Positions 1 to 64,000 of a DNA stretch of 64,000 nucleotides are shown piece by piece (within the stretch, counting starts at the first letter, position 1; every line of letters begins with the position of its first letter). The stretch lies in assembly GCA_963768175.1 (NCBI GenBank), contig CAVYGQ010000001.1, forward strand, positions 382,305-446,304, in the 5' to 3' direction. A program made the translations under genes and the position numbers. The notes under the pieces were generated by a model, which had not been told where the DNA came from, ran no database searches, and worked only from the letters and a program-made list of their open reading frames with translations. This DNA is from Candidatus Doudnabacteria bacterium. GTDB taxonomy: Bacteria; Patescibacteriota; Doudnabacteria; UBA920.

Positions 1-69
1 TTTAATTTCACATCTTTACCCTGGAAGAGGTGTCCCCTCTTCCCTTCCGATTTTATGTTATAATAAAAT

Positions 70-1836
70 TTATTTCTTTAACTTCACCACCGCTTTCATA
101 AAACCGGCAAACAGCGGATGCGGGCTAAGCGGGCGGGATTGGAATTCGGGATGAAATTGCGAGCCTACAAAGAACGGATGATTTTTAAGCTCAATAATTT
201 CCACCAGCTTGCCGTCCGGCGTAGTGCCGGAAATCACCAAGCCGGCTTTTTGTAATTTTTCGCGGTATTGGTTATTAAACTCGTAGCGATGACGGTGGCG
301 CTCGTTAATTTTCGCTTTACCTGTTTTGCCTATAAGCTTTGCATCCATATAACATTTCTCTGTTATTGTGCCGCGGGTAATCACACAATCCCAGCCTCCC
401 AGGCGCATCGTAGCGCCGTATTCGCGGTTTAATAGCTTTTTTTCCTGGTCCGGCATGATATGGATAACCGGATGTGGGGTATCGTCGTCTACCTCGGTGG
501 TGTTGGCCATTTTTAGCCCGGCCACGTGGCGGGCAAACTCAATTGTGGCCATTTGCATGCCATAACACAATCCCAAATACGGAATGTTGTTTTCGCGCGC
601 ATACTGGATAGTTTGGACCATACCTTCCGTTCCCCTGCTGCCAAATCCGCCCGGCACCACAATGCCGTCAAATTCCCCCAAAACTTTTTTGGCGCCGTAC
701 TTTTCCACGTCTATGCTGGAAACCCAGTGCAAATTCGCCTTAACATTATTAGCCCATGAGCCGTGCTTAATTGCCTCCACGACCGAAATATACACATCGG
801 CCAGCTTGTAAGCGCCAGTTTCATAATATTTTCCCACAACCGCAATGTTTACCCCGTTAAATGACTGCGAAGCAGTCCCGCCTTTGGCGGATTTAACGGG
901 GTGAACTTCCTTTTTAGATGAATTAATTCTGGTAATTTTTTCCACTAGTTTTTTCCATTCCTTAAAATCGTTTTTCTTCGGCTTCATGCCGAATTCTGCC
1001 AAAATTTTATCCGTCAGATGCTGTTGCTCAAAATTCATCGGCACTTTATAAATACTGTCTACATCGGGCGCCGCGATGATATTCTGAACCGGCACGCTGG
1101 TAATCCACGCCAAAGTTTCTTTACGGCGGTCATCAATGGGTTTTTCCGCCCTGCAAATTAAAAAGTCAGGCTGAATGCCGCTGCCGTTTAAAATCCTGAC
1201 CGAAGTCTGCACAGGCTTGGATTTCATCTCTCCCACGCTCGGCGGGGTCGGCAAATAACCAACGTGTACGTGAATAACATCGCGGTTGTCGCGATATTTC
1301 ATAATACGATTGGCTTCCATATACAAAACGTTTTGGTACTCCCCCACCGTGCCGCCGATTTCCACAATTACAAAATCGGCCTTGCGCTCCTGCGCGGCTT
1401 TTTCAAATCTTGCGATTATCGCTTCCGGGACATGGGGCACAATTTCCACATCTTCGCCGTCATACTCAAAATTCCGTTCTTTTTGAACAATTTTCTGGTA
1501 AATTTGCCCGTTGGTTACATAGTTAGAGCTAGATAAATCGGCATTGATAAAACGTTCATAGTTGCCCAAATCCTGGTCGGTCTCCACGCCATCTTTGGTC
1601 ACAAACACTTCGCCATGCTCCTGCGGCCTTATGGTCCCCGCGTCCACATTTAAATACATATCGCATTTTACGGGCGCCACGGAATAACCGCGGCTTTCCA
1701 GCAACGCGGCAATAGACGCCGTGGTAATCCCCTTTCCGACCGACGAGATAACTCCGCCGGAAACAAAAATAAATTTGGTGTCTAGCTTTTTGGTTTTGCG
1801 GGCTTTGATGTGGTAGGACATATGATTATTGACCAA
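70..1836 (-). CDS. pyrG: CTP synthase
   Basis: 588-aa ORF with an N-terminal synthetase domain (FIFVSGGVISSVGKG) and a C-terminal glutamine amidotransferase domain (LGLCYGMQ, HPEF). The ORF-track start is TTG; the ATG at 1819-1821 (MSYHIK) is the more likely true start. Confidence 0.93.
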   Translation of the reverse strand: MVNNHMSYHIKARKTKKLDTKFIFVSGGVISSVGKGITTASIAALLESRGYSVAPVKCDMYLNVDAGTIRPQEHGEVFVTKDGVETDQDLGNYERFINADLSSSNYVTNGQIYQKIVQKERNFEYDGEDVEIVPHVPEAIIARFEKAAQERKADFVIVEIGGTVGEYQNVLYMEANRIMKYRDNRDVIHVHVGYLPTPPSVGEMKSKPVQTSVRILNGSGIQPDFLICRAEKPIDDRRKETLAWITSVPVQNIIAAPDVDSIYKVPMNFEQQHLTDKILAEFGMKPKKNDFKEWKKLVEKITRINSSKKEVHPVKSAKGGTASQSFNGVNIAVVGKYYETGAYKLADVYISVVEAIKHGSWANNVKANLHWVSSIDVEKYGAKKVLGEFDGIVVPGGFGSRGTEGMVQTIQYARENNIPYLGLCYGMQMATIEFARHVAGLKMANTTEVDDDTPHPVIHIMPDQEKKLLNREYGATMRLGGWDCVITRGTITEKCYMDAKLIGKTGKAKINERHRHRYEFNNQYREKLQKAGLVISGTTPDGKLVEIIELKNHPFFVGSQFHPEFQSRPLSPHPLFAGFMKAVVKLKK

Positions 1837-1924
1837 AATTAATTATGTAAAATTTCCGCCGTGGGCGGATCCGCCTTTGGCGGAAAATAAAATTGACAAA
1901 ATTGTTGCGTGTCGATCAACTTAT

Positions 1925-2425
1925 TTATTGACCGAACTTGATGTGCACGACTTTCTGATAAACCAAACTGCCATCCTTGGCAGAATAATCATTAAACTCA
2001 ATTTTGCCGGTAGGTGTAGTGGGGGTGGCAGCAAGTGTGACTGATATCTTAAACGGCGCGGGATGACCGTAGTTGTCACCGGCAATGGCATTGCCCTGAT
2101 ACAGAAGCTGGTTGCTATTGTCAAAAACTTTAATCGCTATATTGCCTTCAAACCAGCCTTGCGCGTAACCGGAAACAGTAAAGGTTTGGCCTACCATGTC
2201 TCCTGCTTTGGGAATGCCTACCTGTAATCTCCCGTCTGCTAAGACAGTCGGCGCCGATGTTTTCTGGCTAACCTGACGTATGGGCAGGGCGGCGGCTTCT
2301 AGTAGGTCCGTTTCTGCTTTGTCAATATAATAATCGTGGCATTGCTTATAAATCAACAGCCCAGCGCCGGAGGCGAACAAAAAGACAATCAGAAAAAAGA
2401 ATGCGGATTGCTGTCTGTCAGTCAT
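1925..2425 (-). CDS. membrane-anchored protein with a Gmad2/immunoglobulin-like beta-sandwich domain (hypothetical)
   Basis: N-terminal TM helix (FFFLIVFLFASGAGLLIY) followed by a Gly/Tyr-rich beta-rich domain that resembles Gmad2-type Ig-like domains. The assignment is by pattern only. Confidence 0.4.
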   Translation of the reverse strand: MTDRQQSAFFFLIVFLFASGAGLLIYKQCHDYYIDKAETDLLEAAALPIRQVSQKTSAPTVLADGRLQVGIPKAGDMVGQTFTVSGYAQGWFEGNIAIKVFDNSNQLLYQGNAIAGDNYGHPAPFKISVTLAATPTTPTGKIEFNDYSAKDGSLVYQKVVHIKFGQ

Positions 2426-2429
2426 AAAT

Positions 2430-2876
2430 TTACGCCGCTTCCACTTTAATGTTAATATTCGCCAAAATATGACTTCCCAATTTAAGTTTGGCCTTGTGCT
2501 CCCCGAGCTCTTTAACGGGTTTATCCAAAATTACCTGGCTGCGATCCATAAGCAAAGACATTTTTTTAGCGACAGCCTCCGCAATATCCCTTTCATGCAC
2601 CCCGCCAAAAACCTGCCCCTTATCCCCTACTTTTACTTTAAGCGTAAAGCTGCGCTTTTCTAAATCTTGCTTTAAGGCTTGCAATTTCTCGGCTTCTTTT
2701 AATTTTTTAATTTCCGACTCCTTTGCCTCTTTGGCTATTTGGGCTTGAATATCCGCCGTGGCAACCTGCGCAAAACCTTTGGCGATTAAAAAATTTTTGG
2801 CATAGCCGTCGCTCACATCCTTTATTTCGCCTTTCTTTGCCGTACCGCTAAGTTCTTTGATAAAAATTACTTTCAT
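2430..2876 (-). CDS. rplI: 50S ribosomal protein L9
   Basis: 148 aa; the N-terminus [31 protein letters not shown] matches the L9 N-domain consensus. Confidence 0.9.
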
Positions 2877-2939
2877 AAAAAACGATACAAATATACGAAT
2901 TGCACACTAACCAGCCTCGACTAGACGTCGAGTCTAGGC

Positions 2940-3000
2940 GGGTGATACTAATCTACGATTCGTGTCATTCGCGTCCCATTCGTGGATTAGTATCGGTTAA
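2940..3000. repeat. partial copy of the CGAATGACACGAAT / ATTCGTGTCATTCG leader-repeat family (family C)
   Basis: gattcgtgtcattcgcgtcccattcgtg sits inside a 10-bp-stem hairpin (GATACTAATC...GATTAGTATC), upstream of rplI on the minus strand. It shares the attcgtgtcattcg...cggttaa module with 29745-29788 and 30905-30946. Confidence 0.45.
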
Positions 3001-3136
3001 CTAAACAAAAAAGCCCCGAACGCGAGAGTCGCTGTTTAAGGCTCTTTCTAAGTATACTGGTTTTTAGGAAATCCGCAAGTCCTAAAAAACTTTATTTGGG
3101 GATAAAATCCGTTAACCAAAAAACCTTTTATTTAAG

Positions 3137-4054
3137 CTAAATTTTTAAATATTTTCGGATAGCCATCATTGACGAAACCACGGAAAGCAACAACGCCAAC
3201 GCAAACAGGATCAAAACCAAATAGCCAAAATGAAACAGGCTGTTTCCGTAAAGATTTACCTGTGGGTTAACGTAAGCAATAACTTTGGGCAAAAATTTGT
3301 AAAAAACCGGAATAAACAAGGCCCCGGTAATTATTGTGGAAAAAATGCTGTATAAAACGCTCTCGGTTAAAAACGGCCCGCGGATATACCAATTGGTGGC
3401 CCCGACCAGGCGCATAATTTCCACCTCTTCTTTGCGGTTGTAGATGGTCAGGGTTATGGTGTTAAATATAACCAAAATGGCAATGAGCGTAAAAACCGCA
3501 ACCAGGGCCAGGCCAAATGTCACCACAAATTTTAGAATTTTATTTAAGCGGTCTATAACTACCCGGTTGTCCTCAAAATTTACTTTATCGATAAAACTTT
3601 TATACTGGTCCGATTCCAGATTTTGGGCTACTGCGGGATAATCGCCCAAATTGTACGTTTTTATATGCAATGTCGCGGGCAAGGGATTTTGGGTAAGTTC
3701 ATTTAAAGCCTGGGTTATTAAAGGATCGCTGTTGTGCGCTGCTTTAAAATTATCAAAAGCCTGGACAGCTGAAACGTAATCGACTTCCTTAATTCTTGGG
3801 TCTTGGGAAATTTCATCTTTAATTTTGGTAATCTGGTCTTCCGCTAAGCCGATTTTAAAATATACACTGACATCCACGGTATTTTGGATGGTATGAATGG
3901 AATAATTGGTTAAAATAAATACCAAAAACAAAGTAGAAAAAATTACCAGCGTAACGGTCATAACTATGGTGGCGGCCATAGACAGCCAAAAATTACGCCA
4001 AAAATTGACGAAACCGATTTTTATTACCCGCAAAAAAGAAATTGAATCCATCAT
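3137..4054 (-). CDS. ftsX: cell division permease FtsX
   Basis: 305 aa with 4 TM helices and a large extracytoplasmic loop, immediately downstream of ftsE. FtsX-like topology and conserved C-terminal TM bundle. Confidence 0.85.
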   Translation of the reverse strand: MMDSISFLRVIKIGFVNFWRNFWLSMAATIVMTVTLVIFSTLFLVFILTNYSIHTIQNTVDVSVYFKIGLAEDQITKIKDEISQDPRIKEVDYVSAVQAFDNFKAAHNSDPLITQALNELTQNPLPATLHIKTYNLGDYPAVAQNLESDQYKSFIDKVNFEDNRVVIDRLNKILKFVVTFGLALVAVFTLIAILVIFNTITLTIYNRKEEVEIMRLVGATNWYIRGPFLTESVLYSIFSTIITGALFIPVFYKFLPKVIAYVNPQVNLYGNSLFHFGYLVLILFALALLLSVVSSMMAIRKYLKI

Positions 4055-4057
4055 AAA

Positions 4058-4195
4058 ACAATGACAAAAATTAAAAAAATTAAATAAATGCCAAAAACGG
4101 CAGTTTACTGCCGTCCCGAATGGAATGAGGGATCCCTCGGATGCACTCGGGATGACAGCTATATAATAAATAGCGGTTTGTCATTTTTGCTCATT
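4058..4195. repeat. composite intergenic palindromic element: family A (TGACAAAAAT) with a nested family B core (gtcccgaatggaatgagggatccctcggatgcactcgggatgac)
   Basis: aatgacaaaaattaaaaaaat...ggcagtttactgcc hairpin, then a B core, then the inverted half gtttgtcatttttgctcatt. It lies between the ftsE stop and the ftsX start. Confidence 0.7.
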
Positions 4196-4871
4196 ATAAC
4201 TTGTAACTCCCCTTCTCCTGCTGCATGGTAATCCTCCCGTCTTCTATTGTCACCACGCGTTTTTTAATTTTATTAACAAGGTCAGAGGCATGGGTAGCTA
4301 ACATTACCGTAGTACCAAGCTGGTTGATTTTGAGCAGCAAATCCAAAACTTCGGCCGCGTTGACTGCATCCAAATTCCCCGTTGGTTCGTCAGCCAAAAG
4401 CAAAACCGGACGATGCGCTAAAGCCCGGGCAATAGCCACGCGTTGTTTTTCCCCGCCAGACAATTCTTCGGGAAAGCTGTTTTTTTTATGCAAAAGCCCT
4501 ACCAATTCCAAAATTTTAGGGACTTCATTTTGGATTTTCCTTTGGTTATGCCCGCAAACTTCCATGGCAAACGCCACGTTTTCAAATGCCGTGCGCCTGG
4601 GGAGCAACTTCATATCTTGAAACACCATACCGATTTTCCGCCTTAAATAAGGCAAATCCGATTTTCTTACCTGCGAAATATCCACGTCGTCTATTAAAAT
4701 TTTGCCACCGTCAATTTGCTCTTCACCAATAATTAACTTAAACAACGTGGTTTTACCGGCGCCTGACAACCCAACCAATGAAATAAATTCGCCATGATGA
4801 ATTTGCAAATTCACGCCGTCTAAAGCTTTGTTGTTTTGGTATTGTTTTACTACGTTTTCAAACTTAATCAT
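4194..4871 (-). CDS. ftsE: cell division ATP-binding protein FtsE
   Basis: Walker A GLSGAGKTT, ABC signature LSGGEKQRVAIARAL, Walker B LLLADEPTGNLD. The whole protein aligns collinearly with FtsE. Confidence 0.92.
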   Translation of the reverse strand: MIKFENVVKQYQNNKALDGVNLQIHHGEFISLVGLSGAGKTTLFKLIIGEEQIDGGKILIDDVDISQVRKSDLPYLRRKIGMVFQDMKLLPRRTAFENVAFAMEVCGHNQRKIQNEVPKILELVGLLHKKNSFPEELSGGEKQRVAIARALAHRPVLLLADEPTGNLDAVNAAEVLDLLLKINQLGTTVMLATHASDLVNKIKKRVVTIEDGRITMQQEKGSYKL

Positions 4872-4977
4872 ATTTACTTACAAGCTTATCAGCTGATATG
4901 CTTATCAGCTAGTCAGTATTTATTTCAAAAGATTTCTGTATCTTTATTATACCACAAAAGAAGAACGATCAAAAATT

Positions 4978-6078
4978 CTACTTTTGGGCATTTTGCTCCA
5001 AATATTTTTCTACGAACCCATCAAGCTCTCCGTTTAGCACGGAGTCGGGATCGGTGGATTCAAAACCGGTGCGGTGATCTTTGACCAGTTTATAGGGATG
5101 GATTACATATGAGCGAATCTGGTTCCCCCACTCCGCGGACTTAAATTCGCCGCGGATTTCCTGCTTTTCAGCCTGAAGCTTTTGCTCTTCCAAAGTTTTT
5201 AACTTGGCCATCAAAATTTTCATGGCCAATTCGCGATTTTGGTGCTGGCTACGTTCGTTTTGGATGGAAACTTTGATGCCGGTAGGAATATGGGTAATTC
5301 TAACGGCAGAATAAGTCGTGTTAACCGATTGCCCGCCGTGGCCGGATGAAGTATTGACCTCTATTTTTAAATCTTTTTCGTCCACCTTAAATTCTTCCTG
5401 CCGTTCGAGTAGCGGCAAAAGCTCCATTAGGGCGAACGACGTTTCGCGGGTATGCGCCGGGTTAAACGGCGAAAGGCGAACCAGCCGATGAACACCGGCT
5501 TCGCTTTTCAGCAAACCATAGGCAAAAGGTCCAAAAACTTCCACCACCGCGGTTTTTACTCCATCCTGCTCGCCCTTGCTTAACTCGATAACTTCCGTGG
5601 CAAATCCTTTTCTCTCGCAGTAGCGCAAAAACATCCGCAAAAGCATACTGGCCCAATCCTGCGCGTCCATTCCTCCGGCGCCGGAGTGAATGGAAAATAT
5701 GGCGTTGTGGTCGTCATATTTTTTACTAAGTAACGCGACAAAACGATTTTTTTGATATTGGTCTTCAAGCTCCTTAACTTCAACAGAGATGGTGCCCATC
5801 TCAGAGATGGGCACCATCTCGCCCTTTTGCAACTTTACCAATTCCAAATTTTCTTTAACTTGATTTTCCAAATTTTTCCAAAAGTCATAAAACTTTTTTA
5901 ATTGATTATAATCCCGCGATGTCTTTTGCGCATTTTCATTATCTGCCCAAAAATCTTTGGCCTGCATTTGTTTTTCCAATTCCAAAAGCTTCTGTTTTTT
6001 TTGCGGCAGATTTAAATTCGCTTTTAAATTTTTTACGTCAGCCAATAATGCTTCCAGACGTTTGGCAAGTTCATTCAC
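4978..6078 (-). CDS. prfB: peptide chain release factor 2
   Basis: GGQ motif (SGHGGQSVNTTYSAVRITHIPTG) and the RF2-specific SPF tripeptide (RLSPFNPAH). The reading frame is uninterrupted, with no programmed +1 frameshift. Confidence 0.9.
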   Translation of the reverse strand: MNELAKRLEALLADVKNLKANLNLPQKKQKLLELEKQMQAKDFWADNENAQKTSRDYNQLKKFYDFWKNLENQVKENLELVKLQKGEMVPISEMGTISVEVKELEDQYQKNRFVALLSKKYDDHNAIFSIHSGAGGMDAQDWASMLLRMFLRYCERKGFATEVIELSKGEQDGVKTAVVEVFGPFAYGLLKSEAGVHRLVRLSPFNPAHTRETSFALMELLPLLERQEEFKVDEKDLKIEVNTSSGHGGQSVNTTYSAVRITHIPTGIKVSIQNERSQHQNRELAMKILMAKLKTLEEQKLQAEKQEIRGEFKSAEWGNQIRSYVIHPYKLVKDHRTGFESTDPDSVLNGELDGFVEKYLEQNAQK

Positions 6079-6205
6079 CCCGTTAGAAATCCTTATTATT
6101 TATTCCTTAATAAAAAGGAATAGATTTTACAAATTAATTTTCCCGCCGAAATAACCAAAAACTATTTCTGACGGGATCCACTCAATTGGAAAAATTAATA
6201 CTAAA

Positions 6206-6685
6206 TCACTTCTTCTTTTGGTAAACCGCGAAAGTATAGTTTGGATATCTCTCTTCTTCCACCTTGTCCCACAAACTCCAGTCGATTTTCACAAAATAGG
6301 CATCGCCGCGGTAACTGCCATGGATATGGGTCATATAAATCTTTTCGGCATAAGGCAGGGCCAGCTTAAAAATCTGTTCGCCGCCGATAATGTACAAATC
6401 TTCATTTTTTAAGGCGCTAAAAACCTCCTCCAGGCTGCCAAACACCAACACACCTTCCGGCACCTTGTAGCCAACTTGCCGGGTAATTACAACGTTTTTT
6501 CTACCAGGCAAAGGCTTACCAAGGCGTTTGACAATGGATTCATAAGTTTTTCTGCCCATGACCACTGTCTTGCCCATGGTAATTTCCCTAAAACGCTTAA
6601 GGTCTTCGGAAAAATACCAGGGCAGCTCATTATCACTGCCAATAATTAAATTGTCCGACACGGCTATAGGGCCAAGTATAATCAT
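6206..6685 (-). CDS. folA: dihydrofolate reductase
   Basis: 159 aa; MIILGPIAVSDNLIIGSDNELPW and a GG motif (LYIIGGEQIF), typical DHFR. Immediately downstream of thyA. Confidence 0.88.
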   Translation of the reverse strand: MIILGPIAVSDNLIIGSDNELPWYFSEDLKRFREITMGKTVVMGRKTYESIVKRLGKPLPGRKNVVITRQVGYKVPEGVLVFGSLEEVFSALKNEDLYIIGGEQIFKLALPYAEKIYMTHIHGSYRGDAYFVKIDWSLWDKVEEERYPNYTFAVYQKKK

Positions 6686-6733
6686 AAAATTAATAGTGAT
6701 TATTAATTGTAAATTTTAGCGGCCAGTATTGTT

Positions 6734-7546
6734 TTAAATTGCTATTGGCGCCTTAATGCTTGGATACGGATCGTAGCCTTCCAAAGTAAAATCTTCAAAT
6801 TTAAAACCAAAAATGTCTTTGACCTCGGGGTTGATTTTCATTTTTGGCAAAGGTTTTGGCTGGCGTGACAATTGTAATTTTACCTGCTCAAAATGGTTAT
6901 TGTAAATATGCGCGTCGCCCAAAGTATGGACAAACTCGCCCAGCTCCCTGCCGGTGACCTGAGCCACCATCATAGTCAGTAAGGCGTAGGAAGCGATGTT
7001 AAACGGTACGCCCAAAAATGTGTCCGCGCTGCGCTGGTATAACTGGCAAGACAATTTATTATTGGCAACGTAAAACTGAAACATGGTGTGGCAAGGCGGC
7101 GGCGCAGTTTTTTTGCCTGCGATTAAGCTTTGCAAATCGGCCACATTCCAGCCCGACACAATCATCCGCCGGTTGTCGGGATTATTTTTAATTTGGTCAA
7201 CAACATAACTAATCTGATCGTAAGTTTCGCCGTTATAGCCTTTCCATGCCCGCCACTGCTTGCCGTAAACCGGGCCCAAATCCCCATTTGCGTCCGCCCA
7301 TTCGTTCCAAATAGTCACGCCGTGCTCATTTAACCATTTAACATTGGTATCGCCTTTTAAAAACCACAGCAGCTCGTAAATTATGGATTTTAAATGGACT
7401 TTTTTGGTAGTAACCAAAGGGAGGCCGTCGGCCAAATTAAAACGCATCTGGTAGCCAAAAATGCTTTTGGTGCCGGTTCCCGTCCGGTCGCGCTTCTCCG
7501 CGCCGTCATCCATAATTTTTTGCAAAAGATCCAAATATACTTTCAT
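6734..7546 (-). CDS. thyA: thymidylate synthase
   Basis: The dUMP-binding/catalytic region ([33 protein letters not shown]) matches ThyA. The most likely start is [11 protein letters not shown] at 7546; the ORF-track start at 7573 adds 9 extra residues. Confidence 0.92.
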
Positions 7547-7558
7547 AAGTATTCCCAT

Positions 7559-7590
7559 CCCCCTCTTTTTCAAAGGAGGGGCTAGGGGAG
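7559..7590. repeat. GC hairpin (CCCCCTCTTTTTCAAAGGAGGGG) of the CCCCTC/GAGGGG hairpin family
   Basis: A perfect stem between the thyA start and the DUF559 gene stop. Related hairpins are at 7961-7990 and 16394-16513. Confidence 0.6.
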
Positions 7591-7591
7591 G

Positions 7592-7954
7592 TTATTTTTT
7601 TAGATGCCTTGATATTACTTCCAAAACTCCCTCTGTATTTTCCGTAATTTCTTTATTAGTGAATCTTAACACGGTAAAGCCCAAATCTTCAATATACTTT
7701 TGCCGCTCTTGATCCCCAACTCGGACCATTTGACCTGCGTAATGGCTATCCCCGTCTTCTTCAACAACCAGTTTAGCCGATGGGCAACAACAATCTACTA
7801 AAAATGGCCCGATCCCATATTGACGGCGAAATTTAAAACCTAACAGTTGATGGTTCCTCAACTTTGACCATAACAGACGTTCTATTGACGACTGGCTCCG
7901 GCGCAGCGTTCTCCTTAAATCTTTTTGGTCTTGCCGATTGAAGATATAAGCCAC
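7592..7954 (-). CDS. DUF559 endonuclease-domain protein (Vsr-like fold)
   Basis: 120 aa; FLVDCCCPSAKLVVEEDGDSH followed by LGFTVLRF, the hallmark of the DUF559 (very-short-patch-repair-like) family. It is bracketed by GC hairpins. Confidence 0.75.
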   Translation of the reverse strand: MAYIFNRQDQKDLRRTLRRSQSSIERLLWSKLRNHQLLGFKFRRQYGIGPFLVDCCCPSAKLVVEEDGDSHYAGQMVRVGDQERQKYIEDLGFTVLRFTNKEITENTEGVLEVISRHLKK

Positions 7955-7960
7955 AATAAC

Positions 7961-7990
7961 CTCCCTTAATCCCTCCTATAAATAGGAGGG
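7961..7990. repeat. GC hairpin CCCTCCTATAAATAGGAGGG
   Basis: A perfect 8-bp stem between the DUF559 gene start and the tmk stop. Confidence 0.6.
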
Positions 7991-8000
7991 AAATAAACCA

Positions 8001-8735
8001 CTATGACGGTTTAACATCTTTTAATGCTATCCTTCTTACCAAATCCCAGACTTTGTTGTGGATTTCCTGCGGGCTCAAAAGTTGCCCGTTGGATATACAT
8101 TCAACCAATTTTGTATTGGGAAACAGCCGGGCAATTTCCAAATAGGCTTTTTCCGCGTTAAGCAAATGCTTTAAGTCCGCTTCGTGCAGGTCGCGCTTCT
8201 TGCCGTTGGCATACTTGCGCTCGGTGGCCGACTTTTTATCCACCAATTTTTGCGCTATTTTAGCCGGAACATGCAAAATAACGTTTAAGTCCGGCTTGGG
8301 GATGCCAAAAATGTTGTATTCCAAATTGTCCAGCCATTTAAAAAACTTCAAACGGTCAATATCATCTGGAATCTTCCCGCCCTGATGCCCGGCATTGGCT
8401 GTAACATACCTGTTGGAAATCACGATTTTTCCCTCTTTGAGCCACTCTCTAATTTTAAAACTGGCGTCAAACCTGTCTATAGCGTAAAAAATAGATGCCG
8501 CTTTGGGCCCAACCTGCCCGTATTTGCCGTTTAAATATTCCTCTATAAGCCCGGCGGATTTAGTCCCGTATTGGGGAAAGTCCGTCATTTCCACCGGATA
8601 TCCGCCAAGCTTAAGCTCCTCTACCAAAAGATTGGTCTGGGTGGCTTTGCCGCTGCCGTCGGTGCCGTCAATCACAATAAATCGCCCGCGTTGTTTTTCC
8701 GTTCTTTTAGTTTTTCTGAATTTTAGTAAAGCCAT
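8001..8735 (-). CDS. tmk: thymidylate kinase
   Basis: P-loop RGRFIVIDGTDGSGKATQ, DRF/DRY-like motif (AIDRFDASF) and a lid region. 244 aa, somewhat longer than typical. Confidence 0.85.
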   Translation of the reverse strand: MALLKFRKTKRTEKQRGRFIVIDGTDGSGKATQTNLLVEELKLGGYPVEMTDFPQYGTKSAGLIEEYLNGKYGQVGPKAASIFYAIDRFDASFKIREWLKEGKIVISNRYVTANAGHQGGKIPDDIDRLKFFKWLDNLEYNIFGIPKPDLNVILHVPAKIAQKLVDKKSATERKYANGKKRDLHEADLKHLLNAEKAYLEIARLFPNTKLVECISNGQLLSPQEIHNKVWDLVRRIALKDVKPS

Positions 8736-8744
8736 AATCGTAAA

Positions 8745-8808
8745 ATTTCAAATACCAAATTACAAATCTCAAATGAATGTCAAATTTTTAAAATTTAAAA
8801 TTAATGTT
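8745..8808. repeat. intergenic imperfect palindrome built from CAAAT pentamer repeats
   Basis: aatttcaaataccaaattacaaatctcaaat ... atttgatatttgaaattggaaatttgaaatt. The arms are reverse complements of each other. Confidence 0.5.
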
Positions 8809-9369
8809 TTATTTGATATTTGAAATTGGAAATTTGAAATTACTTATTATTTCGTCAACTTTCTTATACAACTCCTTTATGCTCCCAATGTTATCTATGC
8901 GATAATCGGCCCGTTTGCCCATTTCCGGAATGCTGATTTCCGTCAACTCTTTTTCCTGTTCCCGAAATTCCTGAAAATTCATGACAGCATCGTCAATTTT
9001 TTCACGGCGGATTTGATAACGCGCAAAACGGACGTCAAAAGGCGCGGTCACGTAAATAATCTTCGCGCCCAAATCCTTAACCGCCCTTTCCTGTTCGTCC
9101 ATGCGCAAACCATTGATCACGGATACGCCTGTTTTGGAAGCTTTGGCTCTTTCTGCCAAAACCCTGTATAAAATCTCGTTGCCGAATATATTTCTCAAAC
9201 CCAAGCCCAAATCAATTTCGTTCCGGCGCGATTTTGGCAAACGCAATAAATCCAAAATTTCATCCAAAATCTGGCTGAACTTAACGCTAAAGGCGCCATA
9301 CTGTTTTTCCAAGTATCTGGCGACTGTGTCTTTACCAGCGAGTTTTTCTCCAACAAGACCAATAATCAT
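8809..9369 (-). CDS. P-loop NTPase, putative (deoxy)nucleotide/nucleoside kinase (paralog 1)
   Basis: 186 aa; the N-terminal P-loop GLVGEKLAGKDT is atypical, with D at the Ser/Thr position. The C-terminal block ADYRIDNIGSIKELYKKVDEII is shared with the paralog at 9988-10542. It sits inside the dTTP-synthesis gene cluster. Confidence 0.45.
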   Translation of the reverse strand: MIIGLVGEKLAGKDTVARYLEKQYGAFSVKFSQILDEILDLLRLPKSRRNEIDLGLGLRNIFGNEILYRVLAERAKASKTGVSVINGLRMDEQERAVKDLGAKIIYVTAPFDVRFARYQIRREKIDDAVMNFQEFREQEKELTEISIPEMGKRADYRIDNIGSIKELYKKVDEIISNFKFPISNIK

Positions 9370-9373
9370 AAAA

Positions 9374-9468
9374 CTAATGACAAAAATTAAATAAATGACA
9401 AAATTGACAAAAATAATAAGCTAAGTATTTTTTTAATTTTTGCTCATTTTCGCCATTTTTGCTCATTA
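9374..9468. repeat. family A intergenic palindromic element (aatgacaaaaattaaataaatgacaaaattgacaaaaat ... atttttgctcattttcgccatttttgctcatt)
   Basis: Inverted halves built on TGACAAAA / TTTTGCTCA units, between the kinase start and the dut stop. Confidence 0.75.
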
Positions 9469-9906
9469 AATATTATAACCTCCGGTACTCCCAATCCCTC
9501 CCCTATCCACATCGCGCAAAGCGTTTACCTCTTTCCACTGCGCCTGTTCGGATTTTAAAAATATTCCTTGCGCCAATCGCTCGCCTTTTTTTACTCCCAC
9601 AGGCGCACCGGTAAAATTATACACTATTATATAGACTTCGTCGTTCGGTCCCGCGTAGTCCGGATCCACCACGCCTATGCCGTTGGCCATAGCCAAACCC
9701 TTTTTTAAAGGCAGGCTACTACGGGCGGCTATAAGCAAAAAATGGCCTTTGGGAGCCGCAATTACCAATCCCGTAGGTATTTTTGCCACCTCGCCGGGAG
9801 CTACCGTTACGTTAGCCGCCGAAGCAATATCAAACCCGGCGGATTCGGAAGTATGGTATTTGGGAAGTTTAATATTTTTGCTTAATCTCTTTATTTTAGC
9901 CTTCAT
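9466..9906 (-). CDS. dut: dUTP diphosphatase
   Basis: dUTPase motifs SAGFDI, ARSSL, GVVDPDYAGP and RGGIGSTGGY. Confidence 0.9.
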   Translation of the reverse strand: MKAKIKRLSKNIKLPKYHTSESAGFDIASAANVTVAPGEVAKIPTGLVIAAPKGHFLLIAARSSLPLKKGLAMANGIGVVDPDYAGPNDEVYIIVYNFTGAPVGVKKGERLAQGIFLKSEQAQWKEVNALRDVDRGGIGSTGGYNI

Positions 9907-9929
9907 AGAATAAATGACAAGATTGATAA

Positions 9930-9990
9930 GATTTAAATGATTGACAAGAATAGCTGTACAGAATTCTTGTCATTCATGTCATTGTTGTCA
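9930..9990. repeat. variant family A-like palindrome (gattgacaagaatagctgtacagaattcttgtcattcatgtcattgttgtcattc)
   Basis: Carries a GTCATT-type inverted repeat around a central agctgtacag core. Confidence 0.5.
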
Positions 9991-10542
9991 TTCTTTTAAT
10001 TTGATTAATATTTCATCAATCTTCCCAAACAACTCCTCTAAACTTCCTTCATTCACAATCGTCCAATCCGCACGCGCTATGGGGCCGGCTTGATTTAAAT
10101 TTTCAATCTGGGATTTGTCGCGTGATTCCAGTTCTTGTGCGGAAAGCGGCCTTTGCGGCCGTTTAGCCATGCGGGCCGCGCGCGTCGAAAAAGAAGAATA
10201 TATCGCTAAAACCTTAAATGCCTGCCCAAATTCTTTTTCCATAGCCAAGGACTCTTCCCAGCTGTATAAGCTTTCTATAATAACCGATGATGTTACAAAA
10301 AATTTTTTTACGGCCAGCAAATTGGCAACTGCCATTGCGGCCATGCCGTTTTGGGATCGAAATTCTTCGCGAACTAACTTCTCGTTTGCCTCGCTTAAAG
10401 ACAAACCGCGCTTTTGAACTTCATCCAAAACAGCCTGCCCGAAATAAACTTTGGGCCAACTAGTCTTCTTAAGCAGATAATCGGTTGTTTCTGTTTTTCC
10501 GGCTCCGGCTAAACCAACCACGGCAAGAACAATATTTGACAT
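9988..10542 (-). CDS. P-loop NTPase, putative (deoxy)nucleotide/nucleoside kinase (paralog 2)
   Basis: 184 aa; P-loop VVGLAGAGKTE, and the C-terminus ADWTIVNEGSLEELFGKIDEIL is paralogous to 8809-9369. Confidence 0.45.
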   Translation of the reverse strand: MSNIVLAVVGLAGAGKTETTDYLLKKTSWPKVYFGQAVLDEVQKRGLSLSEANEKLVREEFRSQNGMAAMAVANLLAVKKFFVTSSVIIESLYSWEESLAMEKEFGQAFKVLAIYSSFSTRAARMAKRPQRPLSAQELESRDKSQIENLNQAGPIARADWTIVNEGSLEELFGKIDEILIKLKE

Positions 10543-10545
10543 AGA

Positions 10546-10642
10546 TTAAATGACAAAAATTAAATAAATGACAAAATTGACAAAAATGCAAATCAGCTAA
10601 TTTTTTAATTTTTATTATTTTTGCTCATTTTTGTCATTTCCC
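10546..10642. repeat. family A intergenic palindromic element
   Basis: taaatgacaaaaattaaataaatgacaaaattgacaaaaatgc ... atttttgctcatttttgtcatttcc. Confidence 0.75.
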
Positions 10643-11163
10643 ATTTTTACCCTGCCTTCGTTTTGGCGAACCGGTATGTCTTCGGAAAAAATCTGTCCCA
10701 ATTCCCGCTGCCATTTTGGGTTTTCGGCATAAATTTCCACTTTTACCCCGGCTTCTTTAAGCATATCCAAAGCGGCGGGGTTCCTGTAAACTTTGCCGAT
10801 GACAACTCTTTTAACGCCGGCGGCAATAACATATTTGGCGCAGTGGATGCATGGGCTGTACTTGGTATACATTGTGGAGCCGTCCGTACTGGTACCACCC
10901 TGCTTGGCCGCCTGAAGCAGCGAATTATGTTCGCCGTGGATAGTGCGCACGCAATGCCCTTCTTCCAAAAGATGCCCGACGTCGTCGCAGTGCGGCAGGC
11001 CCGGCGGCGAGCCGTTATAGCCCGTGGCGATTATGCGGTTATCTTTTACCAAAACCGAACCCGCGTACAGCCGGTCGCAGGTCCCCCTAGAAGCCACAAT
11101 TTTGACTATTGCCATGAAATAATCGTCCCAAGAAGGCCTAAAATGCTTGCGTTCTTCTACCAT
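10615..11163 (-). CDS. dCMP deaminase (ComEB/CDA fold)
   Basis: Zinc ligands HAEHNSLL and PCIHCAKYV, typical of the deoxycytidylate deaminase family. The likely start is MVEERKHF at 11163. Confidence 0.85.
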   Translation of the reverse strand: MVEERKHFRPSWDDYFMAIVKIVASRGTCDRLYAGSVLVKDNRIIATGYNGSPPGLPHCDDVGHLLEEGHCVRTIHGEHNSLLQAAKQGGTSTDGSTMYTKYSPCIHCAKYVIAAGVKRVVIGKVYRNPAALDMLKEAGVKVEIYAENPKWQRELGQIFSEDIPVRQNEGRVKMGNDKNEQK

Positions 11164-11265
11164 AGTATTAACGACAAGAATGACATGATTGGGCAAGAAT
11201 GGCAAAAATTACAAATCTAAATCGTGTCAATCTTTTAATTCTTTTAAATCTTGCTCATTTCATCT
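11164..11265. repeat. degenerate family A-like element
   Basis: gacaagaatgacatgattgggcaagaatggcaaaaatt ... tcttgctcatttcatc. Confidence 0.4.
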
Positions 11266-11354
11266 ATTCTACACCAATTTTGGCCGGTTGACAAAATCCA
11301 AAAAAACAAAAAAACCTTAATAAATTAAACAGTTTTGGACGTCTTTTATCCTTT

Positions 11355-11388
11355 TGTTGCACTTACGCCCGGCCGAGCGTAAGTGCAA
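11355..11388. promoter_or_regulatory. perfect hairpin/palindrome GTTGCACTTACGCC-CGGCCG-AGCGTAAGTGCAAC abutting the -35 of promoter P_A
   Basis: 14-bp arms; operator- or terminator-like. Confidence 0.5.
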
Positions 11389-11390
11389 CA

Positions 11391-11419
11391 GTTGACAAAA
11401 AACTTTAAATGCCTTAAAA
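11391..11419 (+). promoter_or_regulatory. near-consensus sigma70 promoter P_A (TTGACA-17-TAAAAT)
   Basis: TTGACA at 11391-11396, a 17-nt spacer, and TAAAAT at 11414-11419. Confidence 0.6.
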
Positions 11420-11427
11420 TACCCACA

Positions 11428-11505
11428 AATGAGCAAATTCATCTCTTCCAGCATAATCATTATTATTACTCCGACGCCGCTTGGCATGGGAAGAGTTTTA
11501 GTGTA
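11428..11505 (+). CDS. 25-codon leaderless ORF MSKFISSSIIIIITPTPLGMGRVLV (leader-peptide-like or small hydrophobic peptide)
   Basis: The ATG lies about 8 nt after the -10. Five consecutive Ile codons (ata atc att att att) occupy 11452-11466. Stop TAA at 11503. An intrinsic terminator follows 20 nt downstream. Confidence 0.45.
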
Positions 11506-11524
11506 AATTGATTTAAACTCCAAA

Positions 11525-11553
11525 CCCCTAGCCTAAGCGGCTAGGGGTTTTTT
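11525..11553 (+). terminator. intrinsic terminator CCCCTAGCC-taa-GCGGCTAGGGG + T6
   Basis: Stem-loop followed by TTTTTT. Confidence 0.7.
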
Positions 11554-11715
11554 GTTGATGATTTTGTAGTGTGCCGATTTATCGGCCTTCATCGATCGCC
11601 CATAAATGGGCACGCTACACTTGTGACCGGAAAGACGGCAATTTAATAAAACTGCTATCTTTGCGGCCAGAATCTGTGGCCGAATCCAAGACAAACCCAA
11701 GGAGGGCAACTAAAG

Positions 11716-12008
11716 TGAGCTGGCATATATACGACGCGACAGTAGCATCGCGGCAGGAAGATGGCACCATAGCTGTGCATTTGGTAGGCGCAGACATGGA
11801 GCCGCTCAGCATTAGCGGAACTGTGCTGATGGCAGAACGACTGACCACCATTGTGGTCCACAGCACCGTAACCGATAGCGGCAAACCGCTGTTCACTCCG
11901 CGCAACGATGTACTCTACCTTGATCCGGAATCCGGAAAGGCAGCGTACGATCCTTCCGTACTCGTTCCCGGCCTCGAGGCCGAGGAACCTTCTCTCGTAG
12001 GGGTCTGA
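11716..12008 (+). CDS. hypothetical small protein (97 aa), GC-rich (about 58%)
   Basis: GTG start 7 nt after a perfect SD AAGGAGG. Composition is foreign relative to the flanks. A terminator lies at 12039-12086. The alternative upstream GTG at 11571 lacks an SD. Confidence 0.5.
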
Positions 12009-12038
12009 TATGAAAAACCCCAAAACAGCTCTTTCTTC

Positions 12039-12086
12039 CGGCAGTCGGCGTGCTTTCAGGTCGCCGCCGACTGCCCACCCTTTTTT
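12039..12086 (+). terminator. intrinsic terminator CGGCAGTCGGCG...CGCCGCCGACTGCC + T6
   Basis: GC-rich stem followed by cacccTTTTTT. Confidence 0.7.
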
Positions 12087-12092
12087 ACAAAT

Positions 12093-12121
12093 TTGACAAA
12101 CTTTTACCAATCCTTTAATAT
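12093..12121 (+). promoter_or_regulatory. near-consensus sigma70 promoter P_B (TTGACA-17-TAATAT)
   Basis: TTGACA at 12093-12098 and TAATAT at 12116-12121. Confidence 0.6.
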
Positions 12122-12128
12122 ACCAACA

Positions 12129-12224
12129 ATGCACCGAAATAATTTAAACAATTTAAACCTCTTGCTTAGCCTCCTTACTTTTGTAAGGGGTTTTGGGCTT
12201 AGATTGCAAGCATCTCCGGTATAA
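12129..12224 (+). CDS. 31-codon leaderless ORF MHRNNLNNLNLLLSLLTFVRGFGLRLQASPV (Leu-rich leader-peptide-like)
   Basis: The ATG lies at the predicted TSS. There are 5 Leu in a 6-residue run (LLLSLL) and 3 more upstream. Stop TAA at 12222. A terminator follows 26 nt downstream. Confidence 0.45.
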   Translation: MHRNNLNNLNLLLSLLTFVRGFGLRLQASPV

Positions 12225-12250
12225 ATTTTAGGCAAATCTAATTTTCCTTA

Positions 12251-12271
12251 AGCCCCGCAAGGGGCTTTTTT
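12251..12271 (+). terminator. intrinsic terminator AGCCCC-gcaa-GGGGCT + T6
   Basis: Stem-loop followed by TTTTTT. Confidence 0.7.
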
Positions 12272-12344
12272 GTTGATAGAAAAATGTTTATCGTTTTGGT
12301 GAATATTTTTGTATCTATAAATTCTATGTTCAAGGAGGATAGAG

Positions 12345-12677
12345 GTGATACACCTAGTGGGAATTAAAGCATTCCAGAGTTACGAATCTCACGCAGAAGC
12401 TGTTTTCCTTATCGGCGGAAAGGAAGTCAGAGACACGATTACCGCAATTGACCGAATCAGCGTGAATAAAGTCAAAGGGTTCCAATTGCAGTTTGGCGCA
12501 CTGATGGTCGTGCTATTCCCCGATATTAACGGCGGTGTGGGCGCCGCCAGTGACGGCGATGAGACGCTGGAGGAATTGCAGCGCGCAATACCTCCGTTTC
12601 TCGGGACATCCGGCAACAGATACCCCAACCCGGATGACGATCCGGTTACCTGGGTCGCCGCTCGTTGCGGGATCTAA
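12345..12677 (+). CDS. hypothetical small protein (110 aa), GC-rich
   Basis: GTG start 6 nt after SD AGGAGG. A terminator lies at 12737-12779. No recognisable domain. Confidence 0.5.
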   Translation: MIHLVGIKAFQSYESHAEAVFLIGGKEVRDTITAIDRISVNKVKGFQLQFGALMVVLFPDINGGVGAASDGDETLEELQRAIPPFLGTSGNRYPNPDDDPVTWVAARCGI

Positions 12678-12736
12678 CCATACTGCTTCACCTCGCCTGC
12701 CCAAGCCCACCGGCCAAAGCAGGCAAACGCAACAAA

Positions 12737-12779
12737 GCCGGCAGACGCAAACCTACGCTGCCGGCTTCATCATTTTTTT
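12737..12779 (+). terminator. intrinsic terminator GCCGGCAG...CTGCCGGC + T7
   Basis: Stem-loop followed by ttcatcaTTTTTTT. Confidence 0.65.
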
Positions 12780-12854
12780 GAATTTCAAAAAATCATTATC
12801 AGCACTCTGTTTCACCAGCATCCCCCAAGCCAGAGACGGCGTTGAAAAAACACA

Positions 12855-13295
12855 TTAGTGAAAATTTTTAGAAAAATCCACTATTTCATAATTCGGCGGG
12901 GGGTCGCCTTTAAATAATTTTTCCTGGACAACTTTTAAAATCTCTTCAAAATTGTTCTCTGACTTTATCAAATACGCTTCTACGTTCAAACTCTTGGCCT
13001 CTTCCATTTCTTCCATACCGGAAAGGTTACTTAATACTATGACCGAAGTGTTGGCAATATTTTTGTCGGGATATTCCCGAATTCTTTTTAAAACATCCAA
13101 GCCTTTAATCTTCGGCAACAGCAAATCCAAAATTATTAATTTGGGCAAATGGAAGAGCAGTTTTTCCATTGCCTGTGAGCCGTCCTCGGCTATAGCGACT
13201 TCAAGTCCGTGTCCGGAAAGATAAGCGCTCAGGGCATTGCGAAAATCCAAATCATCCTCAATAATTAAGACTTTTTTTGAATTGTCGTCTGTCAT
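12855..13295 (-). CDS. single-domain response regulator (receiver/CheY-like)
   Basis: KVLIIEDDLDFRN, phospho-acceptor region ILDLLLPK, conserved T/S and K positions. There is no output domain. Confidence 0.85.
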   Translation of the reverse strand: MTDDNSKKVLIIEDDLDFRNALSAYLSGHGLEVAIAEDGSQAMEKLLFHLPKLIILDLLLPKIKGLDVLKRIREYPDKNIANTSVIVLSNLSGMEEMEEAKSLNVEAYLIKSENNFEEILKVVQEKLFKGDPPPNYEIVDFSKNFH

Positions 13296-13364
13296 AAAAA
13301 AAATTTAATTTTTTTAGATTACCTACCTTAGACTAAGTCACTGGCTGATGAACATTATCCGTTT

Positions 13365-13471
13365 TAGTAAACCCAGCACTAATTTTCCATCATACTCAAA
13401 TTTTTTTGTAATATATTTTGACACAAGTATTTTTCATCAAAATGTCAATTAAAGTGAAAATTAGTGCTGGG
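13365..13471. repeat. family D element: 16-bp terminal inverted repeats CCCAGCACTAATTTTC / GAAAATTAGTGCTGGG enclosing about 75 bp
   Basis: The right arm supplies the last 3 codons and the stop of the receiver gene at 13461-13895. A second copy is at 59715-59820. Confidence 0.6.
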
Positions 13472-13895
13472 TAAAATCCCACACTTCTTGGGTCTTTGCT
13501 TGGCTACTTCCAAACAAAATTTCTTTGATTTTGCCCATAACTTCTTTGGTCTTTGTCCGACTTTTAACAAAGTAGGCTAAAACGCCCATTTCCTGCCCCT
13601 TTTCAATATCGGCTTGGCTGGAGAGATTGCTCAAAATTATTACCGGCGTCTTGGCAATGTCTTCCTGCGGATAGCTTCTGATTCTTTTTAACACCTCAAA
13701 ACCGTGGACTTTTGGTAAAAGTAAATCCAAAACTACTATATCGGGATTTTGCGCCAACAGCCTTTCCATAGCCTGTTCACCGTCATCGGCTGCGCTTACG
13801 GAGAAGCCCTCAGCGGCTAAGGCGTCACGCAGGGAATTGCGAAAATCCAGATCGTCCTCAATAATTAAGATCTTTTTGAACATGTCGTCGGACAT
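13461..13895 (-). CDS. single-domain response regulator (receiver), paralog
   Basis: KILIIEDDLDFRN and VLDLLLPKVHG; paralogous to 12855-13295 and 18697-19101. Confidence 0.85.
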   Translation of the reverse strand: MSDDMFKKILIIEDDLDFRNSLRDALAAEGFSVSAADDGEQAMERLLAQNPDIVVLDLLLPKVHGFEVLKRIRSYPQEDIAKTPVIILSNLSSQADIEKGQEMGVLAYFVKSRTKTKEVMGKIKEILFGSSQAKTQEVWDFTQH

Positions 13896-14010
13896 GGCAA
13901 ATAGTGGATTACGGATAAAAAATGCAAGACTAATATCAATATACCAAAAACAGTCACGTTTTACAACGGGGCTGTTTTAACTTGCCACTTGTAACTTATC
14001 GCCCACCACC

Positions 14011-14694
14011 CTACATCTTCACCCTTATCCCCGGACCCATGGTAGAATTAACGGAAACAGAAGCGATAAATTGGCCCTTTATTGTAGAGGGTTTGCTTTG
14101 CAAAACCGCCTGATACAAGACTTTTAAATTTTCCAGTAATGCTTTGCTATCAAAATTGCTTTTACCGATAATTTGGTGGATATTGCCGCTGTCGTCATTT
14201 TTAAAGTTTACCTTGCCGCCGGCAATTTCCTTAATCAGCGCGCCAACATTGGCTCCCACAGTGCCGGTTTTGGGGTTGGGCATCAGGCCGCGAGTACCCA
14301 AAATCTTGGCTATTTGAGCCAATTTTGGCATTAAGACAGGCTCTGCCACGGCTACGTCAAAGTCGGTTTTCTCGGTTTCTTTAATTTTTTTAATCAGCTC
14401 TTCCCCGCCGATCACTGCCGCTCCGGCTTCCTTGGCTTCCTTTTCCTTGGCCTCGGTAACGAAAGCCGCCACTTTCTTGGTTTTGCCGCTGCCGTGAGGC
14501 AGGCTCACGGTGCCGCGAACGGCCTGGTCGGTTTTTTTGGCGTCTATTAATGTACGGACATGCACTTCCACAGACCCCGTAAACTTGGTATTGGCGGTCT
14601 TTTTGGCCAGTTCAATGGCCTCTTCAGGCGTATAGATTTTATCGACATCTACAAGCGCATTATTGGCTTTTACTCTTTTGGCAATTTTTGCCAT
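14011..14694 (-). CDS. rplA: 50S ribosomal protein L1
   Basis: 227 aa; MAKIAKRVKA...FTGSVEVHVRT...VRGTVSLPHGSGK matches the L1 consensus. Confidence 0.9.
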   Translation of the reverse strand: MAKIAKRVKANNALVDVDKIYTPEEAIELAKKTANTKFTGSVEVHVRTLIDAKKTDQAVRGTVSLPHGSGKTKKVAAFVTEAKEKEAKEAGAAVIGGEELIKKIKETEKTDFDVAVAEPVLMPKLAQIAKILGTRGLMPNPKTGTVGANVGALIKEIAGGKVNFKNDDSGNIHQIIGKSNFDSKALLENLKVLYQAVLQSKPSTIKGQFIASVSVNSTMGPGIRVKM

Positions 14695-14793
14695 AAACCT
14701 TTTCCTTTCGTGGTGTTAGTAAGTCCACATTCATACAGTCGTGTATGAATGTATCGCTCTCCCACAAATTAATTATTCTTATTTTTTATATAT

Positions 14794-15063
14794 TTAATTA
14801 TTTTCGCCGAGCGCTCTAGGCTCCATTATTGAAAGAAGGCGCTTTTTCGCAGCTTCATAACTTAACCTTGAACCTTTTTCTTTTTTCAACCTCATTAAAA
14901 CAAGCGTTGCTTGTTTTAATGCTTCTTCCCATTCTTCTTTTGGTGCATCATTTGGAAGGAAAAGATTTAGGGCATCCGCCACTGCTTCCGGGGTTTTACA
15001 AATGCTAAATGTTCGCTCCCAATCAACCCCTTCTCCACCAACAAAACGATATTCGCTAACCAT
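14794..15063 (-). CDS. hypothetical protein (89 aa)
   Basis: ORF between the SPFH gene and rplA; no recognisable motif. Confidence 0.35.
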   Translation of the reverse strand: MVSEYRFVGGEGVDWERTFSICKTPEAVADALNLFLPNDAPKEEWEEALKQATLVLMRLKKEKGSRLSYEAAKKRLLSIMEPRALGENN

Positions 15064-15065
15064 AT

Positions 15066-15830
15066 CTAATCTCCTTTTCGTTCCCCTGCCAAGAAAGCTC
15101 GTATGTCTTTAACCGTGCTCATAAACTGGGCCGGGAAGATTATGGTGGAATTTTTTTCTACCGATATTTCCGCCATCGTCTGTAAATTCCGCAGTTGCAA
15201 GGCAATCGGATGCTTAGCGATAACGTCCGCGGCGTCGGCCAATTTCTGCGCGGAGAGGAATTCTCCTTCCGCGGCAATTATCTTGGCGCGCTTTTCGCGT
15301 TCGGCCTCGGCCTGCTTAGCCATAGCCCGTTGCATATTTTCCGGCAGTTCAATATCTTTAATTTCCACCAAGGACACAATTACGCCCCACGGCTCGGTGT
15401 GCGTGTCCAAAACCGTCCTGATTTCCTGGTTAATAGTCACCCTTTCGGAAAGAATCTCATCTAACTGGAACTTGCCAACAATATTGCGGATGGTGGTTTG
15501 CGCTATTTGGTTAATGGCTGACATCACATTCTCAATAGCCACGATGCTTTTGACCGCGTCCACTACCTGATAATAGGCCACGGCGGAAATATCTACAGAG
15601 ACATTATCTTTAGTGATTATTTTTTGCGGCGGAATCGGCAAAGTAATGGTGCGCAAATCCACTTTTCGGACTTTGTCTATATACGGAATGACCATAGTTA
15701 AACCCGGCTGCTTAATACCGACGATTTTCCCGAAGCGGAATACCACGCCTTTTTGGTACTGCTGGATAACGCGGAAGGCGGGAAGGATAAAGAAAACAAA
15801 GATGATGATGACTAACGAGAGAATGTCCAT
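15066..15830 (-). CDS. SPFH/band-7 (stomatin/prohibitin-like) membrane protein
   Basis: N-terminal TM helix, an SPFH core, and a C-terminal coiled coil (AKQAEAEREKRAKIIAAEGEF). Confidence 0.8.
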   Translation of the reverse strand: MDILSLVIIIFVFFILPAFRVIQQYQKGVVFRFGKIVGIKQPGLTMVIPYIDKVRKVDLRTITLPIPPQKIITKDNVSVDISAVAYYQVVDAVKSIVAIENVMSAINQIAQTTIRNIVGKFQLDEILSERVTINQEIRTVLDTHTEPWGVIVSLVEIKDIELPENMQRAMAKQAEAEREKRAKIIAAEGEFLSAQKLADAADVIAKHPIALQLRNLQTMAEISVEKNSTIIFPAQFMSTVKDIRAFLAGERKGD

Positions 15831-15837
15831 AGGGTTA

Positions 15838-15930
15838 AATGAGCAAAAATGACATAATTGACAAAAATGAGCAAAAATTACTGCAGCTCTATTTTCGTCG
15901 TTTTTGTCACTTTTTTAATTTTTGTCATTA
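15838..15930. repeat. family A intergenic palindromic element with a central CTGCAG core
   Basis: aaatgagcaaaaatgacataattgacaaaaatgagcaaaaattactgcagct ... tttttgtcacttttttaatttttgtcatt. Confidence 0.75.
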
Positions 15931-16350
15931 ATCAATTACTTCCACTCCCATGCTCCTGCACGTGCCGCGGATAATTTTTTCGGCGGCGGCAAGGTCGTTG
16001 GCGTTTAAATCCTGCATTTTCTTTTCCGCAATCTCCCGCACTTGTTTGGCGGTGATTTTGCCGACTTTTGTGGTTAAAGGATTTGCGGACCCTTTTGCCA
16101 AACCGATGGCTTTCATAATTAAATTGGAAGCCGGCGGAGTTTTAAGGACAAAACTAAAAGACCGGTCTTCGTAAATGGTCATTTGCACCGGGATAATCAT
16201 ATCCCCACCCGCGGTTTTATCGTTAAATTCTTTAACAAACTGGGCAATGTTAATGCCGTGGGGACCGAGCGCGGTGCCAACCGGCGGCGCCGGGGTAGCC
16301 TTGCCTGCCGGAAGCTGGAGCTTTAACTGAACTTTGATCTTTTTAGCCAT
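15928..16350 (-). CDS. rplK: 50S ribosomal protein L11
   Basis: [35 protein letters not shown] matches the L11 N-domain. Confidence 0.9.
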
Positions 16351-16393
16351 ACTTTTTTATGATGGTAGACCGCGATTAATTATTTGCGTCGTT

Positions 16394-16513
16394 CCCCCTC
16401 TTATTTATAAGAGGGGGGTTACCTGTCCGCCATAGCTTTATGCGACGGCGGAGGGGGTGATATTTATCTTGCGATAATATCCCCTCCTTGCCTCCCCTTA
16501 TTCTAAGGGGAGG
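16394..16513. repeat. cluster of three GC hairpins upstream of rplK
   Basis: CCCCCTCTTATTTATAAGAGGGGGG at 16394-16418, GGAGGGGG...CCCCTCC at 16450-16487, and CCTCCCCTTATTCTAAGGGGAGG at 16491-16513. Possibly a leader structure of the L11-L1 operon. Confidence 0.55.
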
Positions 16514-16603
16514 GAAACTGCACATGCGATCGAGACCCTTTGATAAATTCAGGGCCAACCATTCCTTTCAAAAATGAATTATGAATCTTAAATTAGGAAA
16601 AAA

Positions 16604-16891
16604 TTATTTCTTACCCAAAAAACGTACCAAATCTATAATACCGCCAACCAAGGTAATAAAAATTATAAAGGCAGCAATATAAAGTAAAGCTAAAATCCAA
16701 TATCCCCCCTGCCCACTTCCCACATATGAATTCCCGGCATTAATTACTGGATGGAAAATTGACCAAATATATTCCCATAATAATCTTAGGACTGATATCG
16801 CAATCAATATTCCCCAAAATATTAAGCTGAGCTTAAAACCCAACTTTGTATATTTTAATCGTATTTGTGTGGGTGGTACAATCGGTTCCAT
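16604..16891 (-). CDS. hypothetical small membrane protein (2 predicted TM helices)
   Basis: 95 aa, hydrophobic, between nusG and rplK. It is not SecE-like. Confidence 0.45.
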   Translation of the reverse strand: MEPIVPPTQIRLKYTKLGFKLSLIFWGILIAISVLRLLWEYIWSIFHPVINAGNSYVGSGQGGYWILALLYIAAFIIFITLVGGIIDLVRFLGKK

Positions 16892-16901
16892 ATTTTTTAA
16901 A

Positions 16902-17447
16902 TTAAATTTTTTTCACCTGCAAAAAGTCCAATTCCACCGGGGTTTCGCGGCCGAAGATGGTCACCATAACTTTAACTTTGCCATGGGCTTCGTCTAGGCT
17001 GCCGACTTTGCCTTCGTATTCTTTAAACGGGCCGTCCTGGATTTTAACCAAATCGCCAACGGCAAATTCCACCTTGTATTTAGGTTCGTCCGCACCCATG
17101 CGCTTTTTCAGGTAAGCCAATTCTTCTTCGCCTATCGGCGTAGGAATGGTGCCGCTGCCCACGAATCCGGTAACATTAGGCGTGTTGCGGACCACATACC
17201 AAGAATCATCGGTAACTATCATGTCTATTAAAACATAGCCGGGGAAAATCTTTTCTTCCACCGTAGTCCGTTTGCCGTCTTTAATCTTGATTTTCTTTTC
17301 CTTGGGCACCAAAGCCTCAAAAATTTTATCCTGCATGCCCATGCTTTCAATGCGCTGCTTTAAGTTAAAAGCCACGCTGTCTTCATAGCCGCTGTAGGTA
17401 TGGAGTACATACCAATGCCTTTCGCCGGTAACTTGCTGCCTAGCCAT
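16902..17447 (-). CDS. nusG: transcription termination/antitermination factor NusG
   Basis: NGN domain (WYVLHTYSGYEDSV) and a C-terminal KOW motif (GDLVKIQDGPFKEYEGKV). Confidence 0.9.
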   Translation of the reverse strand: MARQQVTGERHWYVLHTYSGYEDSVAFNLKQRIESMGMQDKIFEALVPKEKKIKIKDGKRTTVEEKIFPGYVLIDMIVTDDSWYVVRNTPNVTGFVGSGTIPTPIGEEELAYLKKRMGADEPKYKVEFAVGDLVKIQDGPFKEYEGKVGSLDEAHGKVKVMVTIFGRETPVELDFLQVKKI

Positions 17448-17508
17448 AAAAGTATGTTTAGTGTCCGCCAGAGGCGAATCCGCCTTTGGCGGAAATAGTG
17501 CTTAATGC

Positions 17509-18054
17509 TTAGCGCTTAATAAAAAATAAAACAGATATTAATAAGACTAGCTCCACATAAAAGGTCCAACTGGTAACGTAAACTTTAAGAAAATTAAACC
17601 AATATTCAAAAAAACTTTTGCCCGCGATTTTTTCCTCAACTCCGCGGTTTTTAAACGCCCAAATTTCTTTGTTAAACGGCCATAACCACATTATCCCGTA
17701 CAAGTCTATACTGTCCAGCAAAAAATGGCTCCAGCTCCCCAACCACACAATCAGCCCAAACATTTTATAGTACGGGCTCTGCGCAAAAAAATAAACCAGC
17801 AGCCCGGCAACCAGCCACAAAACAGGCAAATGGCTGTAAAATCTCCTGTGGATAGTGCTATCCGTACCTGGCTTGTACCACCAGGCCCGGACTTTGGCAA
17901 AAGCGACAAAATTATCCAAATCCGGCGCAAAGCCGAAGAATGCCCCCCACCAAAGCAATTGGGTTTGCTGCGGCTGGGTTAACCCCGTATGGGTAAAATA
18001 TAAAAGAGCTTTGGCCGTTAAAAAACCAGCGGCAATATGGCCCGGTGGTAACAT
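17509..18054 (-). CDS. membrane-bound metal-dependent hydrolase (YdjM/DUF457-like), hypothetical
   Basis: MLPPGHIAAGFL start, multiple TM helices and His-rich positions. The ORF-track N-terminal extension (Cys/His/Phe-rich) is probably not translated. Confidence 0.45.
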   Translation of the reverse strand: MLPPGHIAAGFLTAKALLYFTHTGLTQPQQTQLLWWGAFFGFAPDLDNFVAFAKVRAWWYKPGTDSTIHRRFYSHLPVLWLVAGLLVYFFAQSPYYKMFGLIVWLGSWSHFLLDSIDLYGIMWLWPFNKEIWAFKNRGVEEKIAGKSFFEYWFNFLKVYVTSWTFYVELVLLISVLFFIKR

Positions 18055-18057
18055 AAT

Positions 18058-18300
18058 GAAATGACAAAAATTAAAAAAATAATAAAAATGACAAAAGTGA
18101 CAAAAACGGCATTTATGCCGTCCCGAATGGAATGAGGGATCCCCCAACTTCGTTTCGGGACGATATCTATAATAATATTAAAAATAAGGTTTATCGTTTT
18201 TGTTCATTTCCGTCCGCCTCGGCTCGCGCTCGCCTCGATTCGACAATCAAGTCGAAGCGGGCCGAGCGAGACGGGTCGTTTTTGTCATTTCTGTCATTAG
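18058..18300. repeat. composite family A + family B element plus an extra GC hairpin
   Basis: atgacaaaaattaaaaaaataataaaaatgacaaaagtgacaaaaac, then ggcatttatgcc-gtcccgaatggaatgagggatccc (the B core), then a long imperfect hairpin cggctcgcgctcgcctcgattcgac...gtcgaagcgggccgagcgag, and finally ttttgtcatttctgtcatt. Confidence 0.7.
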
Positions 18301-18302
18301 CG

Positions 18303-18479
18303 CTATCTGTTAATAATAGCTTGGAAAATTATAAACAACAGATAGTCAAAAGCCCCTAAAACCGCCGCAATTACAATACTGAAAATAATTACTGTCAGGG
18401 TATACTTAAGGGTATCGTTGCGGGTTGGCCAAACAACCTTGGCTAATTCGTTTTTTACTTCTATAAGGAATTGGAACAT
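18303..18479 (-). CDS. secE: preprotein translocase subunit SecE (58 aa; not in the ORF track)
   Basis: Translating the minus strand gives MFQFLIEVKNELAKVVWPTRNDTLKYTLTVIIFSIVIAAVLGAFDYLLFIIFQAIINR. This has the SecE signature (VxWP(T/S)R, single TM) in the expected position upstream of nusG. Confidence 0.8.
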   Translation of the reverse strand: MFQFLIEVKNELAKVVWPTRNDTLKYTLTVIIFSIVIAAVLGAFDYLLFIIFQAIINR

Positions 18480-18696
18480 GTGCCTGCAGAACTACAGATT
18501 AATACAAATCTACAGATGCCTACAGAAATCAAACACTACCGCCTTCTGTAGGCATCCGTAGTGTGTTTTTTCTGCAATTTTCTGTAGTCGTTTTTAAAAG
18601 GCCCTTGCGGCCTTTATGGAAATATGATACTAAAACGGCTGGTATTTGTCAAATAGCAACAAATGCCACAATCCCCCGCCGCCCTGGCCAAACATA

Positions 18697-19101
18697 CTAT
18701 TTAGATACCGGCATCCCGTTTAATAAAGCGGCAACTTTTTTAAAGACATCTTCCACGTTGGTGTTGGCTTTTACAAAATATTCGTCTATCTTTAAAGCTT
18801 GGGCCCGCAAAATGTCTTTATTGCTCCAGAGGTTGCTTAAAACTACAACTTTGGTTTCGGCAATAGTTTTGTCCGGGTATCTCCTGATTCTCTCTAAAAC
18901 CTGAAAACCGTCCAACTTTGGCAAAAGCAGATCCAATAAAACCAAGTCGGGCTTTTGGTCCAAAAGAAGCTCGACAGCCTGCTCCCCGTCTTCGGCCTGG
19001 ATAATTTGGTAGTTTAAATGATTTAGGCCGTCAACCAAAACATTCCGCAAGTCGCTATCGTCTTCCACCACTAATAAAATTTTTTTAAGTTTGTTTTCCA
19101 T
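18697..19101 (-). CDS. single-domain response regulator (receiver), third paralog
   Basis: KILLVVEDDSDLRN and VLLDLLLPKLDG. Confidence 0.85.
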   Translation of the reverse strand: MENKLKKILLVVEDDSDLRNVLVDGLNHLNYQIIQAEDGEQAVELLLDQKPDLVLLDLLLPKLDGFQVLERIRRYPDKTIAETKVVVLSNLWSNKDILRAQALKIDEYFVKANTNVEDVFKKVAALLNGMPVSK

Positions 19102-19160
19102 ATATATTATTAAGAGGTTTTTAATGAATTAATTATAGCATATTACAATAAAAAATCCAA

Positions 19161-20090
19161 CTAATGGAGGATAATTGTCGAATTAAGCACGCCATCACGG
19201 CCGATTACGGCTTTTGACCTCGCCAAAACCGTCAAATCTTTATTAATCCCCGCTTTGCTGACTATAAGCAAATACCTGCCTTTGTTGGCCCTGAGCAGGA
19301 ACTGCCCGCTCTCTTTAACAACAGCCTTGCCAAAACTGATTTCCGGAAATTTGGCATCGCGCAATTCCAAGAATAAATATTCCCCCGGAGCCAAAACAAC
19401 TTTGGTTTTAATCCTGCCCCAAAGCCTACAGTCGGGCAAAGATAGGGAAACCACAAGCAACAGCAAATAGATTCCGGCAACAGCATAAAGAGATAACGGG
19501 ATTTTGGGGAAAGTGGCACAAATAAAAATCCCGTCCAAAATAAAACCAAACCAAAAAATTACTGAAACCAATATTTTAAAAAAATGTTTCAGATACGGAT
19601 ACTTTTTTACAACGGACTGCTTGGCTTTTTGGTTCCAATCCGCGGCTGCCGGATCCATGGGGATATTCGGTGCCACAACTTCGTAATCTTGGTGAAGCGA
19701 AAAAAACTCCCCATGATATAAATTTTCATAAATCCCGTCGGTGTCCCCCGGGGCATACCTGGAAGGAAACAAATAGTTGGTTTTGCGGACATAAATTTTA
19801 AATTTTCCCGGGCGCGCCAAAAAACCGTAGCGGCCGGCAATGTCGGTAACGCAAGTCTCCGCCTCCCTGCCGTCAACATACAGCAGCTTAACAATTACCG
19901 GGTCCAGCGGCTGTTTGCTCACACTATCATAAACAATGCCCCAAAACTGTTTAGTTTGTTTAAGGCTGAAAAAATTTAGGACTGAATTTAGCAGCCTTAA
20001 AATTGTGAACCAAAAAATGGACAAACTGCGCCGCACGCGGTACTGTTTAATTTGATTATCCTTTTGATTTTGTAAGTTTGTTTCGGGCAT
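19161..20090 (-). CDS. hypothetical membrane protein with a carboxypeptidase-regulatory/transthyretin-like beta-sandwich segment
   Basis: Start chosen at MPETNLQ (20090) directly after two tandem 16-bp repeats. Contains GIVYDSVSKQPLDPVIVKLLYVDGREAETCVTDIAGRYGF, a CarboxypepD_reg-like motif, plus TM helices. Confidence 0.45.
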   Translation of the reverse strand: MPETNLQNQKDNQIKQYRVRRSLSIFWFTILRLLNSVLNFFSLKQTKQFWGIVYDSVSKQPLDPVIVKLLYVDGREAETCVTDIAGRYGFLARPGKFKIYVRKTNYLFPSRYAPGDTDGIYENLYHGEFFSLHQDYEVVAPNIPMDPAAADWNQKAKQSVVKKYPYLKHFFKILVSVIFWFGFILDGIFICATFPKIPLSLYAVAGIYLLLLVVSLSLPDCRLWGRIKTKVVLAPGEYLFLELRDAKFPEISFGKAVVKESGQFLLRANKGRYLLIVSKAGINKDLTVLARSKAVIGRDGVLNSTIILH

Positions 20091-20094
20091 GATC

Positions 20095-20127
20095 GGAAGG
20101 TCGGATAAATTGGAAGGTCGGATAAAT
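20095..20127. repeat. tandem direct repeat 2 x GGAAGGTCGGATAAAT abutting the start codon of the 19161-20090 gene
   Basis: Unit 1 at 20095-20110 and unit 2 at 20112-20127. Confidence 0.7.
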
Positions 20128-20188
20128 CGGAATTTCCGATTTTCTGATTTTCCGAACTCTCCGAAAAACACTAAAACATTTTAAAATC

Positions 20189-21022
20189 TTACCTAACTTT
20201 CTGTTTTGCTACTTTTAACACATTAACCAACAGCTCCGCCACCGTTACCGGCCCCACTCCGCCGGGCACCGGAGAAATAAAACCTGCCACATCTTTTACC
20301 GACTCCGGATCAACATCACCGACAATGCCCCCCTGGCTTTCCGAAGTCCCGGCGTCAATAATTATTGAATCCGGTTTTATTTTTTGACCGGTTATTAATT
20401 TAGCCTTGCCCGCGGCGGAAACAATTACGTCTGCCGCCGCCATCAACTCGGATGTGTTTTCACTATATTTATCGGCTGTAGTGACAGCCAGACCCCGTTG
20501 TTGGAGCAAAAAAGCAACCGGCCGCCCCACAAGCTCGCCCCGGCCCACCACCAAAAATTTTTTCTCCCTTAAACTTATTTCCAAACTGTCCAAAATGGCC
20601 ATCACCGCTTTAGCTGTAGGAAACTCCAAAAAAGCCTTACCTTGATAAAATGAATCGGTATTTGTTTTCCCGGTGCAATCGACGTCTATTTTCGGATCTA
20701 TAGAATCTAAAATTGCCTGCTTGTTGAACCCCTCGGGTAAAGGTAACTGGACAATCATGCCACACATATCCGGTTCTCGGCTAATTTTCTTTATTTCGGC
20801 AATAAGAGCGCCCGTGGAGATGCTTCCCGAAAAATTGGCGCGGCGAAATTTAAAACCCAGCTTTTCTGCAGCTTTGGCCTTCATCCCCACATACTGCCTG
20901 GATGCGGAATCCTCCCCCACCAACACGTCGCAAAATACGGGCTGAAAGGGAAGTTTTGCAACTTCGGTTTTTACCTCGTTTAAAATCCTTCTGGCGATTT
21001 TTCTGCCGTCTATAATTTGCAT
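20189..21022 (-). CDS. folD: bifunctional methylenetetrahydrofolate dehydrogenase/cyclohydrolase
   Basis: MQIIDGRKIA start, lysine motif YVGMKAKAAEKLG, and NAD(P)-binding LVVGRGELVGRP. Confidence 0.9.
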   Translation of the reverse strand: MQIIDGRKIARRILNEVKTEVAKLPFQPVFCDVLVGEDSASRQYVGMKAKAAEKLGFKFRRANFSGSISTGALIAEIKKISREPDMCGMIVQLPLPEGFNKQAILDSIDPKIDVDCTGKTNTDSFYQGKAFLEFPTAKAVMAILDSLEISLREKKFLVVGRGELVGRPVAFLLQQRGLAVTTADKYSENTSELMAAADVIVSAAGKAKLITGQKIKPDSIIIDAGTSESQGGIVGDVDPESVKDVAGFISPVPGGVGPVTVAELLVNVLKVAKQKVR

Positions 21023-21247
21023 TAAAAAATATTACCTTTTTACTATATCAAAAAATAAGACTTTAGACAAAAAAAGGGAACGGATCTCGTCCCTCTTTGA
21101 CCGTCACCACTTATAAAACATTTTTTTTGAAACCATGCCAGCTACGGCCAAAAGGGCACTTCCGGCCCCGGCAAAATATATTTAACCTTCTTCGCTACTA
21201 CTAATTAGTTATCAACACCCCCCCCCACGAGCCACTATTTATAAATT

Positions 21248-23201
21248 TTATTTTTTATACCTATTAGTTGCCCACCACAAAAGGACATCCTTGACTACGG
21301 GTTCGGCCACGGCATTACCTTCGCCGCCGGCTTCCACCAAAACAGTGACGACAATCTGGGGATGTTCATACGGCGCGTACGCGGTAAACCATGCGTGGGT
21401 GCGGCTTGGGTCGGAGCCGTCGAACTGGGAAGTTCCGGTCTTGCCGGCCGAGGTAATCGGCAAACTTTCTAAAGGCTTGGCCGTACCGGCGGTGACGGTC
21501 TGCCTCATGCCTTCCTGGACAATTTTAAAAACGTCCGGAGAAGCGATATTGGACACCAAAACTTTCGGCTGGTTTTGCCAAACCACCCGGCCATTTTGGT
21601 CAACGGCTTTTTGGGCGACTTGGGGCACGAAACCTGTACCTCCATTAGCGACTATGGCCGTCCATTCGGCCACCTGCAGCGGTGTTACCAAAACAAAGCC
21701 CTGGCCTATGCCCATATGGTATGTGTCGCCCAAATACCATTTGCCCAAAAGCGGGTCGTTATTGTAATAATTCATTTTCCAATCCGGATCCGGCACCAAA
21801 CCCGGCTGTTCTCCGGGAATATCTATTCCCAAAACCTTGCCTAAGCCGAATTTCCTAAAATATTCCGCCAGCTTATTTGCACCCAACCCCGCTAAAGAAC
21901 CGTTGGGCGAGCCGCCGGCAACCTCGTAAAAAAATATGTCGGAACTCAAGGCAATGGCGTTGCGCACAGTCATCGCCCCGAGCCCGCCCGGCTTCCAGCC
22001 GTGGAAATCATATTTTTGGGAAGGGTCAAACTGGTTGGGTACAACCAAATCTCCATTATCGACTATTTTTGTATTTTCGTTGATAACGCCTTCTTGTAGG
22101 CCGGCCGTGGCCGTCATGACTTTGGATGTTGAACCGGGAGGATACTGGCCTGCTATGACCCTGTCAAACATCGGCAGGTTTGGATCTTGTAAAAGTTTTT
22201 GGTAATCCTGCTGGCTTAAGCCTGCGGCAAAAAGATTGTTGTCAAACCCGGGCAAACTAACTAAAGCCAAAACGGCGCCGCTGCGCGGGTCTAAAGCAAT
22301 GGCGGCCGCTTTTGGCGATTTAATGGTGGATAAATCTTGGTACAAACGATCCTGCAGTCCCTTATCCAAATTTAACACCAGTTTGTCGCCGGGGGTAGGG
22401 CTGTTTTCCCCAAGGTCGCTTAAGAATTTTCCGGTGGCGTCTACCTCTATAATGTCGGCGCCGTTATTGCCGTGCAAATATTTTTCATAGGAGGCTTCTA
22501 CGCCGGTTTTGCCGATAAAATCAACCGTGGCGTACAAGTCCTTATCTTGCCGATCTAAATCCCCCGGCGAAACAAGGCCGGTAAAACCTAAAACGCTGGC
22601 AAAAGCATTGGGATCCAAGTATTGCCTAACTGGAATCTGCTGGGCCTCAAAACCCGGGAACTGGCTGTTTTGGGTTTGAAACAAAATGCTTTGCTCCTCT
22701 GTCAACCCCTGCTTGATTTCAACAGGATCGACCGAATTTTTATCTATGGCCTGAAGTTTTTTGCTTACATCCCCGGCGTCCAAAGAAAAAGTTTGCGCGA
22801 AGTTCGTTATTTCTTTTTGCAGATCGGACTGATTTTTTGGCAAATCAAATGGTATGGCCACAAGATTAAAACTCGCGACATTTTGCGCCAAAACTTGGCC
22901 GGAATTGTCAACAATCAAGCCCCGGGTGCGCCAACAGTACCCGGCTTCTTATTTGGTTATTGTTGGCCAACAAACGAAAATTCGCCCCTTGGATAATCTG
23001 CAAGTAAAATATTCTGCCCCCAAGTAGCAAAAACGCGCCAAACAAAACCAGCCAGAGCCACTTTGTTTTTGGGGCGCTGCGCTCCGCGTCATGGATATCG
23101 TCCACCGGGCTCTGCGCATCCACGGCCGACTCCTCCCACTCAAGGGGTTTTTGGTTGTTGCCGGCATTTAAGCTGGTATATATTTCAAAAGGATTTTTCA
23201 T
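21248..23201 (-). pseudogene. mrdA: penicillin-binding protein 2 (transpeptidase), interrupted by a 1-nt frameshift
   Basis: The N-terminal TM and dimerisation part (22908-23201, ending NNNQIRSRVLLAHPG) and the transpeptidase body (21248-22918, with TRGLIVDNSGQVLA, SxxK PGSTSK and KTGT) are in different frames. The switch maps to the CCCCGGG run at 22920-22926. It could equally be a sequencing error. Confidence 0.6.
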
Positions 23202-23277
23202 AAGACCATTTGCGGAATAACATTTTGGCTAATCCCCCCCAGAAAAACGTCTTTTAGGGATATCCGTAAATCCTAAA

Positions 23278-23814
23278 TTATCTCACCACTCCCCTGCGGC
23301 GGATATCCATATTGTCCACAAAATTCCTTAAAAAAGTAAAAAATAAATACACGGGGTACAACAGCAGCCAATTGTAAAAAAAATTTACCAAAAACTGCGA
23401 AATAAAAATTTTTATTCCGGTGTATTGGACGGTCCAGCTTAACTTAAAAGCCATTAACCCATAAACCCAAATAATAAGGCTGAAAAAAGCCAAAGCCACC
23501 AGCAAAACCGCGCTTAAAGTTTTCCAGTTAAGCTCCGCCAATAATACGTTGGTCACGAACAAATGAGCGCACAGGGACACGACCAAAAAAGCCAAAGTAA
23601 AACCGCCAAAAAAACTCCCGGAATAAAAATCCAAAAACAGGCCCGAAATTAAGGCGATGAAAAAAAAGTCGTAATCTTTTTTTTCCAAAGCGAAAAACAG
23701 AGTTAACAAAAACAGTAAATTGGGAATCTGGCTTTGAATTTGCAGATTGTTAAATAAACCCAAATTCACTCCCAGTAAAATTATTATGGCGATGAGGTAA
23801 ATGAGATACTTCAT
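23278..23814 (-). CDS. mreD: rod shape-determining protein MreD
   Basis: 178 aa polytopic membrane protein in the conserved position between mreC and mrdA. Confidence 0.6.
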   Translation of the reverse strand: MKYLIYLIAIIILLGVNLGLFNNLQIQSQIPNLLFLLTLFFALEKKDYDFFFIALISGLFLDFYSGSFFGGFTLAFLVVSLCAHLFVTNVLLAELNWKTLSAVLLVALAFFSLIIWVYGLMAFKLSWTVQYTGIKIFISQFLVNFFYNWLLLYPVYLFFTFLRNFVDNMDIRRRGVVR

Positions 23815-23817
23815 ACA

Positions 23818-23912
23818 TTCAATGACAAAAATTAAAAAAATGACAAAATTGACAAAAATATACTGCAGCTAATTTTTGCTCATTTCCTTCGTTTTCGTCA
23901 TTTTTGTTCATT
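23818..23912. repeat. family A intergenic palindromic element (about 95% identical to the 24721-24815 copy)
   Basis: aatgacaaaaattaaaaaaatgacaaaattgacaaaaatatactgcagctaatttttgctcatttccttcgttttcgtcatttttgttcattt. Confidence 0.8.
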
Positions 23913-23915
23913 TGG

Positions 23916-24716
23916 TTACTGTTTAACCACGAACACAAACTGCAAGTTGTCAAAATCTATGGGGCTAAGCAGGGCGGCCCTTTTAAACAGGTCGTTATCC
24001 GATGACAAAATATCGCTGACCTGACCGATTAAAATATTTTTGGGAATTTTTGCGTTTATGCCCGCGGTAACCACCAGCCAGCCCTTTTGCAAATCGGAGG
24101 TTTGCTGGACCTGGTCTAAAATCAACCCGGAACCAAAAGAGCCTTTAACCAAGGCCGTGGCGTTGGTTTGACTGACACGGGCGTCGGTAGAAAAGTTGGA
24201 ATCGGTGATGAGTAGCACGGTGCAGGATGAAGGTCCGGCGTAAATAATTTTTCCCACCAAATAGCCCTGGGAAATAACCGCCTGGCCCTCGTTTACGCCG
24301 TCACGGCTTCCGCAATTCAAAATCAAGGCATTGGTTTGGCCGAAAGGATTTTCTGACAACACCGTGCAGGCCACTAAAGGCTGAGAAGTATTTTTTACAA
24401 ACCCCAATTCCGCCCGAAGCGCCTGATTTTCCAGGCTTTGCTGGTTTTTGTCCACCAACTGCTGCTCCAGCTGCACCACCTGGGCCCTAAGTTGTCCGTT
24501 CTCCTGGCTGATTTTATCCAATTGATAAATAGTGGAAAAAAAAGTCTTTACAGGATGAGTAACGCCGTTAACCAGTGCCACGACCGGCCGGGGAACCTCC
24601 AAAAAAGCTATTCTAATAGGGTCCAGCCAACCTTTAAACTGCAGGAACACCAAAAACGCGAGCGCCAAAACGCAAGCCCCAAAAATCACAAAAGCTTTAG
24701 TATAAATAAAACGCAT
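23916..24716 (-). CDS. mreC: rod shape-determining protein MreC
   Basis: N-terminal TM, coiled coil (QLRAQVVQLEQQLVDKNQ), beta-rich C-domain, downstream of mreB. Confidence 0.8.
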   Translation of the reverse strand: MRFIYTKAFVIFGACVLALAFLVFLQFKGWLDPIRIAFLEVPRPVVALVNGVTHPVKTFFSTIYQLDKISQENGQLRAQVVQLEQQLVDKNQQSLENQALRAELGFVKNTSQPLVACTVLSENPFGQTNALILNCGSRDGVNEGQAVISQGYLVGKIIYAGPSSCTVLLITDSNFSTDARVSQTNATALVKGSFGSGLILDQVQQTSDLQKGWLVVTAGINAKIPKNILIGQVSDILSSDNDLFKRAALLSPIDFDNLQFVFVVKQ

Positions 24717-24720
24717 AAGA

Positions 24721-24815
24721 CTAATGACAAAAATTAAAAAAATGACAAAATTGACAAAAATACACTGCAGCTAATTTTTACTCATTTCCGTCGTTTTTGT
24801 CATTTTTGCTCATTT
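24721..24815. repeat. family A intergenic palindromic element
   Basis: ctaatgacaaaaattaaaaaaatgacaaaattgacaaaaatacactgcagctaatttttactcatttccgtcgtttttgtcatttttgctcattt. Confidence 0.8.
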
Positions 24816-24819
24816 CTTC

Positions 24820-25887
24820 TTACCTCGGTATCTTCGCGAACTCCGTAGGGACCAGCACGTCTTTTAACACCTCCAAATCTTCCACTACCACCCCCGCCCC
24901 ACGCACCACGCAGGTTAGCGGGTCTTCGGCAATATTCACAGGCATGGCCGTAACTTCGCGCACCAATTTGTCCAAACCGCGCAGCAAAGAGCCGCCACCG
25001 GCCATAATTATGCCTTTGTCCAAAATATCGGAAATCAGCTCCGGCGGAACTTCCTCAATAACGGCCTTAATGCTGTTAACAATACTCCTTAAGCTGTGCA
25101 TTAAGGCTTCGCGCACCTGCGTGTCGGAAATAGTCACTTCTTTGGGCAGGCCCGAGACTAAATCACGCCCGCGCATTTGCGCGTAAAGCGGTTGGCCGAG
25201 AGGGTAAGCGCTGCCGATTTTTATTTTTACGTCTTCGGCGCTGCGCTCGCCCAAAAGCAGATTAAAATTCTCGCGCGCGTACTGGATAATATTTTCATCC
25301 ATTTCATCCCCGGCTATACGGATACTTTTGGAAAGGACAATGCCGCCCAAAGAAATAACGGCAATCTCCGTAGTGCCTCCGCCGATGTCCACAATCATGT
25401 TACCCGTGGCGTCCTGAACGTTAAGCCTGGCCCCAATGGCCGCGGCCATAGGCTCTTCTATTAAATAAGCGCGGGCCGCACCGGCGTTAATGGCCGCGTC
25501 CTGCACGGCCCTGCGCTCCACCTCGGTAACGCCGGAAGGGATACCAATGACCACGCGCGGGCGGCGCAAAAAACTGTAGGTTTGTGCGTGGACTTTGTCT
25601 ATAAAATACCGGAGCATGGCTTCGGTAACTTCAAAATCTGAAATCACGCCGTCCACTAAAGGCCTGGTGGCCACAATGTGCGGCGGTGTGCGGCCCACCA
25701 TCAGCCTGGCTTCGTTGCCGATGGCCAAAATCTGCTTTGTGCGCTGGTTTACGGCAACTACGGAAGGCTCATTAATAACAATCCCCTTGCCTTTCACGTA
25801 GACAAGAGTGTTCGCCGTACCTAAATCTATGCCGATGTCTTTGCTGAATTTTTTGTAAAAGTTGCCAAACATTGTATAAAGTTTCAA
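24820..25887 (-). CDS. mreB: rod shape-determining actin homolog MreB
   Basis: IGIDLGTANTLVYV phosphate-1 motif, DIGGGTTE phosphate-2, and adenosine motif GGGSLLRGL. Confidence 0.93.
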   Translation of the reverse strand: MKLYTMFGNFYKKFSKDIGIDLGTANTLVYVKGKGIVINEPSVVAVNQRTKQILAIGNEARLMVGRTPPHIVATRPLVDGVISDFEVTEAMLRYFIDKVHAQTYSFLRRPRVVIGIPSGVTEVERRAVQDAAINAGAARAYLIEEPMAAAIGARLNVQDATGNMIVDIGGGTTEIAVISLGGIVLSKSIRIAGDEMDENIIQYARENFNLLLGERSAEDVKIKIGSAYPLGQPLYAQMRGRDLVSGLPKEVTISDTQVREALMHSLRSIVNSIKAVIEEVPPELISDILDKGIIMAGGGSLLRGLDKLVREVTAMPVNIAEDPLTCVVRGAGVVVEDLEVLKDVLVPTEFAKIPR

Positions 25888-25907
25888 AATTTATATTATA
25901 TTATAGC

Positions 25908-25996
25908 GGCGTCATCCTGAACCCGAAGTAGCAGACGAGGGATGAAGGATCTCTTGATGAGATTCCTCGCTCGGATGCTACTGCTCAGAATGACGC
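25908..25996. repeat. family B MITE-like element with terminal inverted repeats GGCGTCATCCTGA / TCAGAATGACGCC
   Basis: About 89 bp that fold as a long imperfect hairpin; the internal core is gggatgaaggatctc...gagattcctcgctcggatgctactgctc. Confidence 0.75.
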
Positions 25997-26036
25997 CTGT
26001 GTTTTAGTATTTGATTTTTGATTTTTGCGTCTTGCC

Positions 26037-27263
26037 TTATTTTGCCAATAAGACAATCAACTCTTTGATTTTCACCAATTTCGCTTCTGTCTCCAAACGC
26101 TTTTTTACTTCTACCGATTCCTGCGCCAAGGTCTTTTCCGAAACGATTATGCGATATGGAATGCCGATTAAATCGCTATCCGCGAATTTTACGCCAGGAC
26201 TTACGTCCCTATCATCATATAATACCTCAATCTGGGCATTTAATAAAGTCTGGTAAATTTCATCAGCCTTGGCTTCTGCGCCGTTGAGCGCCAAAAGATG
26301 GACTTTAAACGGGGCTACGGCTTCCGGCCAAATTATACCTTTATCGTCGTGGAATTTTTCCACAATAACACCCATTGCGCGGGTAGTGCCCAAACCATAG
26401 CAGCCCATTAAAACAATTTTTTTACTCCCGTCCCGCGCCGCGTACTGTAAATCAAAAGCTTTGGAATATTTGTCCTGCAACTTAAAAATATTGCCGACTT
26501 CCGAGCCCTTGGTTTCCCGCCAGGAAGTTTTGCCGCAATTTGAACACTTCGCGCCGTTTTGATAGATTTCCTTATTTTTTGCGAGCCGGCACTTTTCACA
26601 AACATAAATCGTATCCTCACCGTTTTCAATTTCAACCTGATACTCGTGGGAATATTTGGAAAAAGTTCCGCCTGAGGCCTCCGTCAAAATCGCGTCAAGA
26701 CCTAATCGCTTATAAACCGCCTCATAAGCCGGGATGGCTTTTTTGTTGTAATACTCTTCCAAATCTTCGGCATCCGCGTGAAAACTATACAAATCTTTCA
26801 TCCTAAATTCTCTGGTGCGCAATAAGCCGGTCTTGGCGCGCGGCTCATCCCGGAATTTGGTCTGAATTTGATAAACAGCCAAAGGCAAATCTTTATAACT
26901 GCTGATAATGGATTGAGCCGCGGGCGTAACGATTTCTTCATGAGTCGGCCCCAAGGCGTATTCGTTGCCGTGCTGGGATTTGATTTTAAACAATATGTCT
27001 AATGCAGCCCACCGGCCGGTCTTCTCCCAGTTTTCTTTGGGATGTAGCACTGACATAAACATTTCATCGCCGATTTTATCCATTTCGTCCCGAACAATGT
27101 TTTCAATTTTTTGCAGCACTCTTAAGCCCAATGGCAAAAAAGTATAAACCCCGGCCAGGACTTTTTGCACAAACCCGCCCTGCTCCAATAATTTGGCGTT
27201 TACCGACAAGTCATCGGCAGGAGTGGTTTTAGAAGTTTTTAAAAAATATTTACTTTGGCGCAT
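26037..27263 (-). CDS. proS: prolyl-tRNA synthetase (bacterial-type N-terminus, no INS editing domain)
   Basis: MRQSKYFLKTSKTTPADDLSVNAKLLEQGGFVQK plus class II motifs (motif 3 CYGLGTTRAMG). It is only 408 aa. Confidence 0.8.
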   Translation of the reverse strand: MRQSKYFLKTSKTTPADDLSVNAKLLEQGGFVQKVLAGVYTFLPLGLRVLQKIENIVRDEMDKIGDEMFMSVLHPKENWEKTGRWAALDILFKIKSQHGNEYALGPTHEEIVTPAAQSIISSYKDLPLAVYQIQTKFRDEPRAKTGLLRTREFRMKDLYSFHADAEDLEEYYNKKAIPAYEAVYKRLGLDAILTEASGGTFSKYSHEYQVEIENGEDTIYVCEKCRLAKNKEIYQNGAKCSNCGKTSWRETKGSEVGNIFKLQDKYSKAFDLQYAARDGSKKIVLMGCYGLGTTRAMGVIVEKFHDDKGIIWPEAVAPFKVHLLALNGAEAKADEIYQTLLNAQIEVLYDDRDVSPGVKFADSDLIGIPYRIIVSEKTLAQESVEVKKRLETEAKLVKIKELIVLLAK

Positions 27264-27285
27264 AAATAAATGTGGTTAGTTGTTT

Positions 27286-27698
27286 CCATCCCGACCGACG
27301 GCTGTCATCGCAATACTGAGCCGGCCGGAGTGGAGGGATCTGTTGTTTATTAATTGAGTGCCTTATATTCCCAAATTTTCAAATAAATCTTTCCAGCCCG
27401 GATTCATTTTTTCGATAAGAAAAATTTTCTTTTCTCTTCTCCAGTTTTTGAGCTGCTTTTCCCTAGCCAAGACTCCTTCAAAACTTTCACCTGCCTCATA
27501 ATACACTAATTTGTGGCATCTATATTTTTTTGTAAATCCATCCACGACGTCATTCTTATGTTCAAATACCCTTTTTCTTAAATCCGAAGTGAAGCCAATA
27601 TATAATGCTCCGCTTAAACTGGACATAATATACACATAATACTGGCCATCCATATATTTTAACAGATCCCTCGACTCGGATGCACTCGCTCGGGATGG
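27286..27698. mobile_element. GIY-YIG nuclease gene bracketed by family B-type inverted repeats (CCATCCCGA...GAGGGATCTGTT / AACAGATCCCTC...TCGGGATGG)
   Basis: Left arm at 27286-27344 and right arm at 27661-27698; the right arm is the reverse complement of the left with an internal deletion. The enclosed ORF is a GIY-YIG endonuclease. Confidence 0.6.
27363..27653 (-). CDS. GIY-YIG family nuclease (96 aa)
   Basis: YVYIMSSLSGALYIGFTSDLRKRVFEHK matches the GIY-YIG consensus. Confidence 0.85.
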   Translation of the reverse strand: MDGQYYVYIMSSLSGALYIGFTSDLRKRVFEHKNDVVDGFTKKYRCHKLVYYEAGESFEGVLAREKQLKNWRREKKIFLIEKMNPGWKDLFENLGI

Positions 27699-27706
27699 AA
27701 CACTGG

Positions 27707-28960
27707 CTACTTCCTAATTATATCGTGCACCGTAACCGCTATCATTAATAAAATTAAAAATATGAAACCGGCGGTGTTTACGATTTGCTCAATTTTCTGG
27801 TTGTTGCGTTTGCGGCGGACAGCTTCTATACACAAAAACAGTATCCGACCGCCGTCTAAGGCCGGAAACGGGAGGATGTTAAGGACGGCTAAATTCAACG
27901 ATAAAAACGCCGTGAACTGCATTAAAAACACAAACCCCAAACCGGTAACTTGTCCGGTAAGCCTGGCTATTTGTATAGGGCCGCCTAAGGACGAAAAACC
28001 GATATGTTGGACAAATAAACTATACAATCCATAAACTATTCCAACAAGACCGGTAACTGTGGCCAATCCGCCCTGCCAAATTGCCGTATACCAGGGGTAT
28101 TTTAGCCTGCCGAGCAAAGAAACCTCAATGCCCGTGGCACCCTGCCCGGGAGCCGGATTTACGTCAGGAATAATTTGAAAATTCAGATGTTGTTGCCCCC
28201 TTTGCACCTGGAAATCTATAGCCTTCCCTTGATGGGAATTAATGTAGCGCTGAAAATCGTCTACGGAATTGAAAGCGTTGCCGTCTATGGATAAAATTAC
28301 GTCATTTGGTTTTATGCCGGCTTTATCGGCAGGTAAATTTTTTTCAACATCCAAAACCGCAGTTTCCGGATGGGTTAAGGTGGCGTGTGCCGGAACGTCG
28401 GCCAGGCTGTTAATTGCCACGGGAAGGCCTATCATATATCCGGCCGAAAGTATTACCCAAGCTAAAATAACATTCATTGCCACGCCTGCCACCAGCGTAA
28501 AAAACCGCGGCCAAAAACCTTTGTTAATAAAACTTCCCGGGTGGTCTTCGTTGTCGTTATTTTCGCCTAAGATTTTTACAAACCCGCCCAAAGGAATCCA
28601 GTTGATGGAATAAACAGTATAATTTGGATTAAACGGCGGGCGATGCCCCCAGGTAAAATGCCATTTTTTCTTTGGCGTAATCTCATTAACTTCTCTGACT
28701 GTATCGGTAATCTTTTCAACAACAACTTCCTGCCCCGACGATTCAATGTCTTCGGTGGAGAAAGAAACGGTTTCCGTTTTACTGACTTTTGTAACCTGAT
28801 TTTCCTTGGATACCTGGATACCGACAATTCTCGGCGGGAACCCAAAACCAAACTCTTCCACTACCATGCCGGATTTTTTGGCTACGATGAAATGGCCAAA
28901 CTCGTGGACGAATACGAGCAGGCCGAGGATGACTATAAAAATAATTATTGTTAAAAACAT
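27707..28960 (-). CDS. rseP: site-2 protease (RIP zinc metalloprotease RseP family, M50)
   Basis: HEFGHFIVAK zincin motif, an internal PDZ domain, the second motif LNILPFPALDGG (LDG), and 4 TM helices. Confidence 0.88.
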   Translation of the reverse strand: MFLTIIIFIVILGLLVFVHEFGHFIVAKKSGMVVEEFGFGFPPRIVGIQVSKENQVTKVSKTETVSFSTEDIESSGQEVVVEKITDTVREVNEITPKKKWHFTWGHRPPFNPNYTVYSINWIPLGGFVKILGENNDNEDHPGSFINKGFWPRFFTLVAGVAMNVILAWVILSAGYMIGLPVAINSLADVPAHATLTHPETAVLDVEKNLPADKAGIKPNDVILSIDGNAFNSVDDFQRYINSHQGKAIDFQVQRGQQHLNFQIIPDVNPAPGQGATGIEVSLLGRLKYPWYTAIWQGGLATVTGLVGIVYGLYSLFVQHIGFSSLGGPIQIARLTGQVTGLGFVFLMQFTAFLSLNLAVLNILPFPALDGGRILFLCIEAVRRKRNNQKIEQIVNTAGFIFLILLMIAVTVHDIIRK

Positions 28961-28980
28961 AGACTAATTACAATAAATTT

Positions 28981-29116
28981 GGCGTCATTCTGAACGAGTG
29001 CATCCGAGTGAAGAATCTCTAACTTTGATGAGATCCTTCGCCCTTACCCATTCGGCTACGCCCAAGGTGCTTTGAGCCCAGTCGAAAGGCAGATGCATTC
29101 GGGCTCAGGATGACGC
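28981..29116. repeat. family B MITE-like element (GGCGTCATTCTGA ... TCAGGATGACGCC, 136 bp)
   Basis: Perfect 13-bp TIR; inside are gtgcatccgagtg and ttgatgagatcc, which are core variants. Confidence 0.75.
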
Positions 29117-29123
29117 CAAAGCA

Positions 29124-29681
29124 TTAAATCGTCATCACTTCCTTTTCTTTTGCCTCCGCGTGTTTCTTAATCTCTTCGTTATATTTATCCACTATTTCCT
29201 GAAGCTTTTTTTGGCCGGTTTCCAGCTGGTCTTTGCTGATCTTTTTATCGGCTTCCGCTTTCTTCATTTCTTTGTGGGTGGTTTCGCGCGCGTTGCGGAT
29301 GCCGATTTTTCCCTTTTCCGCCAACTGCCCCACGAGCTTTACCATCTCTTTTCTTCTTTCTTCGTTTAAAGCCGGCAGGTTAATACGGATTACTACGCCG
29401 TCACTGCTCGGGTTAAAACCTAAATTTGCCAATTGAATCCCTTTTTCAATAGCCTGGATTTGCCCTTTATCCCAGGGGCTAATGACTAAAGTTCTGGCAT
29501 CACTAACCGAAATCGAGGCCACGTGCTCCAGCGGCATTTTAGTGCCGTAGCTTTCCACTATTACGCTGTTAAGCAGCGCTGGGTTGGCTCGTCCGGTACG
29601 CACGCCGGAAAGTTCGTGCAAAAAATGTTCTAAGGCTTTTTCAAAATGTTCTTTGTTATCGTTTAAAATTTGGTCAATCAT
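29124..29681 (-). CDS. frr: ribosome recycling factor
   Basis: 185 aa collinear with RRF (VRTGRANPALLNSV, NLPALNEERRKE). Confidence 0.9.
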   Translation of the reverse strand: MIDQILNDNKEHFEKALEHFLHELSGVRTGRANPALLNSVIVESYGTKMPLEHVASISVSDARTLVISPWDKGQIQAIEKGIQLANLGFNPSSDGVVIRINLPALNEERRKEMVKLVGQLAEKGKIGIRNARETTHKEMKKAEADKKISKDQLETGQKKLQEIVDKYNEEIKKHAEAKEKEVMTI

Positions 29682-29683
29682 AG

Positions 29684-29788
29684 TAGCGACCCTAATACCC
29701 GAATTCCACCCGAATTATCCGAATTGGGCCCATTCGGGTCATTCGGTCCGCCAGCTGGCGGATAATTCGTGTCATTCGTGTCGGTTAA
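29684..29788. repeat. family C leader element: CCGAAT(T) iterons at about 10-bp periodicity followed by inverted ATTCGG copies and an ATTCGTGTCATTCGTGTCGGTTAA module
   Basis: cccgaattccacccgaattatccgaattgggcccattcgggtcattcggtccgccagctggcggataattcgtgtcattcgtgtcggttaatt. It occupies the entire upstream region of frr on the minus strand. Confidence 0.7.
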
Positions 29789-30850
29789 TTAATTGCTTGG
29801 GTTAATATAAACTCCGGAGTAAGCTATTTGCGGCAATGCGGGATCTATTAAAATATAATTAATGAATCCGGCGGTTACAATGCCTTGGGTCTGCCAGCTT
29901 AAACCGCCATCCAAAGATTTGTAAACTGTACCACCCACGCTGACATAAATTATACTGCTGTTGTCTCTGGAAACGGCTATGGCGCGGGCTGGATTCTGGC
30001 CCGGCTGGACAGGCAGGCTTTGCGCCGTCCAAGTTTGCCCGCCGTCCAAGCTTTTATACAAACCTTTGTCCGTAGTCAAGTAAACCAGGCTGGGGGTTTT
30101 CAAATCGCTATAGAACTGATGATAAGCCCCGACTTCGGAATTCCCAGCAATATAATCAATGCTGGCCACACCACCGGTGTTTTTGAAACCGGCGGTGAGT
30201 TCGGTAAAAGTCGTTCCGGAATCGGTGGATTTATATAAACCTTTATCTTTTAATAAAACAAAAATATTGTCCTGCCATAAAACTTCGTTAACCTGATCGT
30301 TAAAGTTGTTGGCCAACTGCCAGGTTATGCCGCTATCGGAGCTTTTAACCACACTTCCTAAAGTTGTGCCAATGACCATTTGATTGGAATTGGCCGAGTT
30401 AATGGCTACCGAACGCACCGGATTGGATGCGGTGGCTTCGTGATAAACTTCATTCCAGCTGGCTCCGCCGTCCGTGGTTTTTAGCAAACAGCCGTGGCTC
30501 ACACATAAACCCGCGGCATAAATTATTTTGGAATTTTGTGGGTTTATGGCAAAATCATAAACTTGGATGTTAGACAAAATGTTTGACCAAGTAGCGGCGG
30601 AGTCCTGGGATTCATACAATCCGTTGGTATAGGTGCCGGCAAAAACCGTCTGGCTGTTAGAAGGATCAAACGCCAGTTTGGAAATGTAAGTTGATGACAA
30701 ACTTCCGGTCCCAGTTTTCAAGGTGTCGGCCGGCCTCCAGTCCGCTCCGCCGTTTACCGTCTTAAATACCCCCGCCTGCACTGGAGCCGCAAAAGGATTA
30801 CAAGCGGCGGATATTAATACCACGCTAACTATTAAAATAATCTTTTTCAT
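29789..30850 (-). CDS. secreted BNR/Asp-box repeat protein (Ycf48/sialidase-like beta-propeller)
   Basis: Signal peptide, then at least 6 S-x-D-x-G-x-T-W type repeats (GGADWRP, SQDSAATW, TDGGASW, SDSGITW, TDSGTTF, LDGGQTW, LDGGLSW). Confidence 0.7.
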   Translation of the reverse strand: MKKIILIVSVVLISAACNPFAAPVQAGVFKTVNGGADWRPADTLKTGTGSLSSTYISKLAFDPSNSQTVFAGTYTNGLYESQDSAATWSNILSNIQVYDFAINPQNSKIIYAAGLCVSHGCLLKTTDGGASWNEVYHEATASNPVRSVAINSANSNQMVIGTTLGSVVKSSDSGITWQLANNFNDQVNEVLWQDNIFVLLKDKGLYKSTDSGTTFTELTAGFKNTGGVASIDYIAGNSEVGAYHQFYSDLKTPSLVYLTTDKGLYKSLDGGQTWTAQSLPVQPGQNPARAIAVSRDNSSIIYVSVGGTVYKSLDGGLSWQTQGIVTAGFINYILIDPALPQIAYSGVYINPSN

Positions 30851-30851
30851 A

Positions 30852-30946
30852 TAGCGACCCTAATATCCGAATGTCATCCGAATTATCCGAATCAAACCCT
30901 TTCGGGTCATTCGGGTTTTAATTCGTATCATTCGGATCGGTTATAT
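30852..30946. repeat. family C leader element, second copy
   Basis: tagcgaccctaatatccgaatgtcatccgaattatccgaatcaaaccctttcgggtcattcgggttttaattcgtatcattcggatcggtta. It is a direct repeat of 29684-29788 and flanks the BNR gene on its other side. Confidence 0.7.
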
Positions 30947-31792
30947 TTTAAGCAATAGCCCTTGCAAAATTAATTTTTTATTTTTATTCCGCTTTAAACC
31001 CTGCAAACAATCACCCAACGCCCGGACCTTTGTATAATCCTCCGGGTTTTCCGCCAGCCGGCCACTCTGCCACATTAGCCAAGTCTGTAAATTTTTTGCC
31101 AAATCTTCTACTTCCAATTCCGCCAAGCTGCTTATTGACATCAATTTTTCCCCAAGGCGCATTTTTTGAAAATTTTTATACTGCTCAACGGTTTTTTCCT
31201 CGCTGCTTAAAAATTCAATGTCTAAGGATAATTTTTTTAAGCGCGCCGGACTGCCAAAACTTAAATCCTGTATGGGCCCGGTTAATTTTAATTTTTCGCG
31301 TTTGGCGAACTCTTTCAGCTGGTTTTTACTAAACGGACTAAAATTCAACACCTGGCAACGGGAAACAATGGTCGGCAAAAGGCGCGCGGAGTCGGCAGTC
31401 AAGATAATAAGGCTGCTGATTGATGTTTCTTCCAAAGTCTTCAGCAGCGCGTTGGCGGCCTGTAAATTAAGGTTTTGGGCGTTGTTGATTATGGCAACTT
31501 TCTTTTGGGCCAAAAAAGGCTTAAAAGAAAGCCGGGAAATAAGGTCTAAAATCGGCTCCACGGTAATTTCGCCGCCTTGGTCCAACATGAAAAAATCGGG
31601 ATGGGTGCTTAATTTTTCGGTCCCTAAAACCTTTTGCGCAAACTCCTGCGCCAAAGTTTTTTTGCCGACACCCTTGGGTCCGGCAAACAAATAAGCGTGG
31701 GGAAACTTTTGCACCCCGATTTGCTTATTTAAAATAGATTTTACGGCATCATGGCCGAAAGTTTGCCAAATTTCCGCGGCTGGAGTTTCCAT
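30941..31792 (-). CDS. holB: DNA polymerase III delta-prime subunit
   Basis: HAYLFAGPKGVGKKT P-loop-like clamp-loader motif, SRC motif (TIVSRCQVLNF), 283 aa. Confidence 0.8.
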   Translation of the reverse strand: METPAAEIWQTFGHDAVKSILNKQIGVQKFPHAYLFAGPKGVGKKTLAQEFAQKVLGTEKLSTHPDFFMLDQGGEITVEPILDLISRLSFKPFLAQKKVAIINNAQNLNLQAANALLKTLEETSISSLIILTADSARLLPTIVSRCQVLNFSPFSKNQLKEFAKREKLKLTGPIQDLSFGSPARLKKLSLDIEFLSSEEKTVEQYKNFQKMRLGEKLMSISSLAELEVEDLAKNLQTWLMWQSGRLAENPEDYTKVRALGDCLQGLKRNKNKKLILQGLLLKI

Positions 31793-31883
31793 AACAATGA
31801 TGTAGTTTTTCGATTTCTATGTTTAAATTATAACATCAAAAACCGCTTTAAGCAAAAAGTAGGTTAGGGGCATGTCTCGCTAA

Positions 31884-31926
31884 CAAGGGGCATCCTTGTG
31901 CTGCACAAGGATGCCCCTTGTTTTTT
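31884..31926 (+). terminator. hairpin CAAGGGGCATCCTTGTGCTGCACAAGGATGCCCCTTG + T6 (family F)
   Basis: 17-bp stem with loop GCTG and a TTTTTT tail. It is oriented for + strand termination although both neighbours are on the minus strand. Confidence 0.6.
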
Positions 31927-31943
31927 AGATAATGCCAAATTTA

Positions 31944-32477
31944 CTACTGGTCTACATTAACCGTAAAAACCATATTTGGATGCAGATTGTCATCAAAGCT
32001 CCAACTGCCGGCTTTGGTAAATTGAAACTTGTATTCGGCACCAGAGGCAATAGGTTTAGATGGGTTAAAGTTGGGATAAGCTGCTAGAGTGTCAGCCGAG
32101 CCGGTCACGGGCCAAAAATCTCCCGTGCTTTTGTTCTTAAAAAATATATAGTCCCCAACTTTTAAGTTAGTGACTTTCGGCAAATAGGCGGTGCCGTCAA
32201 AATCCACCTCGGAAACCTGGATGTTGGAGCCGACATTTTCACCTCCGCCCTGAGCCTCGGGCGGAGTATAATCCGCTTTAGTACCCCCTTTAACATTGGT
32301 TTGGGTTTGCGGTGTAGTTGTTTGTGCGGGAACCTGGTTTTGCGCAGGCGCGAACTGGGAGTTTTCCACTGTCGGGGCTTTTGCTTCCTGTTTGCTGTAA
32401 AAATAAAAGACCGCCCCTAAAACAACCAAAATAATAATAACGATAATAGTCTTTTTCACCCCGTTAGAAACAATCAT
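31944..32477 (-). CDS. hypothetical membrane-anchored protein, possible cupredoxin-like beta-sandwich
   Basis: N-terminal TM, a low-complexity Thr/Pro/Gln linker, and a C-terminal beta domain (LKVGDYIFFKNKSTGDFWPVTG) resembling plastocyanin-like folds. There are no obvious Cu ligands. Confidence 0.35.
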   Translation of the reverse strand: MIVSNGVKKTIIVIIILVVLGAVFYFYSKQEAKAPTVENSQFAPAQNQVPAQTTTPQTQTNVKGGTKADYTPPEAQGGGENVGSNIQVSEVDFDGTAYLPKVTNLKVGDYIFFKNKSTGDFWPVTGSADTLAAYPNFNPSKPIASGAEYKFQFTKAGSWSFDDNLHPNMVFTVNVDQ

Positions 32478-32589
32478 TTTAAGGCTCCTTTCAAATTTCA
32501 GTAATTACCCCATTAAAAAAGTAGTTTCTAACGGGGTTCATAAACCTTAATGTTAATGATATACTATCATTATAATTATACCACCATTT

Positions 32590-32730
32590 ATGAGAAAGAA
32601 AATTACCGATGAGTTCGCGACAAAAGCCAAAAAACGCGAAATAAAAAAACGCCTGCGCATGAAAATGCACGGCGCAGGATTAAAAAAATTAATTGTGCAC
32701 GCCGGGAAAAAATTAACAACAAAAAGATAG
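32590..32730 (+). CDS. 46-aa highly basic small ORF MRKKITDEFATKAKKREIKKRLRMKMHGAGLKKLIVHAGKKLTTKR (hypothetical; not in the ORF track)
   Basis: Clean ATG to TAG, with 17 of 46 residues K or R. No SD is visible. It does not match the L34, L35 or L36 consensus. Confidence 0.25.
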   Translation: MRKKITDEFATKAKKREIKKRLRMKMHGAGLKKLIVHAGKKLTTKR

Positions 32731-32777
32731 TATTTCTTTTTATTGTTATCCCGAACGGAGTAAGGGATCTCTTTACC

Positions 32778-33752
32778 ATGATTCATAATTCCAAATCCAA
32801 ACTTTTAATCATCATCGGCCCAACCTCTTCCGGCAAATCCGGGTTGGCAGTTGTGCTGGCAAAAAAATTTAACGGCGAAATAGTTTCCTGCGACAGCCGG
32901 CAAATTTATAAAGCAATGGGTTTGGGCACCGGGAAGGTGGCCGGAAAATGGTTAAAATCAAATACTTGCTTAAACCGCGGCCGCGGTTTTAACGAGTATT
33001 TCATTTACAAAGGCATCGTCCACCATCTTATTGATCTTATAAATCCCAAAAAACAATACTCCGCGGCTTTATTCCAGCGTGACGCCAAAAAAATAATTGC
33101 TGATATCATCGCGCGCGGCAAACTCCCCATTCTCTGCGGTGGCACCGCGCACTGGATTGACGCAGTGATTTACGATCAACAACTGCCGGACGTAAAACCC
33201 GATGCCAGATTGCGCAGGCAATTAGGACGGCTTTCGGCCGAGTGCTTATTCGCACGAATTAGCCGACTTGATTCGCAACGCGCAAAAACAATAGATAGGC
33301 ACAACAAACGCCGCCTTATCCGCGCTCTGGAAATTGTTATCTTAAGCGGCAAACCTGTGCCGCCCTTTGGCGGCATCCCGAGCGAACGAAGTAAATCGAG
33401 AGGTCCGTACGATACCCTTTGGCTCGGCCTCAACCCACCGCAAAACATCTTATTTGCCGAAATAAAAAAACGCCTTAAGCAGCGCCTTAACGCAGGAATG
33501 ATAAAAGAAGTAAAACAACTACATCGCCACGGGCTGTCTTACAAGCGTCTGAAATCATTCGGCCTGGAATACAAATTCGTCAGCCTTTATTTACAAAAAA
33601 GGCTTAGCTACGATAAAATGTTTGAACAACTCTTCACCGCCATCAAACAATACTCCAAACGCCAAATGACCTGGTGGAAAAAAAATAAAGATATTAGATG
33701 GATAAAAAACGAACAACGAATCGAAAAGATTGTAAAAAATTTCCTCAAGTAA
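32778..33752 (+). CDS. miaA: tRNA dimethylallyltransferase
   Basis: LLIIIGPTSSGKSGLAV P-loop and CDSRQIYKAMGLGTGK, the typical MiaA N-terminus. Confidence 0.88.
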   Translation: MIHNSKSKLLIIIGPTSSGKSGLAVVLAKKFNGEIVSCDSRQIYKAMGLGTGKVAGKWLKSNTCLNRGRGFNEYFIYKGIVHHLIDLINPKKQYSAALFQRDAKKIIADIIARGKLPILCGGTAHWIDAVIYDQQLPDVKPDARLRRQLGRLSAECLFARISRLDSQRAKTIDRHNKRRLIRALEIVILSGKPVPPFGGIPSERSKSRGPYDTLWLGLNPPQNILFAEIKKRLKQRLNAGMIKEVKQLHRHGLSYKRLKSFGLEYKFVSLYLQKRLSYDKMFEQLFTAIKQYSKRQMTWWKKNKDIRWIKNEQRIEKIVKNFLK

Positions 33753-33779
33753 CTAAATAGTTACCACCGGTTAATTGCT

Positions 33780-33815
33780 AGTGGGAAAGTTGTACAAATG
33801 TACAACTTTCCCACT
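33780..33815. promoter_or_regulatory. perfect 17-bp-arm palindrome AGTGGGAAAGTTGTACA-aa-TGTACAACTTTCCCACT
   Basis: Directly after the miaA stop and 20 bp before promoter P_C. It is an operator-like or bidirectional terminator-like hairpin. Confidence 0.55.
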
Positions 33816-33837
33816 ATTTAGTTTAAAAGATAAGCAC

Positions 33838-33866
33838 TTGCAACTTTTAATTAATATATATATACT
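33838..33866 (+). promoter_or_regulatory. sigma70-like promoter P_C (TTGCAA-17-TATACT)
   Basis: TTGCAA at 33838-33843 and TATACT at 33861-33866, followed by SD TAAGGAGG at 33874-33881. Confidence 0.55.
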
Positions 33867-33884
33867 GCCTCCTAAGGAGGCCTG

Positions 33885-34226
33885 ATGCCGGCACAGATCG
33901 TAGATGGCGATCTGGTGATTACACCAGCGCCAAAAACAACGGTTCGCCCGCTAAATGAGGAATGTGGAGGTCTCGCTGGAGACCTTGCCACCGCTAAATG
34001 CGCACCCGATGGAGAGCTGGTAGCGGCGGCCATTCCCGGAGTTGGAGAACTCCGAGGAAGAATGGAAAGCCTTCGAGGCAGCCCACCCCTCGGAAACCAA
34101 CCCGTTAAACGGGCTTCGCACGGAGCTCGATTGATGGCCGGAGTTCAACAACCATGCCGCGAGGACCTAGAGGTACCTCGCGGCGTTCTCTTTTCTTTAT
34201 TGTTCGAGCTTATCGAGAACCAATAA
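33885..34226 (+). CDS. hypothetical small protein (113 aa), GC-rich (about 60%)
   Basis: ATG 4 nt after AAGGAGG. Foreign composition and no recognisable domain. Confidence 0.5.
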   Translation: MPAQIVDGDLVITPAPKTTVRPLNEECGGLAGDLATAKCAPDGELVAAAIPGVGELRGRMESLRGSPPLGNQPVKRASHGARLMAGVQQPCREDLEVPRGVLFSLLFELIENQ

Positions 34227-34258
34227 AAATATATTCTCCACAAGGTCGAATGATATTT

Positions 34259-35776
34259 TTATTGACTTAACTTCTTTCTCAATAACTCATTAATCACCTG
34301 CGGATTGCCTTTGCCTTTAAGCTCTTTCATGGTTTGACCAACCAGGAAACCAAACGACTTTTCCTGGCCGGCTTTATAGTCGGTAACTGCTTTTGCGTTG
34401 GCCGCGATGACTTTATCAATTGCCGATGATATAGCCCCTGTATCCGATGTCTGTTCCAACCCTAAATCAGCCACAATGGAAAGCGGCTCGCCGCCTTTTT
34501 CAAACATGACTTTAAATACGGTTTTAGCCGCGCTGCCGGAAATTTTCCCCTGCTGGATAAGTTTTAACAGTTCGGCAAAATTTTCCGGTTTAACCTCTGA
34601 ATCCGCAGGATTTATAAGTTTTGCGTTTAACATGGCGCTAAAGTCCTGCAAGCACCAATTGGCCGCCTGTTTGATCAATGTATTACGATCCAGCCCTTTC
34701 TTGCCCTCCGTAGCTTCAGCGGTGGAGGGTTCCTGTTCTAGCCACTCAGCTATCTCGCTTACGACCTCCTCAAAATAGTTTGCCAATTCCTTCCAATTAA
34801 TCAAATTTTCAACATCGGCCTCGGGCAAACCGAATTCTTCCAAAAACCGCTTGCGCTTTTGCGCCGGCAATTCCGGCATTTCATCTCTCAATTTATCCAA
34901 ATATTCTTCGGTAAAGTGCAGCACCGGCAAATCCGGCTCCGGGAAATACCGATAGTCGTTGGCTTCTTCCTTGCTCCTTTGCTCAACCGTAACGCCGTCT
35001 TTTTCGTTCCAGCCCATGGTCACCTGCTTGGGAATTTTGCCTTCTTTTAAGATTTCCGTCTGCCGCGCGATTTCGTAATTAACCGCAGCTTCGGCAAATT
35101 TAAATGAGTTGATATTCTTTACCTCCACTTTATATTTAGGTAAGGTTGCCTCTCCGGGCTTGCGCACGGAAATATTAGGTTCACAACGCATGGTCCCCTT
35201 TTCCATATCACAATCCGATGCGCCGAGGTAACGAATGATATTTCTCAACTCCGTTAAAAATACTTTAACCTCTTCCCCGCTTTCTATTTCCGGCTCTGTG
35301 ACAATTTCCAAAAGCGCGCAACCGGCTCTGTTATAATCCACCAGAGAATAAGACAAGCCTTCGGGATGGATATTTTTGCCCGCGTCTTCTTCCAAATGGA
35401 CACGAGTAATTCCAATCCGCTTGGTTTTATCCCCTATTTTTATATCCAGATATCCCTTTTTTGATATTGGCTTGTCATACTGCGAAATTTGGTAGCCCTT
35501 GGGCAAGTCCGGATAAAAATAATGTTTGCGGTCAAATTTGGACCACTCGTCAATCGTACAATTTAAAGCCAAGCCCACCATCGCGGCCAAGCGAATGGCT
35601 TCTTTGTTTGCCACCGGCAAGGTCCCGGGCTGGGCCGTGACAATTTCATCTATGTTGGTGTTCGGCGTTTTCTCGTCCGGATTATTCGGAGCCGGTGAAA
35701 ACATCTTGCTCTTGGTGGCAAGCTCCACGTGGATTTCAAATCCAATGACTGGTTTGTATTCTTGGTGAGTTTCCAT
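34259..35776 (-). CDS. gatB: Asp-tRNA(Asn)/Glu-tRNA(Gln) amidotransferase subunit B
   Basis: 505 aa; N-terminal YKPVIGFEIHVEL and a C-terminal YqeY-like domain, collinear with GatB. Confidence 0.9.
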   Translation of the reverse strand: METHQEYKPVIGFEIHVELATKSKMFSPAPNNPDEKTPNTNIDEIVTAQPGTLPVANKEAIRLAAMVGLALNCTIDEWSKFDRKHYFYPDLPKGYQISQYDKPISKKGYLDIKIGDKTKRIGITRVHLEEDAGKNIHPEGLSYSLVDYNRAGCALLEIVTEPEIESGEEVKVFLTELRNIIRYLGASDCDMEKGTMRCEPNISVRKPGEATLPKYKVEVKNINSFKFAEAAVNYEIARQTEILKEGKIPKQVTMGWNEKDGVTVEQRSKEEANDYRYFPEPDLPVLHFTEEYLDKLRDEMPELPAQKRKRFLEEFGLPEADVENLINWKELANYFEEVVSEIAEWLEQEPSTAEATEGKKGLDRNTLIKQAANWCLQDFSAMLNAKLINPADSEVKPENFAELLKLIQQGKISGSAAKTVFKVMFEKGGEPLSIVADLGLEQTSDTGAISSAIDKVIAANAKAVTDYKAGQEKSFGFLVGQTMKELKGKGNPQVINELLRKKLSQ

Positions 35777-35804
35777 ACGAATAATATCCTTACTAAATTT
35801 CTGA

Positions 35805-36074
35805 TTAGTCGTTTGCCATACTTACTCTTTTTTTGCGTTCTTCTTCCAATTTCCCCCGAAGTTCGTTAATTTGTCGGTCAATATAATTATAGGAATCCGG
35901 GCTTGTCGATTTTCCACGTTCTGTCTCCTTAAGTATAATTTGTCGCCTTAACTCAATTTCCGCATCTGAATAAGAACAGTCGAGATGGTTAACGCGATAA
36001 GATTCCAGCCAAGCTTTTGGGTTTCTCAAAAGTTCTTCACGATGTCGTTCAAAATCTTCTAAAGATTCCGGCAT
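35805..36074 (-). CDS. hypothetical protein (89 aa) between gatA and gatB
   Basis: A charged, helical small ORF; no motif. Confidence 0.35.
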   Translation of the reverse strand: MPESLEDFERHREELLRNPKAWLESYRVNHLDCSYSDAEIELRRQIILKETERGKSTSPDSYNYIDRQINELRGKLEEERKKRVSMAND

Positions 36075-36080
36075 ATTTAT

Positions 36081-37568
36081 CTATTTAATTAAAGGATGTT
36101 TCTTATGCCACTCCGTAACCTGCTGGTAGGCGTAGCCGACGTTAAAAATCTTCTGTTCGCCCCATTGCGGGCCGATTATCTGCAGGCCAGCCGGCAGACC
36201 GTCCATAGAAGGGGTCGTGCCGTCAGTCGGGCGGGCAAAGCCGCAAGGCACGGAAATGGCAGGCAAACCGGCTAAATTGCAATTGACTACCAAACGGTCG
36301 GCAATATAAGCAAAAATCGGGTCGTTTTGAGCAATGCCGGATTTAGGCGCCACATTGGGCTGGGTCGGCGTCAGTAAAACATCTACCTCTTTAAACACTT
36401 CAGCGAACTCGTTTACCAGCAACCGGCGAATTTTTTGCGCGCGCTTGTAATAAGCGTCGTAATAGCCGGCAGACAAAACATAAGTGCCGGTCATAATCCT
36501 TCTTTTGGCTTCGTCGCCAAAACCTTCGGCGCGGCTCTTGGTATAAACTTCCATTAAGTCTTTGGCTTCTTTGGTTACATGGCCAAAACGTATACCGTCA
36601 TATTTAGCCAAATTGGAACTGATTTCCGAAGGGCAAATAATCGCATAAACCATCTGGCCGTAATGAGTGTTCGGCAGGCTGACTTCCACTAACTCCGCCC
36701 CCAACCGCTCAACCTGCTTAATAGCCTCATTCACCCGTTGTTCCACTTCTGGTTCCATTCCTTCCAAAAAATATTCTTTGGGAATGCCGATTTTAATACC
36801 CTTTAAATCGCGCGTTAAATGCTTGTAGTATGCCGGCACTTCCATCGGTCCGGTGGTCGCGTCTTTAGGATCAAGGCCGGCGATGTATTCAGCAATATAA
36901 GCGGCGTCTTCCGCGGACAAACACAAAAATCCCTGTGTGTCCATGCTGGAAGCCATGGAGATAACGCCATAGCGCGAAACGCGGCCGTAGGTCGGCTTGT
37001 AGCCGGTAATGCCGCACATGCTTGCCGGACCACGAATGCTGCCGCCGGTATCCGTCCCCAGCGCGTACGGACAAAGGCCCGCGGCTACCGCCGCCCCGCT
37101 GCCGCTGGAAGATCCGGCCGGCATCCTGGTTTTATCCCAGGGGTTTTTGGTAAATCCGTAAGCCGAACTCTCCCCGCTTGAGCCGTGCGCAAATTGGTCT
37201 TGGTTGGTTTTGCCTACCAGTACCGCCTTCTGCCCTTTTAATTTTGCGATGACGGTGGAATCGTAAGGTGGAATATATTGGTCCAAAATTTTTGATGCCG
37301 CCGTGGTACGGATTCCCTTAGTGCAAAACATATCTTTAGCCGCGTAAGGGATGCCGCACAAAAACGGATTTTCGCCCGGGGAATTAATAAAATCGTCGGC
37401 ATCCTTTGCCTGCTTTAAGGCCTGCTCTTCCGTAACGGTAAGAAACGCGTTTAAATCGCTCTTTTTTATCCGCGACAAAAAATACTTCGTCAGTTCAACG
37501 GAGGAGACTTTCTTTTCATCGAGCAATTTTCTAAGCTCAGTAAGTTGTAAAAATTCAAAGTTCATCAA
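36081..37568 (-). CDS. gatA: Glu-tRNA(Gln) amidotransferase subunit A
   Basis: Amidase signature GGSSSGSGAAVAAG and the Ser-cisSer-Lys triad region; 495 aa. Confidence 0.92.
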   Translation of the reverse strand: MMNFEFLQLTELRKLLDEKKVSSVELTKYFLSRIKKSDLNAFLTVTEEQALKQAKDADDFINSPGENPFLCGIPYAAKDMFCTKGIRTTAASKILDQYIPPYDSTVIAKLKGQKAVLVGKTNQDQFAHGSSGESSAYGFTKNPWDKTRMPAGSSSGSGAAVAAGLCPYALGTDTGGSIRGPASMCGITGYKPTYGRVSRYGVISMASSMDTQGFLCLSAEDAAYIAEYIAGLDPKDATTGPMEVPAYYKHLTRDLKGIKIGIPKEYFLEGMEPEVEQRVNEAIKQVERLGAELVEVSLPNTHYGQMVYAIICPSEISSNLAKYDGIRFGHVTKEAKDLMEVYTKSRAEGFGDEAKRRIMTGTYVLSAGYYDAYYKRAQKIRRLLVNEFAEVFKEVDVLLTPTQPNVAPKSGIAQNDPIFAYIADRLVVNCNLAGLPAISVPCGFARPTDGTTPSMDGLPAGLQIIGPQWGEQKIFNVGYAYQQVTEWHKKHPLIK

Positions 37569-37981
37569 AGTGAGTAGTGAGTAGTGCTACAATTACTTAA
37601 GTTTTGCTGTTAAAGAATTAAGCATTTTCAATACTTCCAAATTCAAGCTTTCTGCTGTCGAATAATCTATTTTTGAATATAATCTTTTTGCAATAATCAG
37701 TTGTGTTTCAAGTTCCGCCGCAGAGCCAAAGGATATACCCAAATGCTGATTAAATTCTAGGGTATGATTCCGACATGCACCTTCCGCAATATTTGAAGCG
37801 ATACTAACCGAAGCCCTTTGCATCTGGGAACTCAATCCAAATTTTTCTTCCGGCGGGAACAGCTTAGTAATTTTATAAATTTCAATAACTAACTCTATAC
37901 TTTTTTGCCAAACAATCAATTCTTTATAATTTTGGACTTTCATGGTTTTTTCTAATCACTAAACACTACTCACTACCCACT
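37569..37981. mobile_element. four-helix-bundle gene cassette flanked by 18-bp inverted repeats AGTGAGTAGTGAGTAGTG / CACTACTCACTACCCACT, inserted between gatC and gatA
   Basis: Left IR at 37569-37586 and right IR at 37964-37981; the right IR overlaps the gatC stop. Solo copies of the same motif lie at 45744-45770 and 49809-49838. Confidence 0.55.
37593..37943 (-). CDS. four-helix-bundle protein (TIGR02436; 23S rRNA IVS protein / bAvd-like family)
   Basis: 116 aa; WQKSIELVIEIYKITKLFPPEEKFGLSSQMQRASVSIASNIAEG is the hallmark of this family. Confidence 0.85.
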   Translation of the reverse strand: MKVQNYKELIVWQKSIELVIEIYKITKLFPPEEKFGLSSQMQRASVSIASNIAEGACRNHTLEFNQHLGISFGSAAELETQLIIAKRLYSKIDYSTAESLNLEVLKMLNSLTAKLK

Positions 37982-38261
37982 AAAGAATAGCCTTTACCTT
38001 GTAAAACCCGTCTTTCATTTCGGGGGCCTGGGAAAAAATTTCCTGATGGTTTTGGGCTACCACCGCTTTGTCGTCCCGCTGGACATTAACCAAACCGGTA
38101 ACTTCAAAGACCTCGTCTACCCCAGAAACGTCAACTTTTTTTAATTCATCGACAAACTCCAAAACCGTGGAAAGGTCTTTTTGGTACTTTTCCACTTCGG
38201 TTTCCGTTAAATGGATTCTGGCCAACTTGGAAAGTTTTATGACTTCTTCTCGTGTAAGCAT
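37980..38261 (-). CDS. gatC: Asp/Glu-tRNA amidotransferase subunit C
   Basis: The 94-aa core MLTREEVIKLSKLARIHLTETEVEKYQKDLSTVLEFVDELKKVD matches GatC. The ORF-track N-terminal extension is probably not translated. Confidence 0.8.
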   Translation of the reverse strand: MLTREEVIKLSKLARIHLTETEVEKYQKDLSTVLEFVDELKKVDVSGVDEVFEVTGLVNVQRDDKAVVAQNHQEIFSQAPEMKDGFYKVKAIL

Positions 38262-38378
38262 GGATAAATTATACAAAATTCTGACAGTATTTGCAACATC
38301 ATACGCTACAAAGAGACTCTTTGCGCCACGCAAAGAGTCTCTTTGTCTTTTGTGTTTAAATTTTGTCAATTTTAGCAA

Positions 38379-40796
38379 TTACTCCAGCATCCCCTTTTGT
38401 TCCAAATGCAAAAAAATTGATGTTAAAAACTGCCTTTTGATGTCCGACTTCAAAGCTTCAAACAATTTACGGCCTTCCAAAACATAATCAATTAGCGGAT
38501 CTTCCGAGGCGTAAGAAAACAGCCCGGCTTCCTCTTTAAGCACGTCCATTAAATCCAGCTGGCTGCTCCAATTATTGTCTATAATTTCCAAAATTAAATT
38601 CTGGCCGGCCTGGTAAACTTCCGGCTCTATTTTAATTTTTAAAGCCAACTCTTCCAAAATATCCGCCAGTTTTTCCGCCGCGTTGTTTAGGACAACAGGA
38701 TCCGCCGCCTTGTAAAACGGGTTTAGCCACTCGTTTAAAACATCAGTTTTGCCATTTTTGGCAGCCAGTCCCAAAGACTGCTGAATTTCTTCCGGCTTGG
38801 CATCTACACGGAAAACTTTTAACATTTCCTCGGAAATCAGTTTGGCATCGCCGGTTTGCAAAATTTCCGCCAAAACTTCACGGATGGATTTTTTTAAAAA
38901 ACCCAAAAAGTTTGTTTCGTTCTCTAAAAGCGAATCGCGGAGCGCGTAAATATATTTTCTTTGGAACTTGGTCACGCTGTCGTATTTGTACAAATAAAGC
39001 CGGCCGTCCAAATTCTTGCTTTCCACAAAATCCTGCGCTTTTTTAAAGGCCTCGTTCAAACTTTTGCCGGAAATATATTCGTCTTCGGGAATATCGTAGG
39101 CTTCCATGGTATTGATAATTTTCTCGCTGCCGAACAACTGCATTATTTCGTCCTCCATGGAAATTAAAAATTGCGTCTCGCCCGGCTCTCCCTGCCGCCC
39201 GCTGCGGCCAATTAATTGGTCATCAATCCGCCTTGATTCGTGCCGCTCCGTGCCCAAAACGTACAACCCCCCCAAGCGCGCTACGCCCGGCCCAAGCAAA
39301 ATGTCCGTACCGCGGCCGGCCATGTTGGTGGCCACAGTTATCATCCCCTCCTGCCCGGCTTTCTGGATCTTTTCCGCTTCGGCGCGATGATCCTGGGCCG
39401 TAAGCAGCTGGTAAGAATATCCGGCTGTATCCAAAATCCCCGCCACCACGTGAGCGGTCTCCACGTTGCGCGTACCAATAAGCAAGGGCTGGCCTTTGCG
39501 TTTTATTTGCTCAATTTTTTTGACCAAACCCAAAAATTTGCCTTTTTGGGTTTTAAAAAATAAATCATTATGGTCCACGCGAATTACCGGCTGGTTAGTG
39601 GGGATTTGGATAACATCAAGCTTGTAAACCTGGTTAAATTCGTCGCGCGCCCTCATAACCGTGCCACTCATGCCGGAAAGTTTTTCGTACATGGGAAAAA
39701 AATTCTGGAAAGTAATGCTGGCCTGCGTCTTGTCGGCATCTTTGACTTTAACATGCTCTTTGGCCTCAATAGCTTGGTGCACGCCATCGGTAAACCGGCG
39801 GCCAGGTAAAACCCGCCCCGTGAATTCGTCGACGATTTCCACGCCTTCGTCGTCTATAATATAGTCGCGGTCTTTTTCAAACACCACTTTGGCTTTCAGG
39901 CAAACATCCAAATAAAACACATACATGGGATTGTCTTTGGAAAATACCGAACCGCCCAAAAGTTGTTCCACTTTATTTAAGCCCACGTCAGTCATAGCGA
40001 CCAGCTTTTGCTGGTAGTCCACCGTGTAGTCTTCATCTTCAACTAATCTTTCCGCAATTTTTGTAAACAGGTCGTAAAAATTCCGCTCCTCTTTTACCGG
40101 TTCGGCAATAATGAGCGGCGTGCGGGATTCGTCTATTAAAATACTGTCGATTTCGTCCACAATGCCAAAATACAGCGGATGCTCGGGCCGCAAAACCCGC
40201 TCGCTTCTGGAAAAAACCAAATTGTCGCGCAAATAATCAAAACCGGCTTCCTGGTTGGTAACGTAAGTAATATCGCAGGCGTAGGCTTTGCGGCGCTCGT
40301 CATTTTTCATGGTGGAGGTGACAAAACCTACGCTCAAGCCCAAAAAATTATAAAGCTTACCCATCCACTTGGCGTCGCGCTCCGCAAGATAATCGTTGGT
40401 GGTAATCAAGTGCACGCCATAACCCATTAACGCATTGATATAAACCGGCATGGTTTCGGTTAAGGTTTTGCCTTCGCCGGCCTTCATTTCCGCCACGCGG
40501 CCTGAATGGATAACCAGCCCGGCCAAAATCTGCACCGGAAAAGGCGACTGGCCCAGCACCCGGCGCGCGGCCTCGTTGACCACGGCAAAAGCCTGGACCA
40601 CCAAGCTGTCCAGGCGCTTGCCTTTTTGCAAATCATCCCTAAAAGCCAAACCGGCGAGCTTAAGCTCCTGGTCCGACCAACCTTTTAATTCCTCGCGCTC
40701 TTTTAAAACCAGCTTGACCCGGTACTCCAAACCCTCCAAAGCCCAGTTGTCTATATATCTATTAGCGCCTTCTTTTAAACTTCCTAAGATATCCAT
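38379..40796 (-). CDS. secA: preprotein translocase ATPase SecA
   Basis: 805 aa; DEAD-like motor (Walker A MKTGEGKT, DEVD Walker B at FGIVDEIDSILIDE) and the preprotein cross-linking domain. Confidence 0.93.
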   Translation of the reverse strand: MDILGSLKEGANRYIDNWALEGLEYRVKLVLKEREELKGWSDQELKLAGLAFRDDLQKGKRLDSLVVQAFAVVNEAARRVLGQSPFPVQILAGLVIHSGRVAEMKAGEGKTLTETMPVYINALMGYGVHLITTNDYLAERDAKWMGKLYNFLGLSVGFVTSTMKNDERRKAYACDITYVTNQEAGFDYLRDNLVFSRSERVLRPEHPLYFGIVDEIDSILIDESRTPLIIAEPVKEERNFYDLFTKIAERLVEDEDYTVDYQQKLVAMTDVGLNKVEQLLGGSVFSKDNPMYVFYLDVCLKAKVVFEKDRDYIIDDEGVEIVDEFTGRVLPGRRFTDGVHQAIEAKEHVKVKDADKTQASITFQNFFPMYEKLSGMSGTVMRARDEFNQVYKLDVIQIPTNQPVIRVDHNDLFFKTQKGKFLGLVKKIEQIKRKGQPLLIGTRNVETAHVVAGILDTAGYSYQLLTAQDHRAEAEKIQKAGQEGMITVATNMAGRGTDILLGPGVARLGGLYVLGTERHESRRIDDQLIGRSGRQGEPGETQFLISMEDEIMQLFGSEKIINTMEAYDIPEDEYISGKSLNEAFKKAQDFVESKNLDGRLYLYKYDSVTKFQRKYIYALRDSLLENETNFLGFLKKSIREVLAEILQTGDAKLISEEMLKVFRVDAKPEEIQQSLGLAAKNGKTDVLNEWLNPFYKAADPVVLNNAAEKLADILEELALKIKIEPEVYQAGQNLILEIIDNNWSSQLDLMDVLKEEAGLFSYASEDPLIDYVLEGRKLFEALKSDIKRQFLTSIFLHLEQKGMLE

Positions 40797-40910
40797 TTTT
40801 TATTTTAATTTCAAAATTTATTCCGTCATTTGGATAAATTATACCACAAAAAATGGATTTATGCTATAATATACTCAATCAGAAAAATTAACAAATAAGC
40901 TATAAACAAT

Positions 40911-41456
40911 ATGATATATCTCTATATTATTATAGTCCTGGCGATTATAGTAATCCTCTTGTTCAACGGCTTAGTCCGCTCCAAAAACCGCGTGGACGAA
41001 GCCTGGAGCGACATAGACGTGCAATTAAAGCGCAGATACGATTTAATCCCGAACTTGGTGGAAACGGTAAAGGGATACGCCGCGCACGAATCGGGTGTGT
41101 TTGAAAAAGTCACCGCCGCGCGCACCGCGGCCATGAGCGCCGGCACAATGGACGATAAATTAAAACAGGAGAACGCCCTGTCTGGCACCTTAAAGAGTTT
41201 GTTTGCGGTGGCGGAAAATTATCCGGACTTAAAAGCCAATGCTAATTTTTTACAGTTGCAGAGCGACTTAACCGATACCGAAGACAAAATCCAGGCCGCC
41301 CGCCGCTTTTACAACGGCAATGTCCGCGACTTCAACACCAAAATCCAGCAATTCCCCGGCAACATGTTTGCTTCCATGTTCGGCTTTACCAAACGCGACT
41401 TCTTTGGGATAGACGAAAGCGGCCCCGAGGCGCAGCCGGTCAAGGTTCAATTTTAA
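40911..41456 (+). CDS. lemA: LemA family protein
   Basis: N-terminal TM plus the LemA core (RRYDLIPNLVETVKGYAAHE, RRFYNGNVRDFN). Confidence 0.85.
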   Translation: MIYLYIIIVLAIIVILLFNGLVRSKNRVDEAWSDIDVQLKRRYDLIPNLVETVKGYAAHESGVFEKVTAARTAAMSAGTMDDKLKQENALSGTLKSLFAVAENYPDLKANANFLQLQSDLTDTEDKIQAARRFYNGNVRDFNTKIQQFPGNMFASMFGFTKRDFFGIDESGPEAQPVKVQF

Positions 41457-41545
41457 TTGAACCTTGACCCCGAGCGAAGCCGAGGGGTGAAAGTGCAATT
41501 TTAATTGAACCTTGACCCCGAGCGAAGCCGAGGGGTGAAAGTGCA
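41430..41545. repeat. tandem repeat (2.4 x 48 bp) beginning with a perfect 14-bp-arm palindrome GGTCAAGGTTCAATT-tt-AATTGAACCTTGACC that spans the lemA stop
   Basis: The unit caattttaattgaaccttgaccccgagcgaagccgaggggtgaaagtg is repeated. It contains the CCCCGAGCGAAGCCGAGGGG motif also seen in the clpC terminator. Confidence 0.7.
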
Positions 41546-41628
41546 ATTTTAATCATTCAAACATTTAAACATACAAGCATTTAAGCATGTTTATATGCTT
41601 TAATGTTTATATGCTTAGATGACCCCCA

Positions 41629-42579
41629 ATGCTCACCTACGACCTCATCAACAAAAACAAACGCGAAAGCTGGATATTAATATTCAGCTTTTTGGTCGTA
41701 ATTTCCGCGCTCGGCTGGGTATTCGCCCAGGTCTATCAAAACAGCGCGATTTTGTATTTGGCCGTAATTTTCAGCGTCGGCTCCGCGCTGTTTTCCTACT
41801 ATTTTGCCGATTCCATTACACTGGCGGTTTCCAAGGCGCAGGAAGTAGACAGGGCTTCCAACCAGCAGCTATATAACATCGTGGAGAACCTTTGTATTAC
41901 CGCCGGCATTCCCACACCGAAAATTTACATCATCCAAGACTTAGCCCCCAACGCCTTTGCCACTGGCCGCGACCCCAAACACGCGGTAATTTGCTTTACC
42001 ACCGGCATTTTGCAAAAGCTAAATAAAACCGAATTGGAAGGCGTAACCGCGCACGAACTTTCCCATATTGGCAATTACGATATCCGCCTAATGACTTTGG
42101 TAGTGGTTTTGGTTGGAATGATTGCCCTTATGTCTAATTGGTTTTTGCGCTTTTCTTTTTTTGGCGGCCGCAGAAGCAACAGCAAAGACAACAATCTTGG
42201 CATGATTTTATTCTGTATCGGAATTTTGCTGGCTATTCTCTCCCCTCTCATTGCCACCTTAATAAAACTGGCAGTGTCCCGCCAGCGCGAGTACTTGGCA
42301 GACGCCTCCGGTGCACTACTAACCCGCTACCCGGAAGGGCTCGCCTCGGCTTTAGAAAAAATTTCCGATGACCAAACTCCCCTTATGGAAGCCAACAACG
42401 CCACCGCGCATCTTTACATTGTTAACCCCTTTCACCAGGACCGCGACCAAGCCACCCGTGCCCCGTCGGATGACGGGGCCGAAAACCCTCACGGCGCCCG
42501 CAGCTTTATGGCCGGCTTGTTTAACACCCATCCCCCGATTGAAGATAGAATTAAAAGACTTAGGGAAATGAATCTGTAA
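41629..42579 (+). CDS. htpX: M48 family zinc metalloprotease HtpX-like
   Basis: HELSHIGNYD (HExxH), a downstream E ligand, and 4 TM helices. The LemA-HtpX gene pair is a conserved synteny. Confidence 0.85.
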   Translation: MLTYDLINKNKRESWILIFSFLVVISALGWVFAQVYQNSAILYLAVIFSVGSALFSYYFADSITLAVSKAQEVDRASNQQLYNIVENLCITAGIPTPKIYIIQDLAPNAFATGRDPKHAVICFTTGILQKLNKTELEGVTAHELSHIGNYDIRLMTLVVVLVGMIALMSNWFLRFSFFGGRRSNSKDNNLGMILFCIGILLAILSPLIATLIKLAVSRQREYLADASGALLTRYPEGLASALEKISDDQTPLMEANNATAHLYIVNPFHQDRDQATRAPSDDGAENPHGARSFMAGLFNTHPPIEDRIKRLREMNL

Positions 42580-42583
42580 ACTT

Positions 42584-42889
42584 ATGCCAGAAGGAAAAGA
42601 GCCAAAATTTTATTCTTCTGATATGGAGCGCAGGAATGTAAATTTTAGGAAGGAAGATGCTTTAATTAAAGATGAAATCAAAGAAAAACTTTTTGCGTAT
42701 TACGCAAAATTGATGACCGCCCATGACAGTACTTATCCTGGCCATGTACTATCTTGGGAAGAAGCCGCGCTGATATTAGGGATAACAGCCAAAGAATTAA
42801 AGATTACTATCCGCAGAGCTTTTAAAACCGAGTCACTAAATGAAGTACTGGAAGGTATGGGCTTACCGCATAAGCCAGTTAGTTACTAA
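42584..42889 (+). CDS. hypothetical HTH-like protein, member 1 of a local paralog family
   Basis: 101 aa; C-terminal HVLSWEEAALILGITAKELKITIRRAF...EGMGLP. It shares the KxKLxxxYAQ...HVL(S/T)...G(L/M)GLP pattern with 42961-43782 and 44588-45025. Confidence 0.4.
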   Translation: MPEGKEPKFYSSDMERRNVNFRKEDALIKDEIKEKLFAYYAKLMTAHDSTYPGHVLSWEEAALILGITAKELKITIRRAFKTESLNEVLEGMGLPHKPVSY

Positions 42890-42960
42890 AAATCAATTTT
42901 GCTATTACTTGCCCGCCGAAGTCCGCCAGAGGCGGACGAAGGCGGGAGAGCGATGAATTT

Positions 42961-43782
42961 ATGACATTTAGGCCGGAACAAAATATGGAAGAAGAATACC
43001 TTAGTCCTATACAGAAAGCTGAAAAGGAAGCTTCCGACAAATGGCGCCAAATTAGAGCAAAATTATTGGAGCACTATGCGCAAAAAACAAAAATAGACAA
43101 AGCATACTCTGCCCATGTGCTCACATTGTTTGAAATCCTTGAGATATTAAAAAAAACTCCCAATGATTGGGCGGGTTTAATCAAAGAAGTCTTTCATACC
43201 AGCTCAACAGATATGGCCCTAGCAGCCATGGGACTTCCCTATCATCAACCCAGGGTTGTAGGACTTAGGGGACAGAAAGAGCAACAGTCAAAACTAGCAA
43301 CAGAGAGAAGCGAAAAACTCGCAAAATTTGGAGCGGTAATAGAAAAATTACGCAAAAAAAGGGGCGGTGACAAAAATTTAATAAGGCAAAAGTTTGCTAA
43401 GGAATTAGGTATAAATGAGAGTGGCTTAGGGGGCTATCTTGCCAGTATGTATCCCAGCACACAATCGCTGGAGGAAGCTATTGGAATCTACGACAGAGAC
43501 CACGGCCAAAAACCTTTAGGAGAACGCCGGGCTGAAGAAATGGCTCAAAAAAGAGAAAAGGATATGCACCGCATCACCCTAGCACTCAAAAAATTTCACG
43601 CGGATAGGGTAGCAACCGGCGGAAGAGCCGACTACGTCCTTTCAAAAAGAAATGCTGAAAAAGCCCTTGGCTTAAAAGACGACAAAGAACTGGAACAATT
43701 ACTTAGCCGGACTTTTGGATCGGGTTTCCAAAAAGTTTTAGAAAATATTGAATTGCCCTATAGGAGAGAAAGGCGCTTTTAA
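42961..43782 (+). CDS. hypothetical protein, member 2 of the paralog family
   Basis: 273 aa; KLLEHYAQKTK...HVLTLFEILEILKK...AAMGLPYHQP, with a charged helical C-terminal extension. Confidence 0.4.
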   Translation: MTFRPEQNMEEEYLSPIQKAEKEASDKWRQIRAKLLEHYAQKTKIDKAYSAHVLTLFEILEILKKTPNDWAGLIKEVFHTSSTDMALAAMGLPYHQPRVVGLRGQKEQQSKLATERSEKLAKFGAVIEKLRKKRGGDKNLIRQKFAKELGINESGLGGYLASMYPSTQSLEEAIGIYDRDHGQKPLGERRAEEMAQKREKDMHRITLALKKFHADRVATGGRADYVLSKRNAEKALGLKDDKELEQLLSRTFGSGFQKVLENIELPYRRERRF

Positions 43783-43837
43783 AAAACCAGTTTCGCTATA
43801 ACCTCCCCGCGAAAACCATAAGTATACCGGCTGTTGG

Positions 43838-44585
43838 CTATAAAAATTTATGGGTCTTGTCTAGGAAATTTTGGTATAATTCCTAGAAAGGCTTATGAAA
43901 TGGAGCAAACTAAGCAAATTTAAGATTAAAAAGATTTTACGATGTTTTGCCGATGAGTTGACCTCGACCCAAACAGCTAAACAGCTCCATTTGAACAGGC
44001 ACACTTCTGACAGCTACTACCAGTATTTCAGAGAACAGATTGCAGACTATGAGGAAAAGAATCTTAAACAGCAGTCAGGTAATATTGAGATCGACGAGTT
44101 CTTATTTCGGCAGCAGGCACTTTGGAGACAAGCGGGGCAGGGGTGCCAAGTGGCGGATTCCAGTCATCGGGATATTAAAGCGGAAGGGTATAGTCTACGC
44201 TAATGTGATTCCCGATGCTTCCCGTAAGAGCCTTATGCCTATTATCGAAAAGCTGGTTAAGAAGTCTAAAAGTAATCTGTATACGGACAAATGGCGGAGT
44301 TATGACGGGCTAGTTTTTAAAGGCTACAAACACTACCGGATTAACCATTCTAAGGAGTTTGTCAGGAACCACAACCACATTAATGGTATCGAGAGCTTCT
44401 GGTCCTACACCAAGCGCAAGATGAGGAAACACAACGGCATTAGGAGGGACAAATTCTACTGGTACTTAAAGGAATCAGAGTTTCGGTTCAACCATCGGCA
44501 TCAGGATATGTACAAATCAATGTTAAAAATCATTAAAGTGTAGAAAATCTTCTATACAAGACCCAAATTTATAATAGGAAATAAT
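43838..44585. mobile_element. small IS1595-family insertion sequence
   Basis: Terminal inverted repeats ATAAATTTATGGGTCTTGTCTAG (left, about 43844-43866) and CTATACAAGACCCAAATTTAT (right, about 44553-44573). The interior encodes an ISXO2-like DDE transposase in two frames. Confidence 0.7.
43895..44543 (+). pseudogene. IS1595-family (ISXO2-like DDE) transposase, split by a +1 frame change near 44100
   Basis: Frame 1 carries IEIDEFLF. The next frame continues GSRHFGDKRGRGAKWRIPVIG...TDKWRSYDGL...NGIESFWSYTKRKM...FRFNHR. The junction is TTT CGG. This is either a decayed copy or a programmed +1 shift. Confidence 0.7.
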
Positions 44586-44587
44586 TT

Positions 44588-45025
44588 ATGGACGAATCCG
44601 GACGACCAAGACAAGTATTTAGCGGAATAGAGTGTGACGACGCGCAACGCGAAAAGCTTAAATCGGCGTTGCGGGAAATCCAGGCTGAGCACGGGATGGG
44701 CCGAGAACTTAGCTATGAGGATTTCAAAGACGGTTTAAAAAAGCGCGACCTCAGCATTGGTGCCGCTTGTAGTTATTTTCTTGACCTGGAAGGTTTAAGG
44801 GCGGTCGCCAATCCGGAATATAAAAAAATCGAGCTTGATTTAAAAAAATTGATAGAGTTTATAAAAAGTTTTTATGCTCAAAACCATAATGTCCCAACAT
44901 ATAAACAGGCGGCTGAAGGGTTGGGATTGCCAGTAAACAAATTTGGAAGCCTACTCCAAAATAAAAGGACTAACTATACTGCCCTGTGCATGCGGCTTGG
45001 GCTCAAAAAATTAAAGGGAGAGTAA
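44588..45025 (+). CDS. hypothetical HTH-like protein, member 3 of the paralog family
   Basis: 145 aa; LKKLIEFIKSFYAQNHNVPTYKQAAEGLGLPVNKFGSLLQNK is a classic HTH pattern. Confidence 0.4.
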   Translation: MDESGRPRQVFSGIECDDAQREKLKSALREIQAEHGMGRELSYEDFKDGLKKRDLSIGAACSYFLDLEGLRAVANPEYKKIELDLKKLIEFIKSFYAQNHNVPTYKQAAEGLGLPVNKFGSLLQNKRTNYTALCMRLGLKKLKGE

Positions 45026-45044
45026 ATTATTGTTTTTTCTTTTG

Positions 45045-45569
45045 CTAAAATACCAATTTTGCTATTACCTCCCCGCGGAAACCGCGGGATTTTAATTTTT
45101 GCGCGGTTTTTTGTTTTTGTTTGCTTTGTTCTTCGTTGAATGTATTATAAGTATTATCCGTTGCGTCCGCATCGGGCGATGCGGACGCAACAACGCCTTC
45201 TTTTTTTAAATACCGTTTGGCAATTTTTAATTCTTCCTCTTTAGACAGACCTTCGTCTAAAATTTTCTCAATGAGGGCAGGCGGCAGCTTTTTCATCAGA
45301 AATTTCTTTTTAATCCCAAAATAACCCAAATTTTTGTATTGCTTTAAATTATCCAAAAAAACTTCCACGTAGCGTTCGTCATCCAAATATTTTTGTTGAT
45401 GAAGTTGCCCCAATACGTTCTCAATGATGGCCGGCGGATATCCCCGCTTTTCCATCTTTTCCCTTATCTCGCCCACTGTCCGCAGCTGAAGCGACAGCAA
45501 AAACACGGCATACTCGTATGCTTTTTCTTTATTTTCGGGCTCTTTGGTTTTAGAAGGTTTTTTGAACAT
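45045..45569 (-). CDS. recX: RecX family regulator
   Basis: Three-repeat helical pattern AYEYAVFLLSLQLRTVGEIREKMEKRGY...YLDDERYVEVFLD...GYFGIKKKFLMKKL, typical of RecX. Confidence 0.65.
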   Translation of the reverse strand: MFKKPSKTKEPENKEKAYEYAVFLLSLQLRTVGEIREKMEKRGYPPAIIENVLGQLHQQKYLDDERYVEVFLDNLKQYKNLGYFGIKKKFLMKKLPPALIEKILDEGLSKEEELKIAKRYLKKEGVVASASPDADATDNTYNTFNEEQSKQKQKTAQKLKSRGFRGEVIAKLVF

Positions 45570-45665
45570 TAATCTTACTGTCTTTACTAACTACTAATCT
45601 TTACGAATATACTAATATGCAATTTCAGAATTAGTATATTAGTATTATTTCGTAGTTAGTAAAGT

Positions 45666-45692
45666 TTATCACTCTATTGACACGAGTGATAA
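45666..45692. promoter_or_regulatory. CIRCE-like inverted repeat TTATCACTC-N9-GAGTGATAA overlapping the clpC -35
   Basis: The CIRCE consensus is TTAGCACTC-N9-GAGTGCTAA. Each arm here differs by one symmetric position. Confidence 0.5.
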
Positions 45693-45704
45693 TTTTGTTA
45701 TAAT
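45677..45704 (+). promoter_or_regulatory. sigma70 promoter of clpC (TTGACA-16-TATAAT)
   Basis: TTGACA at 45677-45682 and TATAAT at 45699-45704. Confidence 0.6.
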
Positions 45705-45743
45705 CTACATATATGAGATAATCTAAGTGTAGCAGATCTCTAA

Positions 45744-45770
45744 CCACTGTCCACTAAACACTACTCACTA
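45744..45770. repeat. solo copy of the CACTACTCACTA motif (family E)
   Basis: ccactgtccactaaacactactcacta; 19 nt are identical to the right IR of the four-helix-bundle cassette. It lies directly upstream of the clpC start. Confidence 0.55.
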
Positions 45771-45775
45771 TCAAA

Positions 45776-48331
45776 ATGACGAATTTCACTTACATTTTAG
45801 AACGCCTGTCCTCCCGCGCCAAAAACGCCCTTATTATGGCGCAGTTGGTGAGCGAAGAGCTAAAGCACGACCATATTGGCACGGAGCATCTTTTGTACGG
45901 CGTAATTTCCGAAAAAAGCTCTTTTGCCGCGGAAATCTTGACCAAAACCAAACTCACGCCGGAAATAATCAAGCAGGAACTGACGCTGGTAAACAGCAAT
46001 AACACGGTCAATTCCTGGAAGCCAGTGCTGTCGGAAAACCTAAAATTAGTCATAGAAAAATCGGCGATAGTTGCCAGCCAGTACGGCTACCAGTTTATTG
46101 GCACCGAACATTTCTTGTTCGGCTTGCTCACCGTGCCGCAAAACAAAGCCAAGGTAATTTTATCCAAACTGGGCATAGATATTTTGGAACTGGAACAAAA
46201 CCTGACAAACGTTTTTGAAAACATTTCCAAATTCCCGGAAATGCCCATGGGCGCGGAAATGCCCGGCGGGCATAATTTTGAAGGGCCGGGCTTTGGACCT
46301 TCGCCCAAAATGCCCGACGCCAAAAAAGGCGGACTGCTGGAATTTTTTACCACCGATTTAACCAAAAAAGCCAAAGATGGCCTAGTAGACCCGGTCATTG
46401 GGCGCAAACATGAAATCGAGCGGTTAATTAGCATCTTAAACCGCCGCACCAAAAACAATCCCCTGCTCATTGGCGAGGCCGGCGTGGGCAAAACCGCCAT
46501 TGTGGAAGGTCTGGCCTTGGCCATTACCAAACGCGAAGTGCCGGACTCGCTGCTAGACAGAAAAATTCTCGCACTGGATTTGGCTTTAATCGTGGCAGGC
46601 AGCATGTTTCGCGGCGAATTTGAAAACCGGCTCAAGCAGATTATTGATGAAGTTAAAAACGATAAAAACGTGATTTTATTTATAGACGAACTCCACACCA
46701 TGGTCGGCGCCGGCGCCACTACGGGCAGCTTGGATGCGGCCAACATACTTAAGCCGGCGCTGGCCAGGGGCGAACTTAAAGCCATCGGCGCTACCACCCT
46801 AAAAGAATATAAAGAACACATAGAAAAAGACGCGGCCTTAGAACGGCGCTTCCAGCCAATTATAGTGGAAGAGCCGAGCAAGGAAGAAACCGTAGCCATA
46901 CTACAAGGCCTTAGGCAGAATTACGAAAAACACCATAATGTAACCATTACCGACGAAGCCATAAAATCAGCCGTTGAACTTTCATCGCGCTATATCCAAG
47001 ATAGATATTTACCTGACAAGGCCGTAGATTTGATAGACGAAACCGCCGCGTTTTTACGCTCCATAAATTCCAACAGCAAACTGCTTAGAGCAACCAAAAA
47101 AATTGAAAGCGATTTAAGCTCGCTAGAAGAAGAAAAAACCAAAGCGGTTCTGGCGCAGGATTTTACCACGGCCCTGCACTTAAGGACCCAGGAAGAAAAA
47201 CTGCTTAAGCAAAAAGAACAGCTGGCCAAAGGCCTGGCCGCGGAAGAAAAAACCCCGACCCACGTGGTTGTCTCCGAAGACATTGCCCATACGGTTTCCA
47301 TGATGACCAAAATTCCGCTGGCCAAACTCGCCAAAACGGAAATCGGCAAGCTCGCTAATTTGGAAAAAGTCTTAAAAGCCAAAGTCGTGGGGCAAAACGA
47401 AGCCGTGGATGAAATCGCCAAAGCCATTCGCAGGAGCCGCGCCGGCATTGCCGACCCCAGGCGCCCGCTCGGCTCGTTTATTTTTTTGGGTCCCACCGGC
47501 GTGGGCAAAACCGAAACCGCCAAAGTTTTGGCCTCCGAAGTCTTTGAAGACGAGGACGCCTTAATTAGGGTGGATATGTCCGAATTTATGGAGCGGCACA
47601 ATGTGGCACGTTTAATTGGCGCGCCGGCCGGCTACGTGGGCTACGGCGAAGGCGGCAGGCTGACCGAAGCCGTGCGCCGCAAGCCTTACTCGGTTGTGCT
47701 CTTTGACGAAATAGAAAAAGCCAATCCGGACGTTTTTAATATTTTTCTGCAAATTTTGGAAGAGGGCCAGCTTACGGATTCCGAAGGCAAAAAAGTCAGT
47801 TTCCGCAACACCGTGGTAATTATGACCTCTAATTTAGGCATGCAAGAGCTGACCAACCAAGCCGCAAAGATTGGATTTGCCGATAAAACGGAAAAACTTG
47901 ATCAAAAAGACAGGTTGCAAAAAGAATACGAAAAAATTAAAGACAGCATTACCGAAGAGCTGAAAAAAGAATTCCGCCCCGAATTTTTAAACAGGATAGA
48001 CAAAATTATAATCTTTAGGCCATTAGGTTTTAATGAGCTGAAAACAATAACCCAACTGCAAATTGCTCAACTGCAAACCCGCCTGCTTGAACAAAACGTC
48101 CAGCTTAAAGTTTCCCCGGCGGTAATTAAATTCGTGGCTGAAAAAAGCTTTGACCCGGCCCAAGGCGCCCGCTTTGTCCGCAGAAATATCCAAAACCTGA
48201 TTGAAGACCCGCTGGCGGAAAAAATCATTTCCGGCCAAACTCCGGACGGCGCCAAAATCAGCGCCGACGTAAAAAACGACAAAATTTCCTTTAGCCTGCA
48301 CCGTCTGGAAAAAATCCCTGCGCTAGTTTAG
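45776..48331 (+). CDS. clpC: ATP-dependent Clp protease ATP-binding subunit ClpC-like (class I Hsp100)
   Basis: Duplicated Clp_N repeats, two AAA modules (GEAGVGKTA and GPTGVGKTE), a short middle domain, and a ClpP-docking IGF loop (KIGFADK). 851 aa. Confidence 0.85.
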   Translation: MTNFTYILERLSSRAKNALIMAQLVSEELKHDHIGTEHLLYGVISEKSSFAAEILTKTKLTPEIIKQELTLVNSNNTVNSWKPVLSENLKLVIEKSAIVASQYGYQFIGTEHFLFGLLTVPQNKAKVILSKLGIDILELEQNLTNVFENISKFPEMPMGAEMPGGHNFEGPGFGPSPKMPDAKKGGLLEFFTTDLTKKAKDGLVDPVIGRKHEIERLISILNRRTKNNPLLIGEAGVGKTAIVEGLALAITKREVPDSLLDRKILALDLALIVAGSMFRGEFENRLKQIIDEVKNDKNVILFIDELHTMVGAGATTGSLDAANILKPALARGELKAIGATTLKEYKEHIEKDAALERRFQPIIVEEPSKEETVAILQGLRQNYEKHHNVTITDEAIKSAVELSSRYIQDRYLPDKAVDLIDETAAFLRSINSNSKLLRATKKIESDLSSLEEEKTKAVLAQDFTTALHLRTQEEKLLKQKEQLAKGLAAEEKTPTHVVVSEDIAHTVSMMTKIPLAKLAKTEIGKLANLEKVLKAKVVGQNEAVDEIAKAIRRSRAGIADPRRPLGSFIFLGPTGVGKTETAKVLASEVFEDEDALIRVDMSEFMERHNVARLIGAPAGYVGYGEGGRLTEAVRRKPYSVVLFDEIEKANPDVFNIFLQILEEGQLTDSEGKKVSFRNTVVIMTSNLGMQELTNQAAKIGFADKTEKLDQKDRLQKEYEKIKDSITEELKKEFRPEFLNRIDKIIIFRPLGFNELKTITQLQIAQLQTRLLEQNVQLKVSPAVIKFVAEKSFDPAQGARFVRRNIQNLIEDPLAEKIISGQTPDGAKISADVKNDKISFSLHRLEKIPALV

Positions 48332-48359
48332 CTTCCTTATTGTAATCATCACAAACCAG

Positions 48360-48398
48360 CCCCGCCCCGAGCGAAGTCGAGGGGCGGGGTTTAATTTT
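48360..48398 (+). terminator. intrinsic terminator CCCCGCCCC-gagcgaagtcga-GGGGCGGGG + T-rich tail
   Basis: 9-bp GC stem followed by tttaatttt. Confidence 0.7.
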
Positions 48399-48404
48399 CT
48401 CTTG

Positions 48405-48433
48405 TTGACATCTTTTACAAAAAAAGGTATGCT
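48405..48433 (+). promoter_or_regulatory. sigma70 promoter P_E (TTGACA-17-TATGCT)
   Basis: TTGACA at 48405-48410 and TATGCT at 48428-48433. Confidence 0.55.
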
Positions 48434-48477
48434 TTAATGTTTTACAAGCCCCAACCAGGGGCAAACAAGGAGAGTAC

Positions 48478-48891
48478 ATGAAATCTTTCTCGATCTTGAC
48501 GGTAGTCTCCGTCCTGCTATGTGCCCTGCTGTTACAAGTACAGACAGCTCAAGCAGGAAAAGAAACGGGAGAAGGGAGGACTTTCCAGCTGGTACCGCTG
48601 GAAGACAGGAACGCTATCACCCCATACCCTTGTGGTGAATACTTCTTCGGGGCGAAAACCCCGAACGGGCAATTCATCCTCGGGTATGCCGTTAAGTATC
48701 CAAACGGCATCACGCACAACCACGTGCTTTTTAAAAAGCATGTGAGCACCAACATCGGCAAGGACGGGGAAGACCCGGCCGTCTGGGAAATGGAGAGCGG
48801 CATAGTCGTTCTCCGGATCTCAAAAAAGGACTACAGGAAGGCGAAAGCCTGCCTGCCAGAGCCAACAGACGATCGGTCCACGGCCCGCTGA
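48478..48891 (+). CDS. hypothetical secreted small protein (137 aa), GC-rich
   Basis: SD AAGGAGA 4 nt before the ATG; signal peptide MKSFSILTVVSVLLCALLLQVQTAQA; no recognisable domain; terminator at 48908-48976. Confidence 0.55.
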   Translation: MKSFSILTVVSVLLCALLLQVQTAQAGKETGEGRTFQLVPLEDRNAITPYPCGEYFFGAKTPNGQFILGYAVKYPNGITHNHVLFKKHVSTNIGKDGEDPAVWEMESGIVVLRISKKDYRKAKACLPEPTDDRSTAR

Positions 48892-48907
48892 CCCAGGACC
48901 ATACCCA

Positions 48908-48976
48908 CCGGCGCAACGATATCTTGTACAGATGTCTGTTGCGCCGGACGACCTTCTCCACGAGAGTGGATTTTTT
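48908..48976 (+). terminator. 10-bp stem hairpin (CCGGCGCAAC...GTTGCGCCGG) followed by TCCAC-gaga-GTGGA + T6
   Basis: Two consecutive hairpins; the second is a canonical intrinsic terminator. Confidence 0.65.
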
Positions 48977-49335
48977 ATTGGGTTTGTTGCTACTTTCACC
49001 CATTTTTGCTAACATACCAATTAAGTCCGACAGCCCCCTAAAAGGCGTTCCGGTGCAGGCTGGCCCCTCAAGCCATGTTTCCTGTCCAGATAATCGCACT
49101 TAAAAACGATGAATACCCGTTTACTGCGCTAGTTTGGGAACCGTGTCGTGGACGAGTTCGCAACCGTTGCGGCTTTAGAATTGGTAAGTCTTCGGCATTA
49201 GGCCGCAGACGGTTGCGCCCGCAGGGGAGGCGGGCACAAAACAGAGGACAAATCTAACTATTGGCGGCACCGCGCCATTGTTCGGCTGGCTCCAACGCAA
49301 CGCGGCCGTTCGGTGCAAACGGCCGCTTTTCTTTT
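48977..49335 (+). other. GC-rich structured non-coding stretch ending in an intrinsic terminator (candidate ncRNA)
   Basis: About 360 nt with no credible ORF and several GC stems (GTTGCGGC...GCCGCAGAC; GCCCGC-agggga-GGCGGGC). It ends with GCGGCCGTT-cggtgcaa-AACGGCCGC + TTTTCTTTT at 49300-49335. No tmRNA, RNase P, SRP or 6S signature was recognised. Confidence 0.3.
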
Positions 49336-49360
49336 GCCCTGATTTTGATAAAATTGAGAT

Positions 49361-50185
49361 ATGTACCAAACCTTAATTAAACCCCTGTTCTCCGACGTAA
49401 AAACTTTTGTCTTAGATACCCTCTTTCCAATTTCCTGCCTAAGTTGCGGCAAGGAGGGAGTTTTTACCCAGCACCACTTTTCAGACGATAACCAAAATTC
49501 TATCATTAAAAATACCGATTGTAGTATATCAACTGATAATCAAAATAGTACAAAAAGTGGTGCTGGGTTTATTTGCGCGGACTGCAAAGCTACGATGAAA
49601 AAACTGGAACACCAGCGCTGTATTGTCTGCCAAAAAAACACGCCGTTTGGCTTTACCCACCCTTACTGCCTAACTACTTTTGGCGCGGACGGGCTAATTA
49701 GTTTTTATGATTACCATGACGAAAAAGTAGCTAATATAATAATCAAAGGCAAATATAACTTTTTACCCGCCGTTTATTCCGAACTTGGCAAAATTATCGC
49801 CAATCAGTTAAAAACTAGCTACCCACTACTCACTACCCACTACTCACTTGTCCCCATTCCCCTTCACAGCTCCCGGCAGAGATGGCGCGGATTCAACCAG
49901 GCGGAAGTGCTATGCCAATCGCTAAGTGAAAACTTAGGCCTCGCGTGCATTAATGTACTAGTACGCTGTAAAATCACGAAAACGCAAAAAGATTTAAAAA
50001 AAGAAGGCCGGTTAAAAAATGTAGCAGATGCCTTTAAATTAAAATCCGGAACCGATGTCCACAGCAAAAACATCATCTTGGTAGACGATGTCACTACCAC
50101 CGGCGCCACACTTTTGGAAGCGGCCAAAGTCTTAAAACGCAACGGCGCGGCCAAAGTCATTTGCCTGACCGTTGCCAGGGATTAA
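49361..50185 (+). CDS. comFC: ComF family protein (phosphoribosyltransferase-domain competence protein)
   Basis: N-terminal CxxC...CxxC zinc ribbon (CLSCGKEG, CADCKATM) and a C-terminal PRTase motif ILVDDVTTTGATL. Confidence 0.8.
   Translation: MYQTLIKPLFSDVKTFVLDTLFPISCLSCGKEGVFTQHHFSDDNQNSIIKNTDCSISTDNQNSTKSGAGFICADCKATMKKLEHQRCIVCQKNTPFGFTHPYCLTTFGADGLISFYDYHDEKVANIIIKGKYNFLPAVYSELGKIIANQLKTSYPLLTTHYSLVPIPLHSSRQRWRGFNQAEVLCQSLSENLGLACINVLVRCKITKTQKDLKKEGRLKNVADAFKLKSGTDVHSKNIILVDDVTTTGATLLEAAKVLKRNGAAKVICLTVARD
49809..49838. repeat. family E motif CTACCCACTACTCACTACCCACTACTCACT embedded in-frame in comFC (encodes YPLLTTHYSL)
   Basis: A duplicated CCCACTACTCACT unit inside the coding sequence. 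Confidence 0.55.
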
Positions 50186-50213
50186 AAAAGGATGCTGCAT
50201 CTCCACAGCATCC
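50184..50213 (-). terminator. terminator hairpin GGATGCTG-catctcca-CAGCATCC with an A6/T6 tail, serving the minus-strand operon
   Basis: Read on the minus strand, the hairpin is followed by TTTTTT. Confidence 0.6.
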
Positions 50214-50285
50214 TATGGCGGCAAAGCCGCCGCAGTGATGCGATGATGCCAGCTTTTTACAGCCGGCTCCATCCCTTCACCCATA

Positions 50286-50456
50286 TTAGCGCCCTCTCTT
50301 TCTTTTATTCACCTCCTCTTTGACGGCGAAGATCGCCGCGACCGCTGTAGCGCCGACTACAAACGCTTTCACCGGGTTCCACCCTTTCCGCTTGGCCACC
50401 CAAGCAAAGATGAAACCGACCACCAAGGCGATTAGAATCGCCAACGCGTAGCCCAT
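50286..50456 (-). CDS. 56-aa small membrane protein MGYALAILIALVVGFIFAWVAKRKGWNPVKAFVVGATAVAAIFAVKEEVNKRKRGR (not in the ORF track)
   Basis: Strong SD GAAAGGGAGGAG 2 nt before the ATG. It lies 38 nt downstream of the 526-aa membrane protein gene. Two predicted TM helices; GC-rich. Confidence 0.55.
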   Translation of the reverse strand: MGYALAILIALVVGFIFAWVAKRKGWNPVKAFVVGATAVAAIFAVKEEVNKRKRGR

Positions 50457-50494
50457 AACTCCTCCCTTTCTGGGGTTCCAGCTATCGGCCTCTC

Positions 50495-51985
50495 CTACTT
50501 TGAGGCCAGATTTTGAGTTGATTCAGCCGTTCCCTCTTCGTCAAGGGAAATAACCAAAGGCGGAAATTGCCAATGGTTGAAGGTGAATCTGTCGGTCTTA
50601 CTGGCAAGCGGGCGGAATATGAGCTGAAACCTGTAGGCTCCGTAAAGCTCATGCACCGGAGGCTCACCTGTCCTGTTCTGGTATTCGCCGACATCTGCCA
50701 GTAGTCGGTACTTATGCCCCTTGTCGTCCAACAAGTAAGTCTGGGAATCGCCTGCTTTGGCCGAATAGAGGCTTTTCCTGCTCCCCCCAAAGTATTGACA
50801 GGCTACAGTCAGAAGCGTCCCCTTGTGCCCGATCCCCACCTGTTCAACCCACATACGGATGCCCTGGCCGGCGGCACCACCAACCGCACTGTTGGAAACA
50901 ACCGAAACTGGATTTGAAGTAAACCTCAGCCAGTTTGACGGCGTGTACTCAGCCGGCAATTGCGAATGCTGCAACTCTACAGGTGGGATATTGATTTGCA
51001 TCGCCAGGTCAGCGAACTGCGGGTGATGCAAAGTTAACGTCTTGACGGTGCTGACTTGCGGGATGGACGGGAAAACGAGCGCAAAACGGTAAAACTCACC
51101 GCGCGCCACCCACCGAGGTTGGTACTCCAAGGTTTTATTGTCTTCCGCCAGTCTGGTGGAAAACTCAGCCTTGTTTTCCATCAAGTCATACTTGTGACCG
51201 AGTTGGTCAGTCAGGTAGATACCACTATCGGGATACAGCCAGCCTGAACCAGGATAATCACCATCAACTGCAGTTCCTGCGCAAGCTGTATATACTAAGG
51301 TCATCCGGTCATTAACCTGGATCCCTTCTATCCACAAGTTTAGATAACCCTTGCTGCTTGGAAACCACTTGGGGCTCAAAACGAAGGGAACCCACACCAA
51401 CGGAGAGCTTTGGGCAGCCAGACGTTTTTGTTCATCCGCTTTCTTGACGATCTCCGCAGTGGCTTTTTTGAGCCGTGTCCCCGGATAGCGGGGATGGAAT
51501 TTGATGTGCGCTGGAAACAGCTCAATGGTGCCATCAGGCTGCTCATAATAGTTGAACAGCGATTCCCCGGTGTTCACATTCGCGATTTGTCCAGGATTGG
51601 GCTTGCTGACATCATACAAGACCAGGCACATCAAACAGTAAGCGACCGTAAAGACGACCACGAACTTGCGGTGCTTAAGAGTGAACAGGCTGGCCGTCAA
51701 CGCTCCTACCACAAAGTACCCGATGCCAGTCAGCAAACCGACTGTCGCTTTCAGCAGGTAGGTATCCTTAGACCATCCGGCATTCTCCAGTTCGGAGTAG
51801 ACTATGCCGTACAATCCTAACCAACCCACTATCACGACGATCACAACAACGATCCACGCGCCAACGATCACAAAACCGACAGAAGCAAACATCTGCGCGA
51901 AGGTCTTCTTAGCTTTCACCATGTAGCCGACCAGGAATCCGGCCAAAACAGCAGCCAAGATCCCAAAGAGGACTTGAAGTCCCAT
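50495..51985 (-). CDS. hypothetical GC-rich membrane protein with two repeated extracytoplasmic beta domains (DUF4352-like pattern)
   Basis: Start chosen at MGLQVLFGIL, 9 nt after AAGGAGG. It has 4 N-terminal TM helices, then two similar domains (LTDQLGHKYDLMEN and LLDDKGHKYRLLAD). About 52% GC. Confidence 0.5.
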   Translation of the reverse strand: MGLQVLFGILAAVLAGFLVGYMVKAKKTFAQMFASVGFVIVGAWIVVVIVVIVGWLGLYGIVYSELENAGWSKDTYLLKATVGLLTGIGYFVVGALTASLFTLKHRKFVVVFTVAYCLMCLVLYDVSKPNPGQIANVNTGESLFNYYEQPDGTIELFPAHIKFHPRYPGTRLKKATAEIVKKADEQKRLAAQSSPLVWVPFVLSPKWFPSSKGYLNLWIEGIQVNDRMTLVYTACAGTAVDGDYPGSGWLYPDSGIYLTDQLGHKYDLMENKAEFSTRLAEDNKTLEYQPRWVARGEFYRFALVFPSIPQVSTVKTLTLHHPQFADLAMQINIPPVELQHSQLPAEYTPSNWLRFTSNPVSVVSNSAVGGAAGQGIRMWVEQVGIGHKGTLLTVACQYFGGSRKSLYSAKAGDSQTYLLDDKGHKYRLLADVGEYQNRTGEPPVHELYGAYRFQLIFRPLASKTDRFTFNHWQFPPLVISLDEEGTAESTQNLASK

Positions 51986-52152
51986 GTTGTGTTTCCTCCT
52001 TTTCCTTTCTTTTACAAGACAACCCTCAGCCAGCAATTTGACTAGGGGTTGTTCTTGTGTTTCTGCCTTTAACATAAGAGCATTTTATGGTTTTGTCAAG
52101 CCTCTTTCAATTACCGCAACAAGGTTTGATATTTATAAAAATTGTCGGAATT

Positions 52153-52184
52153 CAAAAAATTTCAAGGCTAACCTTGAAATTTTT
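52153..52184. terminator. bidirectional hairpin AAAAATTTCAAGG-ctaa-CCTTGAAATTTTT immediately 3' of tRNA-Ser
   Basis: A perfect stem with A/T runs on both sides. Confidence 0.6.
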
Positions 52185-52276
52185 TGGCGGAGAGGGAGGG
52201 ATTCGAACCCTCGAAAGGATTTGACTCCTTTACCGGTTTAGCAAACCAGCGCACTAGGCCTCTATGCGACCTCTCC
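52185..52276 (-). tRNA. tRNA-Ser (anticodon GCT)
   Basis: The reverse complement gives GGAGAGGTCGCATAGAGGCCTAGTGCGCTGGTTTGCTAAACCGG...GAGGGTTCGAATCCCTCCCTCTCCGCCA. The acceptor and T arms pair, there is a long variable arm, and the anticodon loop is TTGCTAA. Confidence 0.85.
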
Positions 52277-52389
52277 AAGATCAAAATATTAAATTGTTTA
52301 GTTATACTTGGACTTGTGGGACAACGTTCGAACGGAAATTATAAAAATATTATAACATAAGGGGAAACGCACCTCACCGGTTATAGAAA

Positions 52390-52896
52390 CTAAAGCCCTT
52401 TGATTTTTAAACTGTTTGGGTAACCATATCCGACGCCAGCATCAACTGCGTCTGACTGTATAATTTTTCCGTCTTTCACATCAACAATAATAACCACATA
52501 TTTTAAATCTGAAGCTAAAGTTTTAGAACCAAAGCCAACTAGACCTATGCCTTCGTTAATTTCACAATTCAAACGATAACGCAGTACCCCATCGCCCAAT
52601 TCTCCGACTATTGCATCTAAAAGTTCTATGTCGCCACCTACTGATTCAGAATATTTATTAAATTCTTCATTTATCACATCTGGCAATTCGTTTACGTTTA
52701 TTCCCTGTGTATTTTCCATTTCAATTTCAGCTGCAACCTCGCCTTCCGCAACGTGTGCTTTGGATCTTTTAAAAAGGCCGAATAACTTTCTGCGATACTC
52801 GTTTTCAATCATTGCTCCTTTCCGCGCAATTTCAGGATCCACTACTCTTCCCTCTTTATCGTAGATAGAAGGCGAGTTTTCAAATGTTTCTTCCAT
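52390..52896 (-). CDS. hypothetical protein (168 aa) lying between tRNA-Ser and its truncated duplicate
   Basis: No recognisable domain; an acidic N-terminal half and a Gly/Val-rich C-terminal beta-rich half. Confidence 0.45.
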   Translation of the reverse strand: MEETFENSPSIYDKEGRVVDPEIARKGAMIENEYRRKLFGLFKRSKAHVAEGEVAAEIEMENTQGINVNELPDVINEEFNKYSESVGGDIELLDAIVGELGDGVLRYRLNCEINEGIGLVGFGSKTLASDLKYVVIIVDVKDGKIIQSDAVDAGVGYGYPNSLKIKGL

Positions 52897-52963
52897 ATTT
52901 TTACAAGTTTAATACTTAAAAAAATTTGAGGCTGCTCGGCCATTACAATAACTAAGGTAAATG

Positions 52964-53035
52964 GCTGACCCGAAAGGATTTGACTCCTTTACCGAGTTTA
53001 AAACCAGCGCTACTTGGGCCTCTATGCGACCTCTC
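52964..53035 (-). pseudogene. truncated tRNA-Ser copy (5' acceptor, D, anticodon and variable arms only; no T arm)
   Basis: The reverse complement GGAGAGGTCGCATAGAGGCCCAAGTAGCGCTGGTTTTAAACTCGGTAAAGGAGTCAAATCCTTTCGGGTCAG is about 85% identical to the first about 70 nt of the tRNA-Ser at 52185-52276 and then diverges. Confidence 0.6.
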
Positions 53036-53100
53036 CAAAATCTAAATTATCTATACTATTTTAGCGGAAAATACGTACCTGGTCAATTTGCTCTTATAAC

Positions 53101-53135
53101 AATGGGCACCATTGTGCTGCACAATGGTGCCCATT
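53101..53135 (+). terminator. hairpin AATGGGCACCATTGTGCTGCACAATGGTGCCCATT (family F, sister of 31884-31926)
   Basis: 15-bp stem with the same GTGCTGCAC loop. The stem differs from the other copy by compensatory substitutions. Confidence 0.55.
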
Positions 53136-53315
53136 GTTTATGATACAAAATTAGCGGTTTTTTGGTTTTAGCGGTAAAATTAAAGTAAAGCAATAAGCTT
53201 TAAAATTAATGGATCTTAGACACTACCGCAAACGTAATACATAAGAGACCCCCCTATTTTATCGTTTTTGCTAAAAATCAGCCTTTGTTGTCTAATAAAC
53301 AGTTACTTGTAACAA

Positions 53316-53906
53316 ATGGACCTAAATTCCGTCTTTAGTATTAGCAGCCAAAACATCAAAGATGCCGACAGCATGGCTCTGCTTTTTGCCAGAGCCAAAA
53401 AGGGCGAGCAAGCGGCTTTTGGCGAAATTTACGATCTTTTTTTTAAAAAGATTTACCGCTTTATCTTTTTCCGCGTCGGTCACAAAGAGGTGGCGGAAGA
53501 TTTGGCGGAAGAAGTCTTTTTAAAGGCTTTTTCCAAAATTGTCTCCATAAACGAAGTGGGCGCCTTTGAAGGCTGGCTTTACCAGATTGCGCGGAACTTG
53601 ATTATAGATTATTACCGGCAAAAAAAATCCATTGTCGCGCTGGAAGAAATTGAAAACACCCTGGAATACGAAACTAATATTATTGACGTCGTCAATTTGC
53701 GAGAACAGCAAAAAATCTTCCTGAAACTGCTCAAAGAATTGGGTGCTGAACAGCAAGTCGTCATTAAATTAAAATTTTTTGAGGAGCTGGAAAATAGCGA
53801 AATTGCCGAACTGCTCGGCAAAAATGAAGGCACCATAAGAGTCATCCAGCACCGCGCAATTATTAAATTACAGGAACTAATAAAAAAATCAGCGCAACAA
53901 GAATAA
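53316..53906 (+). CDS. ECF-type sigma-70 family RNA polymerase sigma factor
   Basis: Region 2 (IYRFIFFRVGHKEVAEDLAEEVFLKAF...YQIARNLIIDYYR) and region 4 HTH (ELENSEIAELLGKNEGTIRVIQHRAIIKLQE). Confidence 0.85.
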   Translation: MDLNSVFSISSQNIKDADSMALLFARAKKGEQAAFGEIYDLFFKKIYRFIFFRVGHKEVAEDLAEEVFLKAFSKIVSINEVGAFEGWLYQIARNLIIDYYRQKKSIVALEEIENTLEYETNIIDVVNLREQQKIFLKLLKELGAEQQVVIKLKFFEELENSEIAELLGKNEGTIRVIQHRAIIKLQELIKKSAQQE

Positions 53907-54025
53907 ACCCTCACACGTCACCCTGCGGGTGACACCCTCTCCCACCCGCCTTCGCCAAGGCTACGGCGGACAGGGAGGGAGAGAAAAATAATGTTGATTC
54001 AATCGCTATCGCGATATCACCGCTT

Positions 54026-55261
54026 ATGAATAATTTGGAAAATATTTACAACCAGGCATTGGAGATGCTAAAAAAAGGCCATTCTAAAGAAGAGGTCTTG
54101 GTTAAGTTCGCCCAATTTAAAAACGAGCTGGATCCCCTTTTGGACATTAGTTTTAATCTTTTAACTTTGCCAAAAAATATCGTGCCCACGCCGCTTATGC
54201 GCCGCAAATACGCGGTCCTGCCCGCAAAAAGGCTGTGGCTGGCGTGGCTGCATGTATCCAAATTTGCCAGCGTCAGCGTAGGCCTAATGCTGTTAATTAG
54301 CGCTTTGTCAGTTACCGCGTACCAAGCTTCCAAAAGCGTTCCGGGAAACGCGTTGTTCGCCCTAAAAAAGGGTGAAGAAAATTTCCGCCTGGTTTTGGCG
54401 TCCAACCAAAGCCAAAAAGCCAGCCTGCAAATCGCCATGGCCCAGCAAAGGCTAAACGATGCCCAACAAATTTTTAGTGATCCAACCAGCAACGTACAGC
54501 AAAAAACCGCCGCGCTCAATGAACTCTCCGCGCAAACCACCAGCGCCATAGCGGAAGTTAACACCGTTGCGGCAACAGATCCTAAATCGGCCGCCAGTCC
54601 CCCGCTGTTAAATTCTTTGGATAGCATTACCCAGGGGCAAAAAAACCTTTTAACCGCAATAAAGCCGGACAGCCAAATAAAAACCGCAGCCAACAGCGCT
54701 TTATTGGCGTTAAGCAACGACACAGCTAAACTTTCGGCTATTAAGCAAACTATAGCCGTTGCCACCGACAACCAAGAAGCTCTGGCTAAACTAAGTTCGG
54801 ATCCAAATTCCGTAGCGGCCTTTGGCCCAATTAGCCGGGCTACCAGCAGCCAGGTTACCGTGGAGCAAATTACTTTTAATATAACACCCCAGACAACAAT
54901 TCAGGATTCTGCCTCAAACAGCCTGTCGCCCGGAGATTTGCAAAACGGAGACCAGGCCAGTGTGGTTGGAGAAAAAAACAATAATTTACTAGTTGCCCAA
55001 CAAATTTTTATAATAGCCACCTCCACGGAAACAGCCGCGACGGCGACTGAAACAAATTCGGTCATCACGCAAACCCCCGATAATTCAGCCTCAACCGCGA
55101 CATCTTCCACGCTTTCCCCCATTAGCGCAAAAAAACCGCCAACGCAAAATTCCACCAGCACCCAAATCCAACAGGACAATTCCACCTCTACCGATGTTGA
55201 TTCCAATATCGTAACTGCCCCTTGGATTGTTGACACCCCAGCCTCGCAATATGCAAAATAG
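54026..55261 (+). CDS. putative anti-sigma factor (single-pass membrane protein, DUF5667-like architecture)
   Basis: Cytoplasmic N-terminal helix bundle, a TM segment (FASVSVGLMLLISALSV), then a long Ala/Ser/Thr/Gln-rich extracytoplasmic region. It is co-directional with and immediately after the ECF sigma gene. Confidence 0.5.
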   Translation: MNNLENIYNQALEMLKKGHSKEEVLVKFAQFKNELDPLLDISFNLLTLPKNIVPTPLMRRKYAVLPAKRLWLAWLHVSKFASVSVGLMLLISALSVTAYQASKSVPGNALFALKKGEENFRLVLASNQSQKASLQIAMAQQRLNDAQQIFSDPTSNVQQKTAALNELSAQTTSAIAEVNTVAATDPKSAASPPLLNSLDSITQGQKNLLTAIKPDSQIKTAANSALLALSNDTAKLSAIKQTIAVATDNQEALAKLSSDPNSVAAFGPISRATSSQVTVEQITFNITPQTTIQDSASNSLSPGDLQNGDQASVVGEKNNNLLVAQQIFIIATSTETAATATETNSVITQTPDNSASTATSSTLSPISAKKPPTQNSTSTQIQQDNSTSTDVDSNIVTAPWIVDTPASQYAK

Positions 55262-55497
55262 TTCTCCTGTTTGTTTTTCTGAACAGGCGGAAGGAACCCT
55301 CCTTCCCCCAATTCAGGACGACAGTACACCCCCACACCAAAGTCTTTAAGGTACGCACTGATAAGCAATACAATTTCGGACTTTGGTGTGGGGGTAAACG
55401 GAAGCTTTGAAACAAAGACACCCAAATAGCTTTCCAAGCTATCTATGGGTAAATTAAAAACAGCCCCTTTCTAGAGCGGGGGCTGTTTTTGTTTAAA
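55262..55497 (+). other. hairpin-dense non-coding region ending in an intrinsic terminator (3' UTR or candidate sRNA)
   Basis: GGAAGGA-accc-TCCTTCC; a 16-bp long-range pair CCCCCACACCAAAGTC...GACTTTGGTGTGGGGG; and the terminator CAGCCCC-tttctagagcg-GGGGCTG + T5 at about 55461-55495. Confidence 0.35.
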
Positions 55498-55538
55498 TTG
55501 GACTTTACACCGGTTGCCCATACCATTATAATATAACC

Positions 55539-55895
55539 ATGAGAACTACTCAACGAAAAGGAGACATAGCCGTTTCTCAAGCCATTGCCACTTTTACAAA
55601 GATGGGGTTTGATGTGGCATTGCCGATTACCGAATCAGCGGCTTATGACATGATTGTGGATACCCCTGAGGGACTTAAAAGAGTCCAAGTTAGATACACG
55701 AGTGGCAAAGAAGTTGATTTAAGAAGGATACATTCAAATTCCGCTGGTTATGTTGTTAAAAAATCTAAAGAAAATGCCTATGATTGGCTATTTGTCTTAA
55801 AAAATACTGGGGAAGAATATTTACTTAAGGCTTGCCTGTACGGGAGACGGTCAATAACCCCAACAGCCCAATATTTACTCAAAGCTACCCAATAA
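55539..55895 (+). CDS. hypothetical protein with Hjc-like / PD-(D/E)XK nuclease-like pattern
   Basis: 118 aa; KGDIAVSQAIATFTKMGFDVALPITESAAYDMIVDT...RVQVRY resembles the archaeal Hjc or NucS-type core, but with QxR in place of ExK. It lies directly upstream of a tRNA pair. Confidence 0.3.
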   Translation: MRTTQRKGDIAVSQAIATFTKMGFDVALPITESAAYDMIVDTPEGLKRVQVRYTSGKEVDLRRIHSNSAGYVVKKSKENAYDWLFVLKNTGEEYLLKACLYGRRSITPTAQYLLKATQ

Positions 55896-55926
55896 CCACA
55901 AACTGCGTTATAATATGTTATAATAA

Positions 55927-56017
<91 letters not shown>

Positions 56018-56034
56018 GTAATAATACTAACAAT

Positions 56035-56511
56035 ATGTCTAACGAAAACCAAAACACACTTTCCTGGGAGGCCTGGGAATTCAAGCATTATCCCAAAAAC
56101 TTGGGCTGGTACGTAGTATTAATTGCCGTAACGCTGCTGCTGATGGCTTTTTTTATAATTATCCAAAGCGATATTTTTGCCGCGGTGTCTTTGGGGATTT
56201 TGGCGCTTTTGGTTATTTTTTTCGCCAGGCAAAAACCCCAAAGGGTGGAAATTGAATTAAACAGCCGCGGGGTAAGGTTTGGCAACATTACCTACCCTTA
56301 TAAACAGCTAAAATATTTTTGGGTGGTGCACAACGAGCGGCACCAGACAATTAACTTCCATACAACCGCTTTGCTTAACAGCGTCCTGATTTTAGAATTG
56401 GAAGGTCAGGATCCGGAACAAGCCAGGCAGTTTCTTTTGCAATACCTGCCGGAACACAGCGAGACTGAAGAAACGCCCGTGCAAAAAGTCATGCATAAAC
56501 TTAAGTTTTGA
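56035..56511 (+). CDS. hypothetical membrane protein (2 TM helices)
   Basis: Start chosen at MSNENQNTLSW after the tRNA; the ORF-track start overlaps tRNA-Ser. The sequence is WYVVLIAVTLLLMAFFIIIQSDIFAAVSLGILALLVIFF followed by a soluble C-domain. Confidence 0.5.
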   Translation: MSNENQNTLSWEAWEFKHYPKNLGWYVVLIAVTLLLMAFFIIIQSDIFAAVSLGILALLVIFFARQKPQRVEIELNSRGVRFGNITYPYKQLKYFWVVHNERHQTINFHTTALLNSVLILELEGQDPEQARQFLLQYLPEHSETEETPVQKVMHKLKF

Positions 56512-56530
56512 CCCACTTTGATTCAAGTCA

Positions 56531-56605
56531 GCTTCTATAGCTCAACGGATAGAGCGCAGCCCTCCGGAGGCTGAAATGCAGGTTCGATTCCTGCTAGGAG
56601 CACCA
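56531..56605 (+). tRNA. tRNA-Arg (anticodon CCG)
   Basis: GCTTCTATAGCTCAACGGATAGAGCGCAGCCCTCCGGAGGCTGAAATGCAGGTTCGATTCCTGCTAGGAGCACCA. It forms a cloverleaf with 7-bp acceptor, GCTC/GAGC D stem, CAGCC/GGCTG anticodon stem and GCAGG/CCTGC T stem. Confidence 0.85.
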
Positions 56606-56625
56606 TATAATATAAACTTCTGTTT

Positions 56626-56985
56626 ATGTTTATAAAAAAGCTTACCGAATGTCCTGAATTTATAGCCGGGGATAAAACTATTTTAAGGGAAACCTTGCAC
56701 CCGGCAAAAGCGGATTTATCCATTACTTACAGCTTAGCGCACGCGATCTTAAAGCCAAAAGGCAAATCCCAACCGCATAGTTTAAAAACATCTGAAGTTT
56801 ATTATATTTTGCAAGGTTCGGGAAAGATGCATATTAACGATGAAGCCGCCTTGGTTGGGGCTGATGACACCGTTTATATCCCGCCTCATTCCATTCAATA
56901 CATAGAAAATATCGGCAAGACAGACTTGAAATTTTTGTGTATTGTCGATCCCGCTTGGAAAATTGAAGACGAAGAAGTGCTATAA
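56626..56985 (+). CDS. cupin domain protein
   Basis: 119 aa; the two-motif cupin barrel pattern (HSLKTSEVYYILQGSGKMHIND...TVYIPPHSIQYIEN). Confidence 0.7.
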   Translation: MFIKKLTECPEFIAGDKTILRETLHPAKADLSITYSLAHAILKPKGKSQPHSLKTSEVYYILQGSGKMHINDEAALVGADDTVYIPPHSIQYIENIGKTDLKFLCIVDPAWKIEDEEVL

Positions 56986-57006
56986 AAAATATCTATAAGC
57001 AAAAAC

Positions 57007-59070
57007 ATGCTTTTAGAATCTAAAATTGACGAATTCCCAAAAATCCACAAGCCGCATTTAGCGGCTTTAAAAAAACTCGGAATTTTTACGGCTAAAGACC
57101 TGCTTTTGTATTTTCCCTACCGCTATTTGGATTTTTCGCAAATTAGGCAGATTAAAAATTTAAAGCCGGGCGAAAACGTCAGCTTGAAAGTAAAAATCAA
57201 GCAAATTAAAAGCCGGTTTTCTTTCCGCGGCCGGATGTCTTTGGCCGAAGCCGTAGTCAGCGACGACACGGACTCTTTAAAAGTGGTTTGGTTTAATCAA
57301 CCGTATTTGGCCAAAAGCCTAAGGAAGGGGGAAGAAATCTTTTTGGCCGGCCAGGCCGACTACTACAACTTTGGCCTGCAAATGGCCAACCCCATTTACG
57401 AAAAAGTTTCGGATTTCCCGATTCATACTTCCCGCCTAGTACCGCTGTATCATTTAAAACAAGGGCTTTACCTTAAGACTTTCCGGAATCTAATAGCCGC
57501 CGTATTGCCGCTGGCCGATGAAGTTATTGATGATTTGCCCGCGCAAATTACCAAAAACCAGGCGCTAATTAACATCTCCCAAACCATAAAGCAATCGCAT
57601 TTCCCCGAAAACGCGGAAACGCTGGCCGGGGCAAAAAGACGCCTGGCGTTTGAAGAAATTTTTTACAACCAATTATTGGCGCAAAAACACAAACTTACGC
57701 TTTTGCAAAAACAAAGTTACCCCATTAAGTTTGACCAAAATTTAATAAAACAATTTGTGGACAGCCTGCCGTTTAAGCTTACCTTGGACCAAAAAAAAGC
57801 CGCCTGGGAAATTTTACAGGATTTGGAAAAGCCCCTGCCCATGAACCGCCTGCTTGAGGGCGACGTCGGCAGCGGCAAAACCGCGGTGGCGCTTATTGCC
57901 GCCCTGCAGGCGGTATCGCAGGGCTATCAGGTTGCATTTTTGGCGCCCACGGAAATTCTAGCCGGCCAGCATTACCAAACCGCGCAAAAATATCTTGTTG
58001 ATTTTTTGCGCGGCCGCGCAAAAAATCAACAATCAATTATTTTATTAACCAACCACTATGCCAAAATTGACGGAGAAAATCAACAAAAAAACAAACTGGC
58101 GTTGCTTATAAAACAAGGTATGCCGGGGATGTACATAGGCACGCACGCCCTGCTACAAAAAGGAATTAAGTTTAAAAATTTGGCTTTGGTAATTATAGAT
58201 GAACAACATCGGTTTGGGGTTGAGCAACGGGCGGAGTTGATGAAGAGCGATAAAAAAGTTCCGCATTTATTGTCATTAAGCGCAACACCCATCCCCCGCA
58301 CCCTCCAGCTGGCAATATACGGCGAACTGGATATTTCGCAAATAAAAGCCAAACCCGTTGGCCGCAAGCCGATTGTTACTAAATTGGTGACTGATGAGAA
58401 CAGAAACAAGGCCTATCAATTTATAAACGCGCAGATAAAATCCGGCCGACAAGTATTTGTAATTACCCCGCTAATTGAAGAGTCTGATAAATTAGGGGTA
58501 AAATCCGCAAAAACCGAGGTGGAAAATTTAAAAAAGATTTTTCCGCAATTTAATATCGGCCTTATGCACGGCAGGCTCAAGGGTGCGGAAAAGGAAAGCG
58601 TGATGAAAGATTTCCTGGAAAATAAACTGCAAATTTTGGTTTCCACATCCGTAGTGGAAGTCGGCGTGGACGTGCCAAATGCTTCGGTAATGTTAATTGA
58701 AGGCGCCCAAGCGTTTGGCCTGTCCCAACTGCACCAATTCCGCGGCCGCGTCGGCCGGGCCGAGCACCAAAGCTATTGCTTTTTGTTCACCGCCAACCAA
58801 AATCCGGAAACTAGCGATCGGCTTACGGCATTTACCAAAACCCAAGACGGCTTTGAGCTGGCCGAACTGGACTTAAAACAGCGCGGGTTCGGCGAGGTAT
58901 ACGGCTCCGAACAATCCGGCTGGAATTTTAAATACTTTGACCCCTCCTATACGTCTTTAATAGCTCCCGCCCGCCAAGAGGCTATAAACCTGCTAAAAGA
59001 TGATTTAGATTTAAATAATTTCCCGCTTTTAAAAGCAAAAATTCACGACAAAACCGTACATTTTGAGTAA
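57007..59070 (+). CDS. recG: ATP-dependent DNA helicase RecG
   Basis: Wedge/OB N-domain, helicase motif I GDVGSGKTAVAL, motif II DEQHRFG, and the TRG motif region; 687 aa. Confidence 0.9.
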   Translation: MLLESKIDEFPKIHKPHLAALKKLGIFTAKDLLLYFPYRYLDFSQIRQIKNLKPGENVSLKVKIKQIKSRFSFRGRMSLAEAVVSDDTDSLKVVWFNQPYLAKSLRKGEEIFLAGQADYYNFGLQMANPIYEKVSDFPIHTSRLVPLYHLKQGLYLKTFRNLIAAVLPLADEVIDDLPAQITKNQALINISQTIKQSHFPENAETLAGAKRRLAFEEIFYNQLLAQKHKLTLLQKQSYPIKFDQNLIKQFVDSLPFKLTLDQKKAAWEILQDLEKPLPMNRLLEGDVGSGKTAVALIAALQAVSQGYQVAFLAPTEILAGQHYQTAQKYLVDFLRGRAKNQQSIILLTNHYAKIDGENQQKNKLALLIKQGMPGMYIGTHALLQKGIKFKNLALVIIDEQHRFGVEQRAELMKSDKKVPHLLSLSATPIPRTLQLAIYGELDISQIKAKPVGRKPIVTKLVTDENRNKAYQFINAQIKSGRQVFVITPLIEESDKLGVKSAKTEVENLKKIFPQFNIGLMHGRLKGAEKESVMKDFLENKLQILVSTSVVEVGVDVPNASVMLIEGAQAFGLSQLHQFRGRVGRAEHQSYCFLFTANQNPETSDRLTAFTKTQDGFELAELDLKQRGFGEVYGSEQSGWNFKYFDPSYTSLIAPARQEAINLLKDDLDLNNFPLLKAKIHDKTVHFE

Positions 59071-59118
59071 AGTTTAGCCCTCTTCCTCGCTCCTTTTCAA
59101 GAAGGGCGGGATTTTTGC

Positions 59119-59147
59119 TTGACAAATTTCATTTTTTACTACATAAT
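59119..59147 (+). promoter_or_regulatory. sigma70 promoter P_D (TTGACA-17-CATAAT)
   Basis: TTGACA at 59119-59124 and CATAAT at 59142-59147. Confidence 0.55.
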
Positions 59148-59259
59148 TTTAATAATCTCAAGGGGGGCTCTAACCTGGGTACCGGGCTTGCCGAATGCTA
59201 TTTTGGTAAGTCTAAACTGGATAGTATTCCAGACTAATTAAATCCTAGGAGAGACCACA

Positions 59260-59481
59260 ATGACGAACGCACGGCGTTTTGCGGAAGGCCGCAAAACGCA
59301 AATAGTCGAACCGGAAGCGGTATCGGCGATCAACGTGAGGGTCGGGACAAGGGACACGAGTCCTATAATCAGTACGCCGCTCTCACGCGAACAAGTCGAA
59401 CTGGAAGCGGCGATGTACAGGGAATTCCATCGACACGATGGGATTCCGCCTCAAGACCGCCCGCGGCTGTTGCGCGTCTGA
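59260..59481 (+). CDS. hypothetical small protein (73 aa), GC-rich (about 57%)
   Basis: ATG 7 nt after AGGAGA, a 5' UTR of about 105 nt, Arg/Pro/Glu-rich, no domain. Confidence 0.5.
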   Translation: MTNARRFAEGRKTQIVEPEAVSAINVRVGTRDTSPIISTPLSREQVELEAAMYREFHRHDGIPPQDRPRLLRV

Positions 59482-59629
59482 CCTGAAGATCTGCTAAATC
59501 AGAGGGCCCGATCTCCCATCGGGACGGGGAGCCTCCCAGCTCTTCGCTTCTCCTTTGATTTAGGGGATTTCCAGGGTTCGTCCTCAGCACGATGTTCATT
59601 GGGAGATGACATTTTCTGAGGAAGAAGAA

Positions 59630-59713
59630 GCCGGTGACGTAGAGTGTTGTTTTCTCGGAACGCGGAGAAGCGCGATCCTGGACACAGCAAACTCGTCACC
59701 GGCCTGATTTTTT
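59630..59713 (+). terminator. long hairpin GCCGGTGACG...CGTCACCGGC followed by T7
   Basis: 10-bp GC stem enclosing about 55 nt, then ctgaTTTTTTT. Confidence 0.55.
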
Positions 59714-59714
59714 T

Positions 59715-59820
59715 ATCCAGCACTAATTTCCGTAAGCAAGTTTTAATAACTAAATTGTCTTCGTGATCTTCAACGTAAAACCAGTGATACCAAAGTTTGC
59801 TTCTAAAAATTAGTGCTGGA
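59715..59820. repeat. family D element: TIRs TCCAGCACTAATTT / AAATTAGTGCTGGA enclosing about 78 bp
   Basis: The right arm ends 1 nt before the radA stop codon. It has the same TIR core as 13365-13471. Confidence 0.6.
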
Positions 59821-59821
59821 T

Positions 59822-61150
59822 TTATAAGTTTCCAATTGCTTCCTGCAAAGTTTTTACTTGAACAATATCTATTTTGCTTTTTTTTGCATCTGTTCTGCTT
59901 TTCGGGCAGATTATTTTTTTAAACCCGAGCTTTTCCGCTTCCGTTATCCGCTTTTCCAGGTTCGGCACAAAACGGACTTCGCCGGAAAGGCCCAGCTCGC
60001 CTATTACAACCGTATTTTCTACAACTATATCTTTTAAGCTGGAAACCACGGCCAAAGCCACGGCCAAATCGGCCGCGGGCTCGTCTATTTTCAGGCCGCC
60101 GACCACGTTAATATAAATATCCTGGTTGGATAAATTCAAATTGGCGCGCTTGCCTAAAATCGCGGTAAGCAGCTGCAAACGGTTTGCGTCAAAACCGGCC
60201 GTGGTCCGTTTGGGATAGCCAAAATTGGTGAGCGATGTTAATGCCTGGATTTCCAAAAGCAACGCGCGGTTGCCTTCCACAATGGAGGTAACCACATTGC
60301 CCGAAGCTTTAATGCTTTCTTCGCCCAAAAACAATTGCGAAGGATTCTTAACTTCAATCAGTCCGGCTCCGGCCATTTCAAACACGCCGACTTCGTTGGT
60401 CGTGCCAAAGCGGTTTTTGACGCAGCGCAATATCCTAAAGCTGGCAAAGCGCTCCCCTTCCAAATACAAAACCGTGTCCACCATATGCTCCAAAGTTTTT
60501 GGCCCGGCTAAATAGCCTTCCTTGGTTACGTGGCCAATTACGATGAATGAGATATGGTTTTGCTTGGCCAGGCGCATTATCTGCTGGACCGCGTTGGTTA
60601 CCTGCGAAACGCCGCCGGCCACGCCGGAGACCTGGTCGCTGTACATGGTCTGGATGGAATCTATAACCACCAGTTCCGGATCCATTGCCGCCACGCTGGC
60701 CAAAATAATTTCCAGCGAAGTTTCCGCCAGCACATTAAGCTGGTGATTCTTATTTATGCGGTGCGCGCGAAGTTTAAGCTGGTTGACCGATTCTTCGCCG
60801 GAAACATACAAAACTTCGGCGCTTAACCCCATAGCCAGCTGCAATGCCAGCGTGGATTTGCCGATGCCCGGATCCCCTCCTAAAAGCACCAAACTGCCGG
60901 GCACAATCCCACCGCCGGTAACCTGGTTAAACTCACTTATACCGGTTTTTATCCTGGGGCGCTGCTCTACGTCCACCAAAGCTAAATCCACCGCCTGTGC
61001 CGGTTTTGGCATTGCTCCGCCTCTGGCAGATGAAACTTGCCTTTGTTCTTCCAAAGTATTCCACTGCCCGCAATTTTGGCATTTCCCCTGCCAACGGGGC
61101 GTTTTGTATTGGCAGTTGCTGCAGACAAAAATTATTTGGGATTTAGGCAT
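59822..61150 (-). CDS. radA: DNA repair protein RadA/Sms
   Basis: N-terminal C4 zinc finger (CSNCQYKTPRWQGKCQNCGQW), RecA-like ATPase (Walker A GDPGIGKST), the KNRFG motif, and a C-terminal Lon-protease-like domain. Confidence 0.92.
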   Translation of the reverse strand: MPKSQIIFVCSNCQYKTPRWQGKCQNCGQWNTLEEQRQVSSARGGAMPKPAQAVDLALVDVEQRPRIKTGISEFNQVTGGGIVPGSLVLLGGDPGIGKSTLALQLAMGLSAEVLYVSGEESVNQLKLRAHRINKNHQLNVLAETSLEIILASVAAMDPELVVIDSIQTMYSDQVSGVAGGVSQVTNAVQQIMRLAKQNHISFIVIGHVTKEGYLAGPKTLEHMVDTVLYLEGERFASFRILRCVKNRFGTTNEVGVFEMAGAGLIEVKNPSQLFLGEESIKASGNVVTSIVEGNRALLLEIQALTSLTNFGYPKRTTAGFDANRLQLLTAILGKRANLNLSNQDIYINVVGGLKIDEPAADLAVALAVVSSLKDIVVENTVVIGELGLSGEVRFVPNLEKRITEAEKLGFKKIICPKSRTDAKKSKIDIVQVKTLQEAIGNL

Positions 61151-61280
61151 AAAACAAAAAAAATCCTAAATTCTAAAAACTAAATACTAAACAAATTCTA
61201 AACACCAAATCACAAAATTTTAAAATTTGGATTTTAATATTTATTTTTTGTTTAGATTTTAGATATTAGAATTTAGAATT
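61151..61280. repeat. intergenic imperfect palindrome built from CTAAA/AATTC short repeats
   Basis: tcctaaattctaaaaactaaatactaaacaaattctaaacaccaaat ... atttggattttaatatttattttttgtttagattttagatattagaatttagaatt. Confidence 0.5.
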
Positions 61281-62441
61281 TTACTGCTGGGTCAAATCCA
61301 GGTAGTACAATCCCCCGTCTTGCGCGTTCCTAAAAAACAGCTTGTCCGAAGTGGCGTTTAAAAACAAATCCCTGCCATCAATGGCACTGCCTGCGGAGGC
61401 ATATTGCTTTTTGTCCAAAGTGGAAATATCCATCCGGTAAAAACTGTCCACAGTCAGGCTGTTTTCACCTATTATGCCCGATGTCGGGACCGCCGCGTAA
61501 ATTACGTTGCTGTCTTTATCCCAAGCCGTTTTATCCACGGTCGTAAACAGACCTAGATTTTTTATCTCTCCGGAAGTCAAATTATACACCCAAAGCTGAT
61601 AATTCTGGGTAACGGGATCCTTTTTGCCAAATAAAAACTTTTGGCCATCCGGGCTCCACAGCACGCCAAAGTTTTGGCCGTTCTTTACCAAACCTTTCCA
61701 CAGTTTGCCATCCGCGGTCACGGAATTAATAAAATTGTTGGCCGAGGCGTTTTGGGTTTCAAAATACAATACCTGAGTACCGTCCGGCGAGACGTAAAGC
61801 TGGTCGTCGGTCTCCCACATAGCGCCCAAGGTTTGATGATTGCTGGTATCCGGATTTCCCAAGCTTAAAGAAGCTTTGTTATCTTGCAGCCAAACATAAA
61901 TGATTTTATCGCCCGTCGGCATCCAGTCCACAGACTCTACCTGCGCCGGCAAATCGGTATAAAGCCCGGTGTTACTGTTAAAATAACTCCAGGTATTTTT
62001 ACCGCTTAAGTCGGTAAGCTGGGCAATAAAATCGTTGCCTTTAGCCGGCCACAAAATTTTAGTGATACCCGGCTTGAGCGGAATGTCCAGCTGTTTTTTG
62101 GAGGTCAAGCTGAGCTGGCCGTTGTTGTTTTGCAAAGTAACCTGGTAAAGGTTGCCCTGATGGTCAAAATAGCTTATGCCCGTTCCATTAAAAAACAAGG
62201 CCGGCGAAACGACCTGATCCGAGGTCAGCTGGACAATATTGGAAGAATTATTTTGTAAAGGCGGGGTGCTGGAAGCGGTATTTTGGGTTACACTCGGGGT
62301 TGTAGAAGCTGTATTGTTAACAACTGTTGTTGACGGAGCCGGTGTTTTACTGCCTGCGTATTTAGAATAAATCAAAAACCCCAAAGTGCCGACAATAAGA
62401 ATGAATATCGCACCTAAAATGGCAATGGCTTTTTTGTTCAT
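61281..62441 (-). CDS. hypothetical membrane-anchored periplasmic protein with TolB/PD40-like beta-propeller repeats
   Basis: N-terminal TM, a Thr/Ser linker, then repeated xSPDG-type blades (YVSPDGTQVLYFE, LWSPDGQKFLFG). Confidence 0.45.
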   Translation of the reverse strand: MNKKAIAILGAIFILIVGTLGFLIYSKYAGSKTPAPSTTVVNNTASTTPSVTQNTASSTPPLQNNSSNIVQLTSDQVVSPALFFNGTGISYFDHQGNLYQVTLQNNNGQLSLTSKKQLDIPLKPGITKILWPAKGNDFIAQLTDLSGKNTWSYFNSNTGLYTDLPAQVESVDWMPTGDKIIYVWLQDNKASLSLGNPDTSNHQTLGAMWETDDQLYVSPDGTQVLYFETQNASANNFINSVTADGKLWKGLVKNGQNFGVLWSPDGQKFLFGKKDPVTQNYQLWVYNLTSGEIKNLGLFTTVDKTAWDKDSNVIYAAVPTSGIIGENSLTVDSFYRMDISTLDKKQYASAGSAIDGRDLFLNATSDKLFFRNAQDGGLYYLDLTQQ

Positions 62442-62522
62442 GGTTTTGTTTCTAACTTTAGCTTTGTTAACAAAATCATTATATCATAATTTAGTCAATA
62501 TACAAAATCCGGCTTATTCTTT

Positions 62523-62622
62523 GGCGTCATTCTGAGGCTGAAGTAGCTAACGAAAGCCGAAGAATCTCATCTTTTAAAATTTTAAGTTCCTTCGGTCGGA
62601 TTCCCTCCCTCAGGATGACGCC
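62523..62622. repeat. family B MITE-like element (GGCGTCATTCTGAGG ... CCTCAGGATGACGCC)
   Basis: Perfect 15-bp TIRs, 100 bp overall. Confidence 0.75.
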
Positions 62623-62630
62623 AAAATTGC

Positions 62631-63992
62631 CTACGACGACGGGCCTTTTGGGGTAACCGGGCCGCCGGAGTTTTGAGGGTTACTTGGGGTAGAAGCGGAC
62701 GGGGTATTAGGTGTAGTATTACTGCCGGAACCGGTTATGTTGGAAACATCAAAATATTTACAGTCGTCGCCAATGAACGCGCCGATTACCGTAAGACGAT
62801 AACTATTACCCACCGATGTTTTTATTGGCGTCGGCCAATTACAGCCCGCGACCATTATTAAAGCTAAAATCAGCACAATCAAAACCGGCGGGATAATATT
62901 GGCCGCAATAGTAGCAATCTTTTGCCATCCCTTTAGCGGAAATAGTTTGGGGTCTTTTCTGTGGCCAAAAATCCAGTAGGCATCCATAACTATTGCTCCC
63001 AGCATAAAATCCAGGCCGGTAAAAAATGTCGCGCAAGCGGAAGCAAAACCGTAATACCAAACTTTGCTGGTTGCTTGGCCACCAACCTTGCCCAATATCT
63101 CCTTTCCGGCTTTACTGCGCGCCAGCGCTCCCAAAGCCGCACCGGCTAAGGCACCCTCCGGGCCCAATTCTGCCCCTGCTTCAGCTCCTTCGGCGGCTCC
63201 GGCGGCGGCTTCTTCGGGCAAAGCATTGGCGGCCGCTTGTTCGGCCGCCGGCGCAAGACCCCCTGGCGCACCGCCTTTAACTCCTTCGGGCGGAAGGCCT
63301 CCTGGTATTCCCTCACCTGCTTCTGGAGCTTGCGGGCCTTGCAAAGGCTCACCCATACCCGGTTGTTTTAGCCCGTTTGCGGAATCAAAAGGCCTACCCG
63401 GCTGGCCTTCAGGTTGGCCTTCCGGCTGTGTAGATTCCGCCTGCGGGCTTGGCGGCAAAGGATTCGGCGGCCCCAACTCTCCTTCAGGCTCGCCCGGTTC
63501 GGGCTGTTTAGAAGGCTGGCCGGATGGCTGTTGCTCCTCGGCCGGTTTGCCTTGTTGTTCAGATGGCGGTTCTTCTGCCTTAGGTCCTAATTTATTTCCC
63601 AAATTAGCGTCATTGCGTTTCATCTTTTCCATGCCGACTGGCATGCCCGCCGGCGGCTTTGGCTCTGGTTCCTTACCCGGAGCCCCTTCCTCTTCTGGAG
63701 CTTTTTGTTCGCCTGGCGCCGCTTCTTCCCCTGGCGGTTGCTCTGCTGGGGGCTTTTCGGCTTCTTCTGTAGGAATATTACCTGTCGGAGAAGCCACAGG
63801 CTTTTGTTCCGCGACAGCCGGTGAAATACCACCAATATTTGGTTGCGGCTGGACTGGGGCTGGTTGTGTTGGGGCAGATTCAGGCTGCCCTTGATTTAAC
63901 TTTGGCTCTGGAGCCCCGGCTTGACTCACACTAGATGCCGGTTGTGCTGTGGAGCCGGTTGAAGATGTGGCAGGAGATGCGGCCGGAGCCAT
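62631..63992 (-). CDS. hypothetical Pro/Glu/Gly-rich low-complexity protein with a C-terminal membrane domain (possibly 5'-partial at the window edge)
   Basis: Long PEPGEPEG / APGG low-complexity N-terminal two-thirds explains the high local GC. The C-terminus has TM helices (FFTGLDFMLGAIVM, IIPPVLIVLILALIMVAG). The ORF reaches within 8 nt of the window end. Confidence 0.4.
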   Translation of the reverse strand: MAPAASPATSSTGSTAQPASSVSQAGAPEPKLNQGQPESAPTQPAPVQPQPNIGGISPAVAEQKPVASPTGNIPTEEAEKPPAEQPPGEEAAPGEQKAPEEEGAPGKEPEPKPPAGMPVGMEKMKRNDANLGNKLGPKAEEPPSEQQGKPAEEQQPSGQPSKQPEPGEPEGELGPPNPLPPSPQAESTQPEGQPEGQPGRPFDSANGLKQPGMGEPLQGPQAPEAGEGIPGGLPPEGVKGGAPGGLAPAAEQAAANALPEEAAAGAAEGAEAGAELGPEGALAGAALGALARSKAGKEILGKVGGQATSKVWYYGFASACATFFTGLDFMLGAIVMDAYWIFGHRKDPKLFPLKGWQKIATIAANIIPPVLIVLILALIMVAGCNWPTPIKTSVGNSYRLTVIGAFIGDDCKYFDVSNITGSGSNTTPNTPSASTPSNPQNSGGPVTPKGPSS

Positions 63993-64000
63993 AGCAGGTG

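What the first reader, a model, noticed from the sequence alone, without database searches (positions are those of the whole stretch)
12093..12271. Second unit of the same design: promoter, leaderless 31-codon Leu-rich ORF and terminator (Leu-attenuator-like)
Seen in sequence: TTGACA(12093)-17-TAATAT(12116), with an ATG at 12129, 8 nt after the -10. The ORF encodes MHRNNLNNLNLLLSLLTFVRGFGLRLQASPV: five Leu in the six-residue run LLLSLL plus three more Leu just upstream. Stop is at 12222. The intrinsic terminator AGCCCC-gcaa-GGGGCT + T6 lies 26 nt later. A GTG-start gene with AGGAGG follows at 12345. Established knowledge: this is the same logic as the E. coli leu leader. Two adjacent units with different amino-acid runs, Ile then Leu, make chance unlikely. 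Inference: this is either branched-chain-amino-acid-responsive attenuation of two unknown GC-rich genes, or a pair of small hydrophobic peptide genes.
Basis: partly seen in the sequence, partly recalled or inferred. Interest (0 to 1): 0.75.

Follow-up and report, generated by a model that had tools for sequence, protein, structure and literature searches.

The report
Leaderless leucine-sensing transcription attenuator in Doudnabacteria
This is most likely a classical leader-peptide transcription attenuator (a leucine-codon-rich mini-gene that decides whether RNA polymerase stops at a terminator), one of a family of isoleucine, leucine and lysine/threonine sensors in tiny symbiotic CPR bacteria, where unusually they mostly control small proteins of unknown function.

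Summary
The described features are all present: a near-consensus promoter, an ATG at the predicted transcription start, a 31-codon ORF with LLLSLL, a strong terminator, then an AGGAGG/GTG gene.

The window is from a Candidatus Doudnabacteria (CPR) genome. About 25 distinct units of the same design occur in related genomes, always in the island beside the dCMP deaminase gene. They fall into three classes: Ile, Leu and Lys/Thr.

- **Leu class:** it is kept in six other genomes. In three genomes including the window it precedes the same rare small protein family.
- **Structure:** in every Leu-class unit folded, a ribosome placed on the Leu run frees a segment that pairs with the terminator's 5' arm. 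In the window this antiterminator is -18.7 kcal/mol against -13.0 for the terminator. A ribosome further on masks that segment.
- **Controls:** family terminators have far more such upstream pairing than 336 ordinary terminators. The spacers lack promoters.
- **Pathway link:** one Ile-class unit precedes ridA-ilvA, which ties the family to amino-acid control.

Verdict: a ribosome-mediated, leaderless Leu attenuator. The mechanism is classical; the lineage, the tandem array and the orphan small-protein cargo are new. All evidence is computational.

The parts
12093..12121 (+). Sigma-70-type promoter of unit 2: -35 TTGACA (12093-12098), 17-nt spacer, -10 TAATAT (12116-12121). The predicted start site is 12128 or 12129.
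   Evidence: 10 of 12 matches. The promoter is conserved in the L162 ortholog. All family members have TTGACA with 0-2 mismatches of 12 in total.
12129..12224 (+). Leaderless 31-codon leader ORF, MHRNNLNNLNLLLSLLTFVRGFGLRLQASPV, with its stop codon.
   Evidence: There is no room for a Shine-Dalgarno sequence. The L162 ortholog keeps the frame, the 31-codon length and the stop position despite two compensating in-frame indels.
12159..12176 (+). Regulatory Leu run, CTC TTG CTT AGC CTC CTT (LLLSLL, codons 11-16).
   Evidence: The run is conserved in 7 Leu-class leaders. CTC and CTT make up 36 of 61 Leu codons in these leaders, against 20% of Leu codons in the window's genes.
12149..12178 (+). Segment 1 (anti-antiterminator, 5' arms): CAAUUUAAACCU (12149-12160) and AGCCUCCUUAC (12168-12178). 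It overlaps the Leu codons.
   Evidence: In the minimum-free-energy fold without a ribosome, these pair with segment 2.
12183..12207 (+). Segment 2: GUAAGGGGUUUUGGGCUUAGAUUGC. It pairs either with segment 1 or with segment 3.
   Evidence: The segment is almost invariant between the window and L162.
12232..12256 (+). Segment 3: GCAAAUCUAAUUUUCCUUAAGCCCC. Its 3' end (12250-12256) is the 5' arm of the terminator.
   Evidence: With the ribosome A site on Leu codons 12-16, the nascent RNA folds into a segment 2:3 antiterminator of about -19 to -20 kcal/mol; -18.7 with the A site on codons 15-16.
12250..12271 (+). Intrinsic terminator: AAGCCCC, GCAA loop, GGGGCUU and a run of six U.
   Evidence: The hairpin is -13.0 kcal/mol and is conserved in L162 with a different loop.
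12269..12321 (+). Conserved AU-rich hairpin in the spacer (12269-12292 pairs with 12298-12321). Its role is unknown.
   Evidence: RNAalifold on the window, L162 and L163 gives 23 pairs, three of them with changes on both sides.
12333..12677 (+). Cargo gene: AGGAGG (12333-12338) and GTG 12345, encoding a 110-aa protein of unknown function.
   Evidence: Only two homologs exist among 1.8 billion representative proteins (P0002 at 44% and P0003 at 36% identity). Both lie in the syntenic island behind a Leu-class leader. There is no Pfam, NCBIfam or PHROG match and no fold match.
12737..12779 (+). Inverted repeat GCCGGCAG...CTGCCGGC followed by a T-rich tail: the probable terminator of the cargo gene.
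   Evidence: Read in the sequence. The 13-nt loop put it outside the limits of the scan.
11392..11556 (+). Unit 1, the sister Ile-class unit: TTGACA 11392, TAAAAT ending at 11420, ATG 11429, MSKFISSSIIIIITPTPLGMGRVLV, terminator 11522-11550 plus a T run.
   Evidence: Orthologs occur in L162, L082, L003, L002 and L163. The window and L162 differ at 4 bases, all at third codon positions and all synonymous.
11715..12086 (+). Cargo gene of unit 1: GTG 11715, 97 aa, ending at 12008. Its own terminator follows: GGCAGTCGGCG 12040-12050 and CGCCGACTGCC 12065-12075, then CACCCTTTTTT.
   Evidence: It has no Pfam match and no homolog in the fetched loci.

Best explanation
Window 12093-12677 is one self-contained transcription unit governed by a ribosome-mediated transcription attenuator.

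1. **Start.** Transcription starts at or one base before the ATG at 12129, so the 31-codon leader ORF is translated from a leaderless mRNA.
2. **Leu-tRNA plentiful.** The ribosome passes the Leu run (codons 11-16, mostly CUY) and covers segment 2 (12183-12207) while RNA polymerase makes the terminator. If the leader is not translated, segment 2 is instead held by segment 1 (12149-12178). Either way the terminator (12250-12271) forms and a roughly 140-nt transcript is released.
3. **Leu-tRNA scarce.** The ribosome stalls on the run. This melts segment 1 and leaves segment 2 free to pair with segment 3 (12232-12256), which contains the terminator's 5' arm. Polymerase reads through into the AGGAGG/GTG gene at 12345, which encodes a 110-aa protein of unknown function.

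Shown here by computation: the parts, their conservation, the alternative pairings and their register with the Leu codons, and the absence of a second promoter. Inferred: the start site, translation of the ORF, termination, the response to leucine, and what the cargo protein does.
For: **A lineage-wide family with three classes**
- About 25 distinct units of the design (TTGACA promoter, ATG at the start site, ORF of 16-43 codons, terminator, spacer, strong Shine-Dalgarno sequence, small gene) occur in Doudnabacteria-type loci. All sit beside the dCMP deaminase gene.
- The peptides fall into Ile, Leu and Lys/Thr classes.
- A promoter-agnostic scan recovers almost only these units: 16 of 18 hits.

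**Leu class conserved and linked to its cargo**
- LLLSLL-type runs occur in 7 genomes.
- The only two homologs of the 110-aa cargo in 1.8 billion proteins each sit behind a Leu-class leader in the same island.
- Conservation between the window and L162 peaks on segments 1-2, segment 3, the terminator arms and the promoter. The N- and C-terminal codons of the ORF and the terminator loop vary. Frame and length are kept.

**Structure of the window unit**
- Without a ribosome, the 1:2 stems and the terminator form (-36.6 kcal/mol).
- With the A site on Leu codons 12-16, a 2:3 antiterminator forms at about -19 to -20 kcal/mol (-18.7 on codons 15-16), against -13.0 for the terminator.
- With the A site at codon 20 or later, or at the stop, the terminator arm is free.
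- The same three states are predicted in L162, L007, L060 and L095 despite different sequences.

**Register with the run across the family**
- Pairing of the terminator's 5' arm with upstream RNA is high while the A site is on or before the run. It collapses 1-5 codons after the run ends in 22 of 24 units.

**Controls**
- Pairing gain against dinucleotide shuffles: mean z = -3.2, and 23 of 24 units below -1.65.
- Against 336 ordinary terminators from the same loci: median gain -8.4 against -2.5 kcal/mol, Mann-Whitney p = 9e-10.
- The window unit lies at the 4th-7th percentile of the ordinary terminators; its L162 ortholog is stronger than every one of them.

**No promoter in the spacers**
- Leader promoters have 0-2 mismatches of 12. 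The best match in the spacers has a median of 5, and only 1 of 22 has 3 or fewer.

**Functional anchor**
- In L007 an Ile-class leader and terminator directly precede ridA and a threonine dehydratase with its regulatory domain (ilvA), the entry step to isoleucine synthesis.

**Signs of translation**
- The window and L162 versions of unit 1 differ at 4 bases, all synonymous third positions. Indels in the runs are in frame.
- At least three long genes in the window also have an ATG 5-6 nt after a -10 hexamer, so leaderless initiation looks normal in this genome.

**Codon bias**
- CUY codons are 59% of Leu codons in Leu-class leaders and 20% genome-wide.
Against: - **No experimental data.** The start site, termination and translation are predictions.
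- **The window unit alone is modest.** In the shuffle test it gives z = -1.39, p = 0.09. With only 50 nt of upstream RNA the pairing gain vanishes, because segment 2 lies further away.
- **Subjective step.** I assigned the run ends by eye from the peptides.
- **Non-independence.** Many family members are orthologs, so the pooled statistics overstate the number of independent observations.
- **No covariation test.** No formal test was possible for the Leu class: there are 7 divergent sequences, and any structure-guided alignment would be circular.
- **Cargo unrelated to leucine.** The cargo has no known link to leucine, and cargo genes differ between genomes.
- **No obvious need.** CPR bacteria are generally thought to lack amino-acid biosynthesis (background knowledge), so the physiological purpose is unclear.
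- **Membrane-like peptides in two genomes.** The Leu-class peptides of L163 and L090 are long enough (18-22 hydrophobic residues) to be membrane helices.
- **Codon bias has another explanation.** The CUY bias could simply reflect pairing of the run with the G-rich segment 2.
Confidence: 0.7

Rival explanations
1. It is a stand-alone gene for a small hydrophobic (membrane or toxin-like) peptide with its own promoter and terminator. The 110-aa gene is transcribed separately.
For: - The unit has a strong promoter and a strong terminator.
- The peptide is Leu-rich. The versions in L163 and L090 have 18-22 hydrophobic residues, enough for a membrane helix.
- The unit 1 peptides are identical between the window and L162 despite 4 base changes.
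Against: - The hydrophobic stretch in the window is about 11 residues, too short to span a membrane.
- The sister classes of the same design encode IIIII-type or Lys/Thr-rich peptides that are not membrane-like.
- Outside the run the peptide sequence drifts freely: window against L003, 0 synonymous and 8 non-synonymous codon changes.
- No promoter-like site precedes the cargo genes.
- No antisense promoter lies within the unit.
- The terminator's 5' arm has a conserved alternative partner, which a plain gene terminator lacks.
Confidence: 0.1
2. It is mainly a gene for a trans-acting small RNA of about 140 nt running from promoter to terminator. The ORF is incidental, or both coding and regulatory. 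This is not exclusive of attenuation: compare rnTrpL, which is released by the Sinorhizobium trp attenuator.
For: - The promoter-to-terminator unit has the size of a small RNA.
- Conservation between the window and L162 follows RNA segments rather than the whole peptide.
- Attenuator-derived small RNAs are documented (PMC6614838).
Against: - There is no Rfam match.
- Frame, length, ATG position and in-frame indels are conserved.
- The amino-acid runs are class-specific, and one Ile-class unit sits before ridA-ilvA.
- The fold of unit 2 is not unusually stable for its composition (z = -1.3).
Confidence: 0.1
3. It is a translation-independent RNA switch (a riboswitch, T-box or protein-mediated antiterminator), or a drug- or peptide-specific ribosome-stalling leader of the erm/cat type, rather than an amino-acid sensor.
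For: Alternative terminator and antiterminator folds are common to all these mechanisms.
Against: - No T-box, riboswitch or leader family of Rfam matches, even at E up to 10.
- The switch point of the antiterminator tracks the end of the amino-acid run in 22 of 24 units, whatever their sequence.
- There are three classes with different runs, and one is linked to ilvA.
Confidence: 0.05

Closest known systems
Corynebacterium glutamicum ilvBNC attenuator (leader peptide IlvL, translated without a ribosome-binding site)
   Same: - The start site is one nucleotide from the leader start codon, so the leader peptide is made from a leaderless mRNA.
- The leader peptide is rich in branched-chain amino-acid codons.
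- It uses terminator, antiterminator and anti-antiterminator hairpins.
- A short terminated transcript is produced, and a long spacer precedes the first structural gene (PMC11857589, which cites Morbach et al. 2000).
   Different: - There the cargo is the acetohydroxyacid synthase/isomeroreductase operon of an organism that makes these amino acids. Here the cargo is a 110-aa orphan protein in a CPR bacterium.
- There is no sequence similarity.
- Here several single-amino-acid sensors stand in tandem, in place of one mixed Ile/Val/Leu leader.
E. coli / Salmonella leu operon leader (leuL), and the ilvGMEDA and thr leaders
   Same: - A run of Leu codons in a peptide of about 30 residues, followed by Gly/Arg codons that form the G-rich segment pairing with the terminator's C-rich arm.
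- The four-segment logic and the use of uncommon Leu codons.
- From memory, not tested here: leuL ends ...LLLLNAFIVRGRPVGGIQH, which resembles LLLSLLTFVRGFG here.
   Different: - The enterobacterial leaders have a 5' untranslated region with a Shine-Dalgarno sequence and control biosynthetic operons.
- No Rfam leader family matched this region at its gathering score. Below threshold, only Phe_leader (18.8 bits against 55) and rnk_leader (about 18 bits against 50) appeared, as chance-level hits around unit 1.
- Any similarity is probably convergent.
Mycobacterial polycysteine leaderless short ORFs (the 'Cys ribulon')
   Same: Leaderless short sensor ORFs with a run of one amino acid, found at several loci, giving a collective response through ribosome pausing (10.1101/834739).
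   Different: [quoted passage not shown] Here a canonical intrinsic terminator is the target.
- Those control cysteine-metabolism genes.
Sinorhizobium meliloti trpL / rnTrpL
   Same: An attenuator whose terminated leader RNA (and peptide) also acts in trans (PMC6614838, PMC7298713). This is a possible second role for the abundant terminated transcript predicted here.
   Different: Nothing here gives evidence for trans targets. The amino acid and the lineage also differ.

Membership tests
Ribosome-mediated (leader-peptide) transcription attenuators | A short ORF at the 5' end of the transcript with clustered codons for the regulatory amino acid. | tested here: met
   The 31-codon ORF has LLLSLL and 9 Leu in all. 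The run is conserved in 7 genomes. Run-bearing short ORFs that end just before terminators are almost exclusive to this family.
Ribosome-mediated (leader-peptide) transcription attenuators | An intrinsic terminator between the leader ORF and the first structural gene. | tested here: met
   AAGCCCC-GCAA-GGGGCTT plus six T at 12250-12271, -13.0 kcal/mol. The gene starts at 12345.
Ribosome-mediated (leader-peptide) transcription attenuators | An antiterminator that uses the terminator's 5' arm and excludes the terminator. | tested here: met
   Segment 2 (12183-12207) pairs with segment 3 (12232-12256) at -18.7 kcal/mol. The pairing gain lies at the 4th-7th percentile of 336 control terminators. 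Against shuffles it is only z = -1.39 for this unit, but the family mean is z = -3.2. This is prediction only.
Ribosome-mediated (leader-peptide) transcription attenuators | An anti-antiterminator (1:2) whose 5' arm overlaps the regulatory codons. A ribosome stalled on them frees segment 2; a ribosome further on masks it. | tested here: met
   Segments 12149-12160 and 12168-12178 pair with segment 2 in the fold without a ribosome. Arm pairing is 0.7-0.9 with the A site up to codon 19 and falls to 0.1-0.4 after it. The same register holds in 22 of 24 family units.
Ribosome-mediated (leader-peptide) transcription attenuators | The structural gene has no promoter of its own and is expressed by read-through. 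| tested here: inconclusive
   No sigma-70-like site lies in 12272-12344. Across the family the best spacer match has a median of 5 mismatches, against 0-2 for the leader promoters. Consensus scans cannot exclude other promoter types, so transcript mapping is needed.
Ribosome-mediated (leader-peptide) transcription attenuators | The controlled genes act in the metabolism or use of the sensed amino acid. | tested here: not met
   The cargo of this unit has no recognisable function. The feature is met by one Ile-class member of the same family, which precedes ridA-ilvA in L007. It is typical of the class rather than mechanistically required.
Ribosome-mediated (leader-peptide) transcription attenuators | Read-through rises when the cognate aminoacyl-tRNA is scarce. 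| not testable with these tools
   This needs an experiment: a reporter, a coupled in-vitro transcription-translation system, or metatranscriptomes.
Rfam leader families (Leu, Thr, His, Trp, Phe leaders), T-box, riboswitches | A match to the covariance model at or above its gathering score. | tested here: not met
   Nothing in 11100-12900 reaches a gathering score. The best leader-family hit is Phe_leader on the opposite strand, 18.8 bits against 55.
Leaderless mRNA | The transcript starts at, or within a base or two of, the start codon, with no Shine-Dalgarno sequence. | tested here: inconclusive
   The ATG lies 7 nt after the -10 hexamer, and 6-10 nt in all family members. Three long genes in the window have the same geometry. 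The start site itself has not been mapped.
Type I toxin / small membrane peptide genes | A hydrophobic stretch long enough to span a membrane, and an overlapping antisense RNA gene. | tested here: not met
   The hydrophobic stretch is about 11 residues. No promoter-like site lies on the minus strand within 12093-12271. The L163 and L090 versions are long enough, so this is not excluded for those two.

The most novel reading that the evidence does not exclude
In Doudnabacteria the classical amino-acid attenuator has been separated from biosynthesis and reused as a nutrient-sensing module. A conserved island carries two or three independent leaderless sensors (Lys/Thr, Ile, Leu). Each drives a different, fast-evolving, lineage-specific small protein that tends to be poor in the sensed amino acid. 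This would be a starvation-triggered 'ribulon', through which an amino-acid-auxotrophic episymbiont reads what its host supplies and answers with small effector or stress proteins.
Probability: 0.3. Interest if true: 0.8.

Novelty: new variant of a known kind. Interest (0 to 1): 0.6.

Why it matters
Leader-peptide attenuation is textbook biology, and leaderless versions are known in Actinobacteria. I found no report of it in CPR/Patescibacteria in the searchable literature. These organisms are thought to have little regulatory capacity and little or no amino-acid biosynthesis.

- **A sensing mechanism.** If real, these units show that such bacteria monitor the charging of specific tRNAs (Ile, Leu, Lys/Thr).
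- **A handle on unknown proteins.** The units mark a set of unknown small proteins as starvation-induced. That gives a concrete experimental handle on how an obligate symbiont senses nutrients supplied by its host.
- **Leaderless translation.** The units are a clean natural example that leaderless translation operates in this lineage.
- **Annotation.** They form a compact sensor family that annotation pipelines currently miss: none of the leader ORFs was called as a gene.

Tried and rejected
- **Known RNA families.** Rfam at gathering scores over the whole window, and at E up to 10 over 11100-12900, gave only chance-level hits in the region. There are no tRNA or tmRNA genes nearby.
- **Overall stability of unit 2.** The fold is not unusual for its composition (z = -1.3). 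The signal is in the alternative pairings, not in total stability.
- **Function of the 110-aa cargo.**
  - No Pfam, NCBIfam or PHROG family matches.
  - The word-indexed search found only the protein itself. Exhaustive phmmer found two real homologs and two repeat-protein artefacts. A profile search added nothing.
- **The two cargo proteins of the window.** They are unrelated to each other.
- **Other cargo proteins.** Cargo proteins of other genomes are mostly unrelated to one another, so cargo cannot be used to define the family.
- **First antiterminator tests.**
  - The first shuffle test fixed the A site at codon 10 and gave no signal for the window unit (z = 0.15), because hairpin 1b:2 can still form there. 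It was repeated with the A site at the end of the run.
  - A fixed 50-nt upstream window missed segment 2 in the window, L162 and L163. It was repeated with 65 and 75 nt.
- **A possible 'unit 0'.** The ORF 11199-11291 encodes MAKITNLNRVNLLILLNLAHFIYSTPILAG, which resembles the Leu peptides. It has no proper promoter or terminator and overlaps the divergent promoter of the deaminase operon, so I rejected it as a functional unit.
- **Covariation test for the Leu class.** I did not attempt one: 7 divergent sequences cannot be aligned without imposing the structure.
Full report
**Observation**

- Promoter: TTGACA 12093-12098, 17 nt, TAATAT 12116-12121.
- ORF: ATG 12129, 31 codons encoding MHRNNLNNLNLLLSLLTFVRGFGLRLQASPV, stop at 12222-12224.
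- Terminator: AAGCCCC-GCAA-GGGGCTT with six T at 12250-12271.
- Downstream gene: AGGAGG 12333-12338 and GTG 12345, opening a 110-codon ORF that ends at 12677.

There are two minor corrections. The ATG begins 7 nt after the -10 hexamer, which puts the predicted start site at 12128 or 12129. Two Leu, not three, precede LLLSLL. The promoter is one of the two best matches in 10500-14000; the other belongs to unit 1 at 11392.

**Context**

The window comes from a Candidatus Doudnabacteria (CPR/Patescibacteria) genome. The adjacent dCMP deaminase is 88% identical to those of Doudnabacteria genomes, and the cargo protein is recorded on a 949-kb contig. Units 1 and 2 form a plus-strand island (about 11390-12780) inside a long run of minus-strand genes. 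The island lies between the deaminase operon and two response-regulator genes. Each unit is self-contained: promoter, short ORF, terminator, spacer, strong Shine-Dalgarno sequence, small gene and a second terminator.

**A family in related genomes**

I fetched 160 loci around deaminase homologs and two further loci through cargo homologs. I scanned them for a TTGACA promoter, an ATG 4-10 nt after the -10 hexamer, a 10-60 codon ORF and a terminator. This gave about 25 distinct units. All are in close relatives (roughly 80% deaminase identity or more), and all lie in the island beside the deaminase gene.

The peptides fall into three classes.
- **Ile:** MSKFISSSIIIIITPTPLGMGRVLV, MQKIYSSSIIISIIIPSPLG..., MSKLRSIISIIIIEIPSL... 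and others.
- **Leu:** the window's peptide, plus
  - L162 MPNISKNLNLLLNLLLTFVRGFGFRLLPTLA
  - L007 MHKFSSTNLNLSLLLTLRKGLWFCA
  - L060 MKNIYQNLLSLLLSLISSREFGF...
  - L095 MSFYSAKISLLLSLLLTQFGRRFGL...
  - longer forms in L163 and L090.
- **Lys/Thr:** ...IIKSTTKTTMKS..., ...SKKTTKMGTKSIKS..., ...STTKAMKKAAKS...

Genomes carry two or three units in tandem. A scan that ignored promoters looked for short ORFs with at least 5 of 7 identical residues ending just before any of 433 terminators. It returned 18 distinct ORFs. Sixteen are family members, and every one of them has the promoter with the ATG at the start site.

**Link between leader and cargo**

The 110-aa protein is nearly an orphan. An exhaustive phmmer search of 1.8 billion representatives found only two true homologs, P0002 (44% identity) and P0003 (36%). 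A profile search added none. Both homologs are encoded in the syntenic island, and each is preceded by a Leu-class leader and terminator.

The window and L162 align along the whole unit.
- Nearly invariant: the promoter, the block TAAACCTCTTGCTTAGCCTC...CTTACTTTTGTAAGGGGTTTTGGGCTTAGATTGC, the block GCAAATCTAATTTT and the terminator arms.
- Variable: the first 8 and last 6 codons of the ORF and the terminator loop.
- Kept: the reading frame, the 31-codon length and the stop position, despite two compensating in-frame indels.

**Structure of the window unit**

Folding gives the three states of an attenuator.
- **No ribosome.** Two stems pair the region of the Leu codons with segment 2. The pairings are 12149-12160 with 12195-12206, and 12168-12178 with 12183-12192. 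The terminator forms as well (-36.6 kcal/mol in total).
- **A site on Leu codons 12-16.** The transcript is folded only up to the terminator loop. Segment 2 (12187-12207) pairs with segment 3 (12232-12256), which includes the terminator's 5' arm AAGCCCC. The energy is about -19 to -20 kcal/mol (-18.7 on codons 15-16), against -13.0 for the terminator hairpin.
- **A site at codon 20 or later, or at the stop.** Segment 2 is covered and the terminator arm is unpaired.

L162, L007, L060 and L095 give the same three states with different sequences.

**Register and controls**

Across 24 family units, the probability that the terminator's 5' arm pairs with upstream RNA stays high while the A site is on or before the run. 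It collapses 1-5 codons after the run ends in 22 units.

| Test | Result |
|---|---|
| Pairing gain against dinucleotide shuffles, family | mean z = -3.2; 23 of 24 units below -1.65 |
| Pairing gain against dinucleotide shuffles, window unit 2 (weakest) | z = -1.39, p = 0.09 |
| 29 leader terminators against 336 other terminators from the same loci, 65 nt upstream | median gain -8.4 against -2.5 kcal/mol; Mann-Whitney p = 9e-10 |
| Window unit 2 among those controls | 4th percentile with 65 nt, 7th with 75 nt |
| L162 ortholog among those controls | stronger than every control |

Caveats apply. I chose the run ends by eye, members are phylogenetically related, and an earlier version of each test missed the signal for understandable reasons.

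**Read-through is required**

The leader promoters have 0-2 mismatches to the consensus. The best match in the spacers between terminator and cargo gene has a median of 5 mismatches, and only 1 of 22 spacers has a site with 3 or fewer. None was found in 12272-12344.

**Functional anchor**

In L007 an Ile-class leader (MSSKLQNSIIISIITSLHES) and its terminator are followed after about 38 nt by two genes.
- ridA (PF01042, E = 5e-43).
- A 432-aa threonine dehydratase with the C-terminal regulatory domain (PF00291 and PF00585).

Threonine dehydratase is the first step towards isoleucine and a classical attenuation target. RidA acts on its enamine product (established knowledge). This ties the family to amino-acid-responsive control. 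In the other genomes the cargo is a small protein (44-129 aa) with no Pfam, NCBIfam or PHROG family, and cargo differs between lineages.

**Evidence of translation**
- The unit 1 ORFs of the window and L162 differ at four bases, all synonymous third positions including the stop codon.
- Indels in the runs are multiples of three.
- More distant orthologs change many residues but keep the run, frame and length, as expected when only the regulatory codons and the ribosome's path matter.
- Three long genes in the window (55539-55895; 50495-52075 and 38379-40796 on the minus strand) have an ATG 5-6 nt after a -10 hexamer. Leaderless initiation therefore seems ordinary in this genome.
- Leu codons in Leu-class leaders are 59% CUY, against 20% in the window's genes. 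This fits sensing of one tRNA-Leu isoacceptor, but pairing constraints could also explain it.

**Comparison with known systems**

The mechanism matches classical leader-peptide attenuation.
- **Closest described case:** the C. glutamicum ilvBNC attenuator. Its leader peptide starts one nucleotide from the start site and works through terminator, antiterminator and anti-antiterminator hairpins (PMC11857589).
- **Mycobacterial polycysteine leaderless short ORFs:** also sensors, but they act on ribosome-binding-site access, not on termination (10.1101/834739).
- **Rfam:** no Rfam leader family matches at its gathering score.
- **Literature:** searches returned nothing on attenuators or leader peptides in CPR/Patescibacteria.

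What differs is the lineage, the tandem array of single-amino-acid sensors in one conserved island, and the small orphan proteins as cargo.

**Verdict**

I put 0.7 on a ribosome-mediated, leaderless, Leu-responsive transcription attenuator controlling the 110-aa gene. The rivals are much less likely:
- a stand-alone hydrophobic peptide gene;
- a primarily trans-acting small RNA;
- a translation-independent switch.

A second role for the terminated RNA cannot be excluded. Everything rests on sequence analysis and folding. Start-site and 3'-end mapping, ribosome profiling and Leu-limitation reporter tests would decide the matter.

Noticed in passing
L007:3968-5885 (minus strand): An Ile-class leaderless leader and terminator are followed by ridA and a full-length regulatory-type threonine dehydratase (ilvA). 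This is an isoleucine-pathway operon under an Ile-codon leader in a Patescibacteria genome.
   Followed up: partly
L002:5943, L005:397, L009:5860, L011:5859, L060:5415, L084:6372, L087:7794, L092:619, L163:137: A third class of the same design has Lys/Thr-rich leader peptides (with some Met, Ser and Ala), for example MNLISSQIIKSTTKTTMKSLFGFGKAS. It has the strongest predicted antiterminators in the family (z = -4 to -6). The window itself has no such unit.
   Followed up: partly
window 12269-12321; L162 about 2258-2320; L163 about 2326-2398: A conserved AU-rich hairpin of about 23 bp lies between the terminator and the Shine-Dalgarno sequence of the 110-aa gene family. It starts inside the terminator's U tract and has three pairs changed on both sides. 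Its role is unknown; it might affect mRNA stability, processing or a second layer of control.
   Followed up: partly
cargo genes: window 11715-12008 and 12345-12677, and their counterparts in L002-L163: Cargo proteins tend to be poor in the amino acid their leader senses. Ile-class cargo has 4.1% Ile against a background of 7.1%, and Leu-class cargo has 6.9% Leu against 9.8%. Each is normal for the other residue. Lys/Thr cargo does not follow the pattern. The sample is small and not independent.
   Followed up: partly
window 9395-9412, 10568-10585, 23840-23857, 24742-24759 (minus strand): There are four identical copies of TTTTGTCAATTTTGTCAT (a tandem TTGTCA, -35-like) in intergenic regions upstream of minus-strand genes. 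With two looser matches that makes 6, against 0.16 expected by chance. It is possibly a shared promoter or operator motif.
   Followed up: partly
window 11355-11390: A perfect 13-bp inverted repeat, GTTGCACTTACGC-N8-GCGTAAGTGCAAC, has no T tract on either strand. It lies in a stretch of about 100 nt that separates unit 1's promoter from a second TTGACA at 11289. In L003 the Ile unit's promoter directly follows the conserved ttctacaccaattt motif. This looks like an insertion.
   Followed up: no
window 11199-11291 (plus strand): This ORF encodes MAKITNLNRVNLLILLNLAHFIYSTPILAG, which resembles the Leu-class peptides (NLN..NLL.LL). It lacks a proper promoter and terminator and overlaps the divergent promoter of the deaminase operon. 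It is probably chance or a decayed unit.
   Followed up: partly
window 55504-55895 (+), 50495-52110 (-), 38379-40829 (-): Long genes of 118, 526 and 805 aa have an ATG 5-6 nt after a good -10 hexamer. This suggests that leaderless mRNAs are common in this genome. Only 8 of 47 long ORFs have a Shine-Dalgarno-like motif before their first ATG, whereas the island's cargo genes have strong AGGAGG sites.
   Followed up: partly
window 12855-13295 and 13461-13895 (minus strand): Two tandem stand-alone response-regulator receiver genes (146 and 144 aa) flank the island. The same neighbours are present in L002, L003, L007 and L162. No kinase was seen nearby.
   Followed up: no

Follow-up and report, generated by a model that had tools for sequence, protein, structure and literature searches.

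An Ssn/SRM-like pairing of a GIY-YIG nuclease gene with dispersed hairpin repeats in a Candidatus Doudnabacteria genome

A small GIY-YIG nuclease gene and a family of intergenic hairpin repeats, found together in 64,000 nucleotides of a Candidatus Doudnabacteria genome (the whole stretch analysed, hereafter the window), very probably form an Ssn/SRM system, the 96-aa protein being a nuclease of the Ssn family and the repeats its cognate SRMs. Such systems were described by Chenal et al. (Nat Commun 2025; PMC11893778) as single-domain GIY-YIG nucleases that cut ssDNA beside a repeat composed of GTCAT and a hairpin; that work characterises the family as endonucleases that hydrolyse ssDNA at specific sites, binding the hairpin and making the cut immediately upstream of it. 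New with respect to that paper is the distribution of the cassette among relatives: it is present in four and absent from six of ten syntenic lineages.

The GIY-YIG reading frame reported in the initial annotation (27363–27653, reverse strand) is intact. It encodes a ssn-like, single-domain nuclease of 96 aa, the sole Pfam match of which is PF01541 (GIY-YIG; E = 2.8e-14, residues 4–76), and which carries no transposase domain. Homologues are 86–100 aa in length; among 20 of them Y18, G20, R28, H32, E65 and N84 are invariant and Y8 is nearly so. Homologues at 51–73% identity occur in Patescibacteria (where the closest are found), Chloroflexota, Pseudomonadota, Bifidobacterium and others. Several have NTS-type flanks, and one (L048) has ccgtcattcccgcgcaggcgggaatccag, the exact published consensus. 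For Neisseria the comparison was made not with the tested N. meningitidis protein itself but with a 94-aa ORF of N. gonorrhoeae that sits among canonical NTS repeats and that we infer, on account of its length and NTS flanks, to be the SsnA orthologue. The two proteins are 45% identical by BLASTP (E = 1e-28), and tblastn of the 96-aa protein against the gonococcal sequence NZ_CP119140.1 gives E = 5e-17. This match lies below the E < 1e-10 by which Ssn homology is defined (PMC11893778), and the protein agrees with the family in having a single domain, a length of about 94–100 aa and no extra DNA-binding domain. In these respects it resembles SsnA of N. meningitidis (NMV_0044/NMB0047, CDD cd10448; PMC11893778), a single-domain GIY-YIG protein of ~95 aa.

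Two other GIY-YIG families fit less well. Homing endonucleases of the I-TevI type share the catalytic domain and are likewise selfish-looking and patchily distributed, but they act on dsDNA, whereas the window gene has neither a DNA-binding domain nor an intron or intein context and belongs to a family whose substrate is ssDNA; the NCBIfam model grpIintron_endo (TIGR01453) reaches 18 bits over just 30 residues, against a cut-off of 56.05. Members of UPF0213 (B. halodurans BH0048, PDB 1zg2; E. coli YhbQ) also consist of one GIY-YIG domain of ~100 aa, but resemble the window protein only distantly: a PDB sequence search returned solely a UPF0213 structure (E = 5.5e-5) and no Ssn structure, and so weak a match, compared with that to the Neisseria Ssn-type protein, argues against membership.

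Repeat units lie on both the 5' and the 3' side of the gene, the arrangement that marks an Ssn locus. The upstream unit (GTTCCATCCCGAGCGAGTGCATCCGAGTCGAGGGATCTGT; 27662..27701, reverse strand) has the same sense as the gene and ends 8 nt ahead of its ATG; the downstream unit (27283..27343, forward strand) is inverted with respect to the first and has a long interior. Their scores are 32.4 bits (E = 2.5e-5) and 28.3 bits (E = 2.2e-4), respectively, under R1, a covariance model trained on 36 units that neighbour GIY-YIG homologues in other organisms and on none from the window. The flanks read as they had been described, 27286–27344 being CCATCCCGA...GGAGGGATCTGTT and 27661–27698 its inverted counterpart.

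The units are oriented modules of ~30–90 nt, each composed of a 5' flank, a hairpin and a 3' ATC(T/C). The flank is a conserved GTCAT, or TCCAT in the gene-flanking units, and the stem begins at its AT. In the variant found in the window the hairpin comprises five Watson–Crick pairs, two tandem G.A/A.G pairs, one further pair and a variable interior of 10–69 nt. Two kinds of unit can be told apart, TCCAT units and GGCGTCAT units. Applied to the window, R1 recovers exactly 12 units (E between 3.6e-6 and 0.036, ahead of a next match at E = 0.36), all of them intergenic and arranged singly, as head-to-head doublets or as the pair that faces inward from either side of the nuclease gene. When all 12 are aligned with MAFFT, the flanks of the gene fall in register with the arms of the doublets; the misalignment that would have spoken against a single repeat family was not seen, and together with the recovery by R1 this bears out the earlier proposal that gene flanks and short elements belong to one family.

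The head-to-head doublets correspond to what the initial annotation called family B MITEs. Element 1 (25908..25997) occupies the gap between proS and mreB, with arms at 25909–25954(+) and 25958–25996(-) (R1 E = 3.9e-4 and 3.9e-3). Element 2 (28981..29117) occupies the gap between frr and rseP; its arms are at 28982–29020(+) and 29029–29116(-) (E = 1.1e-5 and 5e-3), the right one having a long interior. Element 3 (62523..62622) has arms at 62524–62569(+) and 62583–62621(-) (E = 7.4e-4 and 0.023), of which the right is degenerate. Folded as DNA, element 1 yields -24.6 kcal/mol (z = -5.7), element 2 yields -30.8 kcal/mol (z = -4.7) and element 3 has z = -3.8. A more compact doublet at 4108..4158, set in the loop of an AT-rich palindrome of 'family A', consists of units at 4128–4158(-) (E = 3.6e-6) and 4108–4137(+) (E = 3.7e-3) that have a central GGGATCCC in common, and a further unit lies within another family A copy at 18115..18144(+) (E = 0.036), its partner arm degenerate; both had been recognised previously as nested fragments. 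The single unit at 32743..32772(+) (26 bits, E = 7.9e-4), also seen before, immediately precedes the ATG (~32777) of the following gene, which the initial annotation took to be miaA.

The ends of elements 1 to 3 are not simple terminal inverted repeats of the transposon type. The window has exactly six copies of their terminal motif, GGCGTCATYCTGA, in three inverted pairs (25908–25920(+)/25985–25997(-), 28981–28993(+)/29105–29117(-) and 62523–62535(+)/62610–62622(-)); with up to two mismatches there are eight matches against 1.7 expected, a number reached in none of 100 shuffles. The pairs lie essentially where they had been reported: the left ends agree, while the right ends of the first two elements fall one base further out, at 25997 and 29117. 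They had also been called perfect, and this does not hold, since 12 of 13 positions match and each element has ATCCT in one arm and ATTCT in the other. Each arm is compensated internally (ATCCT/AGGAT, ATTCT/AGAAT), yet mismatched to its partner. Similarly, the gene-upstream unit and the left arm of element 2 have the interior CGAGTGCATCCGAGT in common and differ in their stems alone (ATCCC/GGGAT and ATTCT/AGAAT). The arms are self-folding, oriented hairpins with a GTCAT-type flank, and it is the local hairpin in each arm that is conserved.

Units at homologous loci bear the same signature. Their stems are of 15 different types; position 8, which played no part in detection, is a Watson–Crick pair in 109 of 126 units (CG 56, GC 43, AT 9), and positions 6–7 are either Watson–Crick or tandem G.A/A.G. 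The covariation score of 0.506, compared to 0.14 in shuffles, was exceeded in none of 500. The repeats therefore display the features of an SRM in the broad sense: a GTCAT-type flank, a hairpin at its AT and covarying stems.

To quantify the association between gene and hairpin, the 150-nt flanks of 80 homologous loci from many phyla were searched. Forward units were found upstream at 49 loci and reverse units downstream at 50; 40 loci have both, and 66 have at least one such hairpin. In shuffled flanks of the same loci the corresponding counts are about one or fewer, and the opposite orientations were found at 17 and 25 of the 80 loci. The published figures, by comparison, are 71% with at least one SRM and 42% flanked on both sides (PMC11893778). 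The conservation of an oriented 5' GTCAT flank, combined with the strong orientation bias around GIY-YIG genes, points to recognition of the units by a protein.

As in the Ssn/NTS arrangement, oriented hairpins lie to either side of the gene, each bearing a GTCAT-type flank 5' and ATC(Y) at its 3' end, and the same repeat, with covarying stems, is dispersed through intergenic space. It differs from NTS, in which an 8-bp stem encloses a short loop, by its 5-bp stem with tandem G.A pairs, its long variable interior, the TCCAT of its gene-flanking units and the prevalence of head-to-head doublets. In the Neisseria locus the units beside the gene point outward, whereas those of the window point inward, so that the functional geometry may differ. 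The host, too, is unlike those of the earlier study, having a small, CPR-like genome (a 949-kb contig) from a group that is unmentioned in PMC11893778.

Certain observations run against the assignment, namely the TCCAT in place of GTCAT in the gene-flanking units, the weak folding of single units and the want of matches to the published pattern. Taken singly, the window units fold weakly by nearest-neighbour DNA parameters (-2.7 kcal/mol, z about 0), although we assume that these parameters may undervalue tandem G.A pairs. The published SRM pattern, HGTCWYN(0-2)YYVSBRHN(0-5)WNVSBRGN(0-2)RNCYNB, has no match in the window, on account of interiors longer than the permitted loop and of the tandem G.A step. 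Among the 80 homologous loci it matches just 7 upstream and 10 downstream flanks, and from these matches we take our implementation of it to be sound. A stricter detector, demanding a perfect 6-nt stem, missed every window unit; since it was the G.A step that hid them, the stem was shortened to 5 nt, but this version proved noisy genome-wide (17 matches against 10.8 expected) and the covariance model was therefore used to list the units.

What the system does may be gauged from its relatives. The tested Ssn enzymes cut one ssDNA strand, leave the reverse strand uncut and do not bind RNA (PMC11893778). If the window protein behaves as do the enzymes of Neisseria and Wolbachia, it would bind the folded unit solely in ssDNA, and solely on the GTCAT strand, and would cleave that strand hydrolytically, a few nucleotides to the 5' side of the motif. 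In Neisseria such cleavage acts on transforming DNA that enters the cell with the motif, and recombination is shaped as a result. By analogy, the likeliest role of the window system is a similar one on ssDNA, be it on transformation or on replication intermediates.

An alternative is that the repeats act as RNA, terminating or stabilising transcripts in the manner of REP elements, and are linked to the GIY-YIG gene only secondarily. The doublets do lie between co-directional genes (frr, rseP, proS, mreB) and form long hairpins (z = -3.8 to -5.7), and the units just ahead of the GIY-YIG start codon and of the ATG at ~32777 are suitably placed. However, the elements are not followed by terminator-like T-tracts, and scans for terminators and promoters gave nothing associated with them. 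Rfam at gathering thresholds returned tRNAs only, and at permissive thresholds merely two chance-level matches in 25700–29300; the repeats are explained by no known RNA family. Given, in addition, the oriented GTCAT flank, the orientation bias and the failure of tested family members to bind RNA (PMC11893778), we consider a role at the RNA level very unlikely.

Among relatives, both the gene cassette and the doublets come and go at fixed intergenic slots. In the slot between rseP and proS the cassette is present in the window and in lineages L101, L001 and L003, and absent from the orthologous gap of L100, L102, L103, L104, L106 and L107. The pattern is patchy, and the closest relative has an empty gap of 7 nt; the empty sites that the initial annotation suggested looking for thus exist. 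The doublet orthologous to element 1 is found in L100 and L104 but not in L103, L102, L003 or L106, and that orthologous to element 2 in L104. What occupies the slot between frr and rseP varies from relative to relative: an SRM doublet, a PDDEXK_3 cassette, a cassette with an IVP pseudogene, or some other ORF. Between L003 and L106, which are 5% distant, the cassette slot differs by an indel of ~447 nt; the direct repeat that flanks it, AATAAAGAAATA, is 12 nt long, AT-rich and a single case. The gap of L102 begins with TAAagtgttaaca, a sequence that might have arisen by re-joining of the outer TGTT|AACA arms and so be an excision footprint; because L102 is too diverged from L101, this is a hint only. 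Strain contigs of the L101 lineage (L180–L186) are near-identical around the cassette and show no fine-scale SRM polymorphism.

Polymorphism at orthologous sites is what would be expected were the GIY-YIG protein to mobilise a transposon, the doublets of 90–137 bp being internally deleted copies moved in trans, as the initial annotation had proposed by analogy to MITEs. The resemblance is real in several respects. As with MITEs derived from DDE insertion sequences, short gene-less elements share their ends with an element that carries a gene: the inverted units around the nuclease gene recall an insertion sequence, a likeness (as is that to REP/RAYT) remarked on by the authors of PMC11893778, and the doublets have the same topology. 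Insertion polymorphism is seen, the cassette being present or absent at a single orthologous site and the proS|mreB doublet being present in the window, L100 and L104 and missing from L103, and the direct repeat at the L003/L106 indel can be read as a target duplication. That lone repeat could equally have mediated a deletion, however, and no direct repeats border the doublets at 25908–25997, 28981–29117 and 62523–62622, so that the target-site duplications anticipated earlier are wanting; at two of them the inverted repeat is merely prolonged by TTT/AAA. Neither a further GIY-YIG gene nor relics of one were found in the doublet loops, and a tblastn search of the window with the protein returns the gene only. 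Unlike MITEs of this kind, moreover, the doublets have self-folding, compensated ends, and the protein belongs to no known transposase class. GIY-YIG enzymes are hydrolytic nucleases for which neither strand transfer nor a covalent intermediate is known. Because the tested enzymes spare the reverse strand, an inverted pair of units would permit only one cut per strand, and no transposition has been shown for the Ssn family (PMC11893778).

Recent movement is not apparent either. At four-fold sites the GIY-YIG gene is 0.53–0.56 identical to its syntenic counterparts (n = 18–19, a small sample), compared to 0.44–0.54 for neighbouring genes, which suggests long residence. The shared repeats, the IS-like layout and the empty sites of the MITE interpretation have stood, whereas the nature of the ends, the chemistry of the enzyme, the duplications and recent movement have not, and as a whole we judge it unlikely. 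Recent horizontal transfer of the cassette is, on the same small samples, also unsupported, the four-fold identity being like that of the neighbours and a sliding-window identity scan showing no co-conversion tract beside the cassette; the window is nearest to L100 in the tail of rseP, with no clear switch at the start of proS.

The same distribution may be viewed as that of a selfish cassette of the homing type: a nick at an SRM would lead to fork collapse or recombination, and the allele with the gene would be copied into gene-less SRM sites or, after DNA uptake, into the corresponding slot of a relative's genome. Each of the four GIY-YIG-positive lineages is sister to a negative one, always at the rseP|proS slot; a homologue 71% identical to the window protein lies within the cytochrome oxidase operon of an unrelated organism (L010), which implies horizontal spread; and the downstream unit has orthologues in L101 and L001 that are about 90% identical to it despite near-saturated synonymous sites. 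Yet such conservation equally fits purifying selection on a functional site, the expected co-conversion tract is missing, and the empty sites of L100 and L104 have no SRM at all that could serve as target. We regard homing as quite unlikely.

A bolder possibility, which we advance tentatively and do not favor, is that Ssn is the engine of an undescribed hairpin-directed mobility, a GIY-YIG counterpart of RAYT/REPIN or IS200/IS605 that spreads both SRM doublets and the cassette, and that in small CPR-type genomes the genes of unrelated small proteins have converged on the inverted-repeat layout and compete for slots. The parallel with REP/REPIN and RAYT, an IS200/IS605-like HUH Y1 enzyme, is close: short hairpins, often in inverted doublets, are dispersed between genes, the single-copy nuclease gene is itself flanked by the repeat, and hairpins are recognised in ssDNA. 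RAYT, however, is an HUH tyrosine enzyme that forms a covalent intermediate, whereas the GIY-YIG nuclease is hydrolytic and unrelated in fold and chemistry, and no mobilisation by Ssn has been shown. Candidate parallel cassettes are a PDDEXK_3 gene with CACAGAT repeats, a DUF559 gene with CCCTCC..GGAGGG hairpins and a gene for a 23S-rRNA-IVP four-helix-bundle protein with repeats of its own.

The assignment to Ssn/SRM takes the system, which was reported in 2025 chiefly from Pseudomonadota, into a reduced, CPR-like genome. Current SRM counts are probably too low, because the class of units with tandem G.A pairs and a long interior escapes the published pattern. Whether NTS-ssnA-NTS cassettes are mobile was left open by the authors of PMC11893778, and the series of ten lineages provides a concrete case in which the question can be tested. 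The new pairs of nuclease and hairpin are, in turn, candidate site-specific cutters of ssDNA with differing specificity.

The GIY-YIG ORF (27363-27653, minus strand) is intact and encodes a 96-aa protein whose sole domain is GIY-YIG (PF01541, E = 2.8e-14, residues 4-76). It sits among housekeeping neighbours in the row frr - rseP - GIY - proS - mreB, which is co-directional on the minus strand throughout. In the gene's orientation it is preceded by a hairpin unit, GTTCCATCCCGAGCGAGTGCATCCGAGTCGAGGGATCTGT, that ends 8 nt before the ATG, and is followed by an inverted counterpart with a longer interior; the two units face inward. A promoter-like site (27717-27745, minus strand; ATGATA-17-TATAAT, 10/12 matches) lies inside the 3' end of rseP, directly upstream of the gene-proximal unit and the GIY start, and could drive the nuclease gene independently.

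The initial annotation described a family of MITE-like elements (family B) with perfect terminal inverted repeats and linked it to the GIY-YIG gene. The window contains exactly six copies of the 13-mer GGCGTCATYCTGA, arranged as three inverted pairs; with up to 2 mismatches allowed there are 8 hits (1.7 expected), a number that 0 of 100 shuffles reach. The pairs bound elements of 90 bp (25908-25997), 137 bp (28981-29117) and 100 bp (62523-62622). The positions proposed were thus essentially right, save that two right ends lie one base further; the inverted repeats are present, but are not perfect, since they differ at the Y position. Likewise confirmed in the sequence were the nested fragments (near 4108-4158 and near 18115-18144) and a single unit at 32743-32772.

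A MAFFT alignment of all 12 units, a check that the annotation had proposed, places the flanks of the GIY-YIG gene in register with the arms of family B. The interior CGAGTGCATCCGAGT of the GIY-upstream unit recurs in the left arm of element 28981, while the stems of the two (ATCCC/GGGAT and ATTCT/AGAAT, respectively) show a compensated difference. Each family B element is a head-to-head doublet with ATCCT in one arm and ATTCT in the other, so the arms mismatch each other; self-pairing, however, is good in every arm, and perfect in the 28981 element (both arms) and in the left arms of the remaining two elements. What is conserved is therefore the hairpin that each arm forms by itself, and not a long arm-to-arm stem. 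DNA fold prediction nevertheless gives long hairpins for the doublets (z = -3.8 to -5.7), and weak folds for single units (z about 0). We also searched the 64-kb window, with filters off, using a covariance model (R1) trained on 36 tandem-G.A units taken from beside GIY-YIG homologues of other organisms, with no window unit among them. This recovered exactly 12 units (E between 3.6e-6 and 0.036; the next match has E = 0.36), all intergenic, which correspond to the elements already described and to nothing else. Together, alignment and recovery show that the gene's flanks and family B are one repeat family, real and coherent, and that its link to the GIY-YIG gene was correctly drawn.

A word-indexed search returned 732 homologues of the protein, and a genome scan matched at least 584 stretches; among the matches listed, these span Patescibacteria, Omnitrophota, Chloroflexota, Ignavibacteria, Pseudomonadota, Bifidobacterium and Clostridia at 51-85% identity. 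The 150-nt flanks of 80 homologous loci were scored with a hairpin detector ([GT][TC]CAT, then a 5-nt perfect stem from the AT, then C). Of these loci, 49 have a forward unit upstream of the gene, 50 have a reverse unit downstream, 40 have both and 66 have any unit; opposite orientations occur in only 17 and 25, and shuffled flanks give about 1 or fewer. One homologue (71% identical; L010 3880-4500, also L011-L019) lies between COX2 and COX1 in a cytochrome oxidase operon; around the L010 gene are five units of alternating orientation and two stem types (ATCCC, ATTCC).

Units of the 80 loci comprise 15 stem types, and their covariation score, based on pair counts, is 0.506, compared to 0.14 for shuffled data (exceeded in 0/500). 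Stem positions 1-5 are fitted by the detector, whereas positions 6-8 are independent of it. Of 126 units, 109 have a Watson-Crick pair at position 8 (CG 56, GC 43, AT 9); positions 6 and 7 are Watson-Crick in 58 and 59 units, and G.A or A.G in 58 and 55. This defines two classes, one with an 8-bp Watson-Crick stem and one with a 5-bp stem, tandem G.A pairs and a closing pair; the window units are of the latter, tandem-G.A class. Many units of the loci examined also contain the mini-hairpin GCGAAGC. Tandem sheared G.A pairs and GCGAAGC are unusually stable DNA motifs, which fits a structure formed in single-stranded DNA.

These features resemble those of the Ssn nucleases, single-domain GIY-YIG proteins of about 94 aa (CDD cd10448), which have a Ssn-related motif (SRM) nearby in 71% of homologues and on both sides in 42% (Chenal et al. 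2025, PMC11893778). The N. meningitidis protein SsnA binds a hairpin repeat, NTS (CGTCATTCCCGCGMAVGCGGGAATCYRG), in ssDNA only, cuts one strand only, just upstream of the repeat, is inactive on dsDNA and RNA, and lowers transformation by NTS-carrying DNA (PMC11893778). The window protein is 45% identical (E = 1e-28) to a 94-aa ORF that lies amid canonical NTS copies in N. gonorrhoeae NZ_CP119140.1, a sequence labelled plasmid in PLSDB but, at 2.17 Mb, a chromosome. Homologues at 51-57% identity carry NTS-type flanks, one of them (L048) an exact match to the NTS consensus. There are differences. At the gonococcal ssnA-like locus (L187 1000-1700) the NTS copies closest to the ORF point away from it (reverse upstream, forward downstream), opposite to the inward layout of the window and to that dominant in the 80 loci; and the published SRM pattern, taken literally, has 0 matches in the window, because the window units have long interiors and a G.A step. 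The window repeat is a distinct SRM sub-type. In domain content, homology and flanking repeats the locus has the family-defining Ssn features, save the literal pattern, and on this basis we count it as a member of the published system; judged by sequence, its biology is that of an Ssn/SRM system.

By analogy to the tested homologues, the protein would recognise ssDNA of the GTCAT/TCCAT strand in its folded form and cut it a few nucleotides 5' of the unit. Where units face inward, cuts are predicted at the outer edges of the cassette (gene plus flanking units) or doublet, one per strand, so a single strand would be cut once only. This would fit nicking that destroys incoming ssDNA or provokes recombination; it is also possible that Ssn itself spreads the repeats, by analogy to REP/RAYT. 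A purely RNA-level role for the repeats is very unlikely, given the oriented protein-recognition features of the units, the lack of terminator tails behind them and of any Rfam match, and the fact that the tested enzymes do not bind RNA. The initial annotation's own reading, of short elements derived from a mobilised GIY-YIG element as MITEs are from transposons, seems unlikely: one cut per strand would argue against IS200/IS605-style excision from one strand, and no target duplications were found in the sequence flanking the three window doublets. An Ssn/SRM system, not a classical MITE family, is the reading we retain.

Empty sites in relatives, which the annotation had suggested seeking, do exist. 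Syntenic relatives (L-numbers) were taken from a metagenome scan with ProS and placed on a neighbour-joining tree of Frr, ProS, MreB and RseP, where + denotes a cassette between rseP and proS: (L001+, ((L107-, (L003+, L106-)), ((L101+, L102-), (L104-, (L103-, (L100-, window+)))))). Each lineage with the cassette has a cassette-less lineage as its sister, and in L100, the closest relative (Frr 96%, MreB 97%), the rseP|proS junction reads simply TAA-tctt-ATG. Between L003 and L106, which are 5% apart in protein, there is an indel of about 447 nt with the 12-nt direct repeat AATAAAGAAATA at its borders, the only flanking direct repeat encountered. The L102 gap starts agtgttaaca, a hint that outer inverted arms may have been joined as an excision footprint. 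Unit arrays vary too: in L001 and L101, but not in the window, an additional pair of units (reverse plus forward) separates the gene from the last unit. One subclade, L003 (4404-4940), L106 (3455-3991) and L107, carries a 178-aa ORF after rseP, or after the GIY cassette, and before proS; the ORF matches sigma-70 region 4 weakly (E = 0.005, below the Pfam cut-off).

The proS|mreB doublet is common to the window, L100 and L104 and absent in L103, L102, L003 and L106. Cassette and doublets thus show turnover at fixed slots. There is no sign of recent movement of the cassette: at four-fold sites, the identity between the GIY gene and its syntenic counterparts (0.53-0.56, n = 18-19) is not higher than that of neighbouring genes (0.44-0.54). 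Nucleotide identity to relatives revealed no co-conversion tract around the cassette, and a homing-type model is, in our estimation, quite unlikely. One ancient gain with about six losses is a possible history, as are several independent gains at one site.

The frr|rseP gap, where the window shares its SRM doublet with L104 only among the relatives compared, looks like a hot spot for several small-gene-plus-repeat cassettes. It holds a PDDEXK_3 gene with CACAGAT-type inverted repeats in L103 (1887-2416), L106 (1855-2335) and L003 (2360-2838), a frameshifted 23S_rRNA_IVP-like gene with its own inverted repeats in L100 (2334-2833), and an unrelated 183-aa ORF in L102 (2262-2829). Within the window, a second small nuclease gene of GIY-like layout, a 120-aa DUF559 (Vsr-like) ORF (7592-7954, minus strand; Pfam E = 2.3e-33), occupies the interval between thyA and tmk, with a 36-nt unit on either side in inverted orientation (7561-7596 and 7955-7990). 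Each unit forms a local hairpin, CCCTC..GAGGG, with a GGGAGG tail, a pattern found at only these two sites in the window (0 expected).

Other repeats are present. Family A consists of AT-rich inverted repeats of AATGACAAAAAT-type words (4060-4200, 9912-10002, 15844-15924, 18078-18298, 23838-24057 and 24723-24807); in two of the copies the loop contains an SRM doublet (4108-4158 and 18115-18165), which makes this a case of one repeat family nested within another. Two perfect 41-nt palindromes of one family, at 31882-31922 (AACAAGGGGCATCCTTGTGC and its reverse complement) and 53098-53138 (AACAATGGGCACCATTGTGC and its reverse complement), differ by paired changes, and each arm looks like a small hairpin. 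An intergenic element at 30860-30940, with a GTCAT start and repeated ATCCGAAT and ATTCGGAT words, is matched by a loose hairpin detector but not by R1, and is probably a different repeat family.

The Ssn/SRM biology to which the locus belongs is already published (2025, PMC11893778). That account makes no mention of the CPR-like group, whereas the host here is a CPR-like genome (949-kb contig). What is new is the tandem-G.A, long-interior hairpin class, the occurrence of Ssn/SRM in such a genome, and a clean comparative series of cassette gain or loss at one orthologous site.

Follow-up and report, generated by a model that had tools for sequence, protein, structure and literature searches.

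A four-helix-bundle gene between gatC and gatA of a Candidatus Doudnabacteria genome lies in a heptamer-armed cassette that resembles the ORF-bearing intervening sequences of rRNA

Introduction

The spacer between gatC and gatA in a Candidatus Doudnabacteria genome is occupied by a discrete cassette, in which a single gene for a four-helix-bundle (4HB) protein is enclosed between inverted arrays of 7-nt units. Both the anatomy of the cassette and its polymorphism among related genomes were established with high confidence. On balance we favour the reading that the gatC-gatA spacer is a promoter-less cassette of the intervening-sequence (IVS) type, residing in an mRNA spacer and probably processed at its stem. 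The best-supported assignment is thus that of an operon-borne form of the ORF-bearing rRNA IVS. ORF-bearing IVSs of 23S rRNA, elements of helix 25 or helix 45, occur in Leptospira, Coxiella burnetii, Brucella and Xanthomonas. The family of four-helix-bundle 'IVS proteins' has very many members, and we know of no function for it.

The window referred to below is the whole stretch of DNA that was analysed, 64,000 nucleotides of contig CAVYGQ010000001.1 (positions 382,305 to 446,304, assembly GCA_963768175.1). Related operons were found by scanning metagenome contigs with GatA. The locus and its comparisons extend the concept of the 'intervening sequence' from rRNA to protein-coding operons, and if the stem is processed as we propose, they have a bearing on how operons of candidate-phyla bacteria are expressed and on how a gene that lacks a recombinase can spread.

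Results

Anatomy of the cassette

Along the window's minus strand the order is a promoter-like site, gatC, the 4HB gene, gatA, an 89-aa ORF and gatB. The upstream gene gatC is located at 37980-38261 (minus strand; PF02686, E=1.3e-17), the 4HB gene, encoding 116 aa, at 37593-37943 (minus strand; PF05635, E=1.5e-33; TIGR02436) and the downstream gene gatA at 36081-37565/37568 (minus strand; Amidase PF01425, E=7e-143). The gene order reported in the preliminary description, gatC, the 116-aa gene and gatA on the minus strand, was confirmed by these ORF calls and Pfam matches. The 89-aa ORF between gatA and gatB had no family match. The start of gatA is most likely the ATG at 37565, the same as in the relatives, and the gatC-gatA spacer measures 412 nt.

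The preliminary description had the gene bracketed by 18-bp inverted repeats. The repeats, 37569-37586 and 37964-37981, are real: they are 18 nt long, lie 377 nt apart and are complementary at 17 of 18 positions, the single mismatch being a G.U pair when read on the coding (minus) strand. They are, however, parts of tandem heptamer arrays, and the structure is thus more than a plain pair of inverted repeats. The 5' arm (37948-37982, minus strand) consists of five TAG-led units of the form TAGTGNN or TAGAAAA, namely TAGTGGG, TAGTGAG, TAGTGTT, TAGTGAT and TAGAAAA, and the stem is formed by its first 18 nt and the 3' arm (37569-37586, minus strand), which comprises about 2.5 CACTNNN units (CACTACT, CACTACT and CACT) and stops 3 nt short of the gatA ATG. 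The right arm does overlap the gatC stop codon, as had been claimed: the TAG at 37980-37982 opens heptamer 1 of the 5' arm. A unit of 7 nt shifts the reading frame from one copy to the next, and the UAGs of the five units therefore close all three frames.

The terminal stem appears in both the MFE and the centroid folds predicted for 37550-38000 of the minus strand, and the overall folding energy of this segment is not unusual (z=-0.95). The 4HB ORF is the sole ORF of the cassette, and no recombinase or transposase is encoded in it. A consensus scan of the coding strand within the cassette found neither promoter-like nor terminator-like sites. The only promoter-like site nearby on the same strand, TTGCAA-17-TATAAT at 38268-38296 (minus strand; a consensus match only), lies upstream of gatC, and the 4HB gene therefore probably depends on transcription of the operon. 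No target-site duplication could be seen by eye outside the arms (CTT/TAGTGGG ... CTCACT/TTG), the true ends of the element being undefined.

The encoded protein

The 4HB protein matched PF05635 over the full length of the model (1-106/106) with 115.6 bits, the cut-off being 33.8, and TIGR02436 with 114.1 bits, the cut-off being 24. By these matches it is a member of the TIGR02436/PF05635 family of 23S rRNA intervening-sequence proteins. It would be expected to fold as a four-helix bundle; its closest solved relative is 2GSC (XCC0516 of Xanthomonas; E=2.2e-22, residues 6-104) and the second one 2RLD (E=3.3e-6). The gene had initially been assigned to a joint bAvd/IVS family. The IVS part of that assignment stands, but the models of the Avd proteins of diversity-generating retroelements (DGRs) were matched below their cut-offs, NF033474 (DivGenRetAVD) with 23 bits against 80 and the Pfam bAvd model PF22296 with 25.6 bits against 40.

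In the homology search at least 7,990 relatives of the protein were found among 8,000 scored candidates, and an exact database look-up returned no identical record. Among the copies in gat operons pN was 0.06-0.15 and pS 0.66-0.82, i.e. synonymous sites are saturated, and dN/dS of the 4HB gene among orthologues was below 0.1. These values mean that selection maintains the protein and that the copies diverged long ago.

The gatCAB operon in related genomes

A comparison with related genomes for an empty site had been proposed, and such sites were found. The closest relatives (L091-L095), with GatA proteins 84-89 % identical to that of the window, have no ORF between gatC and gatA, and L099-L105 and L131 are likewise without a 4HB gene at this junction. 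In L091-L095 the junction is an ORF-less spacer of 30-113 nt, bounded exactly by the stop codon of gatC and the start codon of gatA. In most of these relatives the spacer is a hairpin of tandem 7-9 nt units (fold z -2.5 to -9), commonly arranged as a 5' (TAGNNNN)n array, a loop and a 3' (NNNNCTA)n array.

Five other relatives (L011, L098, L102, L162 and L164) carry a 4HB gene 75-88 % identical to that of the window at the gatA-gatB junction, with AGTG/CACT arms; the L102 copy is frameshifted. In L001 and L012 the gene is found between gatC and gatA as in the window, with different upstream synteny. L164 has an ORF-bearing cassette at gatA-gatB and, in addition, an ORF-less AGTG/CACT hairpin at gatC-gatA, which agrees with the window cassette, once the ORF of the latter is taken out, at 81/101 positions (80 %). 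These states, that of L164 above all, indicate that the arms and the ORF behave as one unit. Such a unit can occupy either gat junction and can lose the ORF while the arms stay.

The AGTG/CACT core of the arms is conserved across the gat-operon copies in spite of the saturated synonymous sites. Within the orthogroup (proteins 75-100 % identical, from nine populations) every copy with visible neighbours is in a gat operon, and movement must therefore be rare and local. This confinement, together with the saturated divergence, speaks for a long stay in the operon or a functional link with it and less for frequent movement, and it is the chief reservation about calling the cassette mobile. The preliminary suggestion of a mobile cassette thus holds as far as a discrete unit at two junctions is concerned; its mobility, as judged from these comparisons, is visible only at the evolutionary time scale.

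Solo arrays upstream of clpC and within comFC

CACT arrays were found at only four places in the window: the two arms of the cassette, the leader of clpC (45745-45769 in this search) and a ComFC-like ORF (49824-49848). The clpC array (45745-45770, plus strand; CCACTGT, CCACTAA, ACACTAC and TCACTAT) is a solo array of the 3'-arm type, and it ends 5 nt ahead of the clpC start. Its sequence, CCACTGTCCACTAAACACTACTCACTAT, closely resembles the 3' arm of the L164 cassette. The identity of 19 nt that had been noticed between the cassette and the clpC start is correct, CACTAAACACTACTCACTA being common to 37957-37975 and 45752-45770. In the closest relative, L151, the clpC promoter region is the same, and the leader is unrelated and contains no array; L151 and the cassette-less L091 derive from a single metagenome.

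The in-frame motif described for comFC is also present, but its position is 49819-49848 (plus strand) and not 49809-49838. This heptamer array encodes YPLLTTHYSL. An insertion was rejected at the protein level by comparison with homologues, the difference lying in the nucleotide repeat: L151 ComFC has homologous residues encoded without the repeat, and L153, whose ComFC protein is only 70 % identical, has an identical 25-nt array. With two or three informative genomes, these comparisons hint that cassette-type arrays spread within cassette-bearing genomes. Across other loci, 10/27 distant arrays shared a 7-mer with the local arms (5.4 expected).

Four-helix-bundle genes at other loci

The survey was based on one genome per species, and the best 80 of at least 583 loci, mostly from Patescibacteria, were kept. 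Conserved 16S and 23S rRNA motifs were searched for in the 80 homologous loci and none was found. A gene-bracketing inverted repeat with a score of at least 10 was present at 68 % of 79 4HB genes, compared with 9 % of 266 other genes within the same loci that served as controls (p=8e-19), and 32 % of the 79 loci had no clear bracket. As the arms also move with the ORF, the repeats are tied to the gene boundaries, which bears out the initial view of them. The arm complementarity score had a median of 12 for own pairs and 7 for cross-locus pairs, a null that is only partly useful because many loci share unit families (scores up to 24).

The 4HB genes were co-directional with both neighbours at 66/75 loci in which both neighbours were called, with gaps of about 35-45 nt upstream and 10-40 nt downstream. 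The contexts include the N- and C-terminal halves of a split transketolase, an ABC ATPase and its permease, DnaB and RecR, and positions upstream of PrgI-like genes. A shared operon context did not bring the 4HB proteins closer together than the background level, save for the gat clade and a single pair of Acutalibacteraceae loci, so that descent by vertical inheritance cannot be distinguished from re-targeting.

The heptamer organisation was general. Lag-7 periodicity in the flanks was 0.33/0.31 against a background of 0.255, TAG was enriched 6.2-fold upstream and CTA 4.5-fold downstream of the 4HB genes, and the spacing of these triplets peaked at 7 nt, with the next peak at 8 nt. Near-perfect period-7 arrays occurred at 0.61/kb at 4HB boundaries compared with 0.069/kb, a 9-fold difference. 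The first TAG of the chain was the stop codon of the upstream gene in 17/47 loci, and the stop lay inside the chain in 8 more. Chain length varied broadly, from 1 to 7 units. The stems were often 'beaded', with pairing limited to the heptamer cores. Stem mismatches at 57 loci showed no excess of G.U (26) over A.C (30); this test for selection on the stem as sense-strand RNA thus gave no signal, which leaves room for a DNA-level role of the arrays as protein-binding sites.

Cassettes of the same build were also found in cyanobacteria, plasmids and viruses. A Nostoc 4HB gene with (TAGGGAG)n/(CTCCCTA)n arms is located between the genes for ribonucleotide reductase subunits, in Anabaena sp. 90 the gene is between cas6 and cas4 with (AGGTGAC)n/(GTCACCT)n arms, and in Geminocystis it is between parA and parB. 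Cyanobacterial plasmid copies have arms of the same build, as do 7/7 copies on viral contigs; in the plasmid copies L146 and L150 the arrays are direct and not inverted. The window and related genomes also contain many other tandem-unit hairpins without an ORF, and the stem architecture is thus not exclusive to the 4HB gene.

A second cassette family

Genes of PF13366 (PDDEXK_3, 'GxxExxY protein') were found in the operons of relatives, between secA and gatC, between galT and tpiA, and on both sides of a TraC-like gene in the order PrgI, PF13366, TraC-like, PF13366, VirB4-like. Most of these copies are bracketed by inverted ACGAAT-type arrays (ACGAATNN) that are conserved across genomes, and one copy in L168 has a related CGGAT-type unit instead. 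The ORF-less gatC-gatA hairpin of L094 is built of ACGAAT units. With TAGNNNN arms accompanying 4HB genes and ACGAATNN arms PDDEXK_3 genes, the arm type thus goes with the ORF family. A search of viral contigs and plasmids with the PDDEXK_3 protein gave no match.

Discussion

The window cassette shares most of its build with the ORF-bearing IVSs of 23S rRNA: a protein of PF05635 ('S23p'), an ORF oriented in the same sense as the host transcript, inverted repeats at the ends whose pairing encloses the ORF in a stem, tandem heptamer arms and no evident promoter of its own. In Azospirillum lipoferum (L149) the 4HB copy is sited within a 23S rRNA gene, between inverted heptamer arms, CAGAGGA/CGGATGA. 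The IVS of Coxiella burnetii has a 28-bp terminal stem (Warrier et al., PMC4990558) and two or three GACAGAT heptamers, the number varying between strains, upstream of the S23p ORF, and cleavage of its stem by RNase III takes place at the first of these repeats (PMC4990558). As in Coxiella, tandem heptamers are located between the stem base and the ORF start in the window. In our search of the literature, mostly outside subscription journals, this description of the Coxiella IVS was the only one that links the 4HB family to heptamer arrays.

The differences are also clear. The host transcript in the window is that of a protein-coding operon instead of an rRNA; Rfam finds only three tRNAs in the window and no rRNA. 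The window heptamers start with a TAG stop and terminate the upstream gene, in contrast to those of rRNA IVSs, and purifying selection acts on the window ORF, its Coxiella counterpart having been reported as decaying and probably untranslated. Among the traits of a classical IVS, location is the only one in which the window element appears to depart, and excision by RNase III is predicted for it by analogy.

We propose that a transcript started at the operon promoter covers both the cassette and gatCAB; the TAG heptamers end the gatC frame and close all three frames. RNase III would then cut the stem as in rRNA IVSs, as the homology of architecture suggests, releasing the ORF segment and separating the gatC message from that of gatA-gatB. 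Our confidence in this RNase III mechanism, which is drawn from analogy, is moderate. The break would probably be tolerated because no coding sequence is interrupted: a cut would be harmless in an rRNA helix or between cistrons, and not within a coding sequence. Such tolerance would explain why the elements in this sample are sited in rRNA helices or between co-directional cistrons. As for the route to new sites, recombination between arrays is the simplest guess. In phage T7, intercistronic hairpins of the early and late mRNAs are cut by RNase III without harm to the expression of the neighbouring genes. The cassette is similar in that a hairpin lies between cistrons of one transcript, but the T7 sites are short, enclose no gene and have no tandem units. 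If the stem is processed as in rRNA, obligatory mRNA cleavage would take place within essential operons of very small genomes, and in several cases between the subunit genes of one complex, as with GatC/GatA/GatB, the split transketolase, the ABC ATPase and permease, and Cas6/Cas4.

It is possible, though we judge it unlikely, that the cassette is instead a mobile element acting at the DNA level, in which the arrays are subterminal binding sites for the 4HB protein or a host factor and the RNA stem is incidental. The conserved AGTG/CACT core in copies whose ORFs are saturated at synonymous sites points to recognition of the sequence and not to pairing alone. The stem mismatches without a bias for G.U over A.C, the presence of the cassette at two junctions (one of them with a copy reduced to its arms), the solo 3'-arm copy at clpC that is missing from the closest relative, and the association of unit type with ORF family (TAGNNNN with 4HB, ACGAATNN with PDDEXK_3) are likewise in line with a DNA element. 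Single genes between inverted short repeats, with ORF-less derivatives in intergenic regions, are known from REP sequences with their RAYT genes and from MITEs. The likeness extends to a single gene flanked by inverted repeats, to the repeat occurring elsewhere as ORF-less hairpins and, as with transposons and MITEs, to empty, ORF-less and alternative-junction states among relatives. The window cassette has, however, neither a Y1 transposase nor a recognisable recombinase, and its arms are tandem 7-nt arrays instead of a single palindrome. Its ORF is a 116-aa helical bundle without a catalytic domain, and inspection by eye showed no target-site duplication next to the arms. A unit acting only on DNA would not require co-orientation with the host operon, observed at 66/75 loci, and for the homologous IVS of rRNA, processing at the RNA level has been demonstrated (PMC4990558).

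An explanation to which we give a rather low probability is that the 4HB gene is a domesticated host gene for a regulator, a homo-oligomer of which would bind tandem UAG/CACU repeats in RNA and adjust the stability or the translation of the gatA, clpC and other array-bearing messages. A comparable case is TRAP, a ring-shaped protein that recognises (G/U)AG triplets spaced along an RNA. The strong purifying selection on the gene and its long stay in the gat operon speak for a regulator. CACT arrays lie immediately upstream of the gatA, gatB and clpC starts, and the clpC and comFC arrays are missing in the closest relative, whose population lacks the cassette at gatC-gatA. Heptamer arrays just upstream of start codons in Beggiatoaceae have been proposed as regulator sites (PMC4679880), 2GSC is described as a homopentameric ring (PMC4990558, citing Lin 2006), and the 5' arm in the window has five TAG units. 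The match of this arm to a pentamer was nevertheless unsupported, as TAG chains vary from 1 to 7 units across loci without a sharp peak at five. A regulator is also difficult to reconcile with the sharing of an arm 7-mer by just 10/27 distant arrays (5.4 expected), with the absence of the gene from close relatives that retain gatCAB, and with the same architecture in rRNA, CRISPR-cas, partition and conjugation operons, which have no common function.

That the gene is a degenerate Avd gene of a DGR is extremely improbable. Avd is pentameric, as 2GSC is described to be, and it shares with the window protein the four-helix-bundle fold and a distant sequence similarity, seen in the weak matches to PF22296 and DivGenRetAVD. 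Both scores are under the curated cut-offs, and the heptamer arrays flanking the window gene are not a described feature of DGRs. In agreement with the preliminary description, the 20 ORFs annotated at 29.1-52.9 kb include no reverse transcriptase, nor is there one beside the gene in any of the gat-operon relatives, and the check suggested there for a template-repeat/variable-repeat pair found none, nor a suitable long direct repeat, in the window; the DGR reading is effectively refuted at this locus. A chance or generic low-complexity repeat unrelated to the 4HB gene, for which the many ORF-less tandem-unit hairpins might speak, is of negligible probability and is refuted by the control comparisons, given the bracketing of 4HB genes and controls, the 9-fold density of period-7 arrays at 4HB boundaries, the co-migration of arms and ORF, and the eight occurrences of the motif CACTACTCACTA (at most 1 mismatch) in the window compared with 0.05 expected.

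Returning to the IVS-type cassette that we favour, the one in the window appears to be one of a large, undescribed set. A wider reading, tentative when taken as a whole and one that we doubt more than we trust, is that PF05635 and PF13366 ORFs with arms of their own type constitute an unrecognised class of cassettes that colonise transcribed spacers, i.e. rRNA helices and cistron junctions, where they would be tolerated since the stem is cut out of the RNA. The encoded proteins would recognise their own arms. The heptamer arrays and tandem-unit hairpins that are reported without explanation from cyanobacteria, Xanthomonas and Beggiatoaceae, and here from candidate-phyla bacteria, would then have arisen from ORF-less derivatives.

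Heptamer arrays of intergenic regions have been listed more than once, and without explanation, in Xanthomonas and Nostoc (PMC4692102) and in Beggiatoaceae, cyanobacteria and Bacteroidetes (PMC4679880). Their units include the STRR of Calothrix and Nostoc, GGGAATC in Xanthomonas, GGGGAYT in Nostoc, and TAACTGA in Beggiatoaceae, cyanobacteria and Bacteroidetes, and 70-75 convergent pairs per genome have been counted in Xanthomonas (PMC4692102, PMC4679880). We found no mention of an enclosed or associated four-helix-bundle gene in these two papers. The unit sequences differ from those of the window. The build is alike, with tandem 7-nt units that are often directly upstream of start codons, form convergent pairs and vary in copy number between relatives. 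A link between the published arrays and PF05635 genes is suggested by this analogy, and the present locus and its comparisons would tie the arrays to the 4HB family. The taxa concerned also have PF05635 proteins, as seen in the Xanthomonas 2GSC protein and in the cyanobacterial plasmid copies.

Junctions of the gat operon

Small inserts appear to have a hot spot at the gatA-gatB junction. In the window this site holds an 89-aa ORF on the minus strand (35805-36074), which is without Pfam or NCBIfam match, and in relatives the same junction carries a 75-aa ORF, inserts of 400-650 nt with other ORFs, or a cassette of the four-helix-bundle (4HB) family; the spacers set beside that of the window were those of the relatives' loci L094, L099 and L107. 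At the gatC-gatA junction, the hairpin arms of two relatives' loci have undergone extreme expansion on one side only, with 13 units of GCTACAA in L098 (707-835) and five of CCTAGCA in L092 (289-361), and this one-sided expansion implies that the arrays slip rapidly.

Cassettes in other operons

In candidate-phyla bacteria, genes of the PDDEXK_3 family (PF13366, 'GxxExxY') were found inserted co-directionally in operons (loci L162:645-1157, L166:1420-1925, L168:260-1925, L170 and L172), with ACGAAT/ATTCGT units forming inverted arrays on either side, and the 3' arm of these cassettes includes the last codons of the ORF, GAT TCG TAG. In L166, a PDDEXK_3 cassette shares a single sugar-metabolism operon with a 4HB gene. 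In the type I-D CRISPR-cas operons of two cyanobacteria, on plasmids of Pseudanabaena and Anabaena sp. 90 (L146 and L147), a 4HB gene lies between cas6 and cas4. The arrays flanking the Pseudanabaena gene are direct, not inverted, with (AAAGCTA) x14 upstream and (AAAGCCA)n downstream.

Other hairpins and repeats of the window

A BNR/Sortilin-like gene (29789-30850), located between frr and holB-like genes, is flanked by two hairpins (29684-29746 and 30852-30914) that are 86% identical and whose building units, (CCGAATNN)n/(ATTCGG)n, are similar to the ACGAAT arms of the relatives' PDDEXK_3 cassettes. Two more intergenic hairpins consist of inverted heptamer arrays (8743-8841 and 61161-61283), one being of the (AAATTTC)n/(GAAATTT)n type and the other, which is of a 'CTA-first' type and has a fold z of -8.4, reading (CTAAATN)n ... 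(NATTTAG)n.

A dispersed intergenic hairpin element of about 93 nt is present in at least six copies, two of which share 95% identity. It reads (TGACAAAA)n, loop, (TTTTGTCA)n, the units being tandem 8-9-mers, and occurs at 9376-9468, 10549-10641, 15830-15931, 23821-23913 and 24723-24815, as well as at 9915-9995 and 18059-18298. The neighbouring genes are co-directional on the minus strand, and none of the copies encloses an ORF, with the possible exception of the long-loop copy 18059-18298.

A perfect 18-bp palindrome (38308-38346) has secA on one side and the gat promoter-like site on the other, and another, GC-rich palindromic hairpin is found in two copies with 81% identity (31881-31932 and 53097-53148); these are probably terminators. 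Directly after a LemA-family gene there is a near-perfect 48-nt tandem duplication of 2.2 copies with a palindrome inside (41438-41553).

The ComFC-like gene

The ComFC-like protein (49361-50185) has an insertion of about 35-39 aa between its zinc-ribbon cysteine pairs (residues about 34-72; FTQHHFSDDNQNSII...STKSGAG); the few proteins that share it are close homologues. Where the ComFC-like gene has its CACT array, other homologues (P0126 and P0128) show a hot spot of longer insertions.
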